From an uncultured Gemmataceae bacterium (GTDB lineage: Bacteria > Planctomycetota > Planctomycetia > Gemmatales > Gemmataceae): DNA of 64,000 nt. Numbering within the stretch: the first letter of the stretch is position 1; the number at the start of each line of letters is the position of its first letter. The stretch lies in NCBI GenBank assembly GCA_963750165.1, contig CAVVPN010000011.1, forward strand, positions 1,824,001 to 1,888,000, written 5' to 3'. Both the position numbers and the translations under genes were made by a program. Shown here piece after piece: positions 1 through 64,000 of the stretch. Below the pieces are notes generated by a model, which saw nothing but the letters and a program-made list of their open reading frames with translations, searched no databases and was not told the origin of the DNA.

Positions 1-1489
1 CTGCAGTCGCACCGGGTAGACGTACAGACCGCGGTCGCGCTCGATGGTGCGGACGATGCGCATCTGGACGCGCTCCACAAACGTGGCCAGGGTGTCGCAC
101 GCCTGGGCGAGCGCCCGCGGCCCGACCAGCACCTGCAACCGTTTCAGGCCGTTCTCATAGAGATAGTTCGGCGTCGGGCCGCGCGGGCTCTCTTCCTCGC
201 CTTCGACCTTGGCCTTGTCCTTCGGCGCCGGCGGCGGTTCGGCCTCCTCGGGGGGCTTCACCACCTGGTCGATGACCAGCAGCAGGAACGCAATGTGCTC
301 GCGCTTCTCGACCGAATGCCGTTTCAGGCCGGACCAGATCGGCTGCGTGGAAATGGCCTCGTCCATGCGCGTCTGGAGCAGTTCCTCCATCTTCTCGATG
401 CTGACAACGAACTTGCCCTTCTCGTCCAGGTCGGCGAAGCGCTCGACCCATTTGAACTGCTTCGGCGCCGCGGGCGCCTTCGCATCCGCGTCCTTCTTGT
501 CCTTGTCGGCCCCGGAGGACGTGTCCGTAACCCAGTCGCTGTAGCGGAACTGCTCCAGGGGGTTGAGAATGTCCGCCAACATGCGCCGCTGGGCGGCTTC
601 GACCAGGAACTTGTTCAACTCCTCGCCCCTGGTGTCGTTGATCTTCTTATCGAGGGCCTCGACCTGCTCGGCGGTCTGGGCCAGCGGCATGAGCAGGCGG
701 AACAGCAGTTTGCGCTTGCCGGCGTCCGTGGTTTCCTTCTTGCCTGCTTCCTTGGCGGCCTCGCTGATGTCGTTCGGCAACTTCGACTTGAGGTTTTCAA
801 CTTCCTTATCCAGCGTGCTGACCGGCTCGCCCGCCCCCGCGAATAACTCCTTGAGGAAGTCCGGCCCCAGGTCGGACGGCTTGAGTTTCACAATCGGCAG
901 CTGACCGAAGAACGGCCGATACGGCACCTTGGGATCCGGAATCTTCATCTTGTTGCTGGCTTGCTTGAGCGCTTCCGGGCCGATGGCGATCCTTGGCTGG
1001 GTGCTCTGCGAGATGTCGCCGGGGCGCTGCTCGTTTTCCTTGATCAGCCCGCCTTCCCGGGCGGCGTCGTACAGGGCGACCGCGCTGAATCCTGTAGCGA
1101 GCGGTGAAGTCCATCACGAGCAGGTACACGAAGCCCACGGCGGCCAGGACGTTGAGCAGGATCAGGGCCAGGTTGAGCTTGGTCAGGCCGGGCTCGGGTT
1201 CTGCGTCAAACTCGCTGGCCGTTTCGCTGTGACCGGCGTCGCCGTCATCGGTGGCCGCGGCGGCGTGGGCTCCCTTGGCGGCGGGAGTGTCGGCGTCGTC
1301 ATCGGCAGCGACGGCAGGGGCGTCGTCATCGGCAACAACGGCGTCATCATCGGCGACAATTTCGTCATCATCGGCAACAACAGCAGCGTCATCATCATTA
1401 TCAGCGACAATTTCGTCGTCATCGGCGACAACGGCGTCTTCTTCCAGATCCAGATCGCTGTCGGGTTTGGGTTTTTTGTTTTTGGCCAT
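1..1489 (-). CDS. Hypothetical membrane-anchored protein with acidic N-terminal repeats; apparent frameshift near 1083; runs off the left edge of the window
   Basis: ORF 806..1489 gives MAKNKK..., (V/I)VADDD repeats and a TM helix. After 'YRIQR' a shifted frame (VALYDAAREGGLIKENEQ...) stays open with host-like codon usage to position 1. Confidence 0.7.
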
Positions 1490-1835
1490 GTGTGCGCTTT
1501 CAATGCGGCAGAGTCCGCGGTGCAGGGGTGGCGACGCAACAGAGTTGATCGGGCGCTTCCGTCCTCACCTTTTCCCCATTGTGACGGCCGGCGCGACCGT
1601 TGCCAAGGGGATTTGGGCGGGAAAAATGACACGTTCGGCGATCTGGGAGGGCGGCGCCTGATTTAGCCATTCTGCCACCGCGGCTGGCTTCGACAAATTT
1701 TGACAGACATGGCATTCGATTCCAAGATACAATTGGTGAGAATGAGGTGACAGCGCACCGCTCCCGAGCGCCGCGGGAGTGGGACCGTGGGCCCCACAAC
1801 GGGGTGGTGGAGTTCTTCTTGGCGGGGAGATCGGC

Positions 1836-3182
1836 ATGGGGCCCGAGACCAGCAGGCCCGTGATGCAGACCGTCGGCAATTACGACTTGCTCGAAAAAAT
1901 TGCTGAGGGAGGCATGGGCACCGTCTTCAAGGCGCACGACCGTAGCAGTGGTGGCATTGTCGCCATGAAGCTGGTGGCGCCCCATGTGACCCGCAATGCC
2001 GTGATGATGAAGCGTTTCGAGCAGGAGTACAACGTCGCCCGGGCACTCAACCACCCCAACATCGTGCGCGCCCTGGACTTCGGCAGCGCGGGCGGTTCGC
2101 CTTACCTGGTGATGGAATTCGTGGACGGCGAATCGCTTGGCAACCGGCTGGAGCGCGAGGGCAAGGTTCCCGAGGCGGAGGCCATCCGCCTGATCGCCCA
2201 GGTGGCGCAGGGGCTGCACAAGGCGCACAAGCACGGCCTGGTGCATCGCGACGTCAAGCCGGACAACATCCTGGTCACGCGCGACGGCCAGGCCAAGCTG
2301 GCGGACCTGGGGCTGGTCAAGGAACTGGAAACGGACCTCAACCTGACCCGCACCGGTCGCGGACTGGGGACGCCGCACTTCATGGCTCCCGAGCAGTTCC
2401 GCAACGCCAAGAACGCGGACGTCCGCTGCGACATCTACTCGCTGGCGGCCACCCTGTACATGACGGTGACCGGTGAACTGCCGTTCAAATCCCTGGGGCC
2501 GCTCGACGCCTGGATGAAGAAGATCAACAACGAAATCCAGCTGCCGCGTGAGCTGGAGCCGGGCCTGAGCGAGCGCCTCGACTGGGCCATCCGCCGGGCC
2601 ATGAGCGCCGACCCGACCCTGCGGCCGGCGTCGTGCCGGGAGTTCGTCGAGGACCTGACCGGCCACAGCACGCGCAAGATCACGCCGGCCGAGGCGCCCG
2701 CGGGCCAGGATTTGTGGTATCTGCACTGGGTAGACGACGATGGCGTCAAGAACACCATCAAGGGCACGCTGGTGGGCATCCGGCGGTCGCTCAAGGAAGG
2801 GTTGCTGGGCGAAGCGCACCATGTACGGGCCAGCCGCAACAAGTCGGGGCCGTTCGAACTGCTGCAGGCGCACCCGGAGTTCCGCGACCTGGTGATCGCG
2901 CCGGCCGCGACGCCGGTGCCGGGCGTCAAGACCAGCCCGGTGGCAACACCGTCGGCCGAGCGGCTGTCCGGGATGGCGGCGCGACCGCAGCGTGCATCGG
3001 CGTTCCTGGAAAGGCCGGCAGGACCAGAAAAGCAGCTGGTGGATCCGGCGCCGCTGATAGATCTGGGGTACACGCAGTCTGGTCAGGCCTGGGTGAGCTG
3101 GTTGGTCGCGGCGCTGGTGGCGCTGGCGGCGGCCCTGGGCGGCTACTACCTGCTGCCGATGATGACCGGCGGGCGGCGCTAA
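1836..3182 (+). CDS. Hanks-type Ser/Thr protein kinase with C-terminal TM helix
   Basis: IAEGGMGTVF, VAMK, HRDVKPDN, DLGL, GTPHFMAPE and DIYSLA motifs; start either 1836 (GGGGAG upstream) or 1863. Confidence 0.95.
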   Translation: MGPETSRPVMQTVGNYDLLEKIAEGGMGTVFKAHDRSSGGIVAMKLVAPHVTRNAVMMKRFEQEYNVARALNHPNIVRALDFGSAGGSPYLVMEFVDGESLGNRLEREGKVPEAEAIRLIAQVAQGLHKAHKHGLVHRDVKPDNILVTRDGQAKLADLGLVKELETDLNLTRTGRGLGTPHFMAPEQFRNAKNADVRCDIYSLAATLYMTVTGELPFKSLGPLDAWMKKINNEIQLPRELEPGLSERLDWAIRRAMSADPTLRPASCREFVEDLTGHSTRKITPAEAPAGQDLWYLHWVDDDGVKNTIKGTLVGIRRSLKEGLLGEAHHVRASRNKSGPFELLQAHPEFRDLVIAPAATPVPGVKTSPVATPSAERLSGMAARPQRASAFLERPAGPEKQLVDPAPLIDLGYTQSGQAWVSWLVAALVALAAALGGYYLLPMMTGGRR

Positions 3183-3231
3183 CCCGGAGGATTCACCGCG
3201 GAGAACGCAGAGAGCGCAGAGAAAAGAAAAC

Positions 3232-3325
3232 AGCGGATCCACAGAGGACACAGATGGAACACAGCTTAAAGACCATTTCAAAGGTCTTTAAGCTGTGTTC
3301 CATCTGTGTCCTCTGTGGATCCGCT
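3232..3325. repeat. Perfect 43-bp inverted repeat with 8-nt loop between convergent genes
   Basis: agcggatccacagaggacacagatggaacacagcttaaagacc (3232-3274) and its exact reverse complement (3283-3325). Confidence 0.9.
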
Positions 3326-3330
3326 TGATT

Positions 3331-5577
3331 TCACTTCTCCTTGTCCTGATTTGGCGAATCCTTCGGCGGCAGGTTGCCCGCTTTCAGCTGGCGCTGCCAG
3401 CGTTCGATGGCGGCGCCGCGGAGGGCGGAGGAGGCTTCGGCCTGGTAGCCCATCTTGCCGGCGATGGTCGGGGCGTACTCAAACAGCCGCCAGTGGGCCA
3501 GTTCGCGGACGGCCAGGTTGCTGGATTCCAGGTAGGTGATCAGTGCCTCGTAGGTGGACTTCTGGGTGCGCGCCTGCGGCGGATAGTCGTGCAGCAGCCC
3601 CATGATGATGGCCGCCTCGCCGGCCTTCTTGAAGCGCTCGGTGAGCAAATCATACAGCCGATAGTCGTTGTCGCGCTCCAGGGCGGTCCAGTAGCGCAGC
3701 GCATCAATGGCGGCGAGGCGCACCGCCCAGCGGCCGTTCCCCAGGGCCTCGATCAGGGCGTTCAGGCTGGCGTCGTTGTCCAGGGCGGCCAGGCTGCGCA
3801 CCGCGAACTTGGCCTTGACGAGGTCGGCGTCGTTCAGGGCCTCCCGCAGGACCACGTCCACGTGCTCGCCCTTCGGGCCAAAGGCCTTGGCGAGACTTTG
3901 GGCGGCATCCTTCAACGGTTCGGCGTCCTTGGCGGGCATGCGCGGGGTGGCCGGCGGTGGCACGTTCAGCCACTCGGGCGGCTCCTCCAGCACGATCGGC
4001 TTGAGCTGCGTGGGGGCGCCCTGCCGGCTGTTCCACATCACGCGCGAGAAGCCGGGCGGCGCGTCCAGCGTCTCTTCCTTGCTGCCGTCCACCTTGAAGC
4101 GGACCTTGCCCTTGAGACAGTACAACTCGACCTGGGCCACCGGGCCGTCGCGCGGTGCCTTACGGTCCACCTCGAACGGCTCGCCGAACGGCTGGAAACT
4201 CCAGCGCTCGAACGCGACCTCGCAGTCCTGGTGCGGCAGTTCCAGGTCCCAGCGGCTGGGGAACCTGGGATTGGTCGGGTTGTCGAAGCGCACGCGGACG
4301 CGCACCGGTTGTTTGCTGGTGTTGGCGATGAGGATGCGGCCGCGCTTGAGCGTCACGTCGAGGTCCACCAACTTGCTCTGGTGGATCACGACCATGCTCT
4401 CCAGCACCGGCGGCACCGGAAAGGGGGGGAACACCGCCTTGGGGTCCGCCTTGCGCAGCGCCTGTTTCGAGCTTTCGTACATCAGGGTGTGGATCAGGAA
4501 GTCCTTCCAGAAGGGGTCCAGGAAGTTGCCCCACAGGGTCAGGCGCACGTCGCCGACTTTCACGTCACTGCGGTAGCCCGGCAGGCTGATCAGCGGCGTG
4601 CCGGACTTGACCCGGTCGGCGTCGCGGAGCCGGTGCCAGAGGCCGCCCGGTGCTCCGGTCTGCAACAGCACGCTGGACGAGGCCATCCTGGGCGCCTCGT
4701 ACAGCCCCACGTCGCGCACCTCGGCGCTGGCGAGGTTTGGGTCCTCCACCGGCTCCTTGTCCTTCTTGACCACCAGCGGGGGGTTCGGGTTCGTGTTCTT
4801 GTCCTTGGTCGTGTTCTTGTCCTTGGTCGTGCCCTTGTCCCTGTCCTTGTTGATTTCGGGCGTGACCTTCTTGTTATCCTTGTGGTTCCTGTCCGCCGCG
4901 CCCCTGTCGCCGGGGGGCCGTTTGGGCTCGAGTTGGGCGTGCGGCTGGTAGTCGGGGCCGGTGCTCGAGTCAGGGCCGAGCAGGTTGCTGGAGGCCAGTA
5001 ACTGCCACAGCGCGAAGCTGAGCAACAGAACGATCACGGCGCCGCCGCCAATCAGGACGAGGCGGCTGTTCTTGCCCTTGACCGGCACCGGCAGGCCCAG
5101 GCGCAGCGTTTCATCGACCTCACGGCCCTCGCGGGGCAGACCGTCCTCGCGGCTGGGCTGCGGCGCGGGCTTGCGGAACTGGATGGACTCCTTGCCCTTG
5201 ACCAGGCCGTACATGCGCTGCTTGGCGGTGGGCGGCACCAGGGCCGGTTCGCCGAGCACCAACGTCAGAATCTGATGGCAGGCGGCGATCTCCGCGAGAT
5301 GCACGTCGGAGGCCAGGCACAGCTGTTCGACCTCGGCGAGCTGGTCGGCGGAGAGGGTGTTGTCGAGGTATTCGGCGACGGTGTTGGGATCGACCTTGGC
5401 GCCGGGGCCCTTGTCGGGCGGCGTGGTCAGACGACGGCGGCGCGTCACCTGTTTGATGCGCGCGATCAGTTCCTGGGCGGTGTCGCTCTCGGCGACCTTC
5501 TGGCCGATGAGCCTGGCCTGGCTGGGCTCCAAGGTATCGTCCAGGTAGGCGAGCAGCGTGCGCAGGGTTAACCGCAT
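3331..5577 (-). CDS. Planctomycete conserved membrane protein (MRLTLRTLLAYLDD family) with C-terminal HEAT-like repeats
   Basis: Characteristic N-terminus, ACHQIL motif, TM segment, KDKNTT low-complexity linker, helical repeats at the C-terminus. Confidence 0.85.
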   Translation of the reverse strand: MRLTLRTLLAYLDDTLEPSQARLIGQKVAESDTAQELIARIKQVTRRRRLTTPPDKGPGAKVDPNTVAEYLDNTLSADQLAEVEQLCLASDVHLAEIAACHQILTLVLGEPALVPPTAKQRMYGLVKGKESIQFRKPAPQPSREDGLPREGREVDETLRLGLPVPVKGKNSRLVLIGGGAVIVLLLSFALWQLLASSNLLGPDSSTGPDYQPHAQLEPKRPPGDRGAADRNHKDNKKVTPEINKDRDKGTTKDKNTTKDKNTNPNPPLVVKKDKEPVEDPNLASAEVRDVGLYEAPRMASSSVLLQTGAPGGLWHRLRDADRVKSGTPLISLPGYRSDVKVGDVRLTLWGNFLDPFWKDFLIHTLMYESSKQALRKADPKAVFPPFPVPPVLESMVVIHQSKLVDLDVTLKRGRILIANTSKQPVRVRVRFDNPTNPRFPSRWDLELPHQDCEVAFERWSFQPFGEPFEVDRKAPRDGPVAQVELYCLKGKVRFKVDGSKEETLDAPPGFSRVMWNSRQGAPTQLKPIVLEEPPEWLNVPPPATPRMPAKDAEPLKDAAQSLAKAFGPKGEHVDVVLREALNDADLVKAKFAVRSLAALDNDASLNALIEALGNGRWAVRLAAIDALRYWTALERDNDYRLYDLLTERFKKAGEAAIIMGLLHDYPPQARTQKSTYEALITYLESSNLAVRELAHWRLFEYAPTIAGKMGYQAEASSALRGAAIERWQRQLKAGNLPPKDSPNQDKEK

Positions 5578-5672
5578 TGGGTTGGTTCCGTGGAGTGCAG
5601 AGGAGGCGCGATCGGGCCGCGCCGTTTCCCATAATAGTGGCGCGGCGGCGCGGTTTTCGTACAAACAATTCG

Positions 5673-5733
5673 GAGCCGCGCACGGAGCGTAAGCGGCGTA
5701 AGCGGGAGGCCGCTTACGCTCCGTGCGCGGCTC
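5673..5733. repeat. REP-like palindrome with 25-bp arms
   Basis: gagccgcgcacggagcgtaagcggc (5673-5697) / gccgcttacgctccgtgcgcggctc (5709-5733). Confidence 0.85.
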
Positions 5734-5749
5734 GGACGAGTCCTCCTGG

Positions 5750-7087
5750 TCACAGCGTCTTCAAATACTCAATTACCGCCCGCCGCTGCTCCTCGGTGAA
5801 GTCGTCGCCGAAGGTGTGGCCGCCGTTGCCGCGGCCCGGCTGCGTCGTGTCGTAAGTCTTGCGGCGCTCGATCGGTGGCAGGGCGCCCGCCGGCGGCCGC
5901 TGCAACACCTGCACCTTCCAGCCGACGTTGACCTTGTCGTAATCCTCCTCGTTGGTGCGGAAGGAGCGCGTGTAAAGCTTCGGCCGCGCTTTCGAGTTGA
6001 GAACGCCGTACAGCGTCGCCACCGAGCCGTTGTGGAAATACGGCGCCGTCGCCCAGACACCGTCCAGCGGCGGCGCCTGATAGCCGGCCGTCTGCTTCAC
6101 CTTGCCGGTCAAGCCCGGCCGCTTTTCCTGGCCGAACCAGCTCCGATTGTAATAGTCCGCCCACTTGCTGCTGAAGCCGTCGAAGCGCGTGCGGTCGGTG
6201 CCGATCTCGTCGATGGGCACGACCTTGCTCGGATACGTCCAGTTTTCGCCGTAGGTGCCGTGACAGCTGCTGCAATTGCTCTTGAAGAGTTTTTCGCCCC
6301 GGGCGGCCAGTTCCTGGTTGACGGGGAAGGGGTATTTGGGGGCGCGGAGGCTGAGCAGGTAAGCCTGGATGTCTTCGAAGGTCGGCTCGGTATCGGCGAA
6401 CAGTTTGGGGCTGTTGGGCGGGCTGAGCATGAACTGCATCAGCGCCCGCACCGAGCGGGCGTGAGTGTTGCCGGTGAAATACATGGTCTTTTTCTTACGC
6501 AGGTGCCACCACGCCGGCACGTCCTCACACATCTGGTCATTGAAGCCGAGATCGACCTTTTTGAAGGTGATCTTCAGGTCCGGCTCGCGATGGGATAGCA
6601 GGAAAACCGCGAACATGCCGGCCTCGGAGGTGCCGCGGACATTGCTGAAGGTGAACGGCAGTCTGCCACTGCCGCCGCTGGCCTTGCTCAGTTCGGAGAA
6701 GACCGCCTCCACGTCCAGCGAGGCGTTGCCCAGGCCGATGTAGCTCTTGCCGAGGATGCTGCCGCCGTGGCAGATCATGCAGTCGCTGGCCAGGCCCTTG
6801 CCGAGCAGGTGCTTGCCGACACGCAGGCCCATCGGCAGACCGCCGTTCTCGTACGGCGCCGGGTGCAGACCGTAGCGTGCCCGAAACGCCGCGTCGTAGG
6901 GCTCCGGCTTCTTCTCAACGCCCCAGACCTTCCACGCCTCGTCGTAGGCTTTCAGCGACCAGATGCCCGGCGTGAACGCCTGCGTTGTCAGCGCTTTGTG
7001 GCCGCGCTCCGCCGGCGTGTCCGCTCGCACCGCCGCCAGCGCCACGCCGCCGACCAGCACCATCGCGAATACACCACTGCGCATCAT
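5750..7087 (-). CDS. Exported di-heme c-type cytochrome (cytochrome c peroxidase/RoxA-like family)
   Basis: Signal peptide; CMICH and CSSCH; 'PPLDGVWATAPYFHNGSV' and C-terminal 'GNGGHTFG...VIEYLKTL' motifs. Confidence 0.85.
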   Translation of the reverse strand: MMRSGVFAMVLVGGVALAAVRADTPAERGHKALTTQAFTPGIWSLKAYDEAWKVWGVEKKPEPYDAAFRARYGLHPAPYENGGLPMGLRVGKHLLGKGLASDCMICHGGSILGKSYIGLGNASLDVEAVFSELSKASGGSGRLPFTFSNVRGTSEAGMFAVFLLSHREPDLKITFKKVDLGFNDQMCEDVPAWWHLRKKKTMYFTGNTHARSVRALMQFMLSPPNSPKLFADTEPTFEDIQAYLLSLRAPKYPFPVNQELAARGEKLFKSNCSSCHGTYGENWTYPSKVVPIDEIGTDRTRFDGFSSKWADYYNRSWFGQEKRPGLTGKVKQTAGYQAPPLDGVWATAPYFHNGSVATLYGVLNSKARPKLYTRSFRTNEEDYDKVNVGWKVQVLQRPPAGALPPIERRKTYDTTQPGRGNGGHTFGDDFTEEQRRAVIEYLKTL

Positions 7088-7264
7088 GGCTCCATTCTCC
7101 TCGCCCTGGGTCGTCCCGGTCCCCCCTATTGTAGCGAGGCGGGCCAGGGGCTTGCGATCCCTATCCCACAAGCGTGCCTTTTGCTAAACTTTCCTGTGCG
7201 TTTTGCCGAGCCTGGCAACAACCTCTCCTCGTTCATTGCCCGCCTCCTTGTGAGAACCACCGCC

Positions 7265-8486
7265 GTGAACGTGCGCTTCCTGTATCTGGCCGTGAGTCTG
7301 GCCGGTTGTGCGCTGCTGACGCCCGGCGCCGGCCCCGCGCCCGCCGGCGATAAACCGAAAGGCCCCGTCTGGCTGACGGATTATGCGCTGGCACTGAAAG
7401 CCGCAAAAGAGAGCGGCAAACCGATCTTCGCCGTGTTCCGGTGACTGCACTGACCCGGCGCCGGGTTTGACGAGCAGGTTGCTCGTCTGGACAAGATCGA
7501 GGACGTGGCGCGGCACTTCGTGCTGCTGCAAATCGGTAGTATGCGGGGCGTCAACCTCGACGTGTTCGAGTTCGACTACGACCTGACGTGGATGGCGTTC
7601 TTCCTGAACGCCAACGAGAAGGTGTATGGCCGCTACGGTGGCCGCCCCGTGGAATCGCCGTCGAAATACTGGTCGCTGGACGGGCTGCGCAACGCCCTGG
7701 CCGCGGCGCTGGCGGCGCACCAGGCCGACCCGACGGCCAGGCCGCCGCTGCGGCCCGCGGAGCCGCGCCGCCCCGAACAGTGGCCGGCCGCTCAGCGGTT
7801 GCCGGCGAAGGCGTGCATCCACTGCCATCATGTATGGGAGTTCCGCCGCGCTGATTTGCAGGCGCGCAGCAAATGGACGACGGACGAGGTGTGGGTTTAC
7901 CCGCGACCAGAGAACGTCGGTCTGACCATTGATGTGGTGGCCGGCAACCGCGTGACGCAGGTGGCGCCGAACTCCGCCGCGGCGAAGGCGGGCGTGCTGG
8001 TCGGCGACCGCCTGCTGCGCCTGAACGACCTGCCCGTGGCCTCGTACATGGACGCGCAGTACGCCCTGCACAAGGCGCCGGCAGGGCCGTGTCCCGCTGA
8101 CCTGGCAGCGCCAGGGCAAGCAGCTGAAGGGCGAACTGACGCTGGCGGCCGGCTGGCGACGGACGGACGTGTCGTGGCGCTGGTCGCTGCGCAGCCTGGA
8201 GCCGGGACCGCAGCTGGACGGCTACGATTTGACCGCGGAGGAGAAAAAGGCGCTCGGCCTGAAGCCGAAGCAGCTGGCGTTCAAGCAGGGGGCGTTCGTG
8301 CCGCGCACCGCCCAGCAGGCGGGCATTCACATCGGCGACACCATCGTCGGCGTGGACGGCAAGCAGCCGGAGCTGACGTTTCGCCAGTTCGACGTTTACA
8401 TTCGGCTGAATTACCGCGTCGGTGATGAGGTGACGTATCAGATCATCCGCCAGGGCAAGCGCATGAATGTGAAGCTGAAATTGTGA
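7265..8486 (+). CDS. Exported thioredoxin-like/c-heme/PDZ (seleno)protein with UxxU motif; two in-frame TGA at 7442 and 7451; apparent frameshift near 8081
   Basis: Signal peptide, then WLTDYALALKAAKESGKPIFAVFR-TGA-CTG-CAC-TGA-PGAGFDEQV, in frame with ORF 7505; CIHCH heme motif; two PDZ-like domains; SECIS-like hairpin downstream. Confidence 0.82.
7454..7487 (+). promoter_or_regulatory. Putative bacterial SECIS element
   Basis: Stem-loop GACGAGC-AGGUU-GCUCGUC (7469-7487) with a G-containing apical loop, 15 nt after the second UGA; apex resembles E. coli fdhF GCAGGUCUGC. Confidence 0.72.
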
Positions 8487-8539
8487 GCGGGCCGCCACAA
8501 TCGTGGAGCCGCGGGGTTCAACAAGGCGGAGGACTGAGC

Positions 8540-9757
8540 ATGAATCGACTGATCTTCGCCACCGTGCTGACCGCCGTTGCCTTCGCTGCCCGCGCGGCCG
8601 CGCCGACCGCGCCCCAGGAGCAAAAACCCGGCGAAAAGTTGCTCGCGGTCCGGTGCCTGGCCTTTTCGCCCGGCGGAACCTGGCTCGCCGTCGGCGGCGG
8701 GTCGGACGGCACCGGCGTGTCCAAACCACGGTACGTCGGTGACGGCTTCGTCCGCGTGTACTCCGTCAGGGGCGTGCTGGGCAACGTCAAAAAAGACCTC
8801 GCCGGCGCCCTCCATCAGACGAACTTCACGAATTTTGTCGGTCTTGTCGGCTTCGTCGATGAGGGCACGGTGGCGACGGTGAGCCAGGAACGGAAGCAGA
8901 CCGTCGGCAGCGCCCCGCCCTACGACGGCGTGCGCGTCACCCGGTTCGCGGTGCCGGGCGGCAAGGAACTGAAGCGCATCCCGCTGGGCGATTGCCTGAA
9001 TGGCCCGCCGAGCATGGGTTATCACCCGTCCAGCGATCAGGTGAGCTACTGGTCGAACACCTTGACCGTGGGTGGGTCGGTGCTGGCGAAGCTGGGCGGC
9101 GGCAAGGCCGGCAAGGGCGGCGGCAAGGGGCTGCCCGCCGGGGAAGCGACCCGCGCCCCCAACTACCGGCTCGATCAGGGGCCGGGCGCCGCCCACCGCT
9201 ACTTTTCGCCGGACGGCAAGGCGCTGCTGACGTGCCCGCCGTTCCACGAACCGGGCAAGAAAGGCATCGGGCCGGCGTCGAGCGTGGTGACCGATTCGCT
9301 GCTCCGGCTGCACGAGACGACCACCGGTAAGGTGACGGCGGCGTTCGACCCCGACGGCGCGTTCGTCGCCTGCGCGGCGTTCGCGCCGGACGGCCAGCGC
9401 CTGGTGCTGGCCTGTCACAATCAGCGGGTGTACGTGTTGACCGGCGACCTCAAGCGCGTGGTCCGTGTGGTCCCGGTCGGCGCGGCCTGTGCGGCCGTGG
9501 CGGTGGCGCCGGACGGCCAGTCCTTCGCCGCGGCGACCGCCGCCGACACGATGAAGGTTTATGAGATCGGCTCCGGGAAAGTCCGTCATTCCCTGGAAGG
9601 AATCAAGGAAGGCGTCAACTGCCTGGCGTTTTCGCCGGACGGCGCCCTGCTGGCGGTCGGGTGTGGCGACGCCGGCCAGTTTGGTCGGCCGGTGGGGCCG
9701 GGCAGCGTCCGGCTGTTCGACGCGCGCACGGGAAAACTGCTCGTGACCCTGAACTGA
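8540..9757 (+). CDS. Exported WD40-repeat protein
   Basis: Signal peptide, repeated LAFSPDG / RLFD motifs, GGAGG RBS. Confidence 0.88.
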   Translation: MNRLIFATVLTAVAFAARAAAPTAPQEQKPGEKLLAVRCLAFSPGGTWLAVGGGSDGTGVSKPRYVGDGFVRVYSVRGVLGNVKKDLAGALHQTNFTNFVGLVGFVDEGTVATVSQERKQTVGSAPPYDGVRVTRFAVPGGKELKRIPLGDCLNGPPSMGYHPSSDQVSYWSNTLTVGGSVLAKLGGGKAGKGGGKGLPAGEATRAPNYRLDQGPGAAHRYFSPDGKALLTCPPFHEPGKKGIGPASSVVTDSLLRLHETTTGKVTAAFDPDGAFVACAAFAPDGQRLVLACHNQRVYVLTGDLKRVVRVVPVGAACAAVAVAPDGQSFAAATAADTMKVYEIGSGKVRHSLEGIKEGVNCLAFSPDGALLAVGCGDAGQFGRPVGPGSVRLFDARTGKLLVTLN

Positions 9758-9765
9758 GGTGGCCC

Positions 9766-10899
9766 ATGCAATCCCTGGTTCGGCGACTGACCGTGACGGT
9801 GGTGGGGCCGGCGTGCCTGGGCCTGCTGCTGGCCTGCCCGCCGGCGGCGCACGGCGACGACACGAAGTACCCCGTTGTCAGCGTGGCGTTTTCACCGAAG
9901 GGAACGTGGCTGGCCGTGGGCGGCGGCGTCAACAACGGCTCCACCGTCGGCAAGCCGAAGATCAGCGCCGGCGCCCTGCGCGTGTTTGACACCAGGAAGT
10001 ACCAGGAAAAGGCCAGTTTCCACGACCCGTTCAAGCACAGCGTCTTCCAGTGCGCGTTCGCCGACGAGGACACCGTGATCGGCGTCGCCCACCGTTTCAA
10101 CACGAAGAACTTCCTGGGCACCGGCGTGTACCGGTTCTCCGTCGCGAAGCGCGCGCCGGCCGGCGACGTGCTGAACCTGGGGAACCGACAAAGCGCGAAC
10201 GAGGTGATGGCCTTCCACTGGCCCTCCGGCCTGGCCTGCCTGTACGGTCAGAGTTTCAGCAAGAACACTTACCTGAAGAACCTCAACGCCGGCGCCACGC
10301 AGCGGGGGCGGTCGCTCTATTTCAGCAGCCCGGGCGTCCTGTGTTTTGCCCCCGACGGCAAGACCCTGTTGCTCAGCCCGCCGCGGCACAACCACCGGCC
10401 GGGAGCGGCGCAGAGCCTGCCGCTGAAGGATTGCGTCCTGCGGCTGTACGACACCGCGTCGGGCAAGCTCGCCGGCCATTACATCCCGGACGACGTCTTC
10501 GCCGAGGCGGCGGCGTTCTCGCCGGACGGCAAGCGCGTGGTCCTCTCCTGTCAGGACGACCGCCTGTACCTGCTGACGGCGGACCTGAAGCAAACGGTGG
10601 ACGTGTTCCAGGTCGGCCATTGTTCACGGTTGCTGGCGTTCAGCCCGGACGGCCGCACCATCGCCACGAAGGCCGCCGCGGAGACGGTGCAGCTGCGGAA
10701 CGCGGCCACGGGCAAGGTGGTCCGGGCCCTGGACGGCCACGAGGGCGGCGTCAACTGCTTCGCCTTTTCGCCCGACGGGGCGCTGCTCGCGGTGGGCTGC
10801 GGCCCACTGACCGGCAAGGCGGCGGAGAAGAAAACGCCGGGCCATGTCCGCGTCTGGGACGTGAAGACGGGCAAGTCCGTCGCGGTGATCGATTTTTGA
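9766..10899 (+). CDS. Exported WD40-repeat protein, tandem paralogue of 8540..9757
   Basis: Shared blocks AFSPxGTWLAVGGG, LRLxxTxxGK and GVNCxAFSPDGALLAVGCG. Confidence 0.88.
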   Translation: MQSLVRRLTVTVVGPACLGLLLACPPAAHGDDTKYPVVSVAFSPKGTWLAVGGGVNNGSTVGKPKISAGALRVFDTRKYQEKASFHDPFKHSVFQCAFADEDTVIGVAHRFNTKNFLGTGVYRFSVAKRAPAGDVLNLGNRQSANEVMAFHWPSGLACLYGQSFSKNTYLKNLNAGATQRGRSLYFSSPGVLCFAPDGKTLLLSPPRHNHRPGAAQSLPLKDCVLRLYDTASGKLAGHYIPDDVFAEAAAFSPDGKRVVLSCQDDRLYLLTADLKQTVDVFQVGHCSRLLAFSPDGRTIATKAAAETVQLRNAATGKVVRALDGHEGGVNCFAFSPDGALLAVGCGPLTGKAAEKKTPGHVRVWDVKTGKSVAVIDF

Positions 10900-10908
10900 A
10901 GCACGTCG

Positions 10909-11604
10909 ATGCAGATCCTGTTTGAAGACAACCACTGCCTGGCCGTCGCCAAGCCACCGGCGCTGTTGACGCAGGGGGTGCCGCCCGGCATTCCGACGCT
11001 GGAGGCGCTGGTCAAAGCCTACCTGAAAGAAACCTATCACAAGACCGGCAACGTCTACCTGGGCATCCCGCACCGGCTTGACCGGCCGGTCTCGGGGGTG
11101 GTGCTGTTCGCCCGCAACACCAAGGCCGCCCGCCGCCTGGCGGAGCAGTTCCAGCAGCGCCAGGTCACCAAGCTCTACTGGGCGGCGGTCGAGGGCAATG
11201 TGCAGCCGGCCGCGGACACCTGGCACGACTGGCTGCGCAAACTGCAAGAGGAGTCCCGCTCCGAACGCGCCGCGCCGGGCAGTCCGGGGGCGCGTGAAGC
11301 GGTGCTGGAATATCGCACGCTCGGGCCGTGCGCCGGCGGCACTGTGCTGGAACTGCGGCCGCAGACCGGCCGCATGCACCAGCTGCGTCTGCAAGCGGCG
11401 CTGCGCGGCTGGCCGATCCGCGGCGACCAGCTCTACGGCGGCAAACTGCCCTTCGGCCCGCCCGCGGAACTGCCGCGCGACCGCATCATCGCCTTGCATG
11501 CCCGCAGCCTCACCTTCCTGCACCCCATCCGTTACGAACCCATCACCGTCGTCGCCCCGCTGCCCGCCGCCTGGCAGGAACTCGACACTCAGCTGCCGGG
11601 CTGA
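10909..11604 (+). CDS. RluA-family RNA pseudouridine synthase
   Basis: AKPP, HRLDRPVSG, TGRMHQLR, PIRGDQLYG and ALHARSL motifs. Confidence 0.95.
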   Translation: MQILFEDNHCLAVAKPPALLTQGVPPGIPTLEALVKAYLKETYHKTGNVYLGIPHRLDRPVSGVVLFARNTKAARRLAEQFQQRQVTKLYWAAVEGNVQPAADTWHDWLRKLQEESRSERAAPGSPGAREAVLEYRTLGPCAGGTVLELRPQTGRMHQLRLQAALRGWPIRGDQLYGGKLPFGPPAELPRDRIIALHARSLTFLHPIRYEPITVVAPLPAAWQELDTQLPG

Positions 11605-11729
11605 TCCCGCGCAAGTCGGCCGCCGCCCGGCGCTCGAGGGGTGAACAGAGCAACGGCCGGCAACGGTGAGGCCAACGCGGGAAGTGCTCGCGGCCTCCGG
11701 TTGTGGGCGGAATCATTAAGGAGCTTATC

Positions 11730-12239
11730 ATGAAGGCGATGTTGATGGGTGTGGCGGCCCTGACGGTGCTGGCGGTGATGACGGTTGGAGGGACGGCCCA
11801 GGCGAACGGCCCGAAGGGTCACGGCCCGGTCCATGTGGTTCATCCGGTGCATCCGGTGTCGCACTTCAACTACCATCTGACACACGGCGTGCGCTTCACG
11901 CACGGCTACTACTTCCGCGGCCCGTACTACAACCACTTTAACTACCGTTACTGGAGCCCGCGCTACCGCTGCTACTTCTACTACTACCCGGGCCTGGGCT
12001 ATTACTACTGGTCGGGTCAGTACGGCAACTTCTATCCGATGAGCTATCTGCCGGTCGTTGGCCCCAGCGGTGTGCCGCCGGTCGGCATCAACACGCTGCC
12101 CAGCCAGCTGCCGTCCGGCCTGATGCCGCCCGACCAGATGTTGCCGCCTGGCGTGACGCCGCCCTACGGTCCGGTGCAGCCCTATGGCCCGGTATCGCCC
12201 TACGGCCAGACGCCGTCCTATGGCCAACTGCCGTATTAA
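11730..12239 (+). CDS. Exported His/Tyr/Pro-rich low-complexity protein
   Basis: AAGGAG RBS, signal peptide, Tyr-rich core, PYG repeats, terminator downstream. Confidence 0.75.
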   Translation: MKAMLMGVAALTVLAVMTVGGTAQANGPKGHGPVHVVHPVHPVSHFNYHLTHGVRFTHGYYFRGPYYNHFNYRYWSPRYRCYFYYYPGLGYYYWSGQYGNFYPMSYLPVVGPSGVPPVGINTLPSQLPSGLMPPDQMLPPGVTPPYGPVQPYGPVSPYGQTPSYGQLPY

Positions 12240-12257
12240 CCACAGTCGTGCTTCCCG

Positions 12258-12320
12258 AATCGCCAACCGGCCGCTCCGCCGCCAACCTCGGCGGCGGAGC
12301 GGGCCGATTGGCGTTTTTGA
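12258..12320 (+). terminator. Intrinsic terminator
   Basis: GC-rich stem (cgctccgccgcc / ggcggcggagcg) followed by a T-run. Confidence 0.7.
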
Positions 12321-12412
12321 TTGCCGCGACGTTCAGGTGCTGGTACGCTGCCATCAGAATGCGGCGCAGCGTACCAACCTGCTTGTTTTGACCATTTCGA
12401 GAGGCTGGCCGG

Positions 12413-12647
12413 CTGCCACTGCCTGAGTTCAACGAGTTCGGCGACCTCCCCGAAGGGAGCCACCTGGCCTCGCTCGCAGAAGTCGTTGCACGCTTCGGAA
12501 CCGGGACGGTCCAAAGGCAAGCGGTTACGGATCGCCTCCGGCGAATTTATCAGTTGGCGGTGGCGGCCGGGCGCCTGGATCGGCTCGTTATCTTCGGCAG
12601 TTACGTTTCGGACGTGCCCGCACCCAATGATGTGGACGTGATCCTGG
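12413..12647 (+). pseudogene. Truncated DUF6932-like (nucleotidyltransferase-fold) gene
   Basis: LPEFNEFGDLPEGSH...VIFGSYVSDVPAPNDVDVIL (GS...DxD); no ATG start; ends at an inverted-repeat element. Confidence 0.65.
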
Positions 12648-12789
12648 GGTGGTGGGTTAGCAGCGTTGCCATACGCCGAAGTCCTTCTGGATCAAGGGGT
12701 AATGACAAGCCACGGTTTTCGGCTTCGAGCGGTAACCGTTTACCACTGTTGAACTTGCGTCACCTCGGCAACGCTGCTAACCCACCACC
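12648..12789. mobile_element. 142-bp MITE/REPIN-like element with 23-bp perfect terminal inverted repeats
   Basis: ggtggtgggttagcagcgttgcc (12648-12670) / ggcaacgctgctaacccaccacc (12767-12789). Confidence 0.7.
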
Positions 12790-12827
12790 GGAATCGCGTT
12801 CCCCACCCGTAATTCGGAGGGCTTGAC

Positions 12828-13661
12828 ATGGCGGACGAATCAGCATTCCCGAACGGAGCGCGGGGCGATGGCCCGAAAAAACCCTCCGCCCGCGACCGAC
12901 TGCGTGCGGAGTTGGAGAACGCCGTCCACCTGGCCCACCACCTGACGGCCGCGGGCGACCTGCGCGGCGCGTGGGAGACCTATCGGTGCATCGTCCGGCT
13001 GTTCGCCGCGTCGGACGCCAGGGCCGTGGCGAAACGGCTGCGCGCGGCCCTCGAAGCCGAGGCCACGAGCGTCAATCTCGAACGGCAAGTCACCGGCCTG
13101 CGGCGAGCGCTGGACGAGGTCGCCGGGCCGTGGACCGTCGGCGCCGCGGCGGCCGACTACCGCGCCTCGATCCTGCGGGCGATCAGCGTGGGCGCCCCGG
13201 CCTACAACGCCGGCGACCAGCGCGGCTGCTACGAGGTGTACGCCGCCACGGCCCGATGGCTGTTGCACACGCTGCCCACGGCCGACGCGGAGGCCCGGAC
13301 CCGGCTGGAGGACGCGCTGCGCCGCTGTGCGAGCCTGGCCGACGTGAACGAGCAGGCGTGGGCCATGCGGCACGCCTTTGACGCCATCCTGAGCCCACCG
13401 GTCGCGGGGACGGCCGAGATCCGCGCCGCGCTGCAGCGGGCAATCGAGCTGGGTGCCCCGGTGTACAACAGCGGCAACCATCGCGGCTGTTACGAGATAT
13501 ACGCTGCGACGGCCCGGCTCATCGTGGCAAGCTTCGCCGGCGGCGACGCGGCCAAGCAGCGGTTGCAGGCGGCGCTGGCGGAGTGCGACCGTCTGGAGGA
13601 CGCGAACCAGCAGGCGTGGACGATGCGGCACGCCTTCGACAGCATCCTCGCCGGGGAGTGA
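12828..13661 (+). CDS. Hypothetical protein built from three ~80-aa helical repeats
   Basis: RAIxxGAPxYNxGxxRGCYExYAATAR...QAWxMRHAFDxIL occurs twice, plus one degenerate copy. Confidence 0.8.
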   Translation: MADESAFPNGARGDGPKKPSARDRLRAELENAVHLAHHLTAAGDLRGAWETYRCIVRLFAASDARAVAKRLRAALEAEATSVNLERQVTGLRRALDEVAGPWTVGAAAADYRASILRAISVGAPAYNAGDQRGCYEVYAATARWLLHTLPTADAEARTRLEDALRRCASLADVNEQAWAMRHAFDAILSPPVAGTAEIRAALQRAIELGAPVYNSGNHRGCYEIYAATARLIVASFAGGDAAKQRLQAALAECDRLEDANQQAWTMRHAFDSILAGE

Positions 13662-13695
13662 GGGGTGCTTGCGCGGCCACGAGCAGCAGAATGGT

Positions 13696-14199
13696 TCAGC
13701 CCGTCTGTTTCCGCTTGTGCGGTTGTGCGGGTTCTGGCACTGGCACGATGCGCAACCGATAGCCAATCCGCGTCAGCGCCTGGGTCAGCGCCTTCAGAGA
13801 CAGATCCTTGCGCCCTGCCAGGACGTGACTGAGCATGTCTTCGGCGATGCCGGTCGCCTCGCAGAAGGCCCGGCGCGTCGGGAATTTGTTGCGGATCAAT
13901 TCCTCCAGATCGCCCTGGAGATCGTCCGGAGCGATTAAACCGGCGGCCATGCCCAATCGGCTACTGAGATCTTGGGCCACCCGCCAGGGAATTGTCCGTC
14001 GCACTAATTTCCGGGACAGACCGCGGGCCTCGTAGAAGGCGGGAACAGCGGCGAACCACCAGTTGTCGAAGTCGTCCCAGTCGGGGTGCGTGCGGGCACG
14101 CCGTCGGATGCGGGCCACCAGCTTGCGCTCCTCCGCATCCAGATGCACCAGGGGGATTTCCTGCCCGTCGAGATCGACATAACTGTCAGTCTGTTTCAT
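13696..14199 (-). CDS. Protein with C-terminal XRE-type helix-turn-helix domain
   Basis: TRRAFCEATGIAEDMLSHVLAGRKDLSLKALTQAL; start overlaps the stop of the upstream gene. Confidence 0.8.
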   Translation of the reverse strand: MKQTDSYVDLDGQEIPLVHLDAEERKLVARIRRRARTHPDWDDFDNWWFAAVPAFYEARGLSRKLVRRTIPWRVAQDLSSRLGMAAGLIAPDDLQGDLEELIRNKFPTRRAFCEATGIAEDMLSHVLAGRKDLSLKALTQALTRIGYRLRIVPVPEPAQPHKRKQTG

Positions 14200-14545
14200 G
14201 GCCCGACCCCTCAACAAACTCTACATGACCGGCAACACTCAGGTAAATACACTTCTGCCGAAAAATCGAGCAAGACTCCCTCAACAAGATACGCAACTCC
14301 ATAACAGCGGCACGGGGCAGGGCCACGACGTAACGGCGCGAACTGTCCTGGATGCGTTCTCCAGTATCAGGATCCAGATACCAACCCTGGTGCAGCGCGG
14401 TGTCCCGTGTCGCTCCGCCGAAGGCCACCAGGCGGTCTTCCAGCCACGCCCAGCTCCCGGGACGATGTAAGCGACCGTCCGACAAATTTCGGTCTCTGCG
14501 GATTGGTATCAGAAACGAACACTCCAGTAACCGTCTTTTCGTCAT
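14186..14545 (-). CDS. Small hypothetical protein, possibly PII/DUF3574/SAM-lyase-like fold
   Basis: FGGAT...GWY.D..TG...D...Y.VA...F.QKCIY pattern; GAAGGA RBS. Confidence 0.65.
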   Translation of the reverse strand: MTKRRLLECSFLIPIRRDRNLSDGRLHRPGSWAWLEDRLVAFGGATRDTALHQGWYLDPDTGERIQDSSRRYVVALPRAAVMELRILLRESCSIFRQKCIYLSVAGHVEFVEGSGHETD

Positions 14546-14654
14546 GAGTTCCTTCTCCCGGACCTGATGACCTCCTCTCCCGCATGGTAACGGTTCTTGA
14601 CCATAAGTCAAGCCCTGTCCGAGAGAGTGTCACGCCTCCCATTCACAGCGGCCG

Positions 14655-17600
14655 TCACTTCTTCAGCCGCGCCCCATTGATCCACGCCAGGATGGTGCGG
14701 TACGCCGGATCCTCCGTGCCGCCCCAGCGCACGCCGCCGCCGTGACTGAGCGTCTTCTGGTCGAGGACGCCCTCCTGAGCCGCGTCCGCCAGCGGCTTGC
14801 GCAGGATCAGGCTGTTCGCCGGCCGGGCCAGGTCGATCACCTTCAGCGCCGCCCGGTAGTGCTCCCGTGACTGCTGCGGCGTGAAGCCGCCGTCCTTGCC
14901 GGGCCGGCTCAGGCGGAAGATCGTGTGCGTGTGGTGGCACAGCGCACACGCCTGGCCGTCGCCGCCCTTGACCGCGAACAGCGGCTGCACCTTCGCCACG
15001 AAATAGTCGTAGTCCAGCAACTTTGTCACGTCGCCCTGCGGCAGCTTGCTGTCCTTGCCTTCGTAGAGCTGCTCGGCCAGCTGCCGCGTCCGTTCGCTGG
15101 GGTCATCCAGCAGCGCCTTCAGCGCCAGCCGCACCGCCGGGTTCTTGCCCATCTGCGGATACTTCTGCACCAGCGCCAGCGCCTCGCGCCGCACCGCGTC
15201 CTCCTTCGCGGTCAGCGCCTCGCTGACGACGCTGACCAGTTCCAGGTTCTCCGCCAGCGCCGGCCGCGCCCGCAGCACCTCGAACACCAGCTGCCGATTC
15301 GCCGCCTTGTCGCTGCGCAACAGCCGATTCGTCAGGAACTGCGCCTGCTTGGTGTCCGCCACCGCCGGCAGCGTCAGCGCCGTTTCCAGGGCCGCCCGCT
15401 TCACCGCCGCGTCGTCGGCGGCCAGCGCCTCAACCAATGCCTCACGCACCTTCGCGTCCCTGTGCAGCGCCGGAAACTGCGGCAACGCCGCCAGCGCCGC
15501 CGGCACCCGCTGCGGATCGCCCGACGTGACGAATTCACGCACCGCCGTCAGCACCCTGGCGTTCGCCGTCGCCTTGCCGCCGAGCTTGCCGACGGTCGTC
15601 AGCGCCGCGTTGCGCGCCTCCGCGTGCGGGCTGGCCAGCAGCTTGATCAGGGCGGGGCCGAGCCGGGCCTCCGTCTGCGGCGTTAACTTCAGCGGGAAGG
15701 CGTTCCGCAACTCCGCGGCTACCGCACGCACACGCGGACTGTCGTCGCCGTACAGGTCGAGCCAGTAGACGGGCAAATCCTTGACGACGCCCTTGAGCGT
15801 CAGCGCCGTGACCGCGGCGTGCTCGCGCACCGACGGCGACTTGTGCGTCAGCAGCTTGATCAGTAGCGGCTCCAGCGTGTCGCGGCTGTCGGCGTAGAAC
15901 TGAATCTGTTCGATGTCGTTGCCGATGCGGCCGTAGCGGATTTTGTTGCCGTAACCGCCGCGGCGCAGGTGGAACTCCGCCAGCGCCTGCAGCGTCTGGT
16001 CGATCAGCGCCTCGTTGTCCGACGCCAGCGCTTTTGCCACGCGGTCGCCGATCATCTTCATCTGCGCTTTCTGGCCCTGGCTCGCCCTGTCCTTGTCGGC
16101 CTGCCGGGCCAGCAGCGGAATCCAGTTGTTGTAAAGGTAGCGCGTGTTCTCATCGGCGACGTTGTACAGGGCCGCGCGCAGGTTGCCCTGCACGGCCGGC
16201 TGCCGCTCCACCGCTAGACGCGCCAGCAGCGCGTCCACGACCTCCGCCCGCAGCCCAAGGCTCTTCGTCCACCAGAACCACTGCCACGCCGCCCGCGTCG
16301 CCAGCAGGCGCACCAGCGGGTCGGCGTCGTTCAGCCGCGCCAGCACTGCCCGGCCCAGGTCGTCGTCGTGCGTCAGGTAGGCGAAGTGCTGGGCGAAGAC
16401 ACGGATGGCCCCGCGGCGCGTCACGTCATCGTCCGCGGCGAGGGCCGCCTTGATCTCGGCGTGGCCCTTGCCGGCGCGCGTGGCGTACTCGCGCACCGCC
16501 CAGGCGGCGCTGTGCCGCACCACCTTGCTGCGGTCGCCGAGCAACTTCACCACGTCGCCGTGCAGCTCCGGCGCGAGGATGCGCCCCGCGGCCTCGACGG
16601 CGGTCTGCCGCACCAGCACCTCGGGGTGCCGCAGTGCCTGACCGATCTGCTTGACAAGCGCGTCGGACGGCCGCTGCCAGATTTGATCGAGCTGCGCCAG
16701 CAACGCCGCCTCGTTGTCGAGGTCCAGTTGCTTCGGCAGCGGCGGGAAGCCGGCGTGCCAACCGCGGGCCTGTTCGGGGCCGCGCTTCGGGTCCTCGTTG
16801 GGGTAGAGCTGCGCCAGCGCCATGACGGCGAACTGCGTCTCGCGGAAGGGCGTCTTGAAGTTCTCGTACGTGCTGCTGTCGAGCCAGCCGCCCCAGGGTT
16901 GCTGTGTCCGCAACAGCGCTTCAATTCCCTTGCGAATCTGCGGATGCTCGGGCGTGTAGCCGCTCAGCGCCAGCACCCACAGGCAGTGACCCGTCTGGAA
17001 CTTGACCGCCGTACTTTTCGGGTCGGTCAGCATCGACCATTGCCCATCGGGTCGCTGCCATTTCAAGATCGCCGCGCAGTTCTTCTTGATGCGCTCCGCG
17101 TACTTCTTCGGGTCGATCTGCACGAAATCCGCGGTCTGGTAGCACAGGTCGAGCAGCACCGGCTGTTTGGCGCTGTCCTTGCGCTTGCTGAAGGTGTCCT
17201 GCTCGATCAGGCCCTGCAAGCGGTCGCGATACTCCGCATACTCTTTTTTGCCGGTGCGGCGCGCCATCTCGTCGAACATCAGCCAGCTGTGGCCGGCGAT
17301 CTCGTAGGTGCTGACCACGGGCAGGTTGCCGTTGCTCTCGTTGCCCGGCAGCTTGTCGCGGCCCTGGTAGTAAATCTTGAGGTAGCCCGTCACGCCCTCC
17401 AGGCAGCGCGTGCGGGCCTCGTGAGTGATGTCGCGCTCGTAGAGGTTGACGAGGTAGCCGAGCCGGCTCATGACGTTGGCCGACGCGGAAATCATCCGCG
17501 CCCAGGTGGCGTCCTGTTCGTGGCCGTAGAAGGGCCGCGGATTGTTGTACAGGCGCTCGGCCAGGAACTTCAGCGCCGGCCGCTGCTTGACGGGGTAGCC

Positions 17601-18787
17601 GTTGCCGACCGCGATCATGTGGCCGCGCGTGCTGAAGTGCGTCGGATGGCAGGCGATGCACTGGGCCGTCTCGGGATGGGCGCTCAGCAGGCGATTTTGT
17701 ACGCCGCCCATGCGCGGCGTGTTGGCGTGCCAGCTGTCGCCAGCGTTGACGAGGTAGTCCATCGCCGTCCGCACCGCCCGGCTCGCCTGCGGCCGCAACT
17801 CCGCCTGCGCGTCAAAGCTCGGCACGTCGTAGCTGAAGGTGCGCAGCTGGTACGCGGGATGGTTGCCCTCGACGCGCAGATAGTAGATGCCGGGGGCGAG
17901 CACGCGTGTCGTGAACTTGTTGCCGAGCCGCGTCTGCACCTCGTGCGGGTCGATGGCCGGCGTCTCCAGCACGATGTCGCTGGTCGGGTCGATGCCGTTG
18001 ACCACCGCCACCGGCTTGCCGTCCTGCACGCGCCAGACGCTCACGTCCAGCGGCACCTCGCGGTCGAGCACGTCCAGCTCAAAGTACACCAGCCGCGGCT
18101 TCGCCCCCTCGACGGTGAAGCGATACCAGTCCTCGCCCTGCGCCAGCGCCGCGCCTCGTTGGCGGACATGGGCTGTCCGTAATGCGTCAATTTGGGGAAC
18201 GGCCCGGTGCGCGGGTCGTGCAGGGCGGGATACAACTGGCGGTCGTCGGCGTGGCCGAAGACGACGGTGCCCAGCTTGATCGGCAGCGCCTGCTGCCAGG
18301 TGTCGTTCGGCTCGTGCTCGACGCGGCCGGCGGCCTGCTTGGCGTTGGCGTGCCAGCGGCGCACGCTGACGCGGGCCGGCAGCGGTTTGTCGGCGTGGGA
18401 ACGGCACTCGACGGTGAGCGGCCCGGCGACGGTCGGCCGCACGACCACGAACGCATCCGCGTCGAAGCTGTGCAGCAGCGTCTCGTTGAGCACGCGCTGG
18501 CCGTCGCGCACGGTGACGACCACGGTGTCCTGGTCGGTCAATTTCGCGGGCTGGTCCAGCGCGATCAGCACGGAATAGAGCCGATCCGGCTCCGCCTTGT
18601 CGAGAATGATGCGCTGCGTCTGTCCGGCGGGGAGCGTGCCCTGCCAGGGTTGACCGTCGGTCAGCGCGGCGTCGGCGTCGGCGTGCAGCCAGCGGCCGAC
18701 GAGCACGACGGTGAGGACGACCGTGGCGGCGAGGGCCAGGAGCAGGCGACGCGACACAAACGAGGATGGCGGCCGGCGACACGGCAT
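14655..18787 (-). CDS. Large exported HEAT-repeat protein with two CxxCH motifs and a prenyltransferase/cyclase-like region; apparent frameshift near 18150
   Basis: N-terminus in ORF 18041..18787, remainder in 14655..18782; CIACH, CALCH; QRPDGQW and QQPWGGW (QW-like) motifs; HEAT repeats. Confidence 0.8.
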
Positions 18788-18947
18788 GGCAGGCTTCTCC
18801 CTGGTAGGCGGGTCATGTGGGTAGGTGGGTGCGGCCGCGCAGCAGTCGCACCCTGGCCATGATGCCGGTTGCCGGGGGAGGCGTCAAGGAGCAGTAGAAT
18901 GACGCCGGAAGGGTTTGGCGGAAGCGTGCTTCGTTCCCTGAGGTGAC

Positions 18948-19484
18948 GTGATGCAGTTGCCCGGGATGCCCGAGGTCGGCCTGACCGACCGCGTCGTTCG
19001 GCTGGCGGTGCGCGACGAGGACGCGGCGGCCACGTTGGCCCGGGTGGCGTCCGGGGAGTTGAGTCGCTGTGTGCTGCCGTGGGTGGCGCTGATGCGCGGC
19101 GGCGGCACCGCGGCGGTTCTGGCGGAGGGGCTGCGCCTGGCTGACCTTGAGCCGGATGCGCGGCTGCGGGTAGATTACGCGGTAGACGCCTTGATCCTCG
19201 CGGAGTTGCCGGGCGTGTTGCCCGAATGGAAAAAGGCGCTGGAGGGCTGGAACGTGCGTGAATCCCAACAAGTTCTGGAGTGGAAGGCTGAGGGCGAATT
19301 GAAAGACCGACGGGCGGCCCTGCTGCGGTTGCTGGAGAAGCGCTGCAAGGAACCGGTCCCGAGCGATCTGGTGGCGGCCATTGAGGCGACCCAGGACATG
19401 GACCTCTTGTGGCGCTGGTTCGATGTCGCGGCGGAGGTGAACACTTTCGACGACTTCCGCGCGGCCACGCAAGCGCAAAAATGA
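18948..19484 (+). CDS. Rpn/DUF4351-like protein, C-terminal part (probably 5'-truncated)
   Basis: LPWVALMRGG...WNVRESQQVLEWKAEG...LLRLLEKR...IEATQDMDLLWRWFDVA. Confidence 0.6.
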   Translation: MMQLPGMPEVGLTDRVVRLAVRDEDAAATLARVASGELSRCVLPWVALMRGGGTAAVLAEGLRLADLEPDARLRVDYAVDALILAELPGVLPEWKKALEGWNVRESQQVLEWKAEGELKDRRAALLRLLEKRCKEPVPSDLVAAIEATQDMDLLWRWFDVAAEVNTFDDFRAATQAQK

Positions 19485-19576
19485 CACCCGCGCTCCGACG
19501 GATCGGAACAGGGTTCGGCCGCGAGCGGAATGGAGTGATCGGTGCAACAGATCCGCACGAGCGTGGAGACAAAGCC

Positions 19577-19640
19577 GTGAGCCGCCCGCTGGACTTCCAC
19601 CCGGCGGTGCGTGACGAGATCGACGACGCCCACGACGCGA
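19577..19640 (+). pseudogene. 5' fragment of a RelE/ParE-type toxin gene
   Basis: GGAG RBS then VSRPLDFHPAVRDEIDDAHD; similarity is lost just before a REPIN. Confidence 0.45.
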
Positions 19641-19664
19641 GCCTGGAGCCGTTTGCGTTTGAGT

Positions 19665-19724
19665 GTAGCGGAAGTCACCAGACTTCCGTCCGATGTTACT
19701 CGGAAGTCTGGCGACTTCCGCTAC
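19665..19724. repeat. GTAG-type REP doublet (REPIN), copy 1
   Basis: gtagcggaagtcaccagacttccg ... cggaagtctggcgacttccgctac; near-identical copy at 50435-50494. Confidence 0.85.
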
Positions 19725-19756
19725 CCCAGTCGCGCTGCGCGCTAGCTTCCGCCAAC

Positions 19757-20356
19757 TTATTTGCCGGTCGTGCTGCCGATCTTGTCGCTGACCTTGTTAA
19801 ACGTCTTCTGGGACTGGACGGCCGGGCCGCCGACCATGGCTTCCACTTCCCGTGGATCGATTGCGTCCAGGGCGAGAACCAGCGCCCGCAGGCACGGGTC
19901 GCTACCGAGGGCGTCCAGTTGCCGACGGTGGTTGGCGAGTTCCTGGCGCTTCTCTTCGAGCTGGCGGCGCAGATCGGCGATGATCTCGTCCTTGGTGAGT
20001 TTGCGCGGCGGCGCAGAGCCGCTGATGGTATTGCCGACGAAAGTGAACTTTCTGTTCGCGTTGACGCCCAGGTGCGTGAGCAGCAATTCCCAGGCGCGCT
20101 CCTTCAGCGCCAGTTTCAACTCGCCGACGGCCGACTTCGCGCCCGGGCCAATCGCCTTGAGGGCCTCGGCAGCCTCGGTGCGCGTGGCGGTGTCCTTGTC
20201 GCGCAGCCGTTGCGCCCACTGGCTGACGGTTTTGCCCTTGAACTGGGCTTCCGCGGCAGGCTGCTTCTCCGTCTTGTCACCCTGCGAGTTGCCGGCCGGA
20301 GCCTGGCCGCAGCCGGCCGCCAGCAACACGACACCGAACACAAGCCATTTGCGCAT
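19757..20356 (-). CDS. Lipoprotein with HEAT-like repeat
   Basis: Lipobox LLAAGC; FKGKTVSQWAQRLRDKD...AAEALKAIGP. Confidence 0.75.
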   Translation of the reverse strand: MRKWLVFGVVLLAAGCGQAPAGNSQGDKTEKQPAAEAQFKGKTVSQWAQRLRDKDTATRTEAAEALKAIGPGAKSAVGELKLALKERAWELLLTHLGVNANRKFTFVGNTISGSAPPRKLTKDEIIADLRRQLEEKRQELANHRRQLDALGSDPCLRALVLALDAIDPREVEAMVGGPAVQSQKTFNKVSDKIGSTTGK

Positions 20357-20419
20357 AGCGTCTCCCCAGAAGGAAAGTGGGCGGGGAGGATTTCCACCGC
20401 CGTTCGGGGGAAACATAGC

Positions 20420-21298
20420 TTATTTTTTCGCCTCAAACAGCTCCGGCCGCAGCGTAAAGGCGACCGTCGCCGCCCCGGCTGCGGGAATTGTCACGCCCTG
20501 CGTCTGTGTCACCGCCAGCCGGAAGCGCAGCCGCAACACCAGGGCCGTTTCCGGGTCGCGATCCCGGCCCAGCTCGCGCCAGTTCGGGTGCCAGCACACC
20601 ACCTCATACGTCCCCGGCGGCACCTGTTCCAGCACAAAGTCGCCGTGCGCGTCGGTGCGGGCGTAATAAGGGTGGTCGTCCACGAACAGGTGGCCGCGCA
20701 TCCAGAAATAGCCGGCGGCGCTGGCGCATTCGCTGTGGCCGGTTTTCGTCAGCGCCCGGCGCAGCGGTTGGTCGGGGTCGGGGAAGGTGAGCGTGAAGAA
20801 CGCCGCCCCGCTCAGGTGCAGCGCGTGAAAGCGCGGTTCGCGCGACACCAGCTCGACCTCGTTGCCGCGGCGCACGAAGCCGACAGTAGAGGTGACCGGG
20901 CCCTGTACCACGAAGAGCATACGGTCGCGCTGCTCCAGCGAAACGGCCGCGAGGTGCCACGGCCGCGCCCGGGTCGGATCAACGCCCTTGAGGTAGACGA
21001 CGGCGTTGGCGACGCCGCGGCTGGCCGGGTCGATGGCGGGCGCGTGCGGGTTGGGGCGCAGCAGCCGCGGTTGGCCGCGTTCGCCCTCGGGCACGAAGCC
21101 GGGCGCCTCGAAGGGCGGCACGTTCGGCAGGTCGCCGTCCCAGGTGACGCGGCCGCGCAGGGTGCCGGCGGTGGCGGCGTCGAAGCGGCTGGCGAGCGCG
21201 GCGGGCGGTGGGTCCGGGGTGGGGTCGGCAGGCGGCAGCGGTTCGGCGCAGCCGAGTGGCAGCAGGATGAGCGGTAACAAACGGAGGCAACGCGGCAT
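20420..21298 (-). CDS. Lipoprotein with carboxypeptidase-regulatory-like/cupredoxin-like domain
   Basis: Lipobox LPLGC; GTLRGRVTW, VANAVVYL, DHPYYARTDAHGDFVLEQVPPGTYEVVCWH. Confidence 0.8.
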   Translation of the reverse strand: MPRCLRLLPLILLPLGCAEPLPPADPTPDPPPAALASRFDAATAGTLRGRVTWDGDLPNVPPFEAPGFVPEGERGQPRLLRPNPHAPAIDPASRGVANAVVYLKGVDPTRARPWHLAAVSLEQRDRMLFVVQGPVTSTVGFVRRGNEVELVSREPRFHALHLSGAAFFTLTFPDPDQPLRRALTKTGHSECASAAGYFWMRGHLFVDDHPYYARTDAHGDFVLEQVPPGTYEVVCWHPNWRELGRDRDPETALVLRLRFRLAVTQTQGVTIPAAGAATVAFTLRPELFEAKK

Positions 21299-21392
21299 GG
21301 CACCATCCCTGATTGCGGCGTTCTCTCCATCCCTGGGAGAACGGTTGACGGAGGATGGTAACGCGATCGGCCGGTTTGTGCAACGCGGCCCA

Positions 21393-21995
21393 TTATTTCG
21401 CGGCGACGATCACCTGTTCCGTGGTCACATACTCGATCCCCAGTGCCTGCCCCTGCTCCTTCGTCTTCGCCTGGAACAGCCCCGTCGTGGGCACGTCGAT
21501 GCCGGCGCTGGCGTCCTCGACCAGCAGCACGCGCAAGCCCGCCGCGCGCAGGTCGCGGGCCACGAAGAAGCAGCAGATGTTGGTCGCGATGCCGCAGACC
21601 ACCACGGCGTTGACCCGCTCCGCGGACAGCAGCACGGCGAAGCTCGGGTGCTGAGCGGTCAGCGCGTATGCCTCGAAGTCGCGTTGAAAGCCCTTGCGCC
21701 AGATGGCGTGGAAGCGCTCGGTGCGCAGTCCCGGCAGGAACTCCGCCCCGGGCGTGCCCATGACGCAGTGCGGTGGGTAGAGGTTGTCGCGGCGGCCGAA
21801 AAAACTGCAATGGTCCGGCGGGTGCCAGTCCTGGCTGGCGTCGATGCGCTGCCACGACAGATCCAGCAGGCGGTTGATGCGCGGCACCACGTCGAGGCCG
21901 CCGGGCACGGGCAGTTCGTCGGGGCAGAGTGAGGTGAAGCCGCGCTGGACATCGACGACCAGCAGGCCCGCGCCTGGCAAAGTGAGGGGCTTCAT
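21393..21995 (-). CDS. pncA: Nicotinamidase/pyrazinamidase (isochorismatase family)
   Basis: VVDVQRGF, SQDWHPPDH, PPHCV, RKG and GIATNIC motifs. Confidence 0.85.
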   Translation of the reverse strand: MKPLTLPGAGLLVVDVQRGFTSLCPDELPVPGGLDVVPRINRLLDLSWQRIDASQDWHPPDHCSFFGRRDNLYPPHCVMGTPGAEFLPGLRTERFHAIWRKGFQRDFEAYALTAQHPSFAVLLSAERVNAVVVCGIATNICCFFVARDLRAAGLRVLLVEDASAGIDVPTTGLFQAKTKEQGQALGIEYVTTEQVIVAAK

Positions 21996-22010
21996 GATGT
22001 CGTCCCAGAG

Positions 22011-22364
22011 TCAAATGAGGGAAAATTTGCCCTGGAAGTTTGGCGGCCATACCACGGTATGCTCGCAGCCTTCTTCCTCGTTTACCATCACACTTTTGGC
22101 AATCACGGCCCGATCTAACAGGTGACGGCGCCGAAGTTCCTCCATGACCAGTTCAAGTGCCCTATCCCAGTGGGAGGCGTTGGTGTACGTGAAAATATTC
22201 ATGGTCCCGCTGCCGATGTCGCCTCCATCGACTTCCCCGCAGTCTTCGGTTGAAAAAACCTCCTGCAGCGATTCCTCGATTTCGTAACGCAAATCCATTT
22301 CGCTGTCGTCACCCCAAAACCCTGTGACGGGCAGTTGAATAATGATTCCCAGGTCATTTTTCAT
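22011..22364 (-). CDS. Hypothetical acidic protein
   Basis: GGAGG RBS; GEVDGGDIGSGTMNIF motif; lower GC than its neighbours. Confidence 0.7.
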   Translation of the reverse strand: MKNDLGIIIQLPVTGFWGDDSEMDLRYEIEESLQEVFSTEDCGEVDGGDIGSGTMNIFTYTNASHWDRALELVMEELRRRHLLDRAVIAKSVMVNEEEGCEHTVVWPPNFQGKFSLI

Positions 22365-22375
22365 GACGACCTCCG

Positions 22376-23887
22376 TCAATACGCCTTGGCGAACACGACC
22401 CGGCCCGGCGACGGTTGGCCGGTGAGGATACACTTGCCGGCCTCCTTTGATCGGTTGAACGGAATGCAGCGGATGGTCGCCTTGGTCTCGGCGGCGATGC
22501 GCTCCTCCGTTTCGCGGGTGCCGTCCCAGTGCGCCCACAGGAAGCCGCCCGGTTCGTCGATCTTCTGCTTGAACTCGTCGTAGGAGTTCACCTCAAAGCT
22601 GTTCGCGTCGCGGAATTTCAGGGAGCGCTCGAACAGGTTCTTCTGCATGTCGCGCAGCAGTTGATTGACGTGCGCCGCCGCCCCGGTCAGCGGCACGCCG
22701 AACTGCTTGCCCTCCTTGCCGGGCACGTCGCGCCGGCAGACCACGCACGCCTGCTTCTCCAGATCCTTCGGCCCCAGTTCGATGCGGATCGGCACGCCGC
22801 GCAGCTCGTACTCGGCGTAGCGGAAGCCCGGGTGCTTCTCGAAGGCGGTGTCGATCTTGACGCCCAGCGGTTCGTAGCCGAAGAAGTCGTCGCGCGGCAG
22901 CCCGCGAACCTCGGCGGCCAGTTTCTCGGCGGCGGCCACGGACGCGGCACGCTCGGCGTCGTTCTTGCCCAGCGGCACGATGACGACGTGCGTCGGCGCC
23001 AGCCGTGGCGGGATCACCAGGCCGTTGTCGTCCGAATGGGCCATGATGAGCGCTCCGATGAGCCGCGTCGAGACGCCCCAGCTGGTCGCCCACGCATACT
23101 CCAGCTTGCCGGCCGGGTCCTGGAAGCGCACGTCAAACGCCCTGGCGAAATTCTGCCCGAGAAAGTGACTGGTGCCCGCCTGCAGCGCCTTCTTGTCCTG
23201 CATCATCGCCTCGATGCAGAGCGTGTAGACGGCGCCGGGAAATTTCTGACCCTCACTCTTGGGCCCGGTGAGCACCGGCACCGCCAGCCAGTCCTCGGCG
23301 AAGGAGCGGTACACTTCCAGCATGCGGTGCGCTTCCTCCTGAGCCTCCTTCTCGGTGGCGTGGGCGGTGTGGCCCTCCTGCCAGAGAAACTCCGCGGTGC
23401 GCAGGAACAGCCGCGTGCGCATCTCCCAGCGCACGACGTTGCACCACTGATTGATGAGCAGCGGCAGATCGCGGTAGCTCTGCACCCATGTGCGGTACGT
23501 GTTCCAGATGATCGTCTCGGAGGTCGGCCGGATGACCAGCTCTTCCTCCAACCTGGCCTCAGGATCGACGATCAGGCCCTTGCCTTTTTCCGCCTTGAGG
23601 CGGTAGTGCGTGACGACGGCGCACTCCTTGGCGAAGCCCTCGGCCATCTCCTCCTCTTTCGCGAGGAACGACTTGGGGATGAACAGCGGGAAGTAAGCGT
23701 TGACGTGGCCGGTGTCCTTGAACATGCGGTCGAGGGCGCGCTGCATGCGCTCCCAGAGGGCATAGCCGAGCGGCTTGATGACCATGCAGCCGCGCACGTC
23801 GGAATTCTCCGCCAGCCCGGCCTCCTTGACGATGTCCAGATACCACTGCGCATAATCGTCGGCGCGGGGCGTGATCTTCTCGGCCAT
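22376..23887 (-). CDS. proS: Proline--tRNA ligase (archaeal/eukaryotic type)
   Basis: [50 protein letters not shown]-terminal FAKAY. Confidence 0.98.
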
Positions 23888-24081
23888 GCTTGACTCCGTG
23901 TCGGGAAAAGGCTTCTCCCGGATTATAGCGGGCGGCGCACTGCGGGGGAGGGCTCGATGTCCCTTCTGGATGGACACTGCCGCGGCCCGGCGGGTGCGCG
24001 CCGATCACGGCGGCCTTGATCCAGATACAAGAGCGGTTTACACTTGAGGTGGGAAATCCAGGGACGGACAGGGCCGACGCA

Positions 24082-24486
24082 ATGGCATCCGTAATCACAC
24101 CCGTCGCCAAGAAAGTCTACGTTTGTGACAGCCTTGTCCGGGACCCAAATTCGGGCAAGGTAAGTCTCTTGAACTTGTGGCACACCGTGCGGGTTCCCGT
24201 CGGGAACGCGTTCCCGTACCCGCTGGCCCGAATATGCGTGTTTGCCTGGCTCCGAGACGGGTTAGGACAGATGAACGCCCGTGTGGATGTGGTGCAGGCG
24301 TCCACGGGAGACGTGATCCGCAGAACGAACGACTATCCGCTTCACTTTCCGGCAAAGCGCGTCAACCTCTTTTTCCGCCTGGACGTTGAGCAGTGTGTCT
24401 TTCCAGAGCCGGGTGAGTACCTCGTCGAGCTTTTTTGCCGGGATGAGTTCGTTGATGACCAGGTGATCCAACTGATTTCCGAGTGA
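24082..24486 (+). CDS. DUF6941-like hypothetical protein
   Basis: VCDSLVRDPNSGKVSLLNLW...FPEPGEYLVELF. Confidence 0.7.
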   Translation: MASVITPVAKKVYVCDSLVRDPNSGKVSLLNLWHTVRVPVGNAFPYPLARICVFAWLRDGLGQMNARVDVVQASTGDVIRRTNDYPLHFPAKRVNLFFRLDVEQCVFPEPGEYLVELFCRDEFVDDQVIQLISE

Positions 24487-24995
24487 TGGGAACCGTCATG
24501 CAACCTCAAGAAGAACCCATTTTGCTGGAATTTGTCGATAGCATGGGGGTGCCCCTTCCCCCCGGTACCAAGGCCGTGCCGCGCCCGCCTGATCGACCCC
24601 GGCTGACGGGCCCAACCACTCTCTCGGCCCATGCGACATTTCAATCCTTCGAGGATAAGGGCGTCGAGCTACCGCCGGGCACCCCGGCACAGCCACGGCC
24701 TCCGGGGCAGTCGCCTCTCCGTTCAGCGGATGCGGGGCAACCTCCTTCAACCGGAGGGACAGGTCCGGCCAACGGGTTACACGCCCGGGAAGCCGAGGAG
24801 TTGCTCGCCTTCGGGGAATGTCTGCGACAGGCATTCCCCAAGGGCGAGGAATGGGAGCGCCTGGCCTTTCAGGCATTTTTGCAGGGAGCAAGCCCGGCAC
24901 AAATCGCCGGCCAACTCCAGATCCCGGAACCCACCGTAACGGCTGCTCTGTGCCGGCACCTGCGCACGCTACGGAACCTGGCGAAGGATCGATGA
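24486..24995 (+). CDS. Hypothetical protein with duplicated Pro-rich motif and C-terminal sigma-region-4-like HTH
   Basis: TGATG overlap with the upstream stop; GVxLPPGTxAxPRPP twice; GASPAQIAGQLQIPEPTV. Confidence 0.55.
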   Translation: MGTVMQPQEEPILLEFVDSMGVPLPPGTKAVPRPPDRPRLTGPTTLSAHATFQSFEDKGVELPPGTPAQPRPPGQSPLRSADAGQPPSTGGTGPANGLHAREAEELLAFGECLRQAFPKGEEWERLAFQAFLQGASPAQIAGQLQIPEPTVTAALCRHLRTLRNLAKDR

Positions 24996-25044
24996 GATGG
25001 ACCGCACGAAGGCAGGGATTTGCTCCGCGGGTTCAACTCCCGCA

Positions 25045-25093
25045 ACCCCGTTCACGTTTCGCAGGCTTGAAGCGCGCGAAACGTGAACGGGGT
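25045..25093. repeat. REP-like palindrome (18-bp arms) between convergent genes
   Basis: accccgttcacgtttcgc / gcgaaacgtgaacggggt. Confidence 0.75.
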
Positions 25094-25110
25094 CAGCGCG
25101 GGCCAGCCGT

Positions 25111-25959
25111 TTACAGACCCAGGCGGCGCACGAACTTCTTCCACAGCGCCCCGGCGAGCCGCCGCGCCGGCACCCGCAGCAGTTCCGCCTCCTCCACCGC
25201 GTCCGCCTCCAAGGCGTCGGCGACCACCTCCAGCGGCGACCGGCGGGCGCACAGGAACGCCCGTCGCCAGCCGTCGCGGAAGTCGTCGGCTCCGGTGTAG
25301 TCGCTGAACTGCGGCCGCAGCACCGCGGCGCGGTAGCCGAACTGCCGCACCAGATCGAGCACCGCGGCACGGCTGGGGAACATGACCAGCTCGTAATCGC
25401 AGGCGTTGCCGGGCACGTCCAGCGCGTCGCGGGCGATCTCCAGCACCGAGCCGGCGCGGCGCGACAGGTTCGTGTCGATCAGCAGCACGTCGGTGTTCAG
25501 CCGGCCGATCCACTCCAGCAGGTTGACGTGCTTGCAGACGTGGTAGAAGACGCCCAGGCACAGCACCACGTCGAAGGCGCCGAGGTCGGCGCCGGCCAGA
25601 TCGAAGACGTTGGCGTGGCGGAAGGCGTAGCGGTTGCGGTCGATACCCTTGACTTCGAAGACGAACTCCGCCTGCTCGACGTGCATGGCTCGGCCGTCGA
25701 TGCCGAGCACGAAATCGCAGTCCGCCTCGACGGCCGCCAGCGACCAGAAGCCGGCGTTGCAGCCGAGGTCCAGCACGCGCTTGCCGCGCAGCGAGCCGCC
25801 GCACAAACGCAGCAGCGGTGGCCAGAAGTAGTCCTTGCGCTGGCGATGGCGGTTGGCGATGGGGCGGTCGTAGATGGGCGTGGTGTGGCCGTTCAGGTCG
25901 AATTCGTAGTGCCAGCGCGGGAAGGCGGCGATGCGGGCGGCGAGGTCGATGGTTGGCAT
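25111..25959 (-). CDS. Class I SAM-dependent methyltransferase (CmoB-like)
   Basis: VLDLGCNAGFWS, VLGID and FDVVLCLGVFYH motifs. Confidence 0.9.
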   Translation of the reverse strand: MPTIDLAARIAAFPRWHYEFDLNGHTTPIYDRPIANRHRQRKDYFWPPLLRLCGGSLRGKRVLDLGCNAGFWSLAAVEADCDFVLGIDGRAMHVEQAEFVFEVKGIDRNRYAFRHANVFDLAGADLGAFDVVLCLGVFYHVCKHVNLLEWIGRLNTDVLLIDTNLSRRAGSVLEIARDALDVPGNACDYELVMFPSRAAVLDLVRQFGYRAAVLRPQFSDYTGADDFRDGWRRAFLCARRSPLEVVADALEADAVEEAELLRVPARRLAGALWKKFVRRLGL

Positions 25960-25994
25960 GGGAACCCTCCGTGGTTGGGATTGCAGATGGATTC

Positions 25995-26270
25995 TTACGC
26001 AGGCGACTTCCATTCCCGTCCAAATTTTACGACTTCCCATCCGAACGGGGCTGCGACATACGCTTCCAATTTCTCGCCTTCTCCCAGGAAAATCACATCG
26101 CCCAGGTTGCTCGTGTATTGCTCAAAGATGTGGGCAATACTGACACCCTCCAGCACAAGTAGCCCGTGATATTCGTCAGGGAAAATAGCCCCACGCATGT
26201 CTACAAGTGAGCGGGGACGCCAACTGGCTTGCCGTTCAGGTTGGTTCAGACGAAACACAATTGCTTTCAT
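25995..26270 (-). CDS. Small hypothetical protein, low GC
   Basis: 91-aa ORF beside the IS; no recognisable motif. Confidence 0.4.
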   Translation of the reverse strand: MKAIVFRLNQPERQASWRPRSLVDMRGAIFPDEYHGLLVLEGVSIAHIFEQYTSNLGDVIFLGEGEKLEAYVAAPFGWEVVKFGREWKSPA

Positions 26271-26312
26271 TGTTCTTCAGGCATCAAGCAAATTCAGGAG
26301 CAGAGTTTCTAA

Positions 26313-27816
26313 TTCTACTGTGCAACATGATTCTAGCCGGCAGCTGACGCGGTGGCTACACTGAACGGCGGTATCTTTGTGGAGGCCGCCATGGACATCC
26401 TCGACCACCCCGACGCGCAGGCCCTGCTGAACGACGCCGAACTCTCCGCTGCTGCCGTCCGCTCCTGCGCGGACCAGTTGACCGCCTTCGCCCAGCGCTA
26501 CCTGCCCCGGTTCCACCGAGAGGAGCACCGCGGCCACGCCCTGACCGTGCTGCGCGGCAAGCTCAGCGGCCTGCAGCGCAAGACCACCGAGCCCATCGCC
26601 ACCTTGGCCGGCCTCAAGCGCCGCCCCTTGCAACTGTTCGTCGGTGGCGGCGGCTGGGACGACCAGGCCGTCCTGGGCGAGTTGCGCCGCCACATCGCCG
26701 AGGAGTTGGCCGACGACGACGCCGTCTTCGTCCTGGACCCCTCGGCGTTCCCCAAGAAGGGGGCGGCTTCCTGTGGGGTGGCCCGCCAGTGGTGCGGCCG
26801 GTTGGGCAAGATCGACAACTGCCAGGTCGGCGTCTTCCTGGCCTACGTCGCCCCGCGCGGCAAGGCCCTGCTCGACGCCCAGCTCTATCTGGACCAGGAC
26901 TGGGCCCACGACCCCAGGCGCCGCGCCGCCACGTTTGTGCCCGCGGCGGTCGCCTTCGCCGAGAAGTGGCGGGTCGGCCTGGAACTGCTGGACCGCGCCC
27001 GCGCCGACCTGCCCGGGGACTGGGTGGCTGGCGACGACGAGTTCGGCCGCTGCACGGAACTGCGGGCGGCCCTGCGGCAGCGGCGGCTCCGGTACGTGCT
27101 GGACGTGCCCTGCAACACCCTGGTGCGTGACCTGGCCGAGCGGTTGCCGCCGGCGCGCCCCGGCGGCCGGCCGCGGTTGCCGGCGTTCGAGCGCGTTGAT
27201 CGGTGGGCGGCGCGGCAGCCGGCGGGGCGGTGGCGCAAGGTGAAGGTGCGTGACGGAGCCAAGGGGCCGCAGTGGGTCAAGGTGCTGTTGGCGGCGGTGC
27301 AGACCAAGGACGAGGACGGCTGCGTGGGGCCGCGCGAACGTCTGGCGATCCTCAAGAGTTGCGAGCCCAAGCCGCAGACGTGGTACACGCTCTCCAACGC
27401 GCACCGGGCGCGGCGCGGGCAGGTGGCGCGGGTACATGGGGCGCGGCACGGGGTCGAGGAACTCTTGGCGGAGGCCAAGGGCGAGGTGGGGTTGGGACAC
27501 TACGAGGTGCGCAGCTGGGTGGGCTGGCACCACCACATGACGCTGTCGCTGTTGGCCCTGTGGTTCCTGCAGACCGAGAAGCTGCGGCTGGGGGGAAAAA
27601 CACCAGCGCTGACGGTGCCGCAGGTGCGGCAGATCTTCACGGAACTGCTGCGCGAGCCGAGCCCCAGCGCGGCCCGGGTCGCGGAGATCGTGAGCCAAGT
27701 GCTGCGGCGTAACGAGGAGGCACGCATCTACCACTGGCACAACGCGACCGGGCAGTTCCCGCCGCGTCGGCCGCGGCCGCGCGGCCGACCGAAAAGAGGA
27801 AAGTAGCACAGTAGAA
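26313..27816 (+). mobile_element. Complete IS701-family insertion sequence (1504 bp)
   Basis: Terminal IRs ttctactgtgcaac (26313-26326) / gtagcacagtagaa (27803-27816), 13/14 match; CTAA direct repeat at 26309-26312 and 27817-27820. Confidence 0.92.
26391..27806 (+). CDS. IS701-family DDE transposase
   Basis: LDPSAFPKKG..SCGVARQWCGRLGKIDNCQVGVFL, AGDDEFG, KGEVGLGHYEVRSWVGWHHH. Confidence 0.95.
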   Translation: MDILDHPDAQALLNDAELSAAAVRSCADQLTAFAQRYLPRFHREEHRGHALTVLRGKLSGLQRKTTEPIATLAGLKRRPLQLFVGGGGWDDQAVLGELRRHIAEELADDDAVFVLDPSAFPKKGAASCGVARQWCGRLGKIDNCQVGVFLAYVAPRGKALLDAQLYLDQDWAHDPRRRAATFVPAAVAFAEKWRVGLELLDRARADLPGDWVAGDDEFGRCTELRAALRQRRLRYVLDVPCNTLVRDLAERLPPARPGGRPRLPAFERVDRWAARQPAGRWRKVKVRDGAKGPQWVKVLLAAVQTKDEDGCVGPRERLAILKSCEPKPQTWYTLSNAHRARRGQVARVHGARHGVEELLAEAKGEVGLGHYEVRSWVGWHHHMTLSLLALWFLQTEKLRLGGKTPALTVPQVRQIFTELLREPSPSAARVAEIVSQVLRRNEEARIYHWHNATGQFPPRRPRPRGRPKRGK

Positions 27817-27820
27817 CTAA

Positions 27821-28130
27821 GCAGGCCGACTGGATTGCTGCCCACACCTTTTGTGGCAATAGCCGGCAACATCGACGCCACCTGGCCCATGAGGGAAAGG
27901 CTGTGTTGCCGGGCTTAGTCCGGGTTGGTGATGCTTCCTGTTTCTACGCCCTTACGATAGTTCTCGGGCACTTCCAGGATCCTCTCACCGAAGGTGAGGA
28001 GCCCCTGGTAAAGTTCGTCCATGGCCGCCGAAAACTGAGCGTTTCGGTCAGGTCCAGGCCAGACCGCGGCCAGCTGCGACATCACCGCCGATTGCGTGGA
28101 TAATAAATCAAGGAATGGAGTCCCGAGCAT
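27821..28130 (-). pseudogene. Degraded low-GC ORF interrupted by the IS701 element
   Basis: 71-aa ORF 27915..28130 stops at TAA, but the same frame continues (MGQVAS...) up to the IS end. Confidence 0.35.
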
Positions 28131-28194
28131 GGTTCATTTCTCCCGCCTGCCTCGTTGAGCAAGTCACTGTGGGAAGGAAGCCGCCGATTGTATT

Positions 28195-31100
28195 TTACCC
28201 CTTCCGCAGCGGCCCCGGCTCACCATAGCAGACGAACCCCCCCCAGCACAGCGGGTCGGCGTAGCGCGCCGCAGCGCCAGCTGGGCGTCGCGCAGCGCGT
28301 CGGCCCGCGGTTGGCCTGCCAGCAAGCGCTGGTAAAAATCCTCGAAAAACTCGCGGCGCGGCTGATCGGGCGTGCGCCACAGGCTCAGCACCAGCGTCTG
28401 CGCCCCGGCCAGCGCCAGCGCCCGCTGCAACCCCACCACCGCCCGCGCCGTGCGCCCGCGGCCCGCGCCCGTGTCCGCCAGCGACAGCGTTACCACCTGC
28501 GTCCGGCCCAGGTCCGCGCCGGCCAGGTCGCGCGCCGTCAATAGCCCATTTTCCAGGTCGGCGCCGCGGTCGTTGGCGCCGGCCAGCGCCACGCCGGCGC
28601 GGCGCAGCGGGTTCTGCCAGCGCGGCTCCGGCGGTCGCGGTCCCAGCTGGCCTGGCGTCGGCCGCGGCGGATCGCACAGCGCGAACGTCGGCGTCGCCAG
28701 GTGCAGCAGCCACGGCGCCCGACCTTCCAGCACCGTCTGCTTGCGGCCCTGCTGTCCCGTCACCAGCTGCCCCGCCGTCCGCGCCGCCACCGCCTGGCCC
28801 TCGGCGCGCGTTCCCGGCAAGCGCTCGAACAGCGGCACCTGGTCCGTCGCCCCGACAGGCTCCGCCGCCACCGGTTCGGGCCGCTCAGCCGCCCGTCCGC
28901 CGCCAAACAGCCGCGACAGCCAGCCGCCCGGCCGCGGCGGCGCCGGTGACACCGCGGATGCCTTGCCGTCGTCGTAATCGAGGTCCGCCAGCACCAGCGC
29001 CGGGCCCGCCGCCTCGCGCACCTCGCCCCAGCGCAGCACGTCTCGACCGCTGCCGACGTAGTGCAGCGTGTACTGGTCCAGCAGCGGCCGGCCGTCCTCC
29101 GCCGGCAGCGCCTCGAACGGCACATGAACCAGCTCGCCGTCCGGCGCCAGCAGCAGCCGCCGCCGACTCCCCAGCACCTCCGCCACGCGGTCGAACACCG
29201 CCGCCCGCAGCGCCCGGCCCGCCGGACTCACGTCACGACCGCCCGCCCGCTGCAACCCGGCCCGGAACTCCTGTACCAGCTGGTCGATCACCTCCGCGGG
29301 GCCGAGGTCGAACACGCGCACCTCGTCCGGCTGATCGGCCGCCAGCACAAACGCGAACGTCCGCGGCGCCTGCCAGCCGTAGCGGTCGCGCTCGAACGCC
29401 GTCGCGAAGTCAAAGGCGCGGAAGGTGACGTACTCCACCAGCGCCGCGTCTGGCGGCAGCGCCGCCGCCACCGCCCGCATGTCCACCGCTCGCAGCCGCT
29501 CCTGCAGCCCCAGTTCGCCGCCCGCCCGGTCCAGCTTCTCCAGCAGCTCCTCGCGCTCCAGGTGCCACTCCGCCAGCAACCAACGGTGCCGCTCCAGCCC
29601 CTCCGGCCCGGGACCGTTCAGCGTCTTGAGCGCGATCTGCCGTCGCAGCAACAGCAGCCGTTGCAGCTCGCCCTGCAACTGCGGATGCTGCCGCTGCCAC
29701 AGGGCCGTGCGCTGCGGTGCCAGCGCCTCGACCCACAGCGCCTTGCGGCGCAGCGTCAACTCGAACGCCTTGCGGGCCGTCTCCGCCGACGGCTTCAGCT
29801 GCACCAGCAGCAGCGTCAGCACTTTCTCGAAGTCCTCCTGCAGTACCTGCACATACGCCGCCCGCTGCCGCTCCGACTCCAGCGCGAACACCTGCGGCAC
29901 CAGCCGACCCTCCACCGCCAGCACCTGCTCCAGCAGCGCCAGCGCCTCGGCCACGCGCCCGGTCATGGCGCACAGCCCCGCCAGGCTCTGCAACGTCGTC
30001 GCGTGGTCGGGGTGGTCGTCGCCCAGCGCCTTCCGGTCGATCTGCAGCGCCTGCCGCAACAGCGGCTCCGCCTGCGCCGTCTGGCCGCGCGCCAGGTACA
30101 GTAGCGCCAGGTTGTTCAGCAGTCCCGACAGCGCCCGGTGCTCGTCGTCGTCCTTGCGCAGTAGCTCGATGGCCTGGCGGTACAGCGGCTCCGCGGCCGC
30201 GGTGTCGTCCAGCGCCCGGCACACGTCGGCCAGCCGCTGCAGGTGCGCCGCCAGAATCGGGTTGTCCTCGCCCACCGCCCGCCGCACCAGCTCCAGGTTC
30301 TGCCGCAACAGTGGCTCCGCCGCCGCCAGGTTGCCCAGCGCCTGGTGCATCCACGCCAGGCTATCGACGTGCTGGGCGTACTGGGCGCCGTGTTCGCCGA
30401 CGCCCTTGCGCGTCGCCTCCAGCGCCTCCTGGTGCAGCGCCTCCGCCGTCGCGTACTCGCCGCGGCCGAAGTGCAGCATGGCCAGGCCTGCCAGCGTGTC
30501 CGCCACCGCCGGGTGGTACTTGCCGAAGGCGCCGCGGTACACCTCCAGCGCTTGCCCGTACAGCTCCTCGGCCCGGCCCGGTTGCTCCTGCGCCTGGGCC
30601 AGCTGTCCCAGGTATGTCAGCGCTCCGGCCACGTCCGGATGGTCGTCGCCGCGCTGCTTGCGCAGGATCGCCAGTGATTCCCGCGCCAGCGCCTCGGCCT
30701 GCGGCAAATCGCCGAGCGTGCGCCGCAGCACCGACAGGTGGTACAGGTCCGCGGCGTGGGCCAGGTGATCCTCCGGCAGCGCCTGGCGATTGATGCGCTG
30801 CACCTGCCGCAGCAGCGGCTCGGCGGCCAGGTGGTTGCCCTGGTCGGCGTGCGCCCGCGCCAGGTCGCGCAGCGTCGCCGCCAGCGCCGGATGGTCCGGG
30901 CCGAACACCTGCTGCTGTGTCGCCAGCACCTGCTCCAGTTCCTGCTCCGCCTGCAAAAAGTCGCCCTTGCTCTGGTAGAACAGCGCCAGGCTGTGCTGCA
31001 CGCGCAGACTGTCTGGGTTGCGCTCGCCGTAGGCCGTGCGCAAAATCTCCAGCGCCTGGCGGAACAACGGCTCGGCGTCGGCGGGCCGGCCCAGCGCCTG

Positions 31101-33022
31101 GTTCAGCAGCGCCAGGTTGTGCAGACTCTGGGCGATGTCCGGGTGGTCCCCCTCCAGCTCGGCCTGGCGAATCTCCAGGGCACGCTGGTACAGCGGCTCC
31201 GCGGCCGGCAGGTTGCCCGTCTCGTGGTACAGCGCCGCCAGGTCGTTCAGCGCCTGGGCGAAGTCGGGGTGCTCCTCGCCCAGCAGCCGTTCGCGCAACT
31301 CCGCCACCTGCCGGTAGCGCACCTCGGCGGCGTTGTAGTTGCCCATGCGGTGGTACAGCTGGGCCAGGCTGTGCAGCGTCTGCACGAAGTCGGGGTGGTC
31401 CTCGCCCAGCAGCTTGCGCTGCTTCTCCAGCACCTGCAGGAACAGCGGCTCCGCGGCCTGGTAGTTGCCCAGCTGCTGCAGCACGCCAGCCAAAGCGTGC
31501 TCGCCGCGGGCGCACTCCGGGCTCTGCTCGCCGTGCTGCGCTCCCATCAGCCGCACCGCCTGGCGGTACAGCGGCTCGGCGGCCGCCGGGTTGCCCACGG
31601 CGCAGTGCATGCTCGCCAAATTGTTCAGGTTGTCCAGCACGGCGCGGTGCTCCTCGCCCAGGCTGGTCCGCAGGATGTCCAAAACACGCTGGTACAGCTC
31701 CACCGCCGCCTCGGTCTCGCCGCGGGCGTGCCGCAGGTTGGCGAACAGCTGCAGACTGCCGGCGAACGCCGGGTGCCGCTCGCCAAAGGTGCGGCGCGTG
31801 ATCTCCAGCGACCGCCGCACCAGCGGCTCGGCCTCGTCGTACTTCTGTTGCAAGCTCAGCAGCGCCGCCAGGTCGTTGAGCACGTCCGCCCCCTCGGGGT
31901 GGTCGTCGGCCAGCACCTCCTGCAGCGTCGCCAGCGCCTGCCGCAGCATCGGCTCGGCGTCGCCCAGCTTGCCCTGGCGCAGCGCACGGCGCCCAGCTCG
32001 GCCAGCGTGTGCGCCGTGTCGGGGTGACGCTCGCCGAGCGCCTTGCGGTTCGTCTCCAGCGCCTGCTGGTACAGCGCTTCCGCCTCGGTCAGGTTGCCGC
32101 GGGCGCGCTGCACCCAGCCGCGGAAGTTGAGGCTGTGGGCGTACTCGGGGTGCTGCTCGCCGAAGACTGCCTTCAAGATGGCCGCGGCCTGGTCGGCGAG
32201 CCGTTTGGCCGCGTCCAGCTTGCCACGGCTGCCGCTCAGGCCCGCCTGCAAGTTCAGGCTGCGGGCCAGCTCTGGATGGGCCGCTCCCAGCCCCCGCCGG
32301 GCCAGTTCCTCCGCGCGCCGGGCGTGCCGCTCCGCCTCGTCCAGCCGGCACAGGCAGCCCAGGACGCGGGCCAGCGCGTTGTGACTGCCGGCCAGGTCGG
32401 GATGGTCCTCGGCCAGCGCCTGCCGGCGGATCTCCAGGGCCCGCTCGGCCCAGAGCAACGCTTCCTGCAATCGGCCGCGCGAGCACGCCAGCCGGGCCAG
32501 CAGGGTCAGGCTCTCGGCGAAGTCCGCGTGTTGTTCGCCCAGCGTGTCACGGCGGATCGCCAGGGCCTGCTCGGCGGTCGCCTCCGCCTCGGCCTCGCGG
32601 CCCAGGGCGTGCTGCAGCAGGGCCAGGCTGTGCAGCGACTGCGCGGTGTCGGGGTGCTGCTCGCCCAGGGCCTGGCGACGGATGACCAGCGCCTGCCGCA
32701 GCAGCGGCTCGGCCTGGGAGAAGTTGGCCAACGATGCGTAGAGCAGGCCCAGGCCGTGGAGGCTGCGGGCGAAGTCGGGGTGCTCCTTGCCGAGACGGGC
32801 GCGACGCAGCGACAGCGCCTGCAGATAAGGCGCCTCGGCTGCGGCGAACTGGGCCAGGTCGCGGTGCAGTTCGGCCTGCTGGTGCAGGGCGGCGGCCCGT
32901 TCCAGGTCGTCGGCCTCCGGGGCGGCCGCCGCCCGCTGCGCCAGCGGCAGCGCGTCGCGGTAGCGGCCCTGGCCCGCGAGTCGGGCGGCGTCCTGGATAA
33001 GTGGGCCGATGAGTTCCGGCAT
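28195..33022 (-). CDS. Large TPR-repeat + CHAT (caspase-like) domain protein; apparent frameshifts near 31985 and 28265
   Basis: Many 42-aa kinesin-light-chain-type TPRs (GEDHPDxAxSLNNLA); CHAT motifs LAPDGELVHVPFEAL, LPGTRAE, SLWR; C-terminal WGGFVCYGEP lies in a shifted frame. Confidence 0.9.
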
Positions 33023-33429
33023 CGATGGCACTCCTGACGGGAAGTTCCGGGCGGCGCGGAGACAGCGCCCCTCTCATCATCATAGCGCGCCGTTGCCCGG
33101 TGGGGTGCCCGGCTGCGCCTCCGAAGTGATCCTATCGAGGGGGGATGGGGGAACCAGGGGCAGAGCCAGGCAGCGGCCGGCGCCGGTTGTCACAGCAAGG
33201 GAGCCAAGGGAGCCAAGCAACGCCGAAAACCGCCGGGCGGATTCCGCTGACCTAAGACTAAGATTGACCAGACGTTCGGCAGCCTGGGTGCTCGGGCATC
33301 TGCAAGGGCGGCCGTCCCTTTCCACAATGGGACTATCACACAACCCCAGTGCTTGGAGGGACGGCAAAGACCCAGGCGATGGCAAAGACTCAGGCGACGG
33401 CGCCGCGCGTCCGCTTGCGGCGTCTGGGA

Positions 33430-33620
33430 CGTGACCTGGCCGAGGCCCTCCGTCAGTTCTACCGCTGGCGCTGGGAGAACGAGAGCAACCAGGCGGGCTG
33501 CCGCTCAAGCGGCAGCCTGTACCTCGGCGGCATCGCCGCCGAGAATCGCCGTGTCGGCGTTGCTGCAACTGGCGCAAAGGTGCCAGGCACGCCAGGCCGC
33601 ACGACAAGGAGGTACTCCAT
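33430..33620 (+). pseudogene. Possible IS4-superfamily transposase remnant
   Basis: 'QFYRWRWENE' (YxxRWxxE signature) in a short ORF. Confidence 0.4.
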
Positions 33621-33779
33621 GACCGACCACTCCCGGCAACGTGTGCCCCCCCGTCTCCAGCGGAGACCCCGCCGCCACCGGTGAAGCAACTTTGGGATCG
33701 GCTCGCGCCCGGCCAACGACAGGAACTGTGCCAGGTGCTCAGCCTGTTGGTGGCTCGACGTCTCCGGACTCCGCCCGGC

Positions 33780-34952
33780 ACCAGATCCGCATGCCGATTC
33801 GGCCGCTCCACGGCCCGCATCGCGGTCAGCTCGAATGGCATCGCCCCAACCGGGTCACCCTGCAGTACCTGCTGCATCACCCCATTGATGCGGGCTACTA
33901 CCGCGGGGGCCACCGGGCGTGCGACCCGCGGCGCAAGGGGGGCGGTCGTCCGGGCACGAGGCGGACCGTGCGCCCGCTCGCGGAGTGCCTGGTCCTGCTC
34001 GAAGGCCGCTGCCCGGCCTACATCACGGCCGAGCGCTGCTGGGCCAACCAGCAGCGCCTCCAGGCCAACCGCGCCGCCAGCCTCAAGGGCGTGCGCCACG
34101 GCCCTTCGTTGCTGGGCGGCCTGCTCGTCTGTGACCGCTGCGGCCGTCACCTGCTGGTCAGCTACACCAACGCGGGCCGTGGGCTGCGGTACCGTTGCCT
34201 GCGTAACCGCATCGACTACGGCGGGCCGCCGTGTCAGAGCCTATCCGGCCAGCGCCTGGACGCCTGGGTCAGCGCTCAGGTCCTGGACGTCCTGCAGCCG
34301 GCGGCCCTGGAATTGCACCTCGCCGCCGCCGCCGATGTGGCCCAGGAGCGGCGGCGCTTGCACCAGCACTGGCAGCAGCAACTCGAGCGCGCCCGCTGGG
34401 AGACGGATCAGGTCGAGGTGACCATCCGCTGGGCCGGAGGCTTTGTCAGCCGGCATGCCCTGGCGCGTGCCGTGCAACGCTACGAGCAGTTAGCGGACTA
34501 CCCCCGCTTGCGGGCCCGCATCGACGAACTGCGTGCGGCCGGGAAGCCGATGGCCGCGGTGGCGGAGTGCTTGAACCGGGAGGGCTTCCGCCCGCCCAAG
34601 CGGGCGACGCGCTTCACCAGCAGCATGGTGGCGCGGGCTTGTTAGCCAAGGGCGGTCGCAGTGGCCCAAGGCCGGTGGCCCTGTCCGCCACCGGTCTGCT
34701 GCAGAGGGGGGGGAGTGGTTGTTGACGGACCTGGCGCGGCACCTGGGCCTGCCGTCGGCGACCCTGCACCGCTGGCGTCAGGTGGGTTGGGTTCATGCCC
34801 GCAAGCTGCCCGTACCGGGCGGGCATTGGGCGCTGTGGGCCGATGCTGCCGAACGCAAGCGCCTGGCCCGGTTGCGCCGGCATCACCGGGCGCGGCGTGA
34901 CCAACCCCTTCCCACCGAACTGACCACTCCCAAGGCTCGCAAAACCAAGTAA
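33780..34952 (+). pseudogene. Decayed large serine recombinase (recombinase and Zn-ribbon domains; catalytic N-terminus missing)
   Basis: LHHPIDAGYY, PAYITAERCWANQQRL, LLGGLLVCDRCGR, YRC...CQSLSGQRLD; internal deletion and frameshifts. Confidence 0.8.
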
Positions 34953-35168
34953 CATGGCAGCGTTTCCCCAGGCCCGGCCGGCGCGACGGAGCGCCGGCCG
35001 CGGCCTGCTACAGGCTTCTCTTTCAGGAGGCATTATGGCTGGCAGATCGAGGGGCTGTTCCGGGCGAGCAAACAGGTCTTGGACCTGGAAGCACCGCAGC
35101 ACTACAGCCGGGAAGCGGTGGAGAAGGTCGCTGAACCTCACCTTCGTTGGCGGGCGTTCCTGGCGCAG

Positions 35169-36506
35169 TTACGACGGGAAACACTTGCCGAAGGCCACCA
35201 GCAATTTTGGCGACCCCTGGATGCGGATTTTCCTGCGGAGCAGTGCCCACAAGAGGCTCCGCTCTTTCGCCAGGAAGCCCAGCCACGTCTCACTGTCTGC
35301 GGTCAGGCGCAGGTCGGCGGTGCCCTCGTGGCCGTCCCGGACCTGCACGGTGCCGTTTCGGATCACCACGGTGGCCTGCTGCGGCTCCTTGCCGGTGAAG
35401 GTGAAGTGGTAGACGGCGTTCAGCCCCGCCGCCTTGCCCGGCTGGAACAGCAACTTCAGCCCGAACAGGAAGCCCCGGATGGAGGTCGCCCGGATGCCGC
35501 TGCCAACTCGCTTGACCTTCTTCTTGGGGAAGCGGCGCGGGGCGTACTCCTCCGCATCCGAGCCGGCGATGACGTACACCGTCTCCTCCTTCTCCGTCAG
35601 CGGGCGCAGGGTGTCCTGGAGGAAGGTCTTGCGGTCGTTCAGGAAGGGGCCGATCACGTCCTCGCCAGCGGGGCAGACGGCCAGGCAGTACGCCGCCTTG
35701 TAGTTCGGCCCGAAGGCAAGCGACTGCCACAGCGAGGCCGTCTCTGACAGGCTGACCTTCTCCCGGTAACTCAGGGCCGTGTTGCTCTCGGCCACCTGCT
35801 CGACCCAATCGCTGAAGCCGCTCATGAACTCCCGGTAGTTGTGCGTGGCGCAGTTGGAGAACTGGAAGTCACCTTCCGGCGAGATGGCCCCGACCGGGCA
35901 CGCCGCCACGCACAGCTTGCATTCGAGACAAGGGTTGTAGTCAATGGGCTGGCCGTAGCTCGTCGCCTCGGCGTCGAGCAGCACGGTGCCCAGGACGATA
36001 AAATTACCGAATCTGGAGTGGATGACGTTACGGTGAACGCCCATGCGGCCCAGGCCGGCGGCGACGGCGACCGGCTTGTGCGAGACGACCCAAATCCTGC
36101 CGGGGAAGCGGTCCATCTCCATCGGGAAGCCCGCCGAGGGGTTCAGCGCCCGGACGCCCCGCTGTTCCAGGGCGGCGACGACGTTGCGGGCGACCTCGTT
36201 GGCGTGGTCGTAGCTGGCGTGGAACTCCAGGTTGGAGGCGGAACGGGCGGGGCTGCGGATCGGCCCCCGGTTCATCCGGCAGACGAGGCTGAGGAGCGTT
36301 TTGGCGTGCGGGAAGTAGCGGAGGATGTCGGCCCGCTGGTCGTCCAGGGTCGGGCGGCCAATCTCGACCAGGCCGGCGTCGTCGGCCCCGCAGTCCAGGC
36401 ACAACTGGCGCAGCCAGGCCGCATCAAGCGGTTGCGGCGGCTCGGGGTGGTCGGTGCGGTCGCTCTCACGGAAACGCCGCACGGTCGGGTGTTCAGCCAG
36501 GTTCAT
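35169..36506 (-). CDS. 4Fe-4S dicluster (QueG/reductive-dehalogenase-like) protein fused to an SCP2 sterol-binding domain
   Basis: SHKPVAVAAGLGRMG, CLECKLCVAACPVGAI, CLAVCP; C-terminal ADLRLTADSETWL...KIRIQG. Confidence 0.88.
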   Translation of the reverse strand: MNLAEHPTVRRFRESDRTDHPEPPQPLDAAWLRQLCLDCGADDAGLVEIGRPTLDDQRADILRYFPHAKTLLSLVCRMNRGPIRSPARSASNLEFHASYDHANEVARNVVAALEQRGVRALNPSAGFPMEMDRFPGRIWVVSHKPVAVAAGLGRMGVHRNVIHSRFGNFIVLGTVLLDAEATSYGQPIDYNPCLECKLCVAACPVGAISPEGDFQFSNCATHNYREFMSGFSDWVEQVAESNTALSYREKVSLSETASLWQSLAFGPNYKAAYCLAVCPAGEDVIGPFLNDRKTFLQDTLRPLTEKEETVYVIAGSDAEEYAPRRFPKKKVKRVGSGIRATSIRGFLFGLKLLFQPGKAAGLNAVYHFTFTGKEPQQATVVIRNGTVQVRDGHEGTADLRLTADSETWLGFLAKERSLLWALLRRKIRIQGSPKLLVAFGKCFPS

Positions 36507-36559
36507 GACGACGCCTCTTAATTGCGTATGCAAATATCAGCAGAAAAAACACAGACTGC

Positions 36560-36850
36560 TCATGCTTCGGGCCTGGTCTGTCGCAGCTTCTTCGCCGCCC
36601 GGTCGAGCAGGGCGACTCCCTCGCTTCCCAGCAGTTCGGTGGCCTGGCGCTGGGCCTGCTCCCAGGCCGGCACCGCCTTCTCGATCAGCCGCCTCCCCCG
36701 TGACGTTAGGCGGAAGGGCTGGACACGGGCGTCCGCTTCCGGCACGACCTCCAGCCAGCCGTGGGCCTGCAACGGCTTGACGTTGCGGCTGAGGGTGGAC
36801 GCATCCAGTTGCAGCATCTCGCAGACCTGGGCGGGTCGGCCTCGTCCCAC
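36560..36850 (-). pseudogene. MarR-family regulator, 5'-truncated
   Basis: PAQVCEMLQLDASTLSRNVKPLQAHGWL...FRLTSRGRRLIEKAVPAWEQAQ. Confidence 0.7.
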
Positions 36851-36851
36851 T

Positions 36852-37085
36852 TCACGTCGCCCGAAGCCCGTAGATCGCCGGGACCGGCTCGTGCCCGGCC
36901 AGGCGCAGCCACGTCTGTACCTGCGTCCGGTGGTGGCAGGTGTGCATGACTCGCCGCCAGAACACCCAAATCCGTTCCCGCTGCAAACCGCCGAAGAAGG
37001 GCCGCTGTTCCAGCCACCAGGAAGAAGTGCCGGCGGCAAGCTGCGGCAGCCGTTGCTTCACCAGCCAGATGTACTTGTCGGCCGA
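36852..37085 (-). pseudogene. DinB-family protein, C-terminal fragment
   Basis: WVFWRRVMHTCHHRTQVQTWLRLAG..VPAIYG. Confidence 0.65.
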
Positions 37086-37087
37086 TG

Positions 37088-37190
37088 CGGATTTGGTTCT
37101 GGTCGAACCGGAAGGCGTCGAGGATGACGATAAGTTGAAGGATTGGATCGAACGGGCGGTGCGGTTCGTCGAGACACTGCCGGCGAAGCC
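37088..37190 (+). pseudogene. TfoX/Sxy-family C-terminal fragment
   Basis: LVEPEGVEDDDKLKDWIERAVRFVETLPAK. Confidence 0.6.
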
Positions 37191-37513
37191 ACGCTGGCTG
37201 ACCAAGCATCGGCCGGCGGAAGAAATCACGTCACGAAGCTGGCCCTTGCCGTTGGTTTCGGTGAGTTGCTGAAACTGATTCAGCCGCCCGACGCTTGGTG
37301 CCGTCCACCGAGCCTCGGTGATGTCTTCACCTGCGTCTACGCCATCGGACCTTACGAGAAGGTACAGTCGCTTTGGGTCATGCAATTCTACGGCAGCATG
37401 TACATCTCGGTCTTCACCACGACCAAGGAGACATCGCTCGTCCCGCCATCTGCATCTTGAGCGAATCCACTTTGGCTGCGAACCCGCTCTGCGGCGAGGG
37501 TGTCCTCCCCTTC

Positions 37514-38320
37514 ATGGACACAAACCTGCTCGACATCAAGTTCGCCCGCATCGGCGCACGGCTGAAGGTTGCTGATCGTCCGTCCCAGCGCAGACGCACG
37601 GCGGGCGTCATCTCCCTGGACGTGCAGGCCGACCGTAAGGGCGAGTTCTTCGAGATCGTCCGGCAGCCGGGGGCCGAGGCCGAGGTCGCCGTCCTCGACG
37701 TGCAGCCCGCCGACCGCCACCTGCTGCTCCTGGTCCGTGAGGGCAAGGACAAGAGCAAGTTCCTGTGCGGCCACGACGAGCGCCACTGGTTCGTCGCCGG
37801 CATTCCCGAAAGCGCCCCGGTCGGCACCGTCCGCCAGGCCAAGGAGGCACTGAAGCCCGCCGAGGTCCAGACCGCCCAGGCACGCCAGCGCCTCAAGGGC
37901 AAGGCCCGCAACCGCCGGAAGAACGCTGCCTTCGTCCGCCAGGGCGAGTGGTTCTTCCTGCCGGTCCCTGGCTTCGTCGTGGAAGAGAAGTTGTTGCTGA
38001 CCAACGAGCCGCTGCGCCGGGGCGACGGTGGTAAGCCACATTGGGCCGAATTCTGTTACCGGACGGGTGGCGAGACGGTCTGCGTCTGCTCCCGACACCC
38101 CAACGGCGTCACCGAGGCGCAGTACAGGGACATCCTGACCGGCAACCCGAAGGCGAAGGGCTGGGGCTGGCGCACCATGCGGCGCAACCCAGGCGTCTAC
38201 GTCCGGGGCCGGGTCCGGCACGCCGACCACGCCACGATCACCCTGCACGGCTGGCACCAAGTCGTGATGAACACCGAGGGGCAGTCGAAGGCCATGCGGA
38301 ACGTGGCCTTCCTCGACTGA
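37514..38320 (+). CDS. Conserved-looking hypothetical protein (RQGEWFF motif, His-rich)
   Basis: Intact 268-aa ORF with host-like codon usage; FLCGHDERHWF, RQGEWFFLP, HADHATI...WH. Confidence 0.8.
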   Translation: MDTNLLDIKFARIGARLKVADRPSQRRRTAGVISLDVQADRKGEFFEIVRQPGAEAEVAVLDVQPADRHLLLLVREGKDKSKFLCGHDERHWFVAGIPESAPVGTVRQAKEALKPAEVQTAQARQRLKGKARNRRKNAAFVRQGEWFFLPVPGFVVEEKLLLTNEPLRRGDGGKPHWAEFCYRTGGETVCVCSRHPNGVTEAQYRDILTGNPKAKGWGWRTMRRNPGVYVRGRVRHADHATITLHGWHQVVMNTEGQSKAMRNVAFLD

Positions 38321-38351
38321 CGCCTTCGCTGATTGATCGGAACGAGAAGAG

Positions 38352-38390
38352 ACCCGTGGCAGGTTGCGCCTGCTGCGGGCTTTTTCTCTT
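38352..38390 (+). terminator. Intrinsic terminator
   Basis: cccgtggcagg / cctgctgcggg stem followed by ctttttctc. Confidence 0.6.
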
Positions 38391-38471
38391 GATGGAGGCC
38401 AAATCGCCGCCGTTTAACGATATCATTGCATTGAGTCACCACCGCCCGGCCCTTTGCAGGAGTTTCCCGCC

Positions 38472-40592
38472 ATGACACGGCCCCGCCACCTCCTCGCCCT
38501 GCTGCTCGTGGTGCTGCCCGGCCTCGCCGCGGCCCAATCGCCCGCCGACACCAGCCGCGGCGACAAGCAACTCGCCGCCTACTTCGACGCCCAGACCCGG
38601 CAGATCGCCGCCACCTGCCTGGCGGACGTGAAAACGCTTGCCGACTGGCAGAAGAAGCGGCCCGAGCTGCGCCGTCAGTTCCTCGACATGCTCGGCCTGT
38701 GGCCGCTGCCCGCCAGAACCGACCTCAAGGTGAAAGTAACGGGCAAAATTGATGCCGAGCACTACACCCTTGAGAAACTCCATTACCAGTCAAGCCCCGG
38801 ATTGTACGTCAGCGCGAACCTGTATGTGCCGAAGAAGGCGAAATTCCCGGCCCCGGCAGTGCTCTATGTCTGCGGCCACGGCGGCACGAAAATCGACGGC
38901 GTCAATTACGGCAACCACGTCTACTACCAGCACCATCCGGCCTGGTTCGCGGAGCACGGCTACGTCTGCCTGATTTTAGACACACTGCAACTCGGCGAAG
39001 TTCCCGGACTTCACCACGGTACTTTTGCCAACGATAAAGGTCTCTGGTGGTGGCAAACGCTGGGCTACACGCCGGCCGGCATCGAGTGCTGGAACGCCAT
39101 GCGCGCCCTGGATTACCTGGAGTCGCGCAAGGACGTGGACCCGAAGCGCCTGGGCGTGACCGGCCGCAGCGGCGGCGGTGCCACCAGCTGGTGGCTGGCG
39201 GCGGCGGACGAGCGCGTGCAGTGCATCATCCCGGTGGCCGGCATCGCCGACCTGCGGGCGCACCTCGTCGAGGGGGTGGCGCCGCGCTTCCGCAACGGCG
39301 TCATCAGCGGCCACTGCGACTGCATGTACATGGTCAACACCTATCGCTGGGACTTCTCCGTCGTCGCCGCTCTGTGCGCCCCGCGGCCGCTGCTGCTCGG
39401 CAACAGTGACGCAGACGACATTTTCCCCGTGGCGGGCTACCGTCGCCTCGCCGAGCCGGTGCGGCGGATTTACGACCTCTACGGGGCGAAGGAAAAGTTC
39501 GCGCTGCTGGAGACGGCGGGACCGCACAAGGACACGCCCGAGCTGCGCCTGGGGGCGTTCCGCTGGATGAATCGCTGGCTGAAGAACGAACCGGGTGAGG
39601 TGACGGAGGAGAAACGGCCGCTGTGGACGCCGCAGCAACTGAAGGTGTTCGATCGCGCTCCGGAGGACGCCCGTAACGCCTTCATTCATGAGGTGTTCAT
39701 CAAGCCGGCGCGGCCGCTGTTGCCGCAGAGCGCGGAGGTTGTCAAATCATGGTGGCCGGGCAAGCGCCAGGAATGGCTGCAAACGCTCAAGGACCAGGTG
39801 TTCCGCGGCTGGGCGCAGAAGCCGCCGCCGGTGAACGCCCGGCTCGCCGTGGAGGTTGTCAAGCAGGGTGTGCGTCTGCGGGCGTTCGATTTCGTCAGCG
39901 AGCAGGGCGTGGAACTGCGGCTGTTCGTGCTCACGGCGGAGAAGAACGCGAAGCCGAGCGTGACAGTGCTGCACGCCGTCGATGAGGCCGGTTGGCGGGC
40001 GTGGGTGGCGGAACTCGGCCCGGACTTCCGCGCCGCGCTGCAGTTGACACACGAGCCAAAATTCGTCCCGAAGGGCCTGGAGCGCGTCCGGCGGGTGCTG
40101 GAGACGACGAAGTGGGCACTGGCGACGGTGTCGCCGCGCGGCGTCGGGCCGACGCGCTGGAAGGAGGCGGGCACCGCGACCGAGAACCAGGTCAAGCGCC
40201 GCTTCCCGCTGATCGGCCAGACGCTGGATGGCCAGCGTGTCTGGGACGTGCGCCGCAGCCTGGCGGCGCTGCGGCAGGTGCCGGGCCTCAAGGGTGTCCC
40301 CCTCTGGTTGCAGGGCGAGGGCGCCCTGGCTGGCATCGTCCTGTATGCGGCATTGTTCGAATCGGATGTGGCCCGGCTCAAGCTGCGGCACCTGCCGCCG
40401 TCCCACCTGCGCGGGCCGACCTTCCTGAACGTGCGGAAACACTTCGACTTGCCGCAGGCGCTGGCCCTGGCGCTGCCGCGGTCCATCGACCTGACGGTGC
40501 CGACCGCAGACTTTGCCCAGTTTGACTGGGCGCTGCGCTTGCAGAAGTCATTGGGCTTAAATTCTTTAAAAATTCGCACGGCGACCGATTGA
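38472..40592 (+). CDS. Exported alpha/beta hydrolase (acetyl xylan esterase/dienelactone hydrolase-like)
   Basis: Signal peptide; PAVLYVCGH, GVTGRSGGG nucleophile elbow, APRPLLL. Confidence 0.88.
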   Translation: MTRPRHLLALLLVVLPGLAAAQSPADTSRGDKQLAAYFDAQTRQIAATCLADVKTLADWQKKRPELRRQFLDMLGLWPLPARTDLKVKVTGKIDAEHYTLEKLHYQSSPGLYVSANLYVPKKAKFPAPAVLYVCGHGGTKIDGVNYGNHVYYQHHPAWFAEHGYVCLILDTLQLGEVPGLHHGTFANDKGLWWWQTLGYTPAGIECWNAMRALDYLESRKDVDPKRLGVTGRSGGGATSWWLAAADERVQCIIPVAGIADLRAHLVEGVAPRFRNGVISGHCDCMYMVNTYRWDFSVVAALCAPRPLLLGNSDADDIFPVAGYRRLAEPVRRIYDLYGAKEKFALLETAGPHKDTPELRLGAFRWMNRWLKNEPGEVTEEKRPLWTPQQLKVFDRAPEDARNAFIHEVFIKPARPLLPQSAEVVKSWWPGKRQEWLQTLKDQVFRGWAQKPPPVNARLAVEVVKQGVRLRAFDFVSEQGVELRLFVLTAEKNAKPSVTVLHAVDEAGWRAWVAELGPDFRAALQLTHEPKFVPKGLERVRRVLETTKWALATVSPRGVGPTRWKEAGTATENQVKRRFPLIGQTLDGQRVWDVRRSLAALRQVPGLKGVPLWLQGEGALAGIVLYAALFESDVARLKLRHLPPSHLRGPTFLNVRKHFDLPQALALALPRSIDLTVPTADFAQFDWALRLQKSLGLNSLKIRTATD

Positions 40593-40708
40593 AGCGGAGG
40601 GGCGGTCTCCCGATACTACCTGAAACGAAAACCGTTCTGCTCGATGCAGTCGGAACGCCCAGGCAGAACCACCATGGAGTTTGACTTTCAGAAGAAGGAG
40701 AGTGTGCG

Positions 40709-41065
40709 ATGGCCGATGAAACGACCCCCATGACCGCAACGCCGGAGCAACAACCGCAACAGGCACCGCAGTTCCCAACGGACTACACCAGCCTGTCCAC
40801 GGTGTACACGAACTTCTGCCGCGTCAGTGTCACGCCGGAAGAACTGGTGCTCGACTTCGGCCTCAACACCCAGATCGCGCCGAATCCCTCCGAGCCGATC
40901 AAGTTGTCGCACCGCGTTGTCATGAACTTCTACACCGCCAAGCGGCTGATGACGGCGCTGATGAGCGTCGTCAACCAGCACGAGAACGCTTACGGTGTGC
41001 TGGAGCTGGACTTCCAGCGCCGCGCTCGTAACATGCAGCGCCCGTCCACGGGCATCCGGCAGTAG
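40709..41065 (+). CDS. DUF3467 domain protein
   Basis: YTNFCRVSVTPEELVLDFGLN...RVVMNFYTAKRL. Confidence 0.85.
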   Translation: MADETTPMTATPEQQPQQAPQFPTDYTSLSTVYTNFCRVSVTPEELVLDFGLNTQIAPNPSEPIKLSHRVVMNFYTAKRLMTALMSVVNQHENAYGVLELDFQRRARNMQRPSTGIRQ

Positions 41066-41067
41066 TG

Positions 41068-41140
41068 AGGATGAGGGGGTGAGGGGGTGAAGGGGTGAGG
41101 AGGTGACAAAAACCTCGTCTTTTCACCCCTTCACCCCTCA
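41068..41140. repeat. Octamer (GGGGGTGA-like) tandem/inverted repeat between convergent genes
   Basis: gagggggtgagggggtgaaggggtgaggaggtga ... tcacccct tcacccctca. Confidence 0.7.
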
Positions 41141-41869
41141 CCGCAAACTATAAGGCACCTCCAACCCGTGCGCGTCCATCAGCGCCGAGTCCGCCAGCAG
41201 GGTGCGCGCCGGCCCGTCGGCAGCGAGCCGGCCGCGGTCCAGCACCAGCACCCGGCCGCACGTCTGCAGGATCAACTCCAGGTCGTGCGACGCGATCACT
41301 TTCGTGATCGGCAATGCGTTCAGGAGCGCGATCAGTTCGCGGCGGCCACGCGGGTCGAGGTACATGGACGGCTCGTCCAGCAGCAGGATGTCGGGCTGCA
41401 TGGCCAGCACTCCGGCCAGCGCCACCCGCCGCTTTTCACCACCGGACAGGTGGAACGGCACTCGCTCCTCGAAACCCGTCAGGTCCACTTGCTGGAGTGC
41501 CGCCGACACGCGCCGCCGCACCTCGTCCGCCGGCAGCCCCAGGTTGAGAGGCCCGAACGCCACATCGTCGAAGACCGTCGCGTTGAACAACTGGTCGTCG
41601 CTGTTCTGAAACACGAAGCCGACCTTGGCCGGCAACCGCCGCCGTTCCGCCGCGACGCCCGGGTCCAGGCCGCCCAGCCGGGCCATGCCCGGCTTCACCG
41701 GCAGCACACCGCACAGGCACAGGAACAGGCTCGTCTTGCCGGCGCCGTTCGGCCCGACCAGGCCCACACAGGCGCCTGCGTCCGCCGTGAACGTGACCTC
41801 GGTCAGCGCCTGCACCGCGCCAGGGTAGGCGTAGCTCAATCGATTGACGACGAAGTCGGCGGCCTCCAC
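41138..41869 (-). CDS. cbiO: ECF transporter ATP-binding component (CbiO-like)
   Basis: GPNGAGKT, FQNSDDQLF, LSGGEKRR and LLDEP motifs. Confidence 0.9.
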   Translation of the reverse strand: MEAADFVVNRLSYAYPGAVQALTEVTFTADAGACVGLVGPNGAGKTSLFLCLCGVLPVKPGMARLGGLDPGVAAERRRLPAKVGFVFQNSDDQLFNATVFDDVAFGPLNLGLPADEVRRRVSAALQQVDLTGFEERVPFHLSGGEKRRVALAGVLAMQPDILLLDEPSMYLDPRGRRELIALLNALPITKVIASHDLELILQTCGRVLVLDRGRLAADGPARTLLADSALMDAHGLEVPYSLR

Positions 41870-41879
41870 GGCGACCCCT

Positions 41880-42644
41880 TCAAAGAACGAACCGCTCCCA
41901 CGTCAGCAGCGCCGCCGCGGCCCCCACGATGACGGCGAACCCGGCCACGTCGCGCCGCCGGGTCCGGAAGTCCGTCAGCGTGCGGAAGCGGCCATCGAAG
42001 CCGCGACAGCGCATGGCCTGGCCGACCCGCTCCGCCCGTTCGCCACCGCGCACCAGCAGCGTGCCGGTGATCTGGCCCAGGGTGCGGTAACTGTGCAGGT
42101 CGCCGCGCGGCCGGTAGCCGCGCAGCCGCAGGGCGATCCGCAGTCGGCGGAATTCGTCCAGCAACAGGAACAGGTAGCGGTAACTCAGCGCGATCAGTTG
42201 CACGAGCAGCCCGGGCACGCCGACCGCGTGGGCCGCCTTGAAGGTCGCCTCCGGCGGCGCGGTCACCCACAGCACCAGCAGCAGGCTGACGACTGCCAGC
42301 GACTTGAGCACGATGACCACTGCCTGGAGCAACCCGGCGGGCGACACGGCCACCGGGCCGAGCCGCCACGGCTCCTCGCCGGGCCGGGCGGAGAACGGCA
42401 GCAGCACCACGAAGAGCGCCAGGAAGACGGCCACCGCGGTCAGGCGCAGGAGAACCCAGCGCGGCGGCAGCCGGCCGAGCGCCACGAGAGCGCCGGCGCC
42501 GGCGAGCGCGGCCAGGGCGGCGGGCCAGGTGCGCAGGACGCAGACGAGGCCGGCGGCGAGCAGCAGAGCGACCAGCTTCCAGCGGGGGTCGAGCAGGGAC
42601 AGCGGCGACGGGGGCACGCCGGGATGGTCGAAAGCCAGTGTCAT
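41880..42644 (-). CDS. cbiQ: ECF transporter T component (CbiQ-like)
   Basis: LDPRWKL, YRYLFLL, RAERVGQAMRCRGFDG. Confidence 0.9.
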   Translation of the reverse strand: MTLAFDHPGVPPSPLSLLDPRWKLVALLLAAGLVCVLRTWPAALAALAGAGALVALGRLPPRWVLLRLTAVAVFLALFVVLLPFSARPGEEPWRLGPVAVSPAGLLQAVVIVLKSLAVVSLLLVLWVTAPPEATFKAAHAVGVPGLLVQLIALSYRYLFLLLDEFRRLRIALRLRGYRPRGDLHSYRTLGQITGTLLVRGGERAERVGQAMRCRGFDGRFRTLTDFRTRRRDVAGFAVIVGAAAALLTWERFVL

Positions 42645-42657
42645 GGCGGCAAGGGGA

Positions 42658-42690
42658 AAGAAAAACCCCCGCCGGCGGCGGCGGGGGCAG
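42658..42690 (-). terminator. Intrinsic terminator after the DUF2934 gene
   Basis: Minus strand reads cccccgccgccgccggcggggg followed by tttttc. Confidence 0.6.
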
Positions 42691-42714
42691 GGGGAACCGG
42701 GAGCCCGGTCGCGT

Positions 42715-42933
42715 TCAGCGACGGTGGCCGGGGGAGTGCGTGCCCGACTGGGCGTTCATCTCGGCGTGCAGTTCCCGTTCAGCCTCAAGCCAGTCCTGCT
42801 TGTCATTGCCATGCGGCCGGCCGCGCTTGCACCATTTTTCGAACGCGCGCATGGCAATCTTCTCATGCGGCACCTTGACCGTGCTGACGCTGGCGGTCGG
42901 CGGGCTGTGGGACGGGGTGGCAATTCTGGACAT
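42715..42933 (-). CDS. DUF2934 domain protein
   Basis: IAMRAFEKWCKRGRPHGNDKQDWLEAEREL; AGGAGG RBS. Confidence 0.85.
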   Translation of the reverse strand: MSRIATPSHSPPTASVSTVKVPHEKIAMRAFEKWCKRGRPHGNDKQDWLEAERELHAEMNAQSGTHSPGHRR

Positions 42934-43230
42934 GTGCAGTCCTCCTTGAAATTGGAAGCAGTCGGGCCCTATGCCCTAACAACTAGCCATTGCATCATAT
43001 TCGGCGGCGATTCGCAAGCAGTTTCCTGGCAAAAGTGAAAAATGCGCTCCCGCATCGGTACAAACGAACAGAAAGGCCGAACGCCAGCAAGGGGATGTCC
43101 GAGCCCGAGCGCCAGCGCGGGGCCAAGCCTGCCCCGCGCTGGCGCTCGGGCTCCGACTTTACCGCTGGCACCCAGTTTGCACTCCATTCCTGGGTCTATC
43201 GACTCGTTCAGGCAAAGGAGGACGCCAACC

Positions 43231-43956
43231 ATGCAGTACGTTGACGAACGCTATCACTTGCGGGTGGACATCACCAGCCGTAACGGCAGCGTGCCGGAGG
43301 ACCAGCTGACGCGGATGCAGCGCTCGCTGGAGCCGCTGGGCCAGGTCGTGGCGGAATATCCCGACCCGGAACTGCGCTTCACCGTCATCCACCACGCCGC
43401 CAGCGGCAAGCATCACGTTGAGGGTCGGTTACGGCTGCCAGGCCGCACGCTGTTCGCCGCCGACCGCGACGACTACCTGGACACGGCCTTCCAGCGCTGC
43501 GTCGGCAAACTGACCCGCCTGGCCGGCGCCTACCAACCGCCCGCCGCCGGGGCCGCGCACGACCGCACGACCCTGGACCGCGACATCGTGGCCCCGGAGG
43601 ATTCCGCCGCCGGGCCGCTCGGCGCCGCCGTGCAGGCCGGCGACTTCCGCCGCTTCCGCACACTGCTGGGCGGTTACGAGGAATGGCTGCGCAAGCGCGT
43701 CGGCCGCTGGGTGCAGCGCTATCCCGCCCTCGAGGCCCGGCTCAACCGCGATCTGGGCATCGCCGACCTGGTCGATGAGGTCTACCTGAACGCCTTCGAA
43801 CAGTTCACCGCCCGGCCGACCGACGTCCGCCTCAGCGACTGGCTCGACGGTCTGCTCGACCCCTCGCTGAAGACGTTGCAGGCCCACCCCGCCGAGGAGA
43901 AGGAGAACATCAACATGGCCCGGACGCTGCTGGAAACGCAGTTACCGCGCAGCTGA
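43231..43956 (+). CDS. HPF/RaiA-like domain fused to a sigma-region-2-like domain
   Basis: N-terminal VEGRLRLPGRTLFA..DYLDTAFQRCVGKL; C-terminal IADLVDEVYLNAF...LSDWL. Confidence 0.7.
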   Translation: MQYVDERYHLRVDITSRNGSVPEDQLTRMQRSLEPLGQVVAEYPDPELRFTVIHHAASGKHHVEGRLRLPGRTLFAADRDDYLDTAFQRCVGKLTRLAGAYQPPAAGAAHDRTTLDRDIVAPEDSAAGPLGAAVQAGDFRRFRTLLGGYEEWLRKRVGRWVQRYPALEARLNRDLGIADLVDEVYLNAFEQFTARPTDVRLSDWLDGLLDPSLKTLQAHPAEEKENINMARTLLETQLPRS

Positions 43957-44024
43957 CGATTGCTTTTCGCCCGTCAGCGACATAGCCTGTCTCTGGTAAC
44001 ACCTGGTCCCGGAGGATTCAGATC

Positions 44025-44981
44025 ATGGTTCGGTTCTTCACAGTAGTGTTGGCGGCGCTGGTGCCGCTGTGCCTGGTCATGGCCCAGGCGCCCGGCGGCA
44101 AGCAGGGCGACAAGGAGTTCAAGGTCGAGGGCAAGCTGACCAAGGACGACCCGAAGGACAAGCTGCTCAAGAACAGCCCGAGCAAGGAGTACGACTACAA
44201 GATGAAGTCGAGCACGATCTACGTGATCGACCTCAAAAGCAAGGACTTCGACGCTGTGCTCCGGCTGGAGAACCCGCAGGGCAAGCAGGTGGCCGTCAAC
44301 GACGATGCCCCGGGTGAGAAGACCCTGAACTCGCGCATCGTCTACAAAGCCCCCGCCGACGGCACCTACAAGATTTTCGCCACCTGCCTGAAAGGCGAGA
44401 CGGGCGACTTCGTGCTGACCGTGCGTCGGGGCAACGAGGACGACCTGGGCAAGTACGACCCGCACTACAAGCTGGTCGGCAAACCGGCCCCGGACATCGT
44501 CGGCGCCTTCACGGTGAACGGCCGAACGAAGAAGCTGTCCGACCTCAAGGGCAAGGTCGTGCTGGTCGATTTCTGGGCGGTCTGGTGCGGCCCCTGCATC
44601 GCTACCTTCCCGCACCTGCGGGAGTGGTACAAGGAATACCACAAGGACGGCTTTGAGATCCTGGGCGCGACCACCTACTATGAGCAGCTGACGTTCGACA
44701 AGGAGAAGGGCAACGTCAAGAAGGCGGACATGAACCTGACTGCCGAGCAGGAGCACGCCATGATCAAGGACTTCGCCGAGCACCACAAGCTGCCCTACCA
44801 GCTCATGGTGCTGAGCCAGGACGGCATGAAAAAGGTGGGCGACGAATACGGCGTGCGCGGCATCCCACAGGCAGTGCTGATCGACCGCCAGGGCGTCATC
44901 CGCATGATCCGCGTCGGCTCCGGTGAGGAGAACGCCGCCGCCCTCCAGGAAGAGATTCGCAAGCTGCTTAGGCAAAAATAA
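44025..44981 (+). CDS. Exported TlpA-type redoxin with N-terminal PPC-like domain
   Basis: VLVDFWAVWCGPC, YGVRGIP, LIDRQG. Confidence 0.9.
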   Translation: MVRFFTVVLAALVPLCLVMAQAPGGKQGDKEFKVEGKLTKDDPKDKLLKNSPSKEYDYKMKSSTIYVIDLKSKDFDAVLRLENPQGKQVAVNDDAPGEKTLNSRIVYKAPADGTYKIFATCLKGETGDFVLTVRRGNEDDLGKYDPHYKLVGKPAPDIVGAFTVNGRTKKLSDLKGKVVLVDFWAVWCGPCIATFPHLREWYKEYHKDGFEILGATTYYEQLTFDKEKGNVKKADMNLTAEQEHAMIKDFAEHHKLPYQLMVLSQDGMKKVGDEYGVRGIPQAVLIDRQGVIRMIRVGSGEENAAALQEEIRKLLRQK

Positions 44982-44998
44982 CGGCCCGGTGCCACTGA

Positions 44999-45041
44999 GC
45001 GGCCCCGCCCGGATTCACTCCGGGCGGGGCCGCGTGCTTTT
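44999..45041 (+). terminator. Intrinsic terminator
   Basis: gcggccccgcccgga / tccgggcggggccgc stem followed by T-run. Confidence 0.65.
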
Positions 45042-45123
45042 GGGTCGCGCCCAAAATCTTGATGCGATCCACCACCTGTCGGTTTATCATGGAGGTGTTT
45101 CGATAACCCGCAGGAGGTGCCCC

Positions 45124-46608
45124 GTGTCGCGTCTTCCCGCTGCCCTTGCCGTCGTCACCCTGCTGTGCGCCGCTGCCGCCGTGTCCGCCGAGCCGCCGCT
45201 GCGTGAAGTCGTTCACCAATCGCCGGTGCAGGCGCTGGCGTGGTCGGCCGACGGCAAACTGCTGGCGACCGGCAGCACCGACGGCGTTGTCCGCGTCACC
45301 GAGTCGGCCACCGGCAAGGAGCGACTCCGCTTCACCAACCAGGGCCCCGTCAAGGCACTGGCGTTCTCGCCGGACGGCAGTCGTCTGTGCGTCAAGACGA
45401 CGGCCGGCGCCCTGGCCCTGTACGAGACCGCCAAGGGGCAGCGCACCGGCATGATTTCGCTGGGCAATTTTCATGCGTACCACCTGGCGTTCTCGCCGGA
45501 CGGCACCCGTCTGGTGGCGGCGGGCGTGGGTGAGTACCTCATCTGGAACCACACCAAGGGCGGCGCCAGCGGCAGTCGCTGGGGCAACATCCCCGATGGC
45601 TACGCGGCGGTGTCACCCGATGGCCGCGTCTCTGCCTGGGCCCGGCTGGACGGCGCCATGCAGATCTTCGACGTGGAGGCCCGCCAGTACCGCACCCTGA
45701 AAGTCGGCCCCTCGACAGCGCTGGCGTTCGGCCCGGAGGCCCGGCTGATGGCCGTCGCCGCCAGGGACAAAAGCGTCCGCCTGTGGGAGTTCGGCCGCGA
45801 CCGCGAACTGCTCAAGCTGGAGGGGCTGACGGAGCCGGCCCGACTGCTCGCCTTCTCAGGCAACGGCAAGACGCTGGCGGCCGCCGGCGCCACGGATCCG
45901 GTGATCCGGGTCTGGGACGTGGACACGGGCCGGCTGCGGCGGCACGTGACCGGCAACCGCGAGGCGGTGACGGCGCTGGCGCTGGCGCCGGACGGCCGTT
46001 CCCTGGCCGTGGCGGGTGCCGGCAACAAGGCACTGGTGTGGAACGTGGCCCTGCGTGAGGTGGTCCGCCCCAACCCGCCGCTGATGCTGGCCGACAAGGA
46101 GATGCAATCGCTCTGGGGGGCGCTGGCGCAGACCGACTACGCGGCGGCGGACGAGGCGTACCAGCGGTTGGCGGCGGCCGGCGACCGGGCGGTGCCGTTC
46201 CTGAAACTGCGGCTGCGCGCGGTGGCAGTGCCGCCGGTCGATTACCAGCGCATCGATAAGCTGGTGAAGGACCTGGACTCGCCGCGTTTCGTGGTGCGCG
46301 ACCGGGCCTCGGCGGAGCTGGCGAAATACGGCGAGTTGGCGGAGAACGCGCTGCGGAAGTTTCTGACACAGAAGCCGGGCCTGGAGCCGCAGCGGCGGGC
46401 GGAGAAGTTGCTAGAGCGCCTGGTCGATCCGCCGCTGACGCCGGAGCGGCTGCGGGCGCTGGAGGCGCTGGCGCTGCTGGAGTCGCTGGCGACACCGGCG
46501 GCGCGGCAGGCGTTGGAGGAAGTCGGCCGTGATGCGCTGCTCCCGTTGCTGCGCCTGGAGGCGTTGGCGGCGCTGGGGCGGCTCAAGGCGGCGAAGGCGA
46601 CACCCTGA
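45124..46608 (+). CDS. Exported WD40-repeat protein with C-terminal helical domain
   Basis: AWSADG, AFSPDG and VRLWE repeats. Confidence 0.88.
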   Translation: MSRLPAALAVVTLLCAAAAVSAEPPLREVVHQSPVQALAWSADGKLLATGSTDGVVRVTESATGKERLRFTNQGPVKALAFSPDGSRLCVKTTAGALALYETAKGQRTGMISLGNFHAYHLAFSPDGTRLVAAGVGEYLIWNHTKGGASGSRWGNIPDGYAAVSPDGRVSAWARLDGAMQIFDVEARQYRTLKVGPSTALAFGPEARLMAVAARDKSVRLWEFGRDRELLKLEGLTEPARLLAFSGNGKTLAAAGATDPVIRVWDVDTGRLRRHVTGNREAVTALALAPDGRSLAVAGAGNKALVWNVALREVVRPNPPLMLADKEMQSLWGALAQTDYAAADEAYQRLAAAGDRAVPFLKLRLRAVAVPPVDYQRIDKLVKDLDSPRFVVRDRASAELAKYGELAENALRKFLTQKPGLEPQRRAEKLLERLVDPPLTPERLRALEALALLESLATPAARQALEEVGRDALLPLLRLEALAALGRLKAAKATP

Positions 46609-46623
46609 CTGGGGAGACGACAC

Positions 46624-47262
46624 ATGGCGTTCGGGTCTTTCAAGAACCTCGAAGAGGTTGTCGTCACTTACAAGATCACCTTGCAGTCGGCGCCGTTCAT
46701 CCAGCCGCTGCCGCAGCCGGTCCCCGAGGGGTTCCGCAAGCGACTGGAATTATTGCTGGCGAAGGCTCCGGTACGTGCGTCGGAAGAGGCCATCTGTGAG
46801 TTCCTCATTTCCCCCATCCTGCAGGAGGTTTGGCTGCCCTTCATTGACGCGCTAAACATGTGGAGCCATGTCGCCTTGACCCTTGACGAGACCCTGACTG
46901 GGTTCCCGGACTTCTTTTTCGCGAAACGTTCGCCGCTCGGTCCGGTGCGCGATCGGCCGTTTGTTCTGTTCGTGGAAGCCAAGAAGGACGATTTTGACGC
47001 CGGTTGGGGGCAATGCCTGGCGGCCATGCTCGCCGCCCAGCAACTCAACCAGGAACCGAATCAGATGATTTTCGGGGGCGTGTCCAACGGGACCGTTTGG
47101 TATTTCGGCAAACTGGAGGGCACGACGCTGACGCAGGACCCGCGGCCTTTCTCGGTGGCGCACCTGGAGGAGCTGTTCGGAGCACTGCACTACGTCTTTG
47201 AACAGGCGAGCCAACTGGCGCTGGCGGCCTCCCCGTCTTCGGTGAAGCCGGCCGCTACATGA
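46624..47262 (+). CDS. PD-(D/E)xK-like hypothetical protein
   Basis: GFPDFF...VEAKKDDF..GWGQC...SNGTVWYFGKL. Confidence 0.75.
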   Translation: MAFGSFKNLEEVVVTYKITLQSAPFIQPLPQPVPEGFRKRLELLLAKAPVRASEEAICEFLISPILQEVWLPFIDALNMWSHVALTLDETLTGFPDFFFAKRSPLGPVRDRPFVLFVEAKKDDFDAGWGQCLAAMLAAQQLNQEPNQMIFGGVSNGTVWYFGKLEGTTLTQDPRPFSVAHLEELFGALHYVFEQASQLALAASPSSVKPAAT

Positions 47263-47893
47263 GCTTTTTCGCCTTGCCCTTGACCGCCGCCTTGAGGTCA
47301 CCCTGCAGCAGCGGCGGCAGCTTGAATTGCAGCCCGGGGAACAGGCCCGGCTCGAACCACACATCGCCGCTGACCTCGGTGCGGCAATCGAAGCGGTCGT
47401 TGACGAGCTGATATTCTTCGAGCACCGGGCGGTCGGGATCGGGTTCGATTGTCCAGTACCAGGACACGCCGTAGCGCTCGTAGTCCGAAAATTTGCGGCC
47501 GCGGATTTTGGGGCGGTCACTCGCGGACAGGATTTCAACGCACAGGTCCGCCGGCCCAAGCATGCGCCCGCGCTGGAGGCGATCGAGGTGTTCCTTGGTG
47601 AGGAACAACACGTCGGGGGCGTAGACCAAATCCTTGAGTTCGTCCAGCACCATGTCAATGTCGTACGACACTTTGCCCAGGTCCAGCGCCCGCGTCCAGC
47701 GCTTCAGCATCTCACCCAGGTCATGTGCCAGATCCTGATGTTGGTCTGTCGGGCGTGGGCACACGACGCGCTCTCCGTAAATGAGTTCGGTCTTGACTTC
47801 GTCCACCGGGCCAGCGAGGTACTCGCGCACGGTGACATGCTTGCGCTTCGGTTGGGCTTTGGCTTTGGCCTTCGAGTCGGGAACGGTCGCCAT
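47255..47893 (-). CDS. Uma2-family endonuclease
   Basis: ELIYG, HQ, APDVLF, DLCVEILS, YERYGVSWYW. Confidence 0.9.
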   Translation of the reverse strand: MATVPDSKAKAKAQPKRKHVTVREYLAGPVDEVKTELIYGERVVCPRPTDQHQDLAHDLGEMLKRWTRALDLGKVSYDIDMVLDELKDLVYAPDVLFLTKEHLDRLQRGRMLGPADLCVEILSASDRPKIRGRKFSDYERYGVSWYWTIEPDPDRPVLEEYQLVNDRFDCRTEVSGDVWFEPGLFPGLQFKLPPLLQGDLKAAVKGKAKKLM

Positions 47894-47917
47894 GGGATCA
47901 CCTCCTTGTCCGGCGCG

Positions 47918-49378
47918 TTATAACGGCGGCCGCCGCGTGTGCCAGTCGGTGGCGCGCTCGAACATGCGGGCGACGCGCAGCAGTTTCTCCTCCGCGAACG
48001 GCGCCGCCAGCAATTGCAGGCCGATCGGCAGCCCCGCCTGCGTGAAGCCGCACGGCACGCTCACGCCCGGCAGTCCCGCCAGGTTGCCGCTGATCGTGTA
48101 GATGTCCGACAGGTACATCGCCAGTGGGTCCGCCGCACGTTCGCCGATTTTGAACGCCGCGGTCGGCGAGGTCGGCCCCGCGATCACGTCACACTCCGCG
48201 AACGCCCGGTCGAAGTCGTCCTTGATGAGCCGCCGCACCTTCAGCGCTTTCAGGTAATAGGCATCCTTGTAGCCGCTGGACAGCGCATAGGTGCCGAGCA
48301 TGATCCGCCGCTTGACCTCGGCCCCGAAGCCCTCGCCGCGGCTGCGGCAGTACATGTCCACAAGGTTGTCGTACTGCGCGGCGCGGTGGCCGAAGTGAAC
48401 GCCGTCGTAGCGGGCCAAATTGCTCGACGCCTCGGCGGTCGCCACCAGGTAATAGGCCGCCACTGCGTACGGGCTGTGCGGCAGCGACACCTCCTTGACC
48501 GTCACGCCCAGGCCGCGGTACACCTGCAGCGCCTCACGCACCGCCCGCTCCACTTCTGCGTCGAGACCAGCGCCGAAGTGCTCGCGGACCACGCCGACCG
48601 TCAGCGGCTTGACCGGCTCCTCGACGGCCTGCGCATAGGGCGGCACGGGGCGGTCCACGCTGGTGCTGTCGCGGCGGTTGTGGCCGGCGATCACGCCCAG
48701 CAGCAGGGCGGCGTCCGTCACGTCATGGCCGAAGGGGCCGATCTGGTCGAGCGAACTGGCGTAGGCGATCAGGCCGTAGCGCGAGACGCGGCCATAGGTC
48801 GGCTTCAGGCCGACGACGCCGCACAGCGCCGCCGGCTGGCGGATCGAGCCGCCCGTGTCGGTGCCCAGCGCCAGCGGCGCCATGCACGCCGCCACCGCCG
48901 CCGCCGAGCCACCGCTGCTGCCGCCGGGGATGCGCTCCAGGTCCCACGGATTGCGCGTCACCTTGTAAGCGCTGTTCTCCGTGGACGAGCCCATCGCGAA
49001 CTCATCGAGGTTCGTCTTGCCGATCAGCACCGCGTCGGCTGCTTGCAGCTTGGTGATGACGTGCGCGTCGTAGGGGGGCCGGAAGTGTTGCAGCATTTTG
49101 CTGCCGCAGGTGGTCGGCTGGCCGCGGACGCAGAGCACGTCCTTGATGGCGACCGGCACGCCCGCCAGCGGTCCCAGCGGTTCGCCGGCCCGGCGCTTCT
49201 CGTCCACGACCACGGCCTGGTCGAGTGCCCGCCGCTCCTCGACGAGCAGGAACGCCTGCACGCGCGGCTCGCGCTCGCGGATACTTTGCAGGAAGGCGGC
49301 GGTCAGCGCCTGGGAAGTGATCTCGCCGCGCGACAGCAGCGACAGCAGTTCGCCGGCAGTGCGTTCGATGAGCTTCAT
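47918..49378 (-). CDS. gatA: Asp/Glu-tRNA amidotransferase subunit A
   Basis: [37 protein letters not shown]. Confidence 0.98.
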
Positions 49379-49386
49379 TGATTTGA

Positions 49387-49455
49387 AGGGATGAGGGATG
49401 AGGGATGAGGGATGAAAAAAGCCCCTCATCCCTCATCCCTCATCCCTCATCCCTC
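49387..49455. repeat. Heptamer (GGGATGA)4 / (TCATCCC)4 inverted array between gatC and gatA
   Basis: Directly visible; can fold into a hairpin. Confidence 0.85.
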
Positions 49456-49737
49456 CAGAACGGCCGGCACCGCGTAATAGTCGCCGCGCCGCGCCGGTGC
49501 GTTGGCCAGCGCCTCGTCCACCGGCAGCGACGGCGCCGGCTCGTCGGCGCGGAAGACGTTCTCGACCGGCAGCGGGTGGGCCAGCGGTTCGACGCCGTCG
49601 GTGTTGACCTGCTGCAACTGCTGCACGTAGTCCAGGATCGCGCTCAGCTGGCGTGCCATGACGGCCAACTCGGCGTCGCTCAGCTGCAGTCGCGCCAGGT
49701 GCGCGACCGCCCGGACCTCGGCTTCACTCAGGGTCAT
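49447..49737 (-). CDS. gatC: Asp/Glu-tRNA amidotransferase subunit C
   Basis: VAHLARL...ILDYVQQL..VNTDGVEP...LANAP...VPAVL. Confidence 0.96.
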   Translation of the reverse strand: MTLSEAEVRAVAHLARLQLSDAELAVMARQLSAILDYVQQLQQVNTDGVEPLAHPLPVENVFRADEPAPSLPVDEALANAPARRGDYYAVPAVLEG

Positions 49738-49742
49738 GGCGG

Positions 49743-50006
49743 TTACACCGTGGGCATGGTGAACGGCTTGCGCTTCACGGGCCGCTGCACCAAACCGCTG
49801 CGGATGGCACGCACACAGACGCGCACCGTCTTGACCGTGCCGTTCTCGTCGATGATCTTGATGCGCTGCAGGTTCGGCTTGAAGCGCCGGATCGATTTGC
49901 CGGTCACCTTGCGCCCGACGCCGCCCAGGTACTTCGCCTTGCCACGCCGCGAATACTTATTGCCCTTGGCCGGCTTCTTGCCGGTGATCGCACACTGCAT
50001 GGTCAT
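49743..50006 (-). CDS. rpmB: 50S ribosomal protein L28
   Basis: CAITGKKP..GN...GGVG...RRFKPNLQ. Confidence 0.95.
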   Translation of the reverse strand: MTMQCAITGKKPAKGNKYSRRGKAKYLGGVGRKVTGKSIRRFKPNLQRIKIIDENGTVKTVRVCVRAIRSGLVQRPVKRKPFTMPTV

Positions 50007-50190
50007 GACCGAATCCCCACAGGAACCTCAATTCCAAAACCCTCATTGTAGCGGCCGCCGACCACCTGACAAGACGACTGACGCACTCACCCAGAGCCGT
50101 CGAGCGGCGCGGCGTCAGCCTGGAGCGGTTCACGCACGGTTTGCACATACGTGGGCGGGCAGGCACGGGTTGACCACCAGCGGCCTGCAC

Positions 50191-50358
50191 TGCCACAGCA
50201 AGGGGGCCAAGGAGGCCAAGGGGGCCAGCTTTTTCATACGTCGAGAATTGGCGCCCTGGCTCCGTGCGGCTGGCAAGGCGCGACACCAAACGGCGGCGGT
50301 TGCCACAGCAAGGACGCCAAGAACGCCAAGAACGCCAACTTTTTCACACGTCGAGAAT
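50191..50358. repeat. Two 58-bp imperfect direct repeats with 110-bp period, each containing three 9-mer subunits
   Basis: tgccacagc(aagnnngcc)3 a.ctttttca.acgtcgagaat at 50191 and 50301. Confidence 0.8.
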
Positions 50359-50429
50359 CGCCGCCTGGCAGCGCCGGCCTGCCGTTCGTGGTCCACGCCA
50401 CTGGGAACCGCACTCGAGCGGTTCCCAGT

Positions 50430-50499
50430 TGGGTGTAGCGGAAGTCGCCAGACTTCCGTCCGGTGCTGCTCGGAAGTCTGGCGACTTCCGCTACACCCA
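50430..50499. repeat. GTAG-type REP doublet (REPIN), copy 2
   Basis: tgggtgtagcggaagtcgccagacttccg ... cggaagtctggcgacttccgctacaccca. Confidence 0.88.
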
Positions 50500-50712
50500 T
50501 TCGCAATCTGCAATAATGCCCCTCAGTTAAGGTTTTTTCGGCGGTAGCGACGGGCGCCGAAAAATCGGCGCTCGCCGCCAAGTCAATGCGTCTGTGGAGG
50601 TTGCAGCAAAACTGCCCGCCACTGTAATTTCCCTATAATCCTTAACTGACGGGCATTAGGCTGACGCTGCGCCGCTCGCCCCGGGTGTTCTCTCTTTCTC
50701 ACGGGCTCACTC

Positions 50713-51726
50713 ATGGACACCACCCCTCTGTTGACGATGGAACAGCACATCCTCCAGCAGCAGCGCCGCAAGCACCCGGAGGCGACTGGTGAATTTTCCT
50801 GGGTGCTGTCGGGCATCACGTTGTCGGCCAAGATGATTTCGGCTCAGGTCCGCCGCGCCGGCCTGGTGGGCATCCTCGGCAGCGCCGGCGGCAGCAACGT
50901 CCAGGGCGAGACGGTGCAAAAGCTGGACGTGTTCGCCAACCAGGCGCTGCTGCACTGCCTGGGCCGTCGCGGTTGCGTCGCTGTCATGGCGTCGGAGGAG
51001 AACGAGGAGCCGATCGTCGTGCCGTGGGACCGCCGGCAGGGCCGTTACGTCGTCGTCTTCGACCCGCTGGACGGTTCCAGCAACATTGATGTGAACGTCA
51101 GCGTCGGCACCATCTTCGCCATCCTCGGCCGCGACCCGGACGAGACCGGCACCCGCGACCCGCTCGGCGACGTGCTGCAGTGCGGCCTGAAGCAACTCGC
51201 CGCGGGTTACATTGTCTACGGCTCCTCGACGGTGCTGGTCTACACCGCCGGCGAGGGCGTCTTCGCCTTCACGCTCGACCCGAACATTGGCGCGTTCGTC
51301 ATCTGCCACGAGCACATCACCATGCCGCCGGCCGGCAACCTGTACTCGGTCAACGAGGCGAACGCCGACACGTTCCCGCTGGCTTTCCGCACGTTCCTGG
51401 CCCAGCTGCGGGCCGGCCAGCTGGGGCGGACGTACTCGTCGCGCTACATCGGTTCGCTGGTGGCGGATTTTCACCGCACGCTGCTCAAGGGCGGCGTGTT
51501 CCTGTATCCGCCAACGCGGCAGTACCCCGGCGGCAAACTGCGGCTGCTGTACGAGGCCAATCCGATCGCGCTGATCGCGGAGCAGGCTGGCGGCGTCGCC
51601 ACGGACGGCCGCGGTCGCATCCTGGAGATCGCGCCGACGAGCCTGCACCAGCGCGTGCCGCTGCTGGTTGGCAGCCGAGCGGAGATGGAGTTGCTGATGC
51701 GGTTGCTGCGCGATGAAGACGGTTGA
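50713..51726 (+). CDS. fbp: Class 1 fructose-1,6-bisphosphatase
   Basis: NVQGE.VQKLD, ASEE, FDPLDGSSN, RYIGSLVADFHR, GKLRLLYE. Confidence 0.97.
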   Translation: MDTTPLLTMEQHILQQQRRKHPEATGEFSWVLSGITLSAKMISAQVRRAGLVGILGSAGGSNVQGETVQKLDVFANQALLHCLGRRGCVAVMASEENEEPIVVPWDRRQGRYVVVFDPLDGSSNIDVNVSVGTIFAILGRDPDETGTRDPLGDVLQCGLKQLAAGYIVYGSSTVLVYTAGEGVFAFTLDPNIGAFVICHEHITMPPAGNLYSVNEANADTFPLAFRTFLAQLRAGQLGRTYSSRYIGSLVADFHRTLLKGGVFLYPPTRQYPGGKLRLLYEANPIALIAEQAGGVATDGRGRILEIAPTSLHQRVPLLVGSRAEMELLMRLLRDEDG

Positions 51727-51822
51727 ACCGCCGTCGGCCGCGGCGTGTCCCAACCTGGAGGCGGTCGCGCACGGCCGCTATACTGGGAGGGGGCAACGAT
51801 TTTCACGAAGGGCGGGCCGGAC

Positions 51823-52902
51823 ATGGCGCGGGTGGTACTGGCGATGAGCGGCGGCGTGGACAGTTCCGTGGCCGCGGTCCTGCTGAAGCGGCAGGGCCAC
51901 GAGGTCATCGGCCTGTTCATGCGCACGGGAGTCCACGCGCCGGCAGACACGGGGCCGGCGCACAAGAAGGGCTGCTGCAGCGCCCTGGACGCCGGCGACG
52001 CCCGCCGCGTCGCCGACCGCCTCGACCTGCCGTTTTACGCGCTGGACTTCGAGCAGGATTTCCAGCGCATCATGGACTACTTCGTCGATGAGTACACCAT
52101 CGGGCGGACGCCGAACCCGTGCGTCGTCTGCAACAACTGGCTGAAGTTCGGCAAACTCTGGTCCTACGGCAAGCAGCTCCAGGCCGACTTTGTCGCCACG
52201 GGGCACTACGCCCAGGTGCTGCGCGACGGTGACGGGTACGCGCTGCACCGCGGCGCCGACCCGGCGAAGGACCAGTCCTATGTGCTGTTCGGACTGCGGC
52301 GGAGCCTGCTGCCGCACTTGCTGTTTCCGATCGGCGGCTATCGCAAGGACGACGTGCGGGCGCTGGCGCGGGAAGCGGGCCTCGGTGTCGCGGACAAGCC
52401 GGACAGCGTCGAAATCTGCTTCGTGCCGGACAACGATCACGCCAGTTTCATTCGCGCCCGCCGCCCGGACCTGAACCGCGCCGGCGCCATCGTGGACACG
52501 GCCGGTAACGTGCTGGCGGAGCACGACGGCATCGAACGCTTCACGGTCGGCCAGCGCAAGGGCCTCGGCTTTGCGGCCGGCGCTCCCCGCTACGTGCTGG
52601 AGATCGTGGCGGAGCGCAACGAGGTCGTCGTCGGCGAACGTGACGAGTTGCTGGCGTCCGGCCTGGTGGCGTCGCGCGTCAACTGGCTGATTGACGCACC
52701 ACAGACGGAACCGCTGACGTGTCAGGCCAAAATCCGCTACCGGGCCACGGCGGCGCCGGCGACGGTGACGGCGACGGCGGACGGTGGGGCGCGGGTGACG
52801 TTCGCAGCGCCGCAGAGCGCCGTGACGCCGGGGCAGGCGGTCGTGTTCTACGACGGCGACCGCGTGCTCGGCGGCGGTTGGATCGAGCAGGCGGTCGATT
52901 GA
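51823..52902 (+). CDS. mnmA: tRNA 2-thiouridine(34) synthase
   Basis: AMSGGVDSSV, TPNPC, ATGHYA, KDQSY, GQRKG, PGQAVVFY. Confidence 0.98.
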   Translation: MARVVLAMSGGVDSSVAAVLLKRQGHEVIGLFMRTGVHAPADTGPAHKKGCCSALDAGDARRVADRLDLPFYALDFEQDFQRIMDYFVDEYTIGRTPNPCVVCNNWLKFGKLWSYGKQLQADFVATGHYAQVLRDGDGYALHRGADPAKDQSYVLFGLRRSLLPHLLFPIGGYRKDDVRALAREAGLGVADKPDSVEICFVPDNDHASFIRARRPDLNRAGAIVDTAGNVLAEHDGIERFTVGQRKGLGFAAGAPRYVLEIVAERNEVVVGERDELLASGLVASRVNWLIDAPQTEPLTCQAKIRYRATAAPATVTATADGGARVTFAAPQSAVTPGQAVVFYDGDRVLGGGWIEQAVD

Positions 52903-52926
52903 ATCAACCAGAAGGCGGGCGCGGCG

Positions 52927-53355
52927 ATGGACATTCTCAACGACGTGTTCGGCCGCCTGACATGGGACGACCATGCCGGCTGCTGGTTCGGCGAAATCGC
53001 CTGGCCGCCGGGCCTGCACACGGAGGTGGTGTTGTGTCAGCCGGACGCCGACGTGGCCGCGGGGTTGCGCACGGCCCGCGCCAGCCTGGACTGGCTGCAA
53101 GGCCACGACGAGGACGCCCTGCGCTGCGTGGCGGAACAATTGACGCACGTTTACAACACCGCCTGGCGCGAGGAGGCGGTGCCGATCACGCAGGACGAGT
53201 TCATCGGCCGGCTCACACCAGTGCGGATCGTATTCGGCGAGGACGGGGCGCTGCTCGTCACCTACGACGGCGGCGAGGAGATGTTCGACGGCCAGTACAT
53301 TGACGCGGAGTTCGGCTCCGACGGCGCCTTCCGCGGCGCCAAACTCGTGGATTGA
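52927..53355 (+). CDS. DUF2262-like protein
   Basis: YNTAWREE..ITQDEFIGRL...YD..EMFDG. Confidence 0.7.
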   Translation: MDILNDVFGRLTWDDHAGCWFGEIAWPPGLHTEVVLCQPDADVAAGLRTARASLDWLQGHDEDALRCVAEQLTHVYNTAWREEAVPITQDEFIGRLTPVRIVFGEDGALLVTYDGGEEMFDGQYIDAEFGSDGAFRGAKLVD

Positions 53356-53438
53356 GTTTGGGCGAGCGGCGCGGCGTCAGCCCGCCGTATCAGAGACGGC
53401 ACGGCGGGCTGACGCCGCGCCGCTCGCCCAAACTCAAT
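53351..53438. repeat. Palindrome with 38-bp perfect arms spanning both stop codons of convergent genes
   Basis: attgagtttgggcgagcggcgcggcgtcagcccgccgt (53351-53388) / reverse complement (53401-53438); partial copy at 50101-50120. Confidence 0.9.
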
Positions 53439-54234
53439 ACTTCGCCATCTCGGCGCGCGGCTTCTGGACGCCGACCAGCTTCTGCGTGATCTCCGCGACG
53501 CCATTGAGCATCATCTTCAACTCACTGCCGATGGCGATGAACTGCCAGCCCTCCGCGATGCGGAAGTTGGCCTCGTCGGCGTTCGCGACGTGGATTCCCG
53601 CCGGCACCTTGTGCTTCTTGCACGTCTCCAGAATGTGCTTCAGCGCCTGCGTGGTCGCCTCACCGCTCGGGCCCTTGCCGTCCTTGCTGCGCATGCTCGC
53701 GGCCAGATCATTCGGGCCGACGAAAATCGCGTCGATGCCCGGCACCGAGAAAATTTTGTCCGCGTCCTCGACCGCCTGGATGTGCTCGCACTGGAGCACG
53801 ACCAGCAGTTCCTCGTTGGCGCGGGCGTAATACTCGTTGGCGGTGGCCTGGAAGTTCAGCGCGTGAGCGCTGCCGCCGACGCTGCGGGTGCCGTGCGGCG
53901 GATACAGCATCGCGGACACCGCCGCCTCGGCCTCGGCCCGACTGTTTACCATCGGCACCACGACGCCGTGAGCGCCGTTGTCGAGCACACGCTTGATGTG
54001 GTCGTGACGGTTGCTCGGCACCCGGGCCAGGGCGACGCAGCCGGCGTCCGCGATGGACGCGAACATGTGCGTCGCCGTCTCCCAGTCCACCAGGCTGTGC
54101 TCGATGTCCACCGTCAGCCAGGCGAAGCCCGCCCGGGCCATGAACCGCGTCGCCGTGATGCTGCCCAGCGACAGCCAGGTGCCGACCGCGGGGTGTCCGT
54201 CCTTCAGTGCTCGTTTGACCGGGTTGGGTCGCAT
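53434..54234 (-). CDS. HpcH/HpaI aldolase family protein
   Basis: VDIEHS, RVLDNGAHGVVVPMV, QCE, FVGPNDL. Confidence 0.92.
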   Translation of the reverse strand: MRPNPVKRALKDGHPAVGTWLSLGSITATRFMARAGFAWLTVDIEHSLVDWETATHMFASIADAGCVALARVPSNRHDHIKRVLDNGAHGVVVPMVNSRAEAEAAVSAMLYPPHGTRSVGGSAHALNFQATANEYYARANEELLVVLQCEHIQAVEDADKIFSVPGIDAIFVGPNDLAASMRSKDGKGPSGEATTQALKHILETCKKHKVPAGIHVANADEANFRIAEGWQFIAIGSELKMMLNGVAEITQKLVGVQKPRAEMAKY

Positions 54235-54268
54235 CTTTTATCCTTGGTCATTAGTCATCAGCCATTAG

Positions 54269-54463
54269 TCAATCGTCACGGTATCGGGGCGGCCGCGGCG
54301 GTGGTTTGCACGGGCCCTTGCCCGGGCTGACTGGGAGGTGGTGCCGCGATTGAGCGTTGTCGGCCTGAAGGTCCAGGTCGTCATCGTCGTGGTAGTGCGG
54401 GTCTTCGTTTTCCACGGGCGGCCGCGCCCGCGACTCGGTGGGGTTGGGGGGAGATTCATTCAT
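54269..54463 (-). CDS. Small hypothetical protein
   Basis: EDPHYHDDDD...PPRPPRYRDD; GAGG RBS. Confidence 0.45.
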   Translation of the reverse strand: MNESPPNPTESRARPPVENEDPHYHDDDDLDLQADNAQSRHHLPVSPGKGPCKPPPRPPRYRDD

Positions 54464-54588
54464 GTGTACGCCTCGACGGGATACCTTGTTCTCCACAACG
54501 TGGGGGATGCACCTCGGGCTTGGTGGTATTATAACTACGCAGGGCTTCTGGTTCACCGACGAATTTTCGACTTTCCGCGGGGAGCGCG

Positions 54589-55578
<990 letters not shown>

Positions 55579-55579
55579 G

Positions 55580-55754
55580 CAGAAGTCAGAGGTCAGCGCT
55601 GTCGTTCTGCCGCTTGCGGCTTAGGAGGCGCCGAACAACAACTTCGTAGGACGGCTCTCCAGAGCCGTCCCGACGGCTCTGGAGAGCCGTCCTACTCTTG
55701 GAAGTTGTTGTTCGGCGCCTCCTTAGCGCTGACTTCTGACCTCTGACCTCTGAC
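55580..55754. repeat. Nested palindromic repeat cluster
   Basis: GTAG REPIN 55646-55695 inside 23-bp IRs 55623-55645/55701-55723, inside TCAGAGG-type heptamer arms. Confidence 0.85.
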
Positions 55755-55837
55755 CACCTGGCATTGTCCGCCGCGGCGCCGTTGGGTATCCTGACAATGC
55801 GCCCATTCCATCCCCTCACGGTTTCAAAACACCATCT

Positions 55838-56932
55838 ATGTGCCAGGTGCTTTTTTCGATTCCTCTCAACGCCATCAACGATGCCTGGCCCGCGATCCCC
55901 ATCTACGGCTACGGCTTCATGCTGTTCCTGGCGTTCGTGCTGTGTACCGTCCTGGCAGCGCGGCTGGCGGCGCGCGAGGGGGTGCCGCGCGAGGCCATCC
56001 AGGATCTGGCGATCTGGCTGTTCATCGCCGGTATCATCGGTGCGCGCATCACCTTCATGATCCAGTACCGCGACCAGATCAGCGGCAACTGGCTACTGGC
56101 CTTCTTCCGCATCTGGGAGGGCGGCCTGGTCTTCTACGGCTCGGCCATCGGCGGCGTGGTCGGCTACTTCCTGGCGTATCGCTTCGTGCTGAGCAAGTAC
56201 AAGATTTCGCACTGGAAGATGGCGGACATCATCGCGCCGTGCGTGGCCCTGGGCCTGTGCCTGGGCCGCGTCGGCTGCCTGCTCAACGGCTGCTGTTACG
56301 GCAACGTCGCCTGCCCGGACTGCCCACAGGTCGCCTATCCGCTGTCCAGCCAGCTTCGCTTCGTCATGGTCACCAAGGGCTATCAGACCGTGGCCGGCTT
56401 CACGTTCGCCGAGGAGAGCGCGCGCAAGGTCGAGGTCGGCGCCGTCGAGCCGGATTCGCCAGCGGCCCAGGCGGGTCTGCAGCCCGGCGACATCATCGTC
56501 AAGGTTGGCGACCGGGAAGTCTTCCAGCAGGGTGACGTGGCTCACTGGCTCACCCCCCGCGAATGGCCGAAGAGCAAAAACGACCTGCAGTTGACCGTGC
56601 GCCGCGGCCACGAGGAAAAGGTGCTGCCGGCCTTCGCGCCCTGGACCATCGGCCTGCACCCGACGCAGATTTACGAGTCGATCAGCATGGCCCTGGTGCT
56701 GTGGCTGCTACTGGCGTTCTATCCCTACCGCCGCCGGGACGGCGAGGTCATGGTGCTGTTCATGTTCTGCTACGCCCTGCACCGCTTCCTGGACGAGATT
56801 CTGCGCATCGACACCGATCCAGTGTTCCTCAACATGACGCTGTCGCAGAACGGCAGCATCCTGGTGCTCATCGCGGCGGTGGTGCTGCTGCTGATTCTGT
56901 GGCGGCGGCCGGTGCAGTACCGCCCGGTGTGA
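55838..56932 (+). CDS. lgt: Prolipoprotein diacylglyceryl transferase with inserted PDZ domain
   Basis: IYGYG, GARI, WEGGLVFYG, GRVGCLLNGCCYG, HPTQIYE; PDZ segment VEPDSPAAQAGLQPGDIIVKV. Confidence 0.93.
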   Translation: MCQVLFSIPLNAINDAWPAIPIYGYGFMLFLAFVLCTVLAARLAAREGVPREAIQDLAIWLFIAGIIGARITFMIQYRDQISGNWLLAFFRIWEGGLVFYGSAIGGVVGYFLAYRFVLSKYKISHWKMADIIAPCVALGLCLGRVGCLLNGCCYGNVACPDCPQVAYPLSSQLRFVMVTKGYQTVAGFTFAEESARKVEVGAVEPDSPAAQAGLQPGDIIVKVGDREVFQQGDVAHWLTPREWPKSKNDLQLTVRRGHEEKVLPAFAPWTIGLHPTQIYESISMALVLWLLLAFYPYRRRDGEVMVLFMFCYALHRFLDEILRIDTDPVFLNMTLSQNGSILVLIAAVVLLLILWRRPVQYRPV

Positions 56933-57338
56933 GCCCCGCAACGCCGGCGCACCACCATCGCCAGGCGGCGAGCAGTCCCAGGGCGATGCCGATCTGGTCA
57001 ATCACCACGTCGCTGAGCAGGCCGCTGCGGTACACCAGTTGTTCCTGGATCAGTTCGGTCGCGGTGGCGTGCGCCATCAGCAGGAAGAGCAGCCACAGAC
57101 GCCGCGGGGGAGCCAGCTGCAGCCAGCCGGTCAGGACGGTCAGCAGGGCGTACGCGGAAACGTGAACCGCCTTGGACACCAGGAAACGCAGGCTGATGTC
57201 GCCAAAACCGACGTTGTTCAGCCCGGGCGTTTCCGGCACCGGCGCGATCAGGGCCGTCGTCCAGGCAACCACGTACAGGCCCCAGATACACCAGCGCCAG
57301 GGGGGCGGCAGGTCGATCACTCGGCCGAACCAGTGCAT
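56868..57338 (-). CDS. VanZ-family membrane protein
   Basis: KAVHVSAYALL...TELIQ..RSGLLSDV..D at the C-terminal end of ORF 56868..58751. Confidence 0.8.
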   Translation of the reverse strand: MHWFGRVIDLPPPWRWCIWGLYVVAWTTALIAPVPETPGLNNVGFGDISLRFLVSKAVHVSAYALLTVLTGWLQLAPPRRLWLLFLLMAHATATELIQEQLVYRSGLLSDVVIDQIGIALGLLAAWRWWCAGVAGLTPGGTAPAAATESAAAPPPR

Positions 57339-57445
57339 CAAACTCGCGCTCCCCGCTAAGCCGCAAGCGGCAGAACCCCGACGCGGACGGCGCCACCGCT
57401 TTCGCTCCGGCGCTTGCGGCTCAGCGCTCCGCCTCGCACCGGCCC

Positions 57446-59422
57446 TCACGTCGCCGCCGCCAACTCCGCGGCGGGGGCGGCCAGCACCTCGTGCAGCGTC
57501 GTCAGCAGCTGGTCGGCCGTGAACGGCTTGAGCAGCACGCCGCGCACTCCGAGTTCGGCCGCCACGTCCCGCCTCTCCGGCCGCTCGGCGCTCATGGCGA
57601 CGACCACCACCTGCGGGTCGAGTTGCTGCAGTGCCCGGATGGTCGCTGGGCCGTCCATGACCGGCATCAGCATGTCCACCAGCACCAACCGCACGGCGCC
57701 GCGCCGCGCCGCGAATAGCGCCGCCGCCTCGGCGCCGTCCTGGGCCGTCAGCACCCGGTAGCCGGACGCCTCCAGGGCGTTGCGCGTGATCTCGCGGATG
57801 GCCCCCTCGTCCTCGACCACCAAAATCAGTTCGCCGCGGCCCTCCGGCAGCGGCCGCCCCAGGGCCTCCAGGGCGCACGGCACCGCCGCCTCCACCGCCG
57901 GCAGGTACACCGCGAAGCGGCTGCCGCGCTGCAGTTCGCTGGCGACCTCGATGAAGCCGTCGTGCTTCTTGACGATGTTCGCCACCGTGGACAGGCCCAG
58001 CCCTGTCCCCTGGCCGACCTCCTTGGTCGTGAACAACGGGTCGAAGATGCGCCCCAGGTGGTCCGGGGCGATGCCGGTGCCGGTGTCCTCCACGGTCAGC
58101 ACGACGTAGCGCCCGGGCTGCGTCCCGCGCCGGGCCGCCTCGTCCGCGTCCACGGCACGGTTGCCGCCGCGGATGGTCAGAGTGCCGCCCTGCGGCATCG
58201 CGTCCCGGGCGTTGATGCACAGATTCATTAAAACCTGGTACAGCTGCGTCACGTCGGCGTTGACTGGCCACAGGTCCGGCGCTGCCGCCAACCGCACCTG
58301 GACCGTCGGGGGGAAGGTCTTCGCGATCAGGTTGACGACCTCGCCGAGGAACGGCGGCAGCAGCAGTTCGCGGCGCTGCTCGTCGGAGCCGCGCACGAAC
58401 GTCAGGATTTGCTTGACCAGTTCGGTGCCGCACTGGGCGCTGAGCCGCATCGTTTCCAGCATGGCCTGGGCCGTGGGGTCGGGCACGGTGCGGCGCAGCA
58501 GACCGACGCCCATGAGGATCGGCGTCATCATGTTGTTGAGGTCGTGGGCGACGCCGCCGGCCAGGGCGCCGACGCTCTCCATGCGCTGGGCGCGCTGCAG
58601 CTGCTTCTCCAGTGACTTTTCCGCGGTCACGTCGCTGTTGATGGCGAACAGCGCCCGTGGCCGGCCCTCGTCGTCGGCCACCAGGGTAACGCGACTCTGC
58701 ACGATCAGTTCCCGGCCGTCGCGGTGGTAGTGCCGCAGTTCGCCGTGCCATTCCTTCTTCTGGACCAGCTCACGCCGCGGCAGCAATCCCTCTTCGCGGC
58801 CGCGCGCAGCAGCTCGTCGGCCGACTGGTCCAGCGCCTCGTCGGCGGCCCAGCCGTAGAGCCGCTCGGCTCCCTGGTTCCAGTAGAGAATGCGGTCGTTC
58901 AGGTCGCGGACGATCATGGCGTCGCTGGCCAGGTCCATCAGGCTGGCCTGCTCGCGCAGCGTCGCGCGTGCGCTCGCGCACGATCCGCTCCAGGGCCTGG
59001 TTCTGCGCTTGCAACTGCAGGTACAGGAAGCGCGTCTCCAGCAGGTTGTGGATGCGCAACAGCACTTCCAGGTTGTCGAGCGGTTTGCTGAGGAAATCGC
59101 AGGCGCCGGCAGCCAGGGCGCGGCGTTTCGACTCGGGGTTGATGTCCGCGGTCAGGATAACGATGGGCAGGTAAGTGCCGGGCGCCAGCAGCGGTTGCAG
59201 TTGCTCCATGACCTCAATGCCGTCGAGGTAGGGCATCATCAGGTCGAGCAGAATCAGGTCCGGCTGGAAGTCGCGGAACTGGACGGCGACGGTGCGCGGG
59301 TCGGTGACGCTGCGAAAGTTGGCGTAGCCGCCCTGCTTCAGGACGCGCTCCAGCAGGCGGATGTTGAACTCCTGATCGTCCACGATCAACACGCGCGCGT
59401 GCGAATAGGCGGTGGTGTTCAT
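57446..59422 (-). CDS. Hybrid sensor histidine kinase (REC-PAS-HisKA-HATPase-REC); compensating frameshifts near 58965 and 58803
   Basis: VDDQ...DLMMP; PAS segment in ORF 58705..58938; AHDLNN, NLCINARDAM, DTGTG, FTTK, GTGLGL. Confidence 0.92.
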   Translation of the reverse strand: MNTTAYSHARVLIVDDQEFNIRLLERVLKQGGYANFRSVTDPRTVAVQFRDFQPDLILLDLMMPYLDGIEVMEQLQPLLAPGTYLPIVILTADINPESKRRALAAGACDFLSKPLDNLEVLLRIHNLLETRFLYLQLQAQNQALERIVRERTRDAARAGQPDGPGQRRHDRPRPERPHSLLEPGSRAALRLGRRRGAGPVGRRAAARGREEGLLPRRELVQKKEWHGELRHYHRDGRELIVQSRVTLVADDEGRPRALFAINSDVTAEKSLEKQLQRAQRMESVGALAGGVAHDLNNMMTPILMGVGLLRRTVPDPTAQAMLETMRLSAQCGTELVKQILTFVRGSDEQRRELLLPPFLGEVVNLIAKTFPPTVQVRLAAAPDLWPVNADVTQLYQVLMNLCINARDAMPQGGTLTIRGGNRAVDADEAARRGTQPGRYVVLTVEDTGTGIAPDHLGRIFDPLFTTKEVGQGTGLGLSTVANIVKKHDGFIEVASELQRGSRFAVYLPAVEAAVPCALEALGRPLPEGRGELILVVEDEGAIREITRNALEASGYRVLTAQDGAEAAALFAARRGAVRLVLVDMLMPVMDGPATIRALQQLDPQVVVVAMSAERPERRDVAAELGVRGVLLKPFTADQLLTTLHEVLAAPAAELAAAT

Positions 59423-59886
59423 GCAATACGTCCTCGTCCCGGGGCGCCGACCGCGCGAACCCCAACCGGGGCGCACTCCGGTCAGGGTTCGTCGGGCAGC
59501 TTTTGTGATAATACCTAATCGGCGCAGGAAATCGAAGCCCGCGCGCAAAAAACCACCCGGGTCTCTAGGGAATCCGCAGAGGAAGGCCGGTATCTGGCCG
59601 CCCGGCACCGGCCGGAGGAGGCGCCAGCGGGTGTTCAGGGTCGTTCGCTGCTGGCTTTGCGTCAGGTTGTAGATGGGGAATGAGCGCGTCCCCTGGGGCA
59701 GTCAGGGGGGTCTGTGAGATGAAACGAGACGAAAGCCCTCCCTGGCACCTATTGATATTGTACCGCCCAGCCTGCTCCCAGGGAAGCGCGCCGCCTGCTG
59801 ACCTCCTCGCCGAGTGCGAGAACCTACCAACCTTGTATCCGCGGTTCGTTTCGGCGAAAAGTATCTCCACGCGAGGCGTAATAATC

Positions 59887-59915
59887 TTGACAGGGTGAAC
59901 CCCACCCAGGATGCG
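59887..59915 (+). promoter_or_regulatory. Possible promoter -35 box followed directly by a short palindrome
   Basis: TTGACA (59887-59892), then GGGTG-aaccc-CACCC; no clear -10 box. Confidence 0.3.
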
Positions 59916-59969
59916 AGGGTCTTACCGATGACACAGCAGACACCACCCCTCACGGAAGAAGCGAGCCTC

Positions 59970-61064
59970 ATGCAGCCCTTCACTCAGCGTGTGGAACCGC
60001 GACCGTATCAGCAGCGCATCGTCGAGAAGACGGTGGCGTACCTGAGCGGTGGCGACCAGTCGGTGCTGATCGAGAGCCCGACCGGCTCCGGCAAGAGCGT
60101 GATGGGTCTGCTCATCGGCAAGCAGATGCAGGAGCGGCACGGCTATCGTGTCGGCTGGGTCGCCAACCGCCGTTACCTCCTCGCCCAGGCCGCCGCCGAG
60201 AACGTCAACAAAAACATCGGCATCGACAACCTGCGGCTGATTTCGATGTTTGACAAGCAGCCGCCCGCGGACGTGGACCTGCTCATCGTGGACGAGTGCC
60301 AGCACGACGCCGCCGACAGCATGGCCCACATCCACAGCGTCGTGAAGCCGAAGCGAATCCTTGGTTTGACCGCGACGCCGTTCCGCACCGACCGCGTGAA
60401 GCTGTGCTTCCAGAAGGTCATCAAGGACGCCGGCATTCACCAGCTAATTCAGGACGGCTACCTGAGCCAGTACCACCACTACACGATGCCGAGCTTCACG
60501 CCGCTGGACGTGGCCGAGTTCTACGCCCGTGAGCCGGAGAAGTGGGGCAAGACGCTGTTGTTCTTCCACACACTCCAGCAATGCGCCGAGGCGAAGGCGG
60601 AGTTGAAGCGGCGCGGCATCGTCAGCGATGTGGTGACCGGCAGCAGCAACCGCGAGGAGCAGCTGGAGGCGTTCATCACAGGCAAAATCAATCTGCTCAT
60701 CAACTGCATGGTCCTCACAGAAGGCTTCGACTGCCCGGACCTGCAAACGGTGTTCATCCGGCCGAGCTGCAAGGGACCGACGATCCAGATGGGCGGCCGG
60801 GCGTTCCGCAAACACCCGCGCTATCCCATCAAGCAGATCGTGCAGTGCAAGAACTCCGCCTGGCCAATGACACGCACCGCCCAGCCGCTGGAACAGTATC
60901 TGTGGATGGGCGGCGAATGGCGGACGCTGAAGGTCAACCCGCACCTGAACGCCATCAACGCCCGCGCCCGGCTGGCCATCGCCCGCACCGAGGTGACGCT
61001 ACCGAAGCTTGTCGCCAAAAACTTGAACAAGCGCCGCCTCTTCGCGGGCCGCTCTGAGTTTTAA
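59970..61064 (+). CDS. Minimal superfamily-2 (DExH) helicase/ATPase
   Basis: RPYQ, SPTGSGKS, DECQH, GLTATP, LTEGFD, QMGGRAFR. Confidence 0.92.
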   Translation: MQPFTQRVEPRPYQQRIVEKTVAYLSGGDQSVLIESPTGSGKSVMGLLIGKQMQERHGYRVGWVANRRYLLAQAAAENVNKNIGIDNLRLISMFDKQPPADVDLLIVDECQHDAADSMAHIHSVVKPKRILGLTATPFRTDRVKLCFQKVIKDAGIHQLIQDGYLSQYHHYTMPSFTPLDVAEFYAREPEKWGKTLLFFHTLQQCAEAKAELKRRGIVSDVVTGSSNREEQLEAFITGKINLLINCMVLTEGFDCPDLQTVFIRPSCKGPTIQMGGRAFRKHPRYPIKQIVQCKNSAWPMTRTAQPLEQYLWMGGEWRTLKVNPHLNAINARARLAIARTEVTLPKLVAKNLNKRRLFAGRSEF

Positions 61065-61211
61065 GCATTAGCCACTCTCGCCCCGTTGTGGCCCGGTCAG
61101 AAGACCGGCCACAACCTGTGAGATTTGACCTTCAACCATCCATTGACCTCATTGCCATCGCCGGCCGCGTCCGGCGTGAGCGCGGCCCTGAAAGGAAAAG
61201 GAGAACCTCCG

Positions 61212-62330
61212 ATGATGAAGTTCGAGTACGGCTCGCTGGCCCTGCAAGACCTCAGCGTGGACGTGACCACCCACCCGAAGACCGGCAAGCGCGCCGTCAA
61301 GGAACTGCGGCTCAAGGGTGAGCCCGTCACGCCCAGCAAACGCTTCTGGACGAGCCTGCAAATTTACTACCGTTTCTCGGACAACATCTTCAACTACTTC
61401 GACCCCTCGGAAGTTTTCCAGCGCATCGCCGAACGCAAGCCGAACGACAAGATGCGCTACTGCGTCCAGCGCGACGGCGACGGCCACGGCACTCTGCTCG
61501 CCGTCACCGGTCTGAACAAGGCCGTCATTCACTACGACGCCCTGATGAACACTCTCAAGCAGTATGAGACAGAAAAGATCGCCTACACCAACGGTGTGCT
61601 GTCCTCGACGCACTCTCCGATGCGCGGCGGCGGTCTGTTCCAGATCAAGGGCGAAACCTTCGAGCGCCGCTTCGTCATGGACACGCCGGTGGACGGTTTC
61701 GGCCGGCCCAACATCTTTCTGTCACTGCTGCGGCAGGTCTGCACCAACGGCGCCATCGGCTACGCCAAGGCGTTTCGCACCGAGTTGCGTGTCGGCCGCG
61801 GCAACGATGATGTGCGCTACGCCATCGTGCGGGCGCTGGACAACTTCGGCAACGACGAGGGCTTCGCGGCGCTGCGGCAGCGCTTCGAGTCCGCGGCGGA
61901 CAGCTGGGCCAGCGTCGCGGAGTGCAACCGCCTGTACCGCGACCTGCTCCGTCTGCATACCTCCCGCCACATCGGCCACGGAGAAGCGACCCAACCGGCG
62001 AAGAAGGTCGGCACCGATGGCGCCGCGCTCGGCGACGTGTCCGGCTGCAAGATTATGAACCGTTTCCACGACCTGACGGGCGACCTGGTGCGGCTGTACG
62101 GCGTGGCCCAGATCGACGCGCTGTCGATCAAGCGCCAGCGAACGCTACCGGCGAAGTGCATGGTGTACGACCTGCTCAACTTCGCGACGGAGGTGGCGAC
62201 GCACCACGCCACGGACCTCGGCTCCAAGGCGCTGCAGGCGTACGTCGGCACCCTGGTCAGTCAGGAGTACGACATGGAGGGCACCGCCATTCAGTCGAAG
62301 GACTTCAACGACTTTTTCTTGAACAACTGA
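61212..62330 (+). CDS. DUF932-like protein
   Basis: LRQVCTNGA signature, C-terminal YDLLNFATEVATH; AGGAG RBS. Confidence 0.75.
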   Translation: MMKFEYGSLALQDLSVDVTTHPKTGKRAVKELRLKGEPVTPSKRFWTSLQIYYRFSDNIFNYFDPSEVFQRIAERKPNDKMRYCVQRDGDGHGTLLAVTGLNKAVIHYDALMNTLKQYETEKIAYTNGVLSSTHSPMRGGGLFQIKGETFERRFVMDTPVDGFGRPNIFLSLLRQVCTNGAIGYAKAFRTELRVGRGNDDVRYAIVRALDNFGNDEGFAALRQRFESAADSWASVAECNRLYRDLLRLHTSRHIGHGEATQPAKKVGTDGAALGDVSGCKIMNRFHDLTGDLVRLYGVAQIDALSIKRQRTLPAKCMVYDLLNFATEVATHHATDLGSKALQAYVGTLVSQEYDMEGTAIQSKDFNDFFLNN

Positions 62331-62405
62331 GGCGCCGGGCCGTACACTCAAAACACGCGCCGCGCCGGGCGCCCACCGGCGCGGCGCTGTTTTGGGAGAA
62401 CCCCT

Positions 62406-62909
62406 ATGTCCCGTGCCGCCGCCGTCATCGCATACCTCCAGCTGCAACCGCACCCGAAAGAGGGCGGTTTCTTCCGTGAAACCTACCGCGCCGCCGAGAC
62501 GCTGAGCGCCGCCCAGTTGCCCGCTCGCTACGGCGGCGACCGCTGTTTCAGCACCGCCATCTATTACCTGCTCACGCCCGACACCTTCTCCGAACTGCAC
62601 CGCCTGGCCAGCGATGAGGTCTTCCACTTCTACGCCGGCGCCCCGGTGCGGATGCTGCACCTGTTCCCCGACGGCCACGGTCAGGAGGTGGTGCTCGGCC
62701 CAGACGTGCTCGCGGGGCAGCAACCGCAGGTTGTGGTGCCGCGCGGCGTCTGGCAGGGCAGTCTACTGGAGCCCGGCGGCGACTTCGCGCTGCTGGGCTG
62801 CACAGTAGCTCCCGGCTTCGACTACGCCGACTACGAGGCCGGCGACCGCGCCATCCTGCTCGCCCAGTATCCGCAGCACCGCGGACTCATCGAACGACTC
62901 ACCCACTGA
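62406..62909 (+). CDS. Cupin domain protein (DUF985/Cupin_5)
   Basis: HPKEGGFFRET, STAIYYLL, HRLASDEVFHFY, GCTVAPGFDY. Confidence 0.92.
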   Translation: MSRAAAVIAYLQLQPHPKEGGFFRETYRAAETLSAAQLPARYGGDRCFSTAIYYLLTPDTFSELHRLASDEVFHFYAGAPVRMLHLFPDGHGQEVVLGPDVLAGQQPQVVVPRGVWQGSLLEPGGDFALLGCTVAPGFDYADYEAGDRAILLAQYPQHRGLIERLTH

Positions 62910-62926
62910 GGCCGGCGGGCGAACCC

Positions 62927-63322
62927 ATGCGACACGCGCAAGTCCTGGTCTGCGAAAGTGACGGCCGCCTGGCCGAGTTGCTGCGGCCGCGCGCCGAGGT
63001 CGGCCGCTGGCGCCTGCGCGAGTTGCGCCACCTCGACGCCGTGCCGGGCTTGCTGCAGCGCGGCGGCGGCTGCGTTCTGGTGCTCCGGGTCGGTCGCGAC
63101 CTCGAACAGGAGCTGACGCTGCTCGACCGTATCGGCCGCCGCTTCCCGGACGTGCCGGTCGTTGCCGTCGGCGACACCGACCACCCCGCGCTCGCCGGCC
63201 TGCTCTGGGACCTCGGCGCCCGCTGCGTGCTGTTCCCGCCGCTGCGGCGCGACCTGTTGCCGGACGTGATCGCCGGTCTGCTCGGCACGCCGCCCGCTCC
63301 CCCGGCGGAGACCGACGCATGA
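62927..63322 (+). CDS. Receiver-like hypothetical protein
   Basis: VLVCESD...VPVVAVG...WDLGARCVLFPP. Confidence 0.7.
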   Translation: MRHAQVLVCESDGRLAELLRPRAEVGRWRLRELRHLDAVPGLLQRGGGCVLVLRVGRDLEQELTLLDRIGRRFPDVPVVAVGDTDHPALAGLLWDLGARCVLFPPLRRDLLPDVIAGLLGTPPAPPAETDA

Positions 63323-63513
63323 CCGCGCTGCCGCTGCCCGTCCTGGATGAGACGCGCTGCACCGGCTGCGGCGATTGCGTGCGCGTGTGCCCGACGGACT
63401 GCCTGGCTCTGGCCGGCCCACTGCCCTGGCTGCCGCGGCCCGCCGACTGCGTCAGCTGCAGCGCCTGCGCCCTGGTTTGCCCCGCGGATGCGCTCCGCCT
63501 GGCCGACGCCTGA
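63319..63513 (+). CDS. 2x[4Fe-4S] ferredoxin
   Basis: CTGCGDCVRVCP and CVSCSACALVCP. Confidence 0.9.
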   Translation: MTALPLPVLDETRCTGCGDCVRVCPTDCLALAGPLPWLPRPADCVSCSACALVCPADALRLADA

Positions 63514-63520
63514 AAATGAA

Positions 63521-63548
63521 GAAACCCGCGGGCGCGCCCGCGGGTTTC
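63521..63548. terminator. Probable bidirectional terminator
   Basis: gaaacccgcgggc / gcccgcgggtttc between convergent genes. Confidence 0.6.
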
Positions 63549-63576
63549 GGCTGACGGACAATCGACCTTGGGGAGA

Positions 63577-64000
63577 TCAGTCCTTTACGGCCTGGACGGC
63601 GACCGTGGTGGCGGCGCCCAGGTCGGAGAACGCCGCCCGCACTTCCTGGTTGGGCCGCAGGATCACGCGGGCCGTTTCGATCTTCTTCTGGCCGTCGCGG
63701 ATCACTTCGGCGCGGAGGATGTAGTAGTACGTCTGGCCGGGCTGCAGTTCCGGCGTCTGGAAGACGCGGGTGGCCGATGTGGTCTTCATCAGCTGGTCGT
63801 CAATGTACAGCTTGGCGTCCGCCGGCAGCTGGACGATGACGCGCGCCCGGTTGAGGCTCGTCTGTCCGTCTTTCGCTTTGTCTTTATCCTTCTTCGGCAG
63901 CGGCACTTCTTCCGGCTTCTTTTCCCCGCCGGTCCCCGGCGTCGTGCCGGTCCCCGGCGTCGTGCCATAGGCCGGCGCGACCATCGGATAGGGGTTCATG
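63577..64000 (-). CDS. TIGR03000 domain protein (C-terminal part; start lies beyond the window)
   Basis: VQLPADAKLYID...RVFQTPELQPGQTYYY.LRAE. Confidence 0.88.
   Translation of the reverse strand, partial: MNPYPMVAPAYGTTPGTGTTPGTGGEKKPEEVPLPKKDKDKAKDGQTSLNRARVIVQLPADAKLYIDDQLMKTTSATRVFQTPELQPGQTYYYILRAEVIRDGQKKIETARVILRPNQEVRAAFSDLGAATTVAVQAVKD

Follow-up and report, generated by a model that had tools for sequence, protein, structure and literature searches.

In a gene of an uncultured Gemmataceae bacterium, UGA occurs twice in frame, at a distance of three codons, at the place where a thioredoxin-like fold normally has its CxxC motif. This raises the question of whether both codons are read as selenocysteine (Sec), and by what signal, or whether the gene is damaged, begins elsewhere, or has one of its codons read in some other way. 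We refer to the whole 64,000-nucleotide stretch of DNA that was analysed (C11:1824001-1888000) as the window, and all positions are those of the window unless a contig is named.

A hidden gene of the Trx7/PDZ family

The gene lies on the forward strand and opens in frame 2 with a GTG at 7265, the translation of which begins with a hydrophobic leader; there is an alternative in-frame GTG at 7250, and the true start is uncertain. The leader ends in the sequence L-A-G-C, which we take to be lipobox-like from the general lipobox consensus. Frame 2 then reads ...GKPIFAVFR-TGA(7442-7444)-CTG-CAC-TGA(7451-7453)-PGAGFDEQVARLDKIED and runs on in frame into the open reading frame predicted at 7505. An earlier annotation made from the letters of the window (the sequence-only reading) had described one continuous frame extending to 8486; the frame is indeed continuous through both TGAs and into the 7505 reading frame, but it does not reach 8486 because there is a shift near 8078-8081. 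Apart from the two TGAs, neither of the two frame pieces contains a stop codon. The features of the gene are collected in Table 1.

Table 1. Features of the gene and of its transcript, in window coordinates.
Feature	Position	Strand	Remarks
First reading frame (frame 2)	7265..8083	+	Signal peptide, Trx-like domain with UxxU, C-x-H-C-H, most of PDZ1
Predicted signal peptide	7265..7309	+	Ends in lipobox-like L-A-G-C, Cys codon 7307-7309; by eye
Thioredoxin-fold domain, DsbD-gamma / DsbH / AGR type	7355..7735	+	AlphaFold2 model and structural comparison
UGA-1	7442..7444	+	First Cys position of CxxC; predicted Sec; aligns with Cys, or with TGA of 7 other UxxU forms
UGA-2	7451..7453	+	Second position, the canonical Sec of the family; TGA in 36/36 Sec-form rows of alignment A2
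Small spacer hairpin GACCCG/CGGGUU	7452..7467	+	5' arm takes in G and A of UGA-2
SECIS hairpin GACGAGCA-GGU-UGCUCGUC	7469..7487	+	Within codons for F-DEQVAR-L; 15 nt past UGA-2
C-I-H-C-H motif	7814..7828	+	Invariant in family as C-x-H-C-H
PDZ domain 1	7907..8125	+	Split by frameshift; Pfam PDZ residues 215-263 and PDZ_6 229-273 of frame-2 translation
Frameshift site	8077..8081	+	Window lacks 2 bases that related short-read contigs have
Second reading frame (frame 0)	8079..8486	+	PDZ1 end, linker, PDZ2; stop TGA 8484-8486
PDZ domain 2 (Pfam PDZ_2)	8310-8483	+	30.1 bits

The suggestion that this is a hidden gene of an already named family, the Trx7/PDZ (seleno)proteins, is supported, as the NCBIfam model NF041199 matches both pieces. 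Profile positions 3-250 are matched with 282.5 bits (268 bits, marked '2 TGA', in a second search) and positions 251-390 with 116 bits, the open reading frame 8169-8483 alone giving 81.9 bits. Each single piece lies below the curated cut-off of 300 bits; the two abut on the profile, and their sum is 364-384 bits if the shift is read through. We read the gene as a member of NF041199, and Pfam and structural comparison find the architecture of that family here, namely a Thioredoxin_7-type domain with two PDZ domains behind it. In Pfam, residues 36-114 match Thioredoxin_7 (E 3.3e-5, under the gathering score), and PDZ domains are found in both frame pieces, which bears out the two PDZ-like domains proposed earlier; the continuation of PDZ1 in frame 0 was located by aligning to orthologues.

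Modelled with AlphaFold2 (pLDDT 90.0), residues 31-215 of the window protein form a thioredoxin fold. The best match of the model in VIA-align is 3f9u_B (Z 12.8, rmsd 2.6, 116 aligned), with further matches to 2lst, a Thermus thioredoxin (Z 10.9), DsbH 2ju5 (Z 9.7), AGR3 3ph9 (Z 9.6) and DsbD-gamma 1vrs_D (Z 8.7). The model of an orthologue has tandem PDZ domains matching DegP, DegQ and RseP. Foldseek with the full-length orthologue model returned tandem-PDZ proteases only, with no match to the C-x-H-C-H linker, which the fold search barely covered, and a sequence search against solved structures returned only the PDZ domains of DegP/DegQ/RseP together with weak AGR2 matches.

The CIHCH motif between the thioredoxin and PDZ domains, previously read as a heme-c motif, is present. 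Across 68 aligned rows its C, H, C and H do not vary, although C..CH had served to pick the rows, which leaves the middle His alone as independent evidence. The region is modelled with high pLDDT, and there is also a nearly invariant His at the end of the thioredoxin domain. A c-type cytochrome is defined by CxxCH with heme bound covalently, together with an axial ligand. No cytochrome family in Pfam or NCBIfam matches the frame pieces of the gene. The motif may bind heme c or, as a Cys2His2 set, a metal.

Both UGA codons occupy the redox positions of the family

The set of homologues comprises 40 rows from 151 genomes of the GTDB family to which the window belongs, of which 28 are CxxU, 7 are UxxU and 5 (4 distinct loci) are CxxC. 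It had been proposed that the two UGAs stand where a thioredoxin-like fold carries its CxxC, and that homologues would have Cys or Sec at both sites; the alignment agrees on each count, with both codons falling in Cys/Sec columns. At the second position of the NF041199 redox motif, the column of the window TGA has TGA in the 35 other Sec forms and Cys in the CxxC forms. At the first position, seven rows have UxxU in exactly the same columns, reading USHU, UIPU, UIPU, UVPU, ULHU, UHHU and UGHU, and a paralogue in the same genome reads RCIPC at the motif. The segment 5' of the UGAs is conserved at the protein level, with an invariant W and A and a common 'GKP..VFR'. The window is without a third Cys (UxxUxxC / CxxUxxC), which all but one of the 28 CxxU forms (27) possess, as do 41 of the 45 UxxU forms that the pattern scan described below found elsewhere; within this GTDB family just one of the eight UxxU forms has it.

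The codons are spanned by contigs that stem from three further samples of soil or rhizosphere, namely X2 (7367-7623), X3 (7396-7680) and X6 (7417-7567), and no change is listed at 7442-7453 in any of them. Both differences of X6 lie elsewhere, so both TGAs are kept in it; two differences of X2 and one of X3 do not appear in the printed table, so for these two the identity at 7442-7453 is very likely and not strictly proven. None of the three contigs has an indel in the 15-nt spacer that follows UGA-2. X6 comes from an RNA library, and may represent DNA carry-over. In the sequencing runs searched, the share of sampled words found was 0.13 or lower.

A covarying hairpin lies downstream of UGA-2

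The postulated downstream SECIS was located as an 8-bp covarying hairpin (Table 1). Covariation was examined in an alignment (A2) of 36 Sec-containing genes including that of the window, all found by protein profile and not by the hairpin motif. Standard pairs make up 98.3% of the 288 pair cells, compared with 26.7-57.3% when the partner is slid, and 14 cells are changed on both sides, a number reached by none of 500 shuffles. The pair 41-51, for example, is AU in 20 genes, GC in 11, GU in 3 and CG in 2. In the all-Cys homologues the hairpin is lost, with 1-5 of the 8 pairs left.

According to the accessible text of PMC13188914, the bSECIS model has a loop of 3-9 nt that has G as its first or second nucleotide, a stem of 4-16 bp, 16-37 nt from the UGA to the loop, and a minimum free energy of -7.5 kcal/mol or below. 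The window hairpin lies within all five of these bounds as given there, with a GGU loop at 7477-7479 and a perfect 8-bp stem, all Watson-Crick, that folds alone at -11.1 kcal/mol. The loop follows UGA-2 at 23 nt and UGA-1 at 32 nt (26 and 35 nt in homologues with an 18-nt spacer), and because 23 and 32 nt are both inside the 16-37 nt range, a single hairpin could serve both codons. The window copy is atypical in its spacer, which at 15 nt is one codon shorter than the 18 nt of the 35 other Sec forms and of all 45 forms found by pattern. An Rfam scan of 7200-8600 at E<=10 gave chance-level matches only, and no SECIS family.

A tight spacing between UGA and SECIS has been reported in E. coli, and this counts against the use of one hairpin for two codons 9 nt apart, as would be required here. 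The spacer itself can fold into a small hairpin (-8.4 kcal/mol) that begins within UGA-2. The same stem is found in the homologues L050 and L051 (-8.8 kcal/mol), and a weaker one in L052 (-5.8 kcal/mol), whereas the spacers of the 28 CxxU forms have a mean of -2.2 kcal/mol. We regard this hairpin as a lead only, since the rows that share it are kin.

The UxxU form has probably arisen repeatedly

In the 150 other genomes of the GTDB family, eight rows among the matches listed have two TGAs, and seven of these are UxxU; in the eighth (G109) the second TGA is elsewhere. Most of the matches listed have one TGA and several dozen have none, these being hand counts with 28 further matches outside the listing. 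A quick maximum-likelihood tree of 68 rows, from which the motif columns were left out, places the window with the UxxU genes of three genomes (G012, G092 and G089; SH-aLRT 99), with a CxxU clade as sister (97). At least 5-6 changes are required to account for UxxU on this tree, although 28 of its 36 UxxU rows were selected for UxxU and the unbiased part amounts to only four separate placements in the profile-sampled GTDB family. At position 1 a change from TGC to TGA recurs in several lineages, and is then kept.

A gene for an RluA-family pseudouridine synthase lies 3' of the gene in the same three genomes, and the window has its copy at 10909-11604, past two inserted WD40 genes; its conservation downstream speaks for orthology and not for a functional link. 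A RoxA-like di-heme cytochrome c encoded upstream and the two WD40 genes were considered as partners and set aside, as tblastn at the four orthologous loci found them not to be conserved.

To the sequence-only reading UxxU was a rare form, which is not what we find in this family. We scanned 185,579 species genomes for UGA-N6-UGA followed by a 12-21 nt gap and a hairpin core, which yielded at least 120 stretches, of which 80 were inspected. Of the 80, 45 are UxxU members of the family, as called by ...VFR-U-x-x-U..., FD[EG]QV, and C..CH 124-145 residues on, and the other 35 are chance matches. The 45 come from Planctomycetota, Candidatus Poribacteria, Verrucomicrobia, Armatimonadota and others, and the gap is 18 nt in all of them; the scan is blind to CxxU forms outside the one GTDB family. 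With the seven genomes of the GTDB family and at least 45 species genomes (a sum of 52, with some genomes in both), UxxU is common in the Trx7/PDZ family, for which it is ordinary in public genomes.

Selenocysteine machinery and the reading of the codons

Searching the genome for Sec genes, as had been suggested, found selA (567.8 bits), selB (390.2 bits together with the match next to it) and selD (286 bits), each of which exceeds its cut-off, as well as a tRNA-Sec that Rfam scores at 71.6 bits and whose acceptor stem has 8 bp and whose variable arm is long. This leaves the identity of the residue inserted at each UGA to be considered. One or neither of them might be Sec, with Cys placed at the other through near-cognate suppression or through a tRNA(ReC)-type tRNA that depends on SelB, to give CxxU, UxxC or CxxC in the product. 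In the available sections of PMC13582414, tRNA(ReC)-like genes are reported to be enriched in genomes with UXXU hydrogenases, and the authors caution that one or both UGAs may there be Cys. In the source genome a further 'tRNA-SeC(tca)' is called by ARAGORN, at C11 c[1435205-1435300], which could be thought of as a Cys-inserting tRNA, but we reject it as a tRNA(ReC) in view of its mismatched acceptor and T stems and its unpaired variable arm, and the locus has no Rfam tRNA-Sec match at E<=0.001. Three tRNA-Cys(gca) genes of 72, 73 and 80 nt are also present but are without a long variable arm, and no convincing tRNA(ReC) candidate is found in the source genome among the ARAGORN calls and the tRNA-Cys genes inspected. 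Moreover, the recurrent and retained change of TGC to TGA at position 1 would be odd if TGA were a mere synonym for Cys. We consider a Cys reading at either codon to be improbable.

A frameshift in the window and the integrity of the gene

The reading frame changes from frame 2 to frame 0 within PDZ1, and together with the two in-frame stops this could be taken to indicate a decaying pseudogene, with two nonsense codons and a shift inside 1.2 kb; the in-genome CxxC paralogue is frameshifted as well, lacking one base at AAGCGC^ACAGC, a similar GCGC context. However, a second record of contig X1 (7921-8152), which has no mismatches, has one additional C following 8077 and a second following 8080, and X2 has CA inserted after 8080. 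With two added bases the frame reads ...HKAPAQGRVPLTWQR... or ...YALHKAPAQGRVPLTWQRQGK..., which has the same length as the ...HGAPAKGAVHVAWER... of the orthologues, and in homologues from other genomes the frame is continuous. The same assembly has the essential gene rpoC in three frames, broken twice, with profile pieces 2-333, 334-1004 and 1003-1146, and rpoB intact. Because the mismatch-free X1 has the two extra C residues, rpoC is broken too and the paralogue is shifted at its own GCGC, we interpret the 2-base deficit near 8078-8081 as very probably an assembly indel error rather than damage to the gene, although the deficit at 8077-8081 could be real in the source strain. Decay also sits poorly with two TGAs that coincide with the redox columns and recur in the intact orthologues of three other genomes, with a perfect 8-bp SECIS stem, and with frame pieces free of other stops, and a pseudogene appears to us quite improbable.

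The fact that both paralogues are shifted brought a programmed frameshift into consideration. We set this aside, as the shifts are in opposite directions and at different places (profile positions 250/251 and about 265), and the continuous frames of homologues in other genomes and the broken rpoC also speak against it. The locus in this way also exposes indel errors in the source assembly.

A start 3' of the UGAs, for example at GTG 7505, giving a protein without an active-site motif of the kind that gene callers annotate, is highly improbable: the best 120 database homologues, at 316-348 aa (76-84% of the 409-aa orthologue) and called 'PDZ domain-containing protein' or 'serine protease Do', would fit it, but such truncated calls are a product of the stop-codon rule, protein-level conservation extends 5' of the UGAs, where the signal peptide required for export also lies, and a downstream start would halve the thioredoxin fold.

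A proposed single hairpin for two probable selenocysteines

The gene is real and its product very probably a selenoprotein with two Sec residues, and it is most likely, and we hold this with good confidence, that both UGAs of this NF041199 gene are read as Sec by means of the one conserved downstream hairpin. Decoding as Sec, and diselenide formation, are what we infer. SelB with Sec-tRNA(Sec) would bind the hairpin loop, and the same hairpin would serve each UGA as that codon enters the A site. The product is predicted to be an exported and possibly lipid-anchored protein, with a thioredoxin-fold domain whose U-L-H-U redox centre could form a diselenide and two PDZ domains that may hold the tails of client proteins. 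Thiol/selenol exchange with envelope proteins is the role that we predict for it.

With more modest confidence, we favour a fuller account in which one SECIS directs Sec to two UGAs 9 bases apart in an exported UxxU diselenide protein, a form that arose several times from CxxU, is widespread in Planctomycetota, Poribacteria and other phyla, and has been hidden by gene callers and left out of catalogues, the copy described here differing in its shorter spacer, its lack of a third Cys and an extra hairpin that starts in UGA-2. If both codons specify Sec, the family provides an abundant natural test of the reach of a bacterial SECIS, with codons at 23 and 32 nt from the loop, and a test case for the benefit of a diselenide in an exported thiol oxidoreductase.

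Comparison with known systems

The closest known system is the NF041199 family itself, with which the window shares the HMM family, the signal peptide, the Thioredoxin_7-type domain, the C-x-H-C-H motif and the two PDZ domains, as well as the Sec position at UGA-2 and the SECIS. It differs in having a UGA at the first Cys position too, whereas the accessible parts of the reviews give CxxU with one Sec (PMC13188914, PMC9312934), and also in the missing third Cys, as in most UxxU forms of its GTDB family, and in the spacer one codon shorter. The family appears in the 2022 review as 'PDZ domain-containing protein, pfam13899, CxxU' (PMC9312934, as far as its accessible text goes) and most likely corresponds to the CxxU protein that the GOS 2008 study called 'putative secreted serine protease MucD'. 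In a literature search we found NF041199 named only in a 2026 review, and no planctomycete diselenide selenoprotein. For this family no UxxU form is tabulated in the two reviews (PMC13188914, PMC9312934), the supplements of which may hold some examples. The two-Sec (UxxU) form of this known CxxU family is uncatalogued. The best 120 database matches of the 409-aa orthologue all begin past the UGAs and go by the names of PDZ protein, serine protease Do and RseP. Public protein sets therefore truncate Trx7/PDZ genes, these 120 homologues being without the active-site part, and the family's Sec content is underestimated in selenoproteome catalogues.

The nearest solved folds are the DsbD-gamma / DsbH / AGR domains (3f9u, 2ju5, 3ph9, 1vrs), with Z from 12.8 to 8.7 over 104-119 aligned residues. 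These have 15-18% identity and Cys-only sites, and are without C-x-H-C-H and PDZ, such that the likeness is one of fold and not a proof of function.

Diselenide formation is known from selenoprotein L. The bacterial 'Prx-like 2' proteins of the GOS study, a Prx-like thiol:disulfide oxidoreductase, are related to the animal form of that protein (PMC2398784, in its accessible text). Together with the metal-binding NF041115 proteins and the FmdB-family proteins, they are the other bacterial UxxU proteins given in the available text of PMC13188914, and they have the same two-codon separation of Sec residues at a CxxC-type site, although in families and folds that differ from that of the window.

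The Group 4 hydrogenases of a 2026 paper offer a parallel in decoding. As described in the accessible text of PMC13582414, CXXU and UXXU alternate on the hydrogenase tree while the SECIS is unchanged between them, and the authors propose that one downstream SECIS serves both UGAs of UXXU. In those cytoplasmic enzymes the Sec residues are Ni ligands (PMC13582414, same text), whereas in the window they would form the redox motif of an exported thioredoxin-fold protein.

Frameshifts and assembly quality

The frameshift in the Trx7/PDZ gene has a counterpart elsewhere in the source genome. An all-Cys paralogue of the same family, which lacks the SECIS-like hairpin, is also frameshifted, with one base missing at AAGCGC^ACAGC; in the window gene two C residues are missing in GCGCC^G^GCAGG. 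Because both sites lie in a GCGC-rich context, a systematic consensus error is suggested as the source of both frameshifts.

The essential gene rpoC occupies three frames in the source assembly and its C-terminal part is present again at C12:312568-313418, which therefore points to indel errors in this assembly, and possibly to duplication errors too. The adjoining rpoB is unbroken. In the related genome G089 (an assembly of 10 contigs), the RluA-family homologue (L179, G089:C2:907000-920000, about 7170-7726) is matched as three successive pieces with overlapping coordinates, so that this gene, too, may carry a frameshift. In the window's group, assemblies with few contigs seem prone to such faults.

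ARAGORN's second tRNA-SeC call, lying in 73% GC sequence, is probably false: it has mismatched acceptor and T stems and an unpaired variable arm, and it is absent from the Rfam tRNA-Sec matches.

Features in and outside the window (G000, source genome; C11 and C12, its contigs)
Feature	Location	Strand	Remarks
RoxA-like di-heme cytochrome c / peroxidase-type gene	window 5750-7090	-	divergent from Trx7/PDZ gene
Lipobox-like L-A-G-C	window 7292-7309		end of leader
WD40 beta-propeller gene 1	window 8540-9757	+	signal-peptide-like start
WD40 beta-propeller gene 2	window 9766-10899	+	signal-peptide-like start
RluA-family gene	window 10909-11604
Trx7/PDZ-family paralogue	G000:C11:2121230-2122431	-	outside window; motif RCIPC
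Second tRNA-SeC(tca) call	G000:C11 c[1435205-1435300]		ARAGORN
rpoC, in pieces	G000:C12:317287-321531		outside window; three reading frames

Gene neighbourhood and protein features

The RoxA-like protein matches PF21419 at 77.7 bits and scores below the NCBIfam cut-offs for RoxC, RoxB and CytoC_perox; its gene is not conserved beside Trx7/PDZ orthologues. Downstream, two tandem WD40 paralogues separate the Trx7/PDZ and RluA-family genes, and since the RluA-family gene comes immediately after the Trx7/PDZ gene in G092, G012 and G089 (genomes with the nearest UxxU orthologues), the WD40 pair looks like an insertion in the window's lineage.

The Trx7/PDZ protein may be a lipoprotein, because its leader ends in a lipobox-like motif, which is missing from the G092 orthologue. 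If translation began at the in-frame GTG at 7250, the protein would be longer by an N-terminal MRTTA.

A third Cys following the redox motif (UxxUxxC), a possible resolving Cys, is retained in 41 of 45 UxxU genes of other lineages, whereas the window gene is one of seven, among the eight UxxU genes of its GTDB family, that have lost it (loci L046-L052 versus L059-L137), suggesting that such a resolving Cys may have become dispensable in this family.
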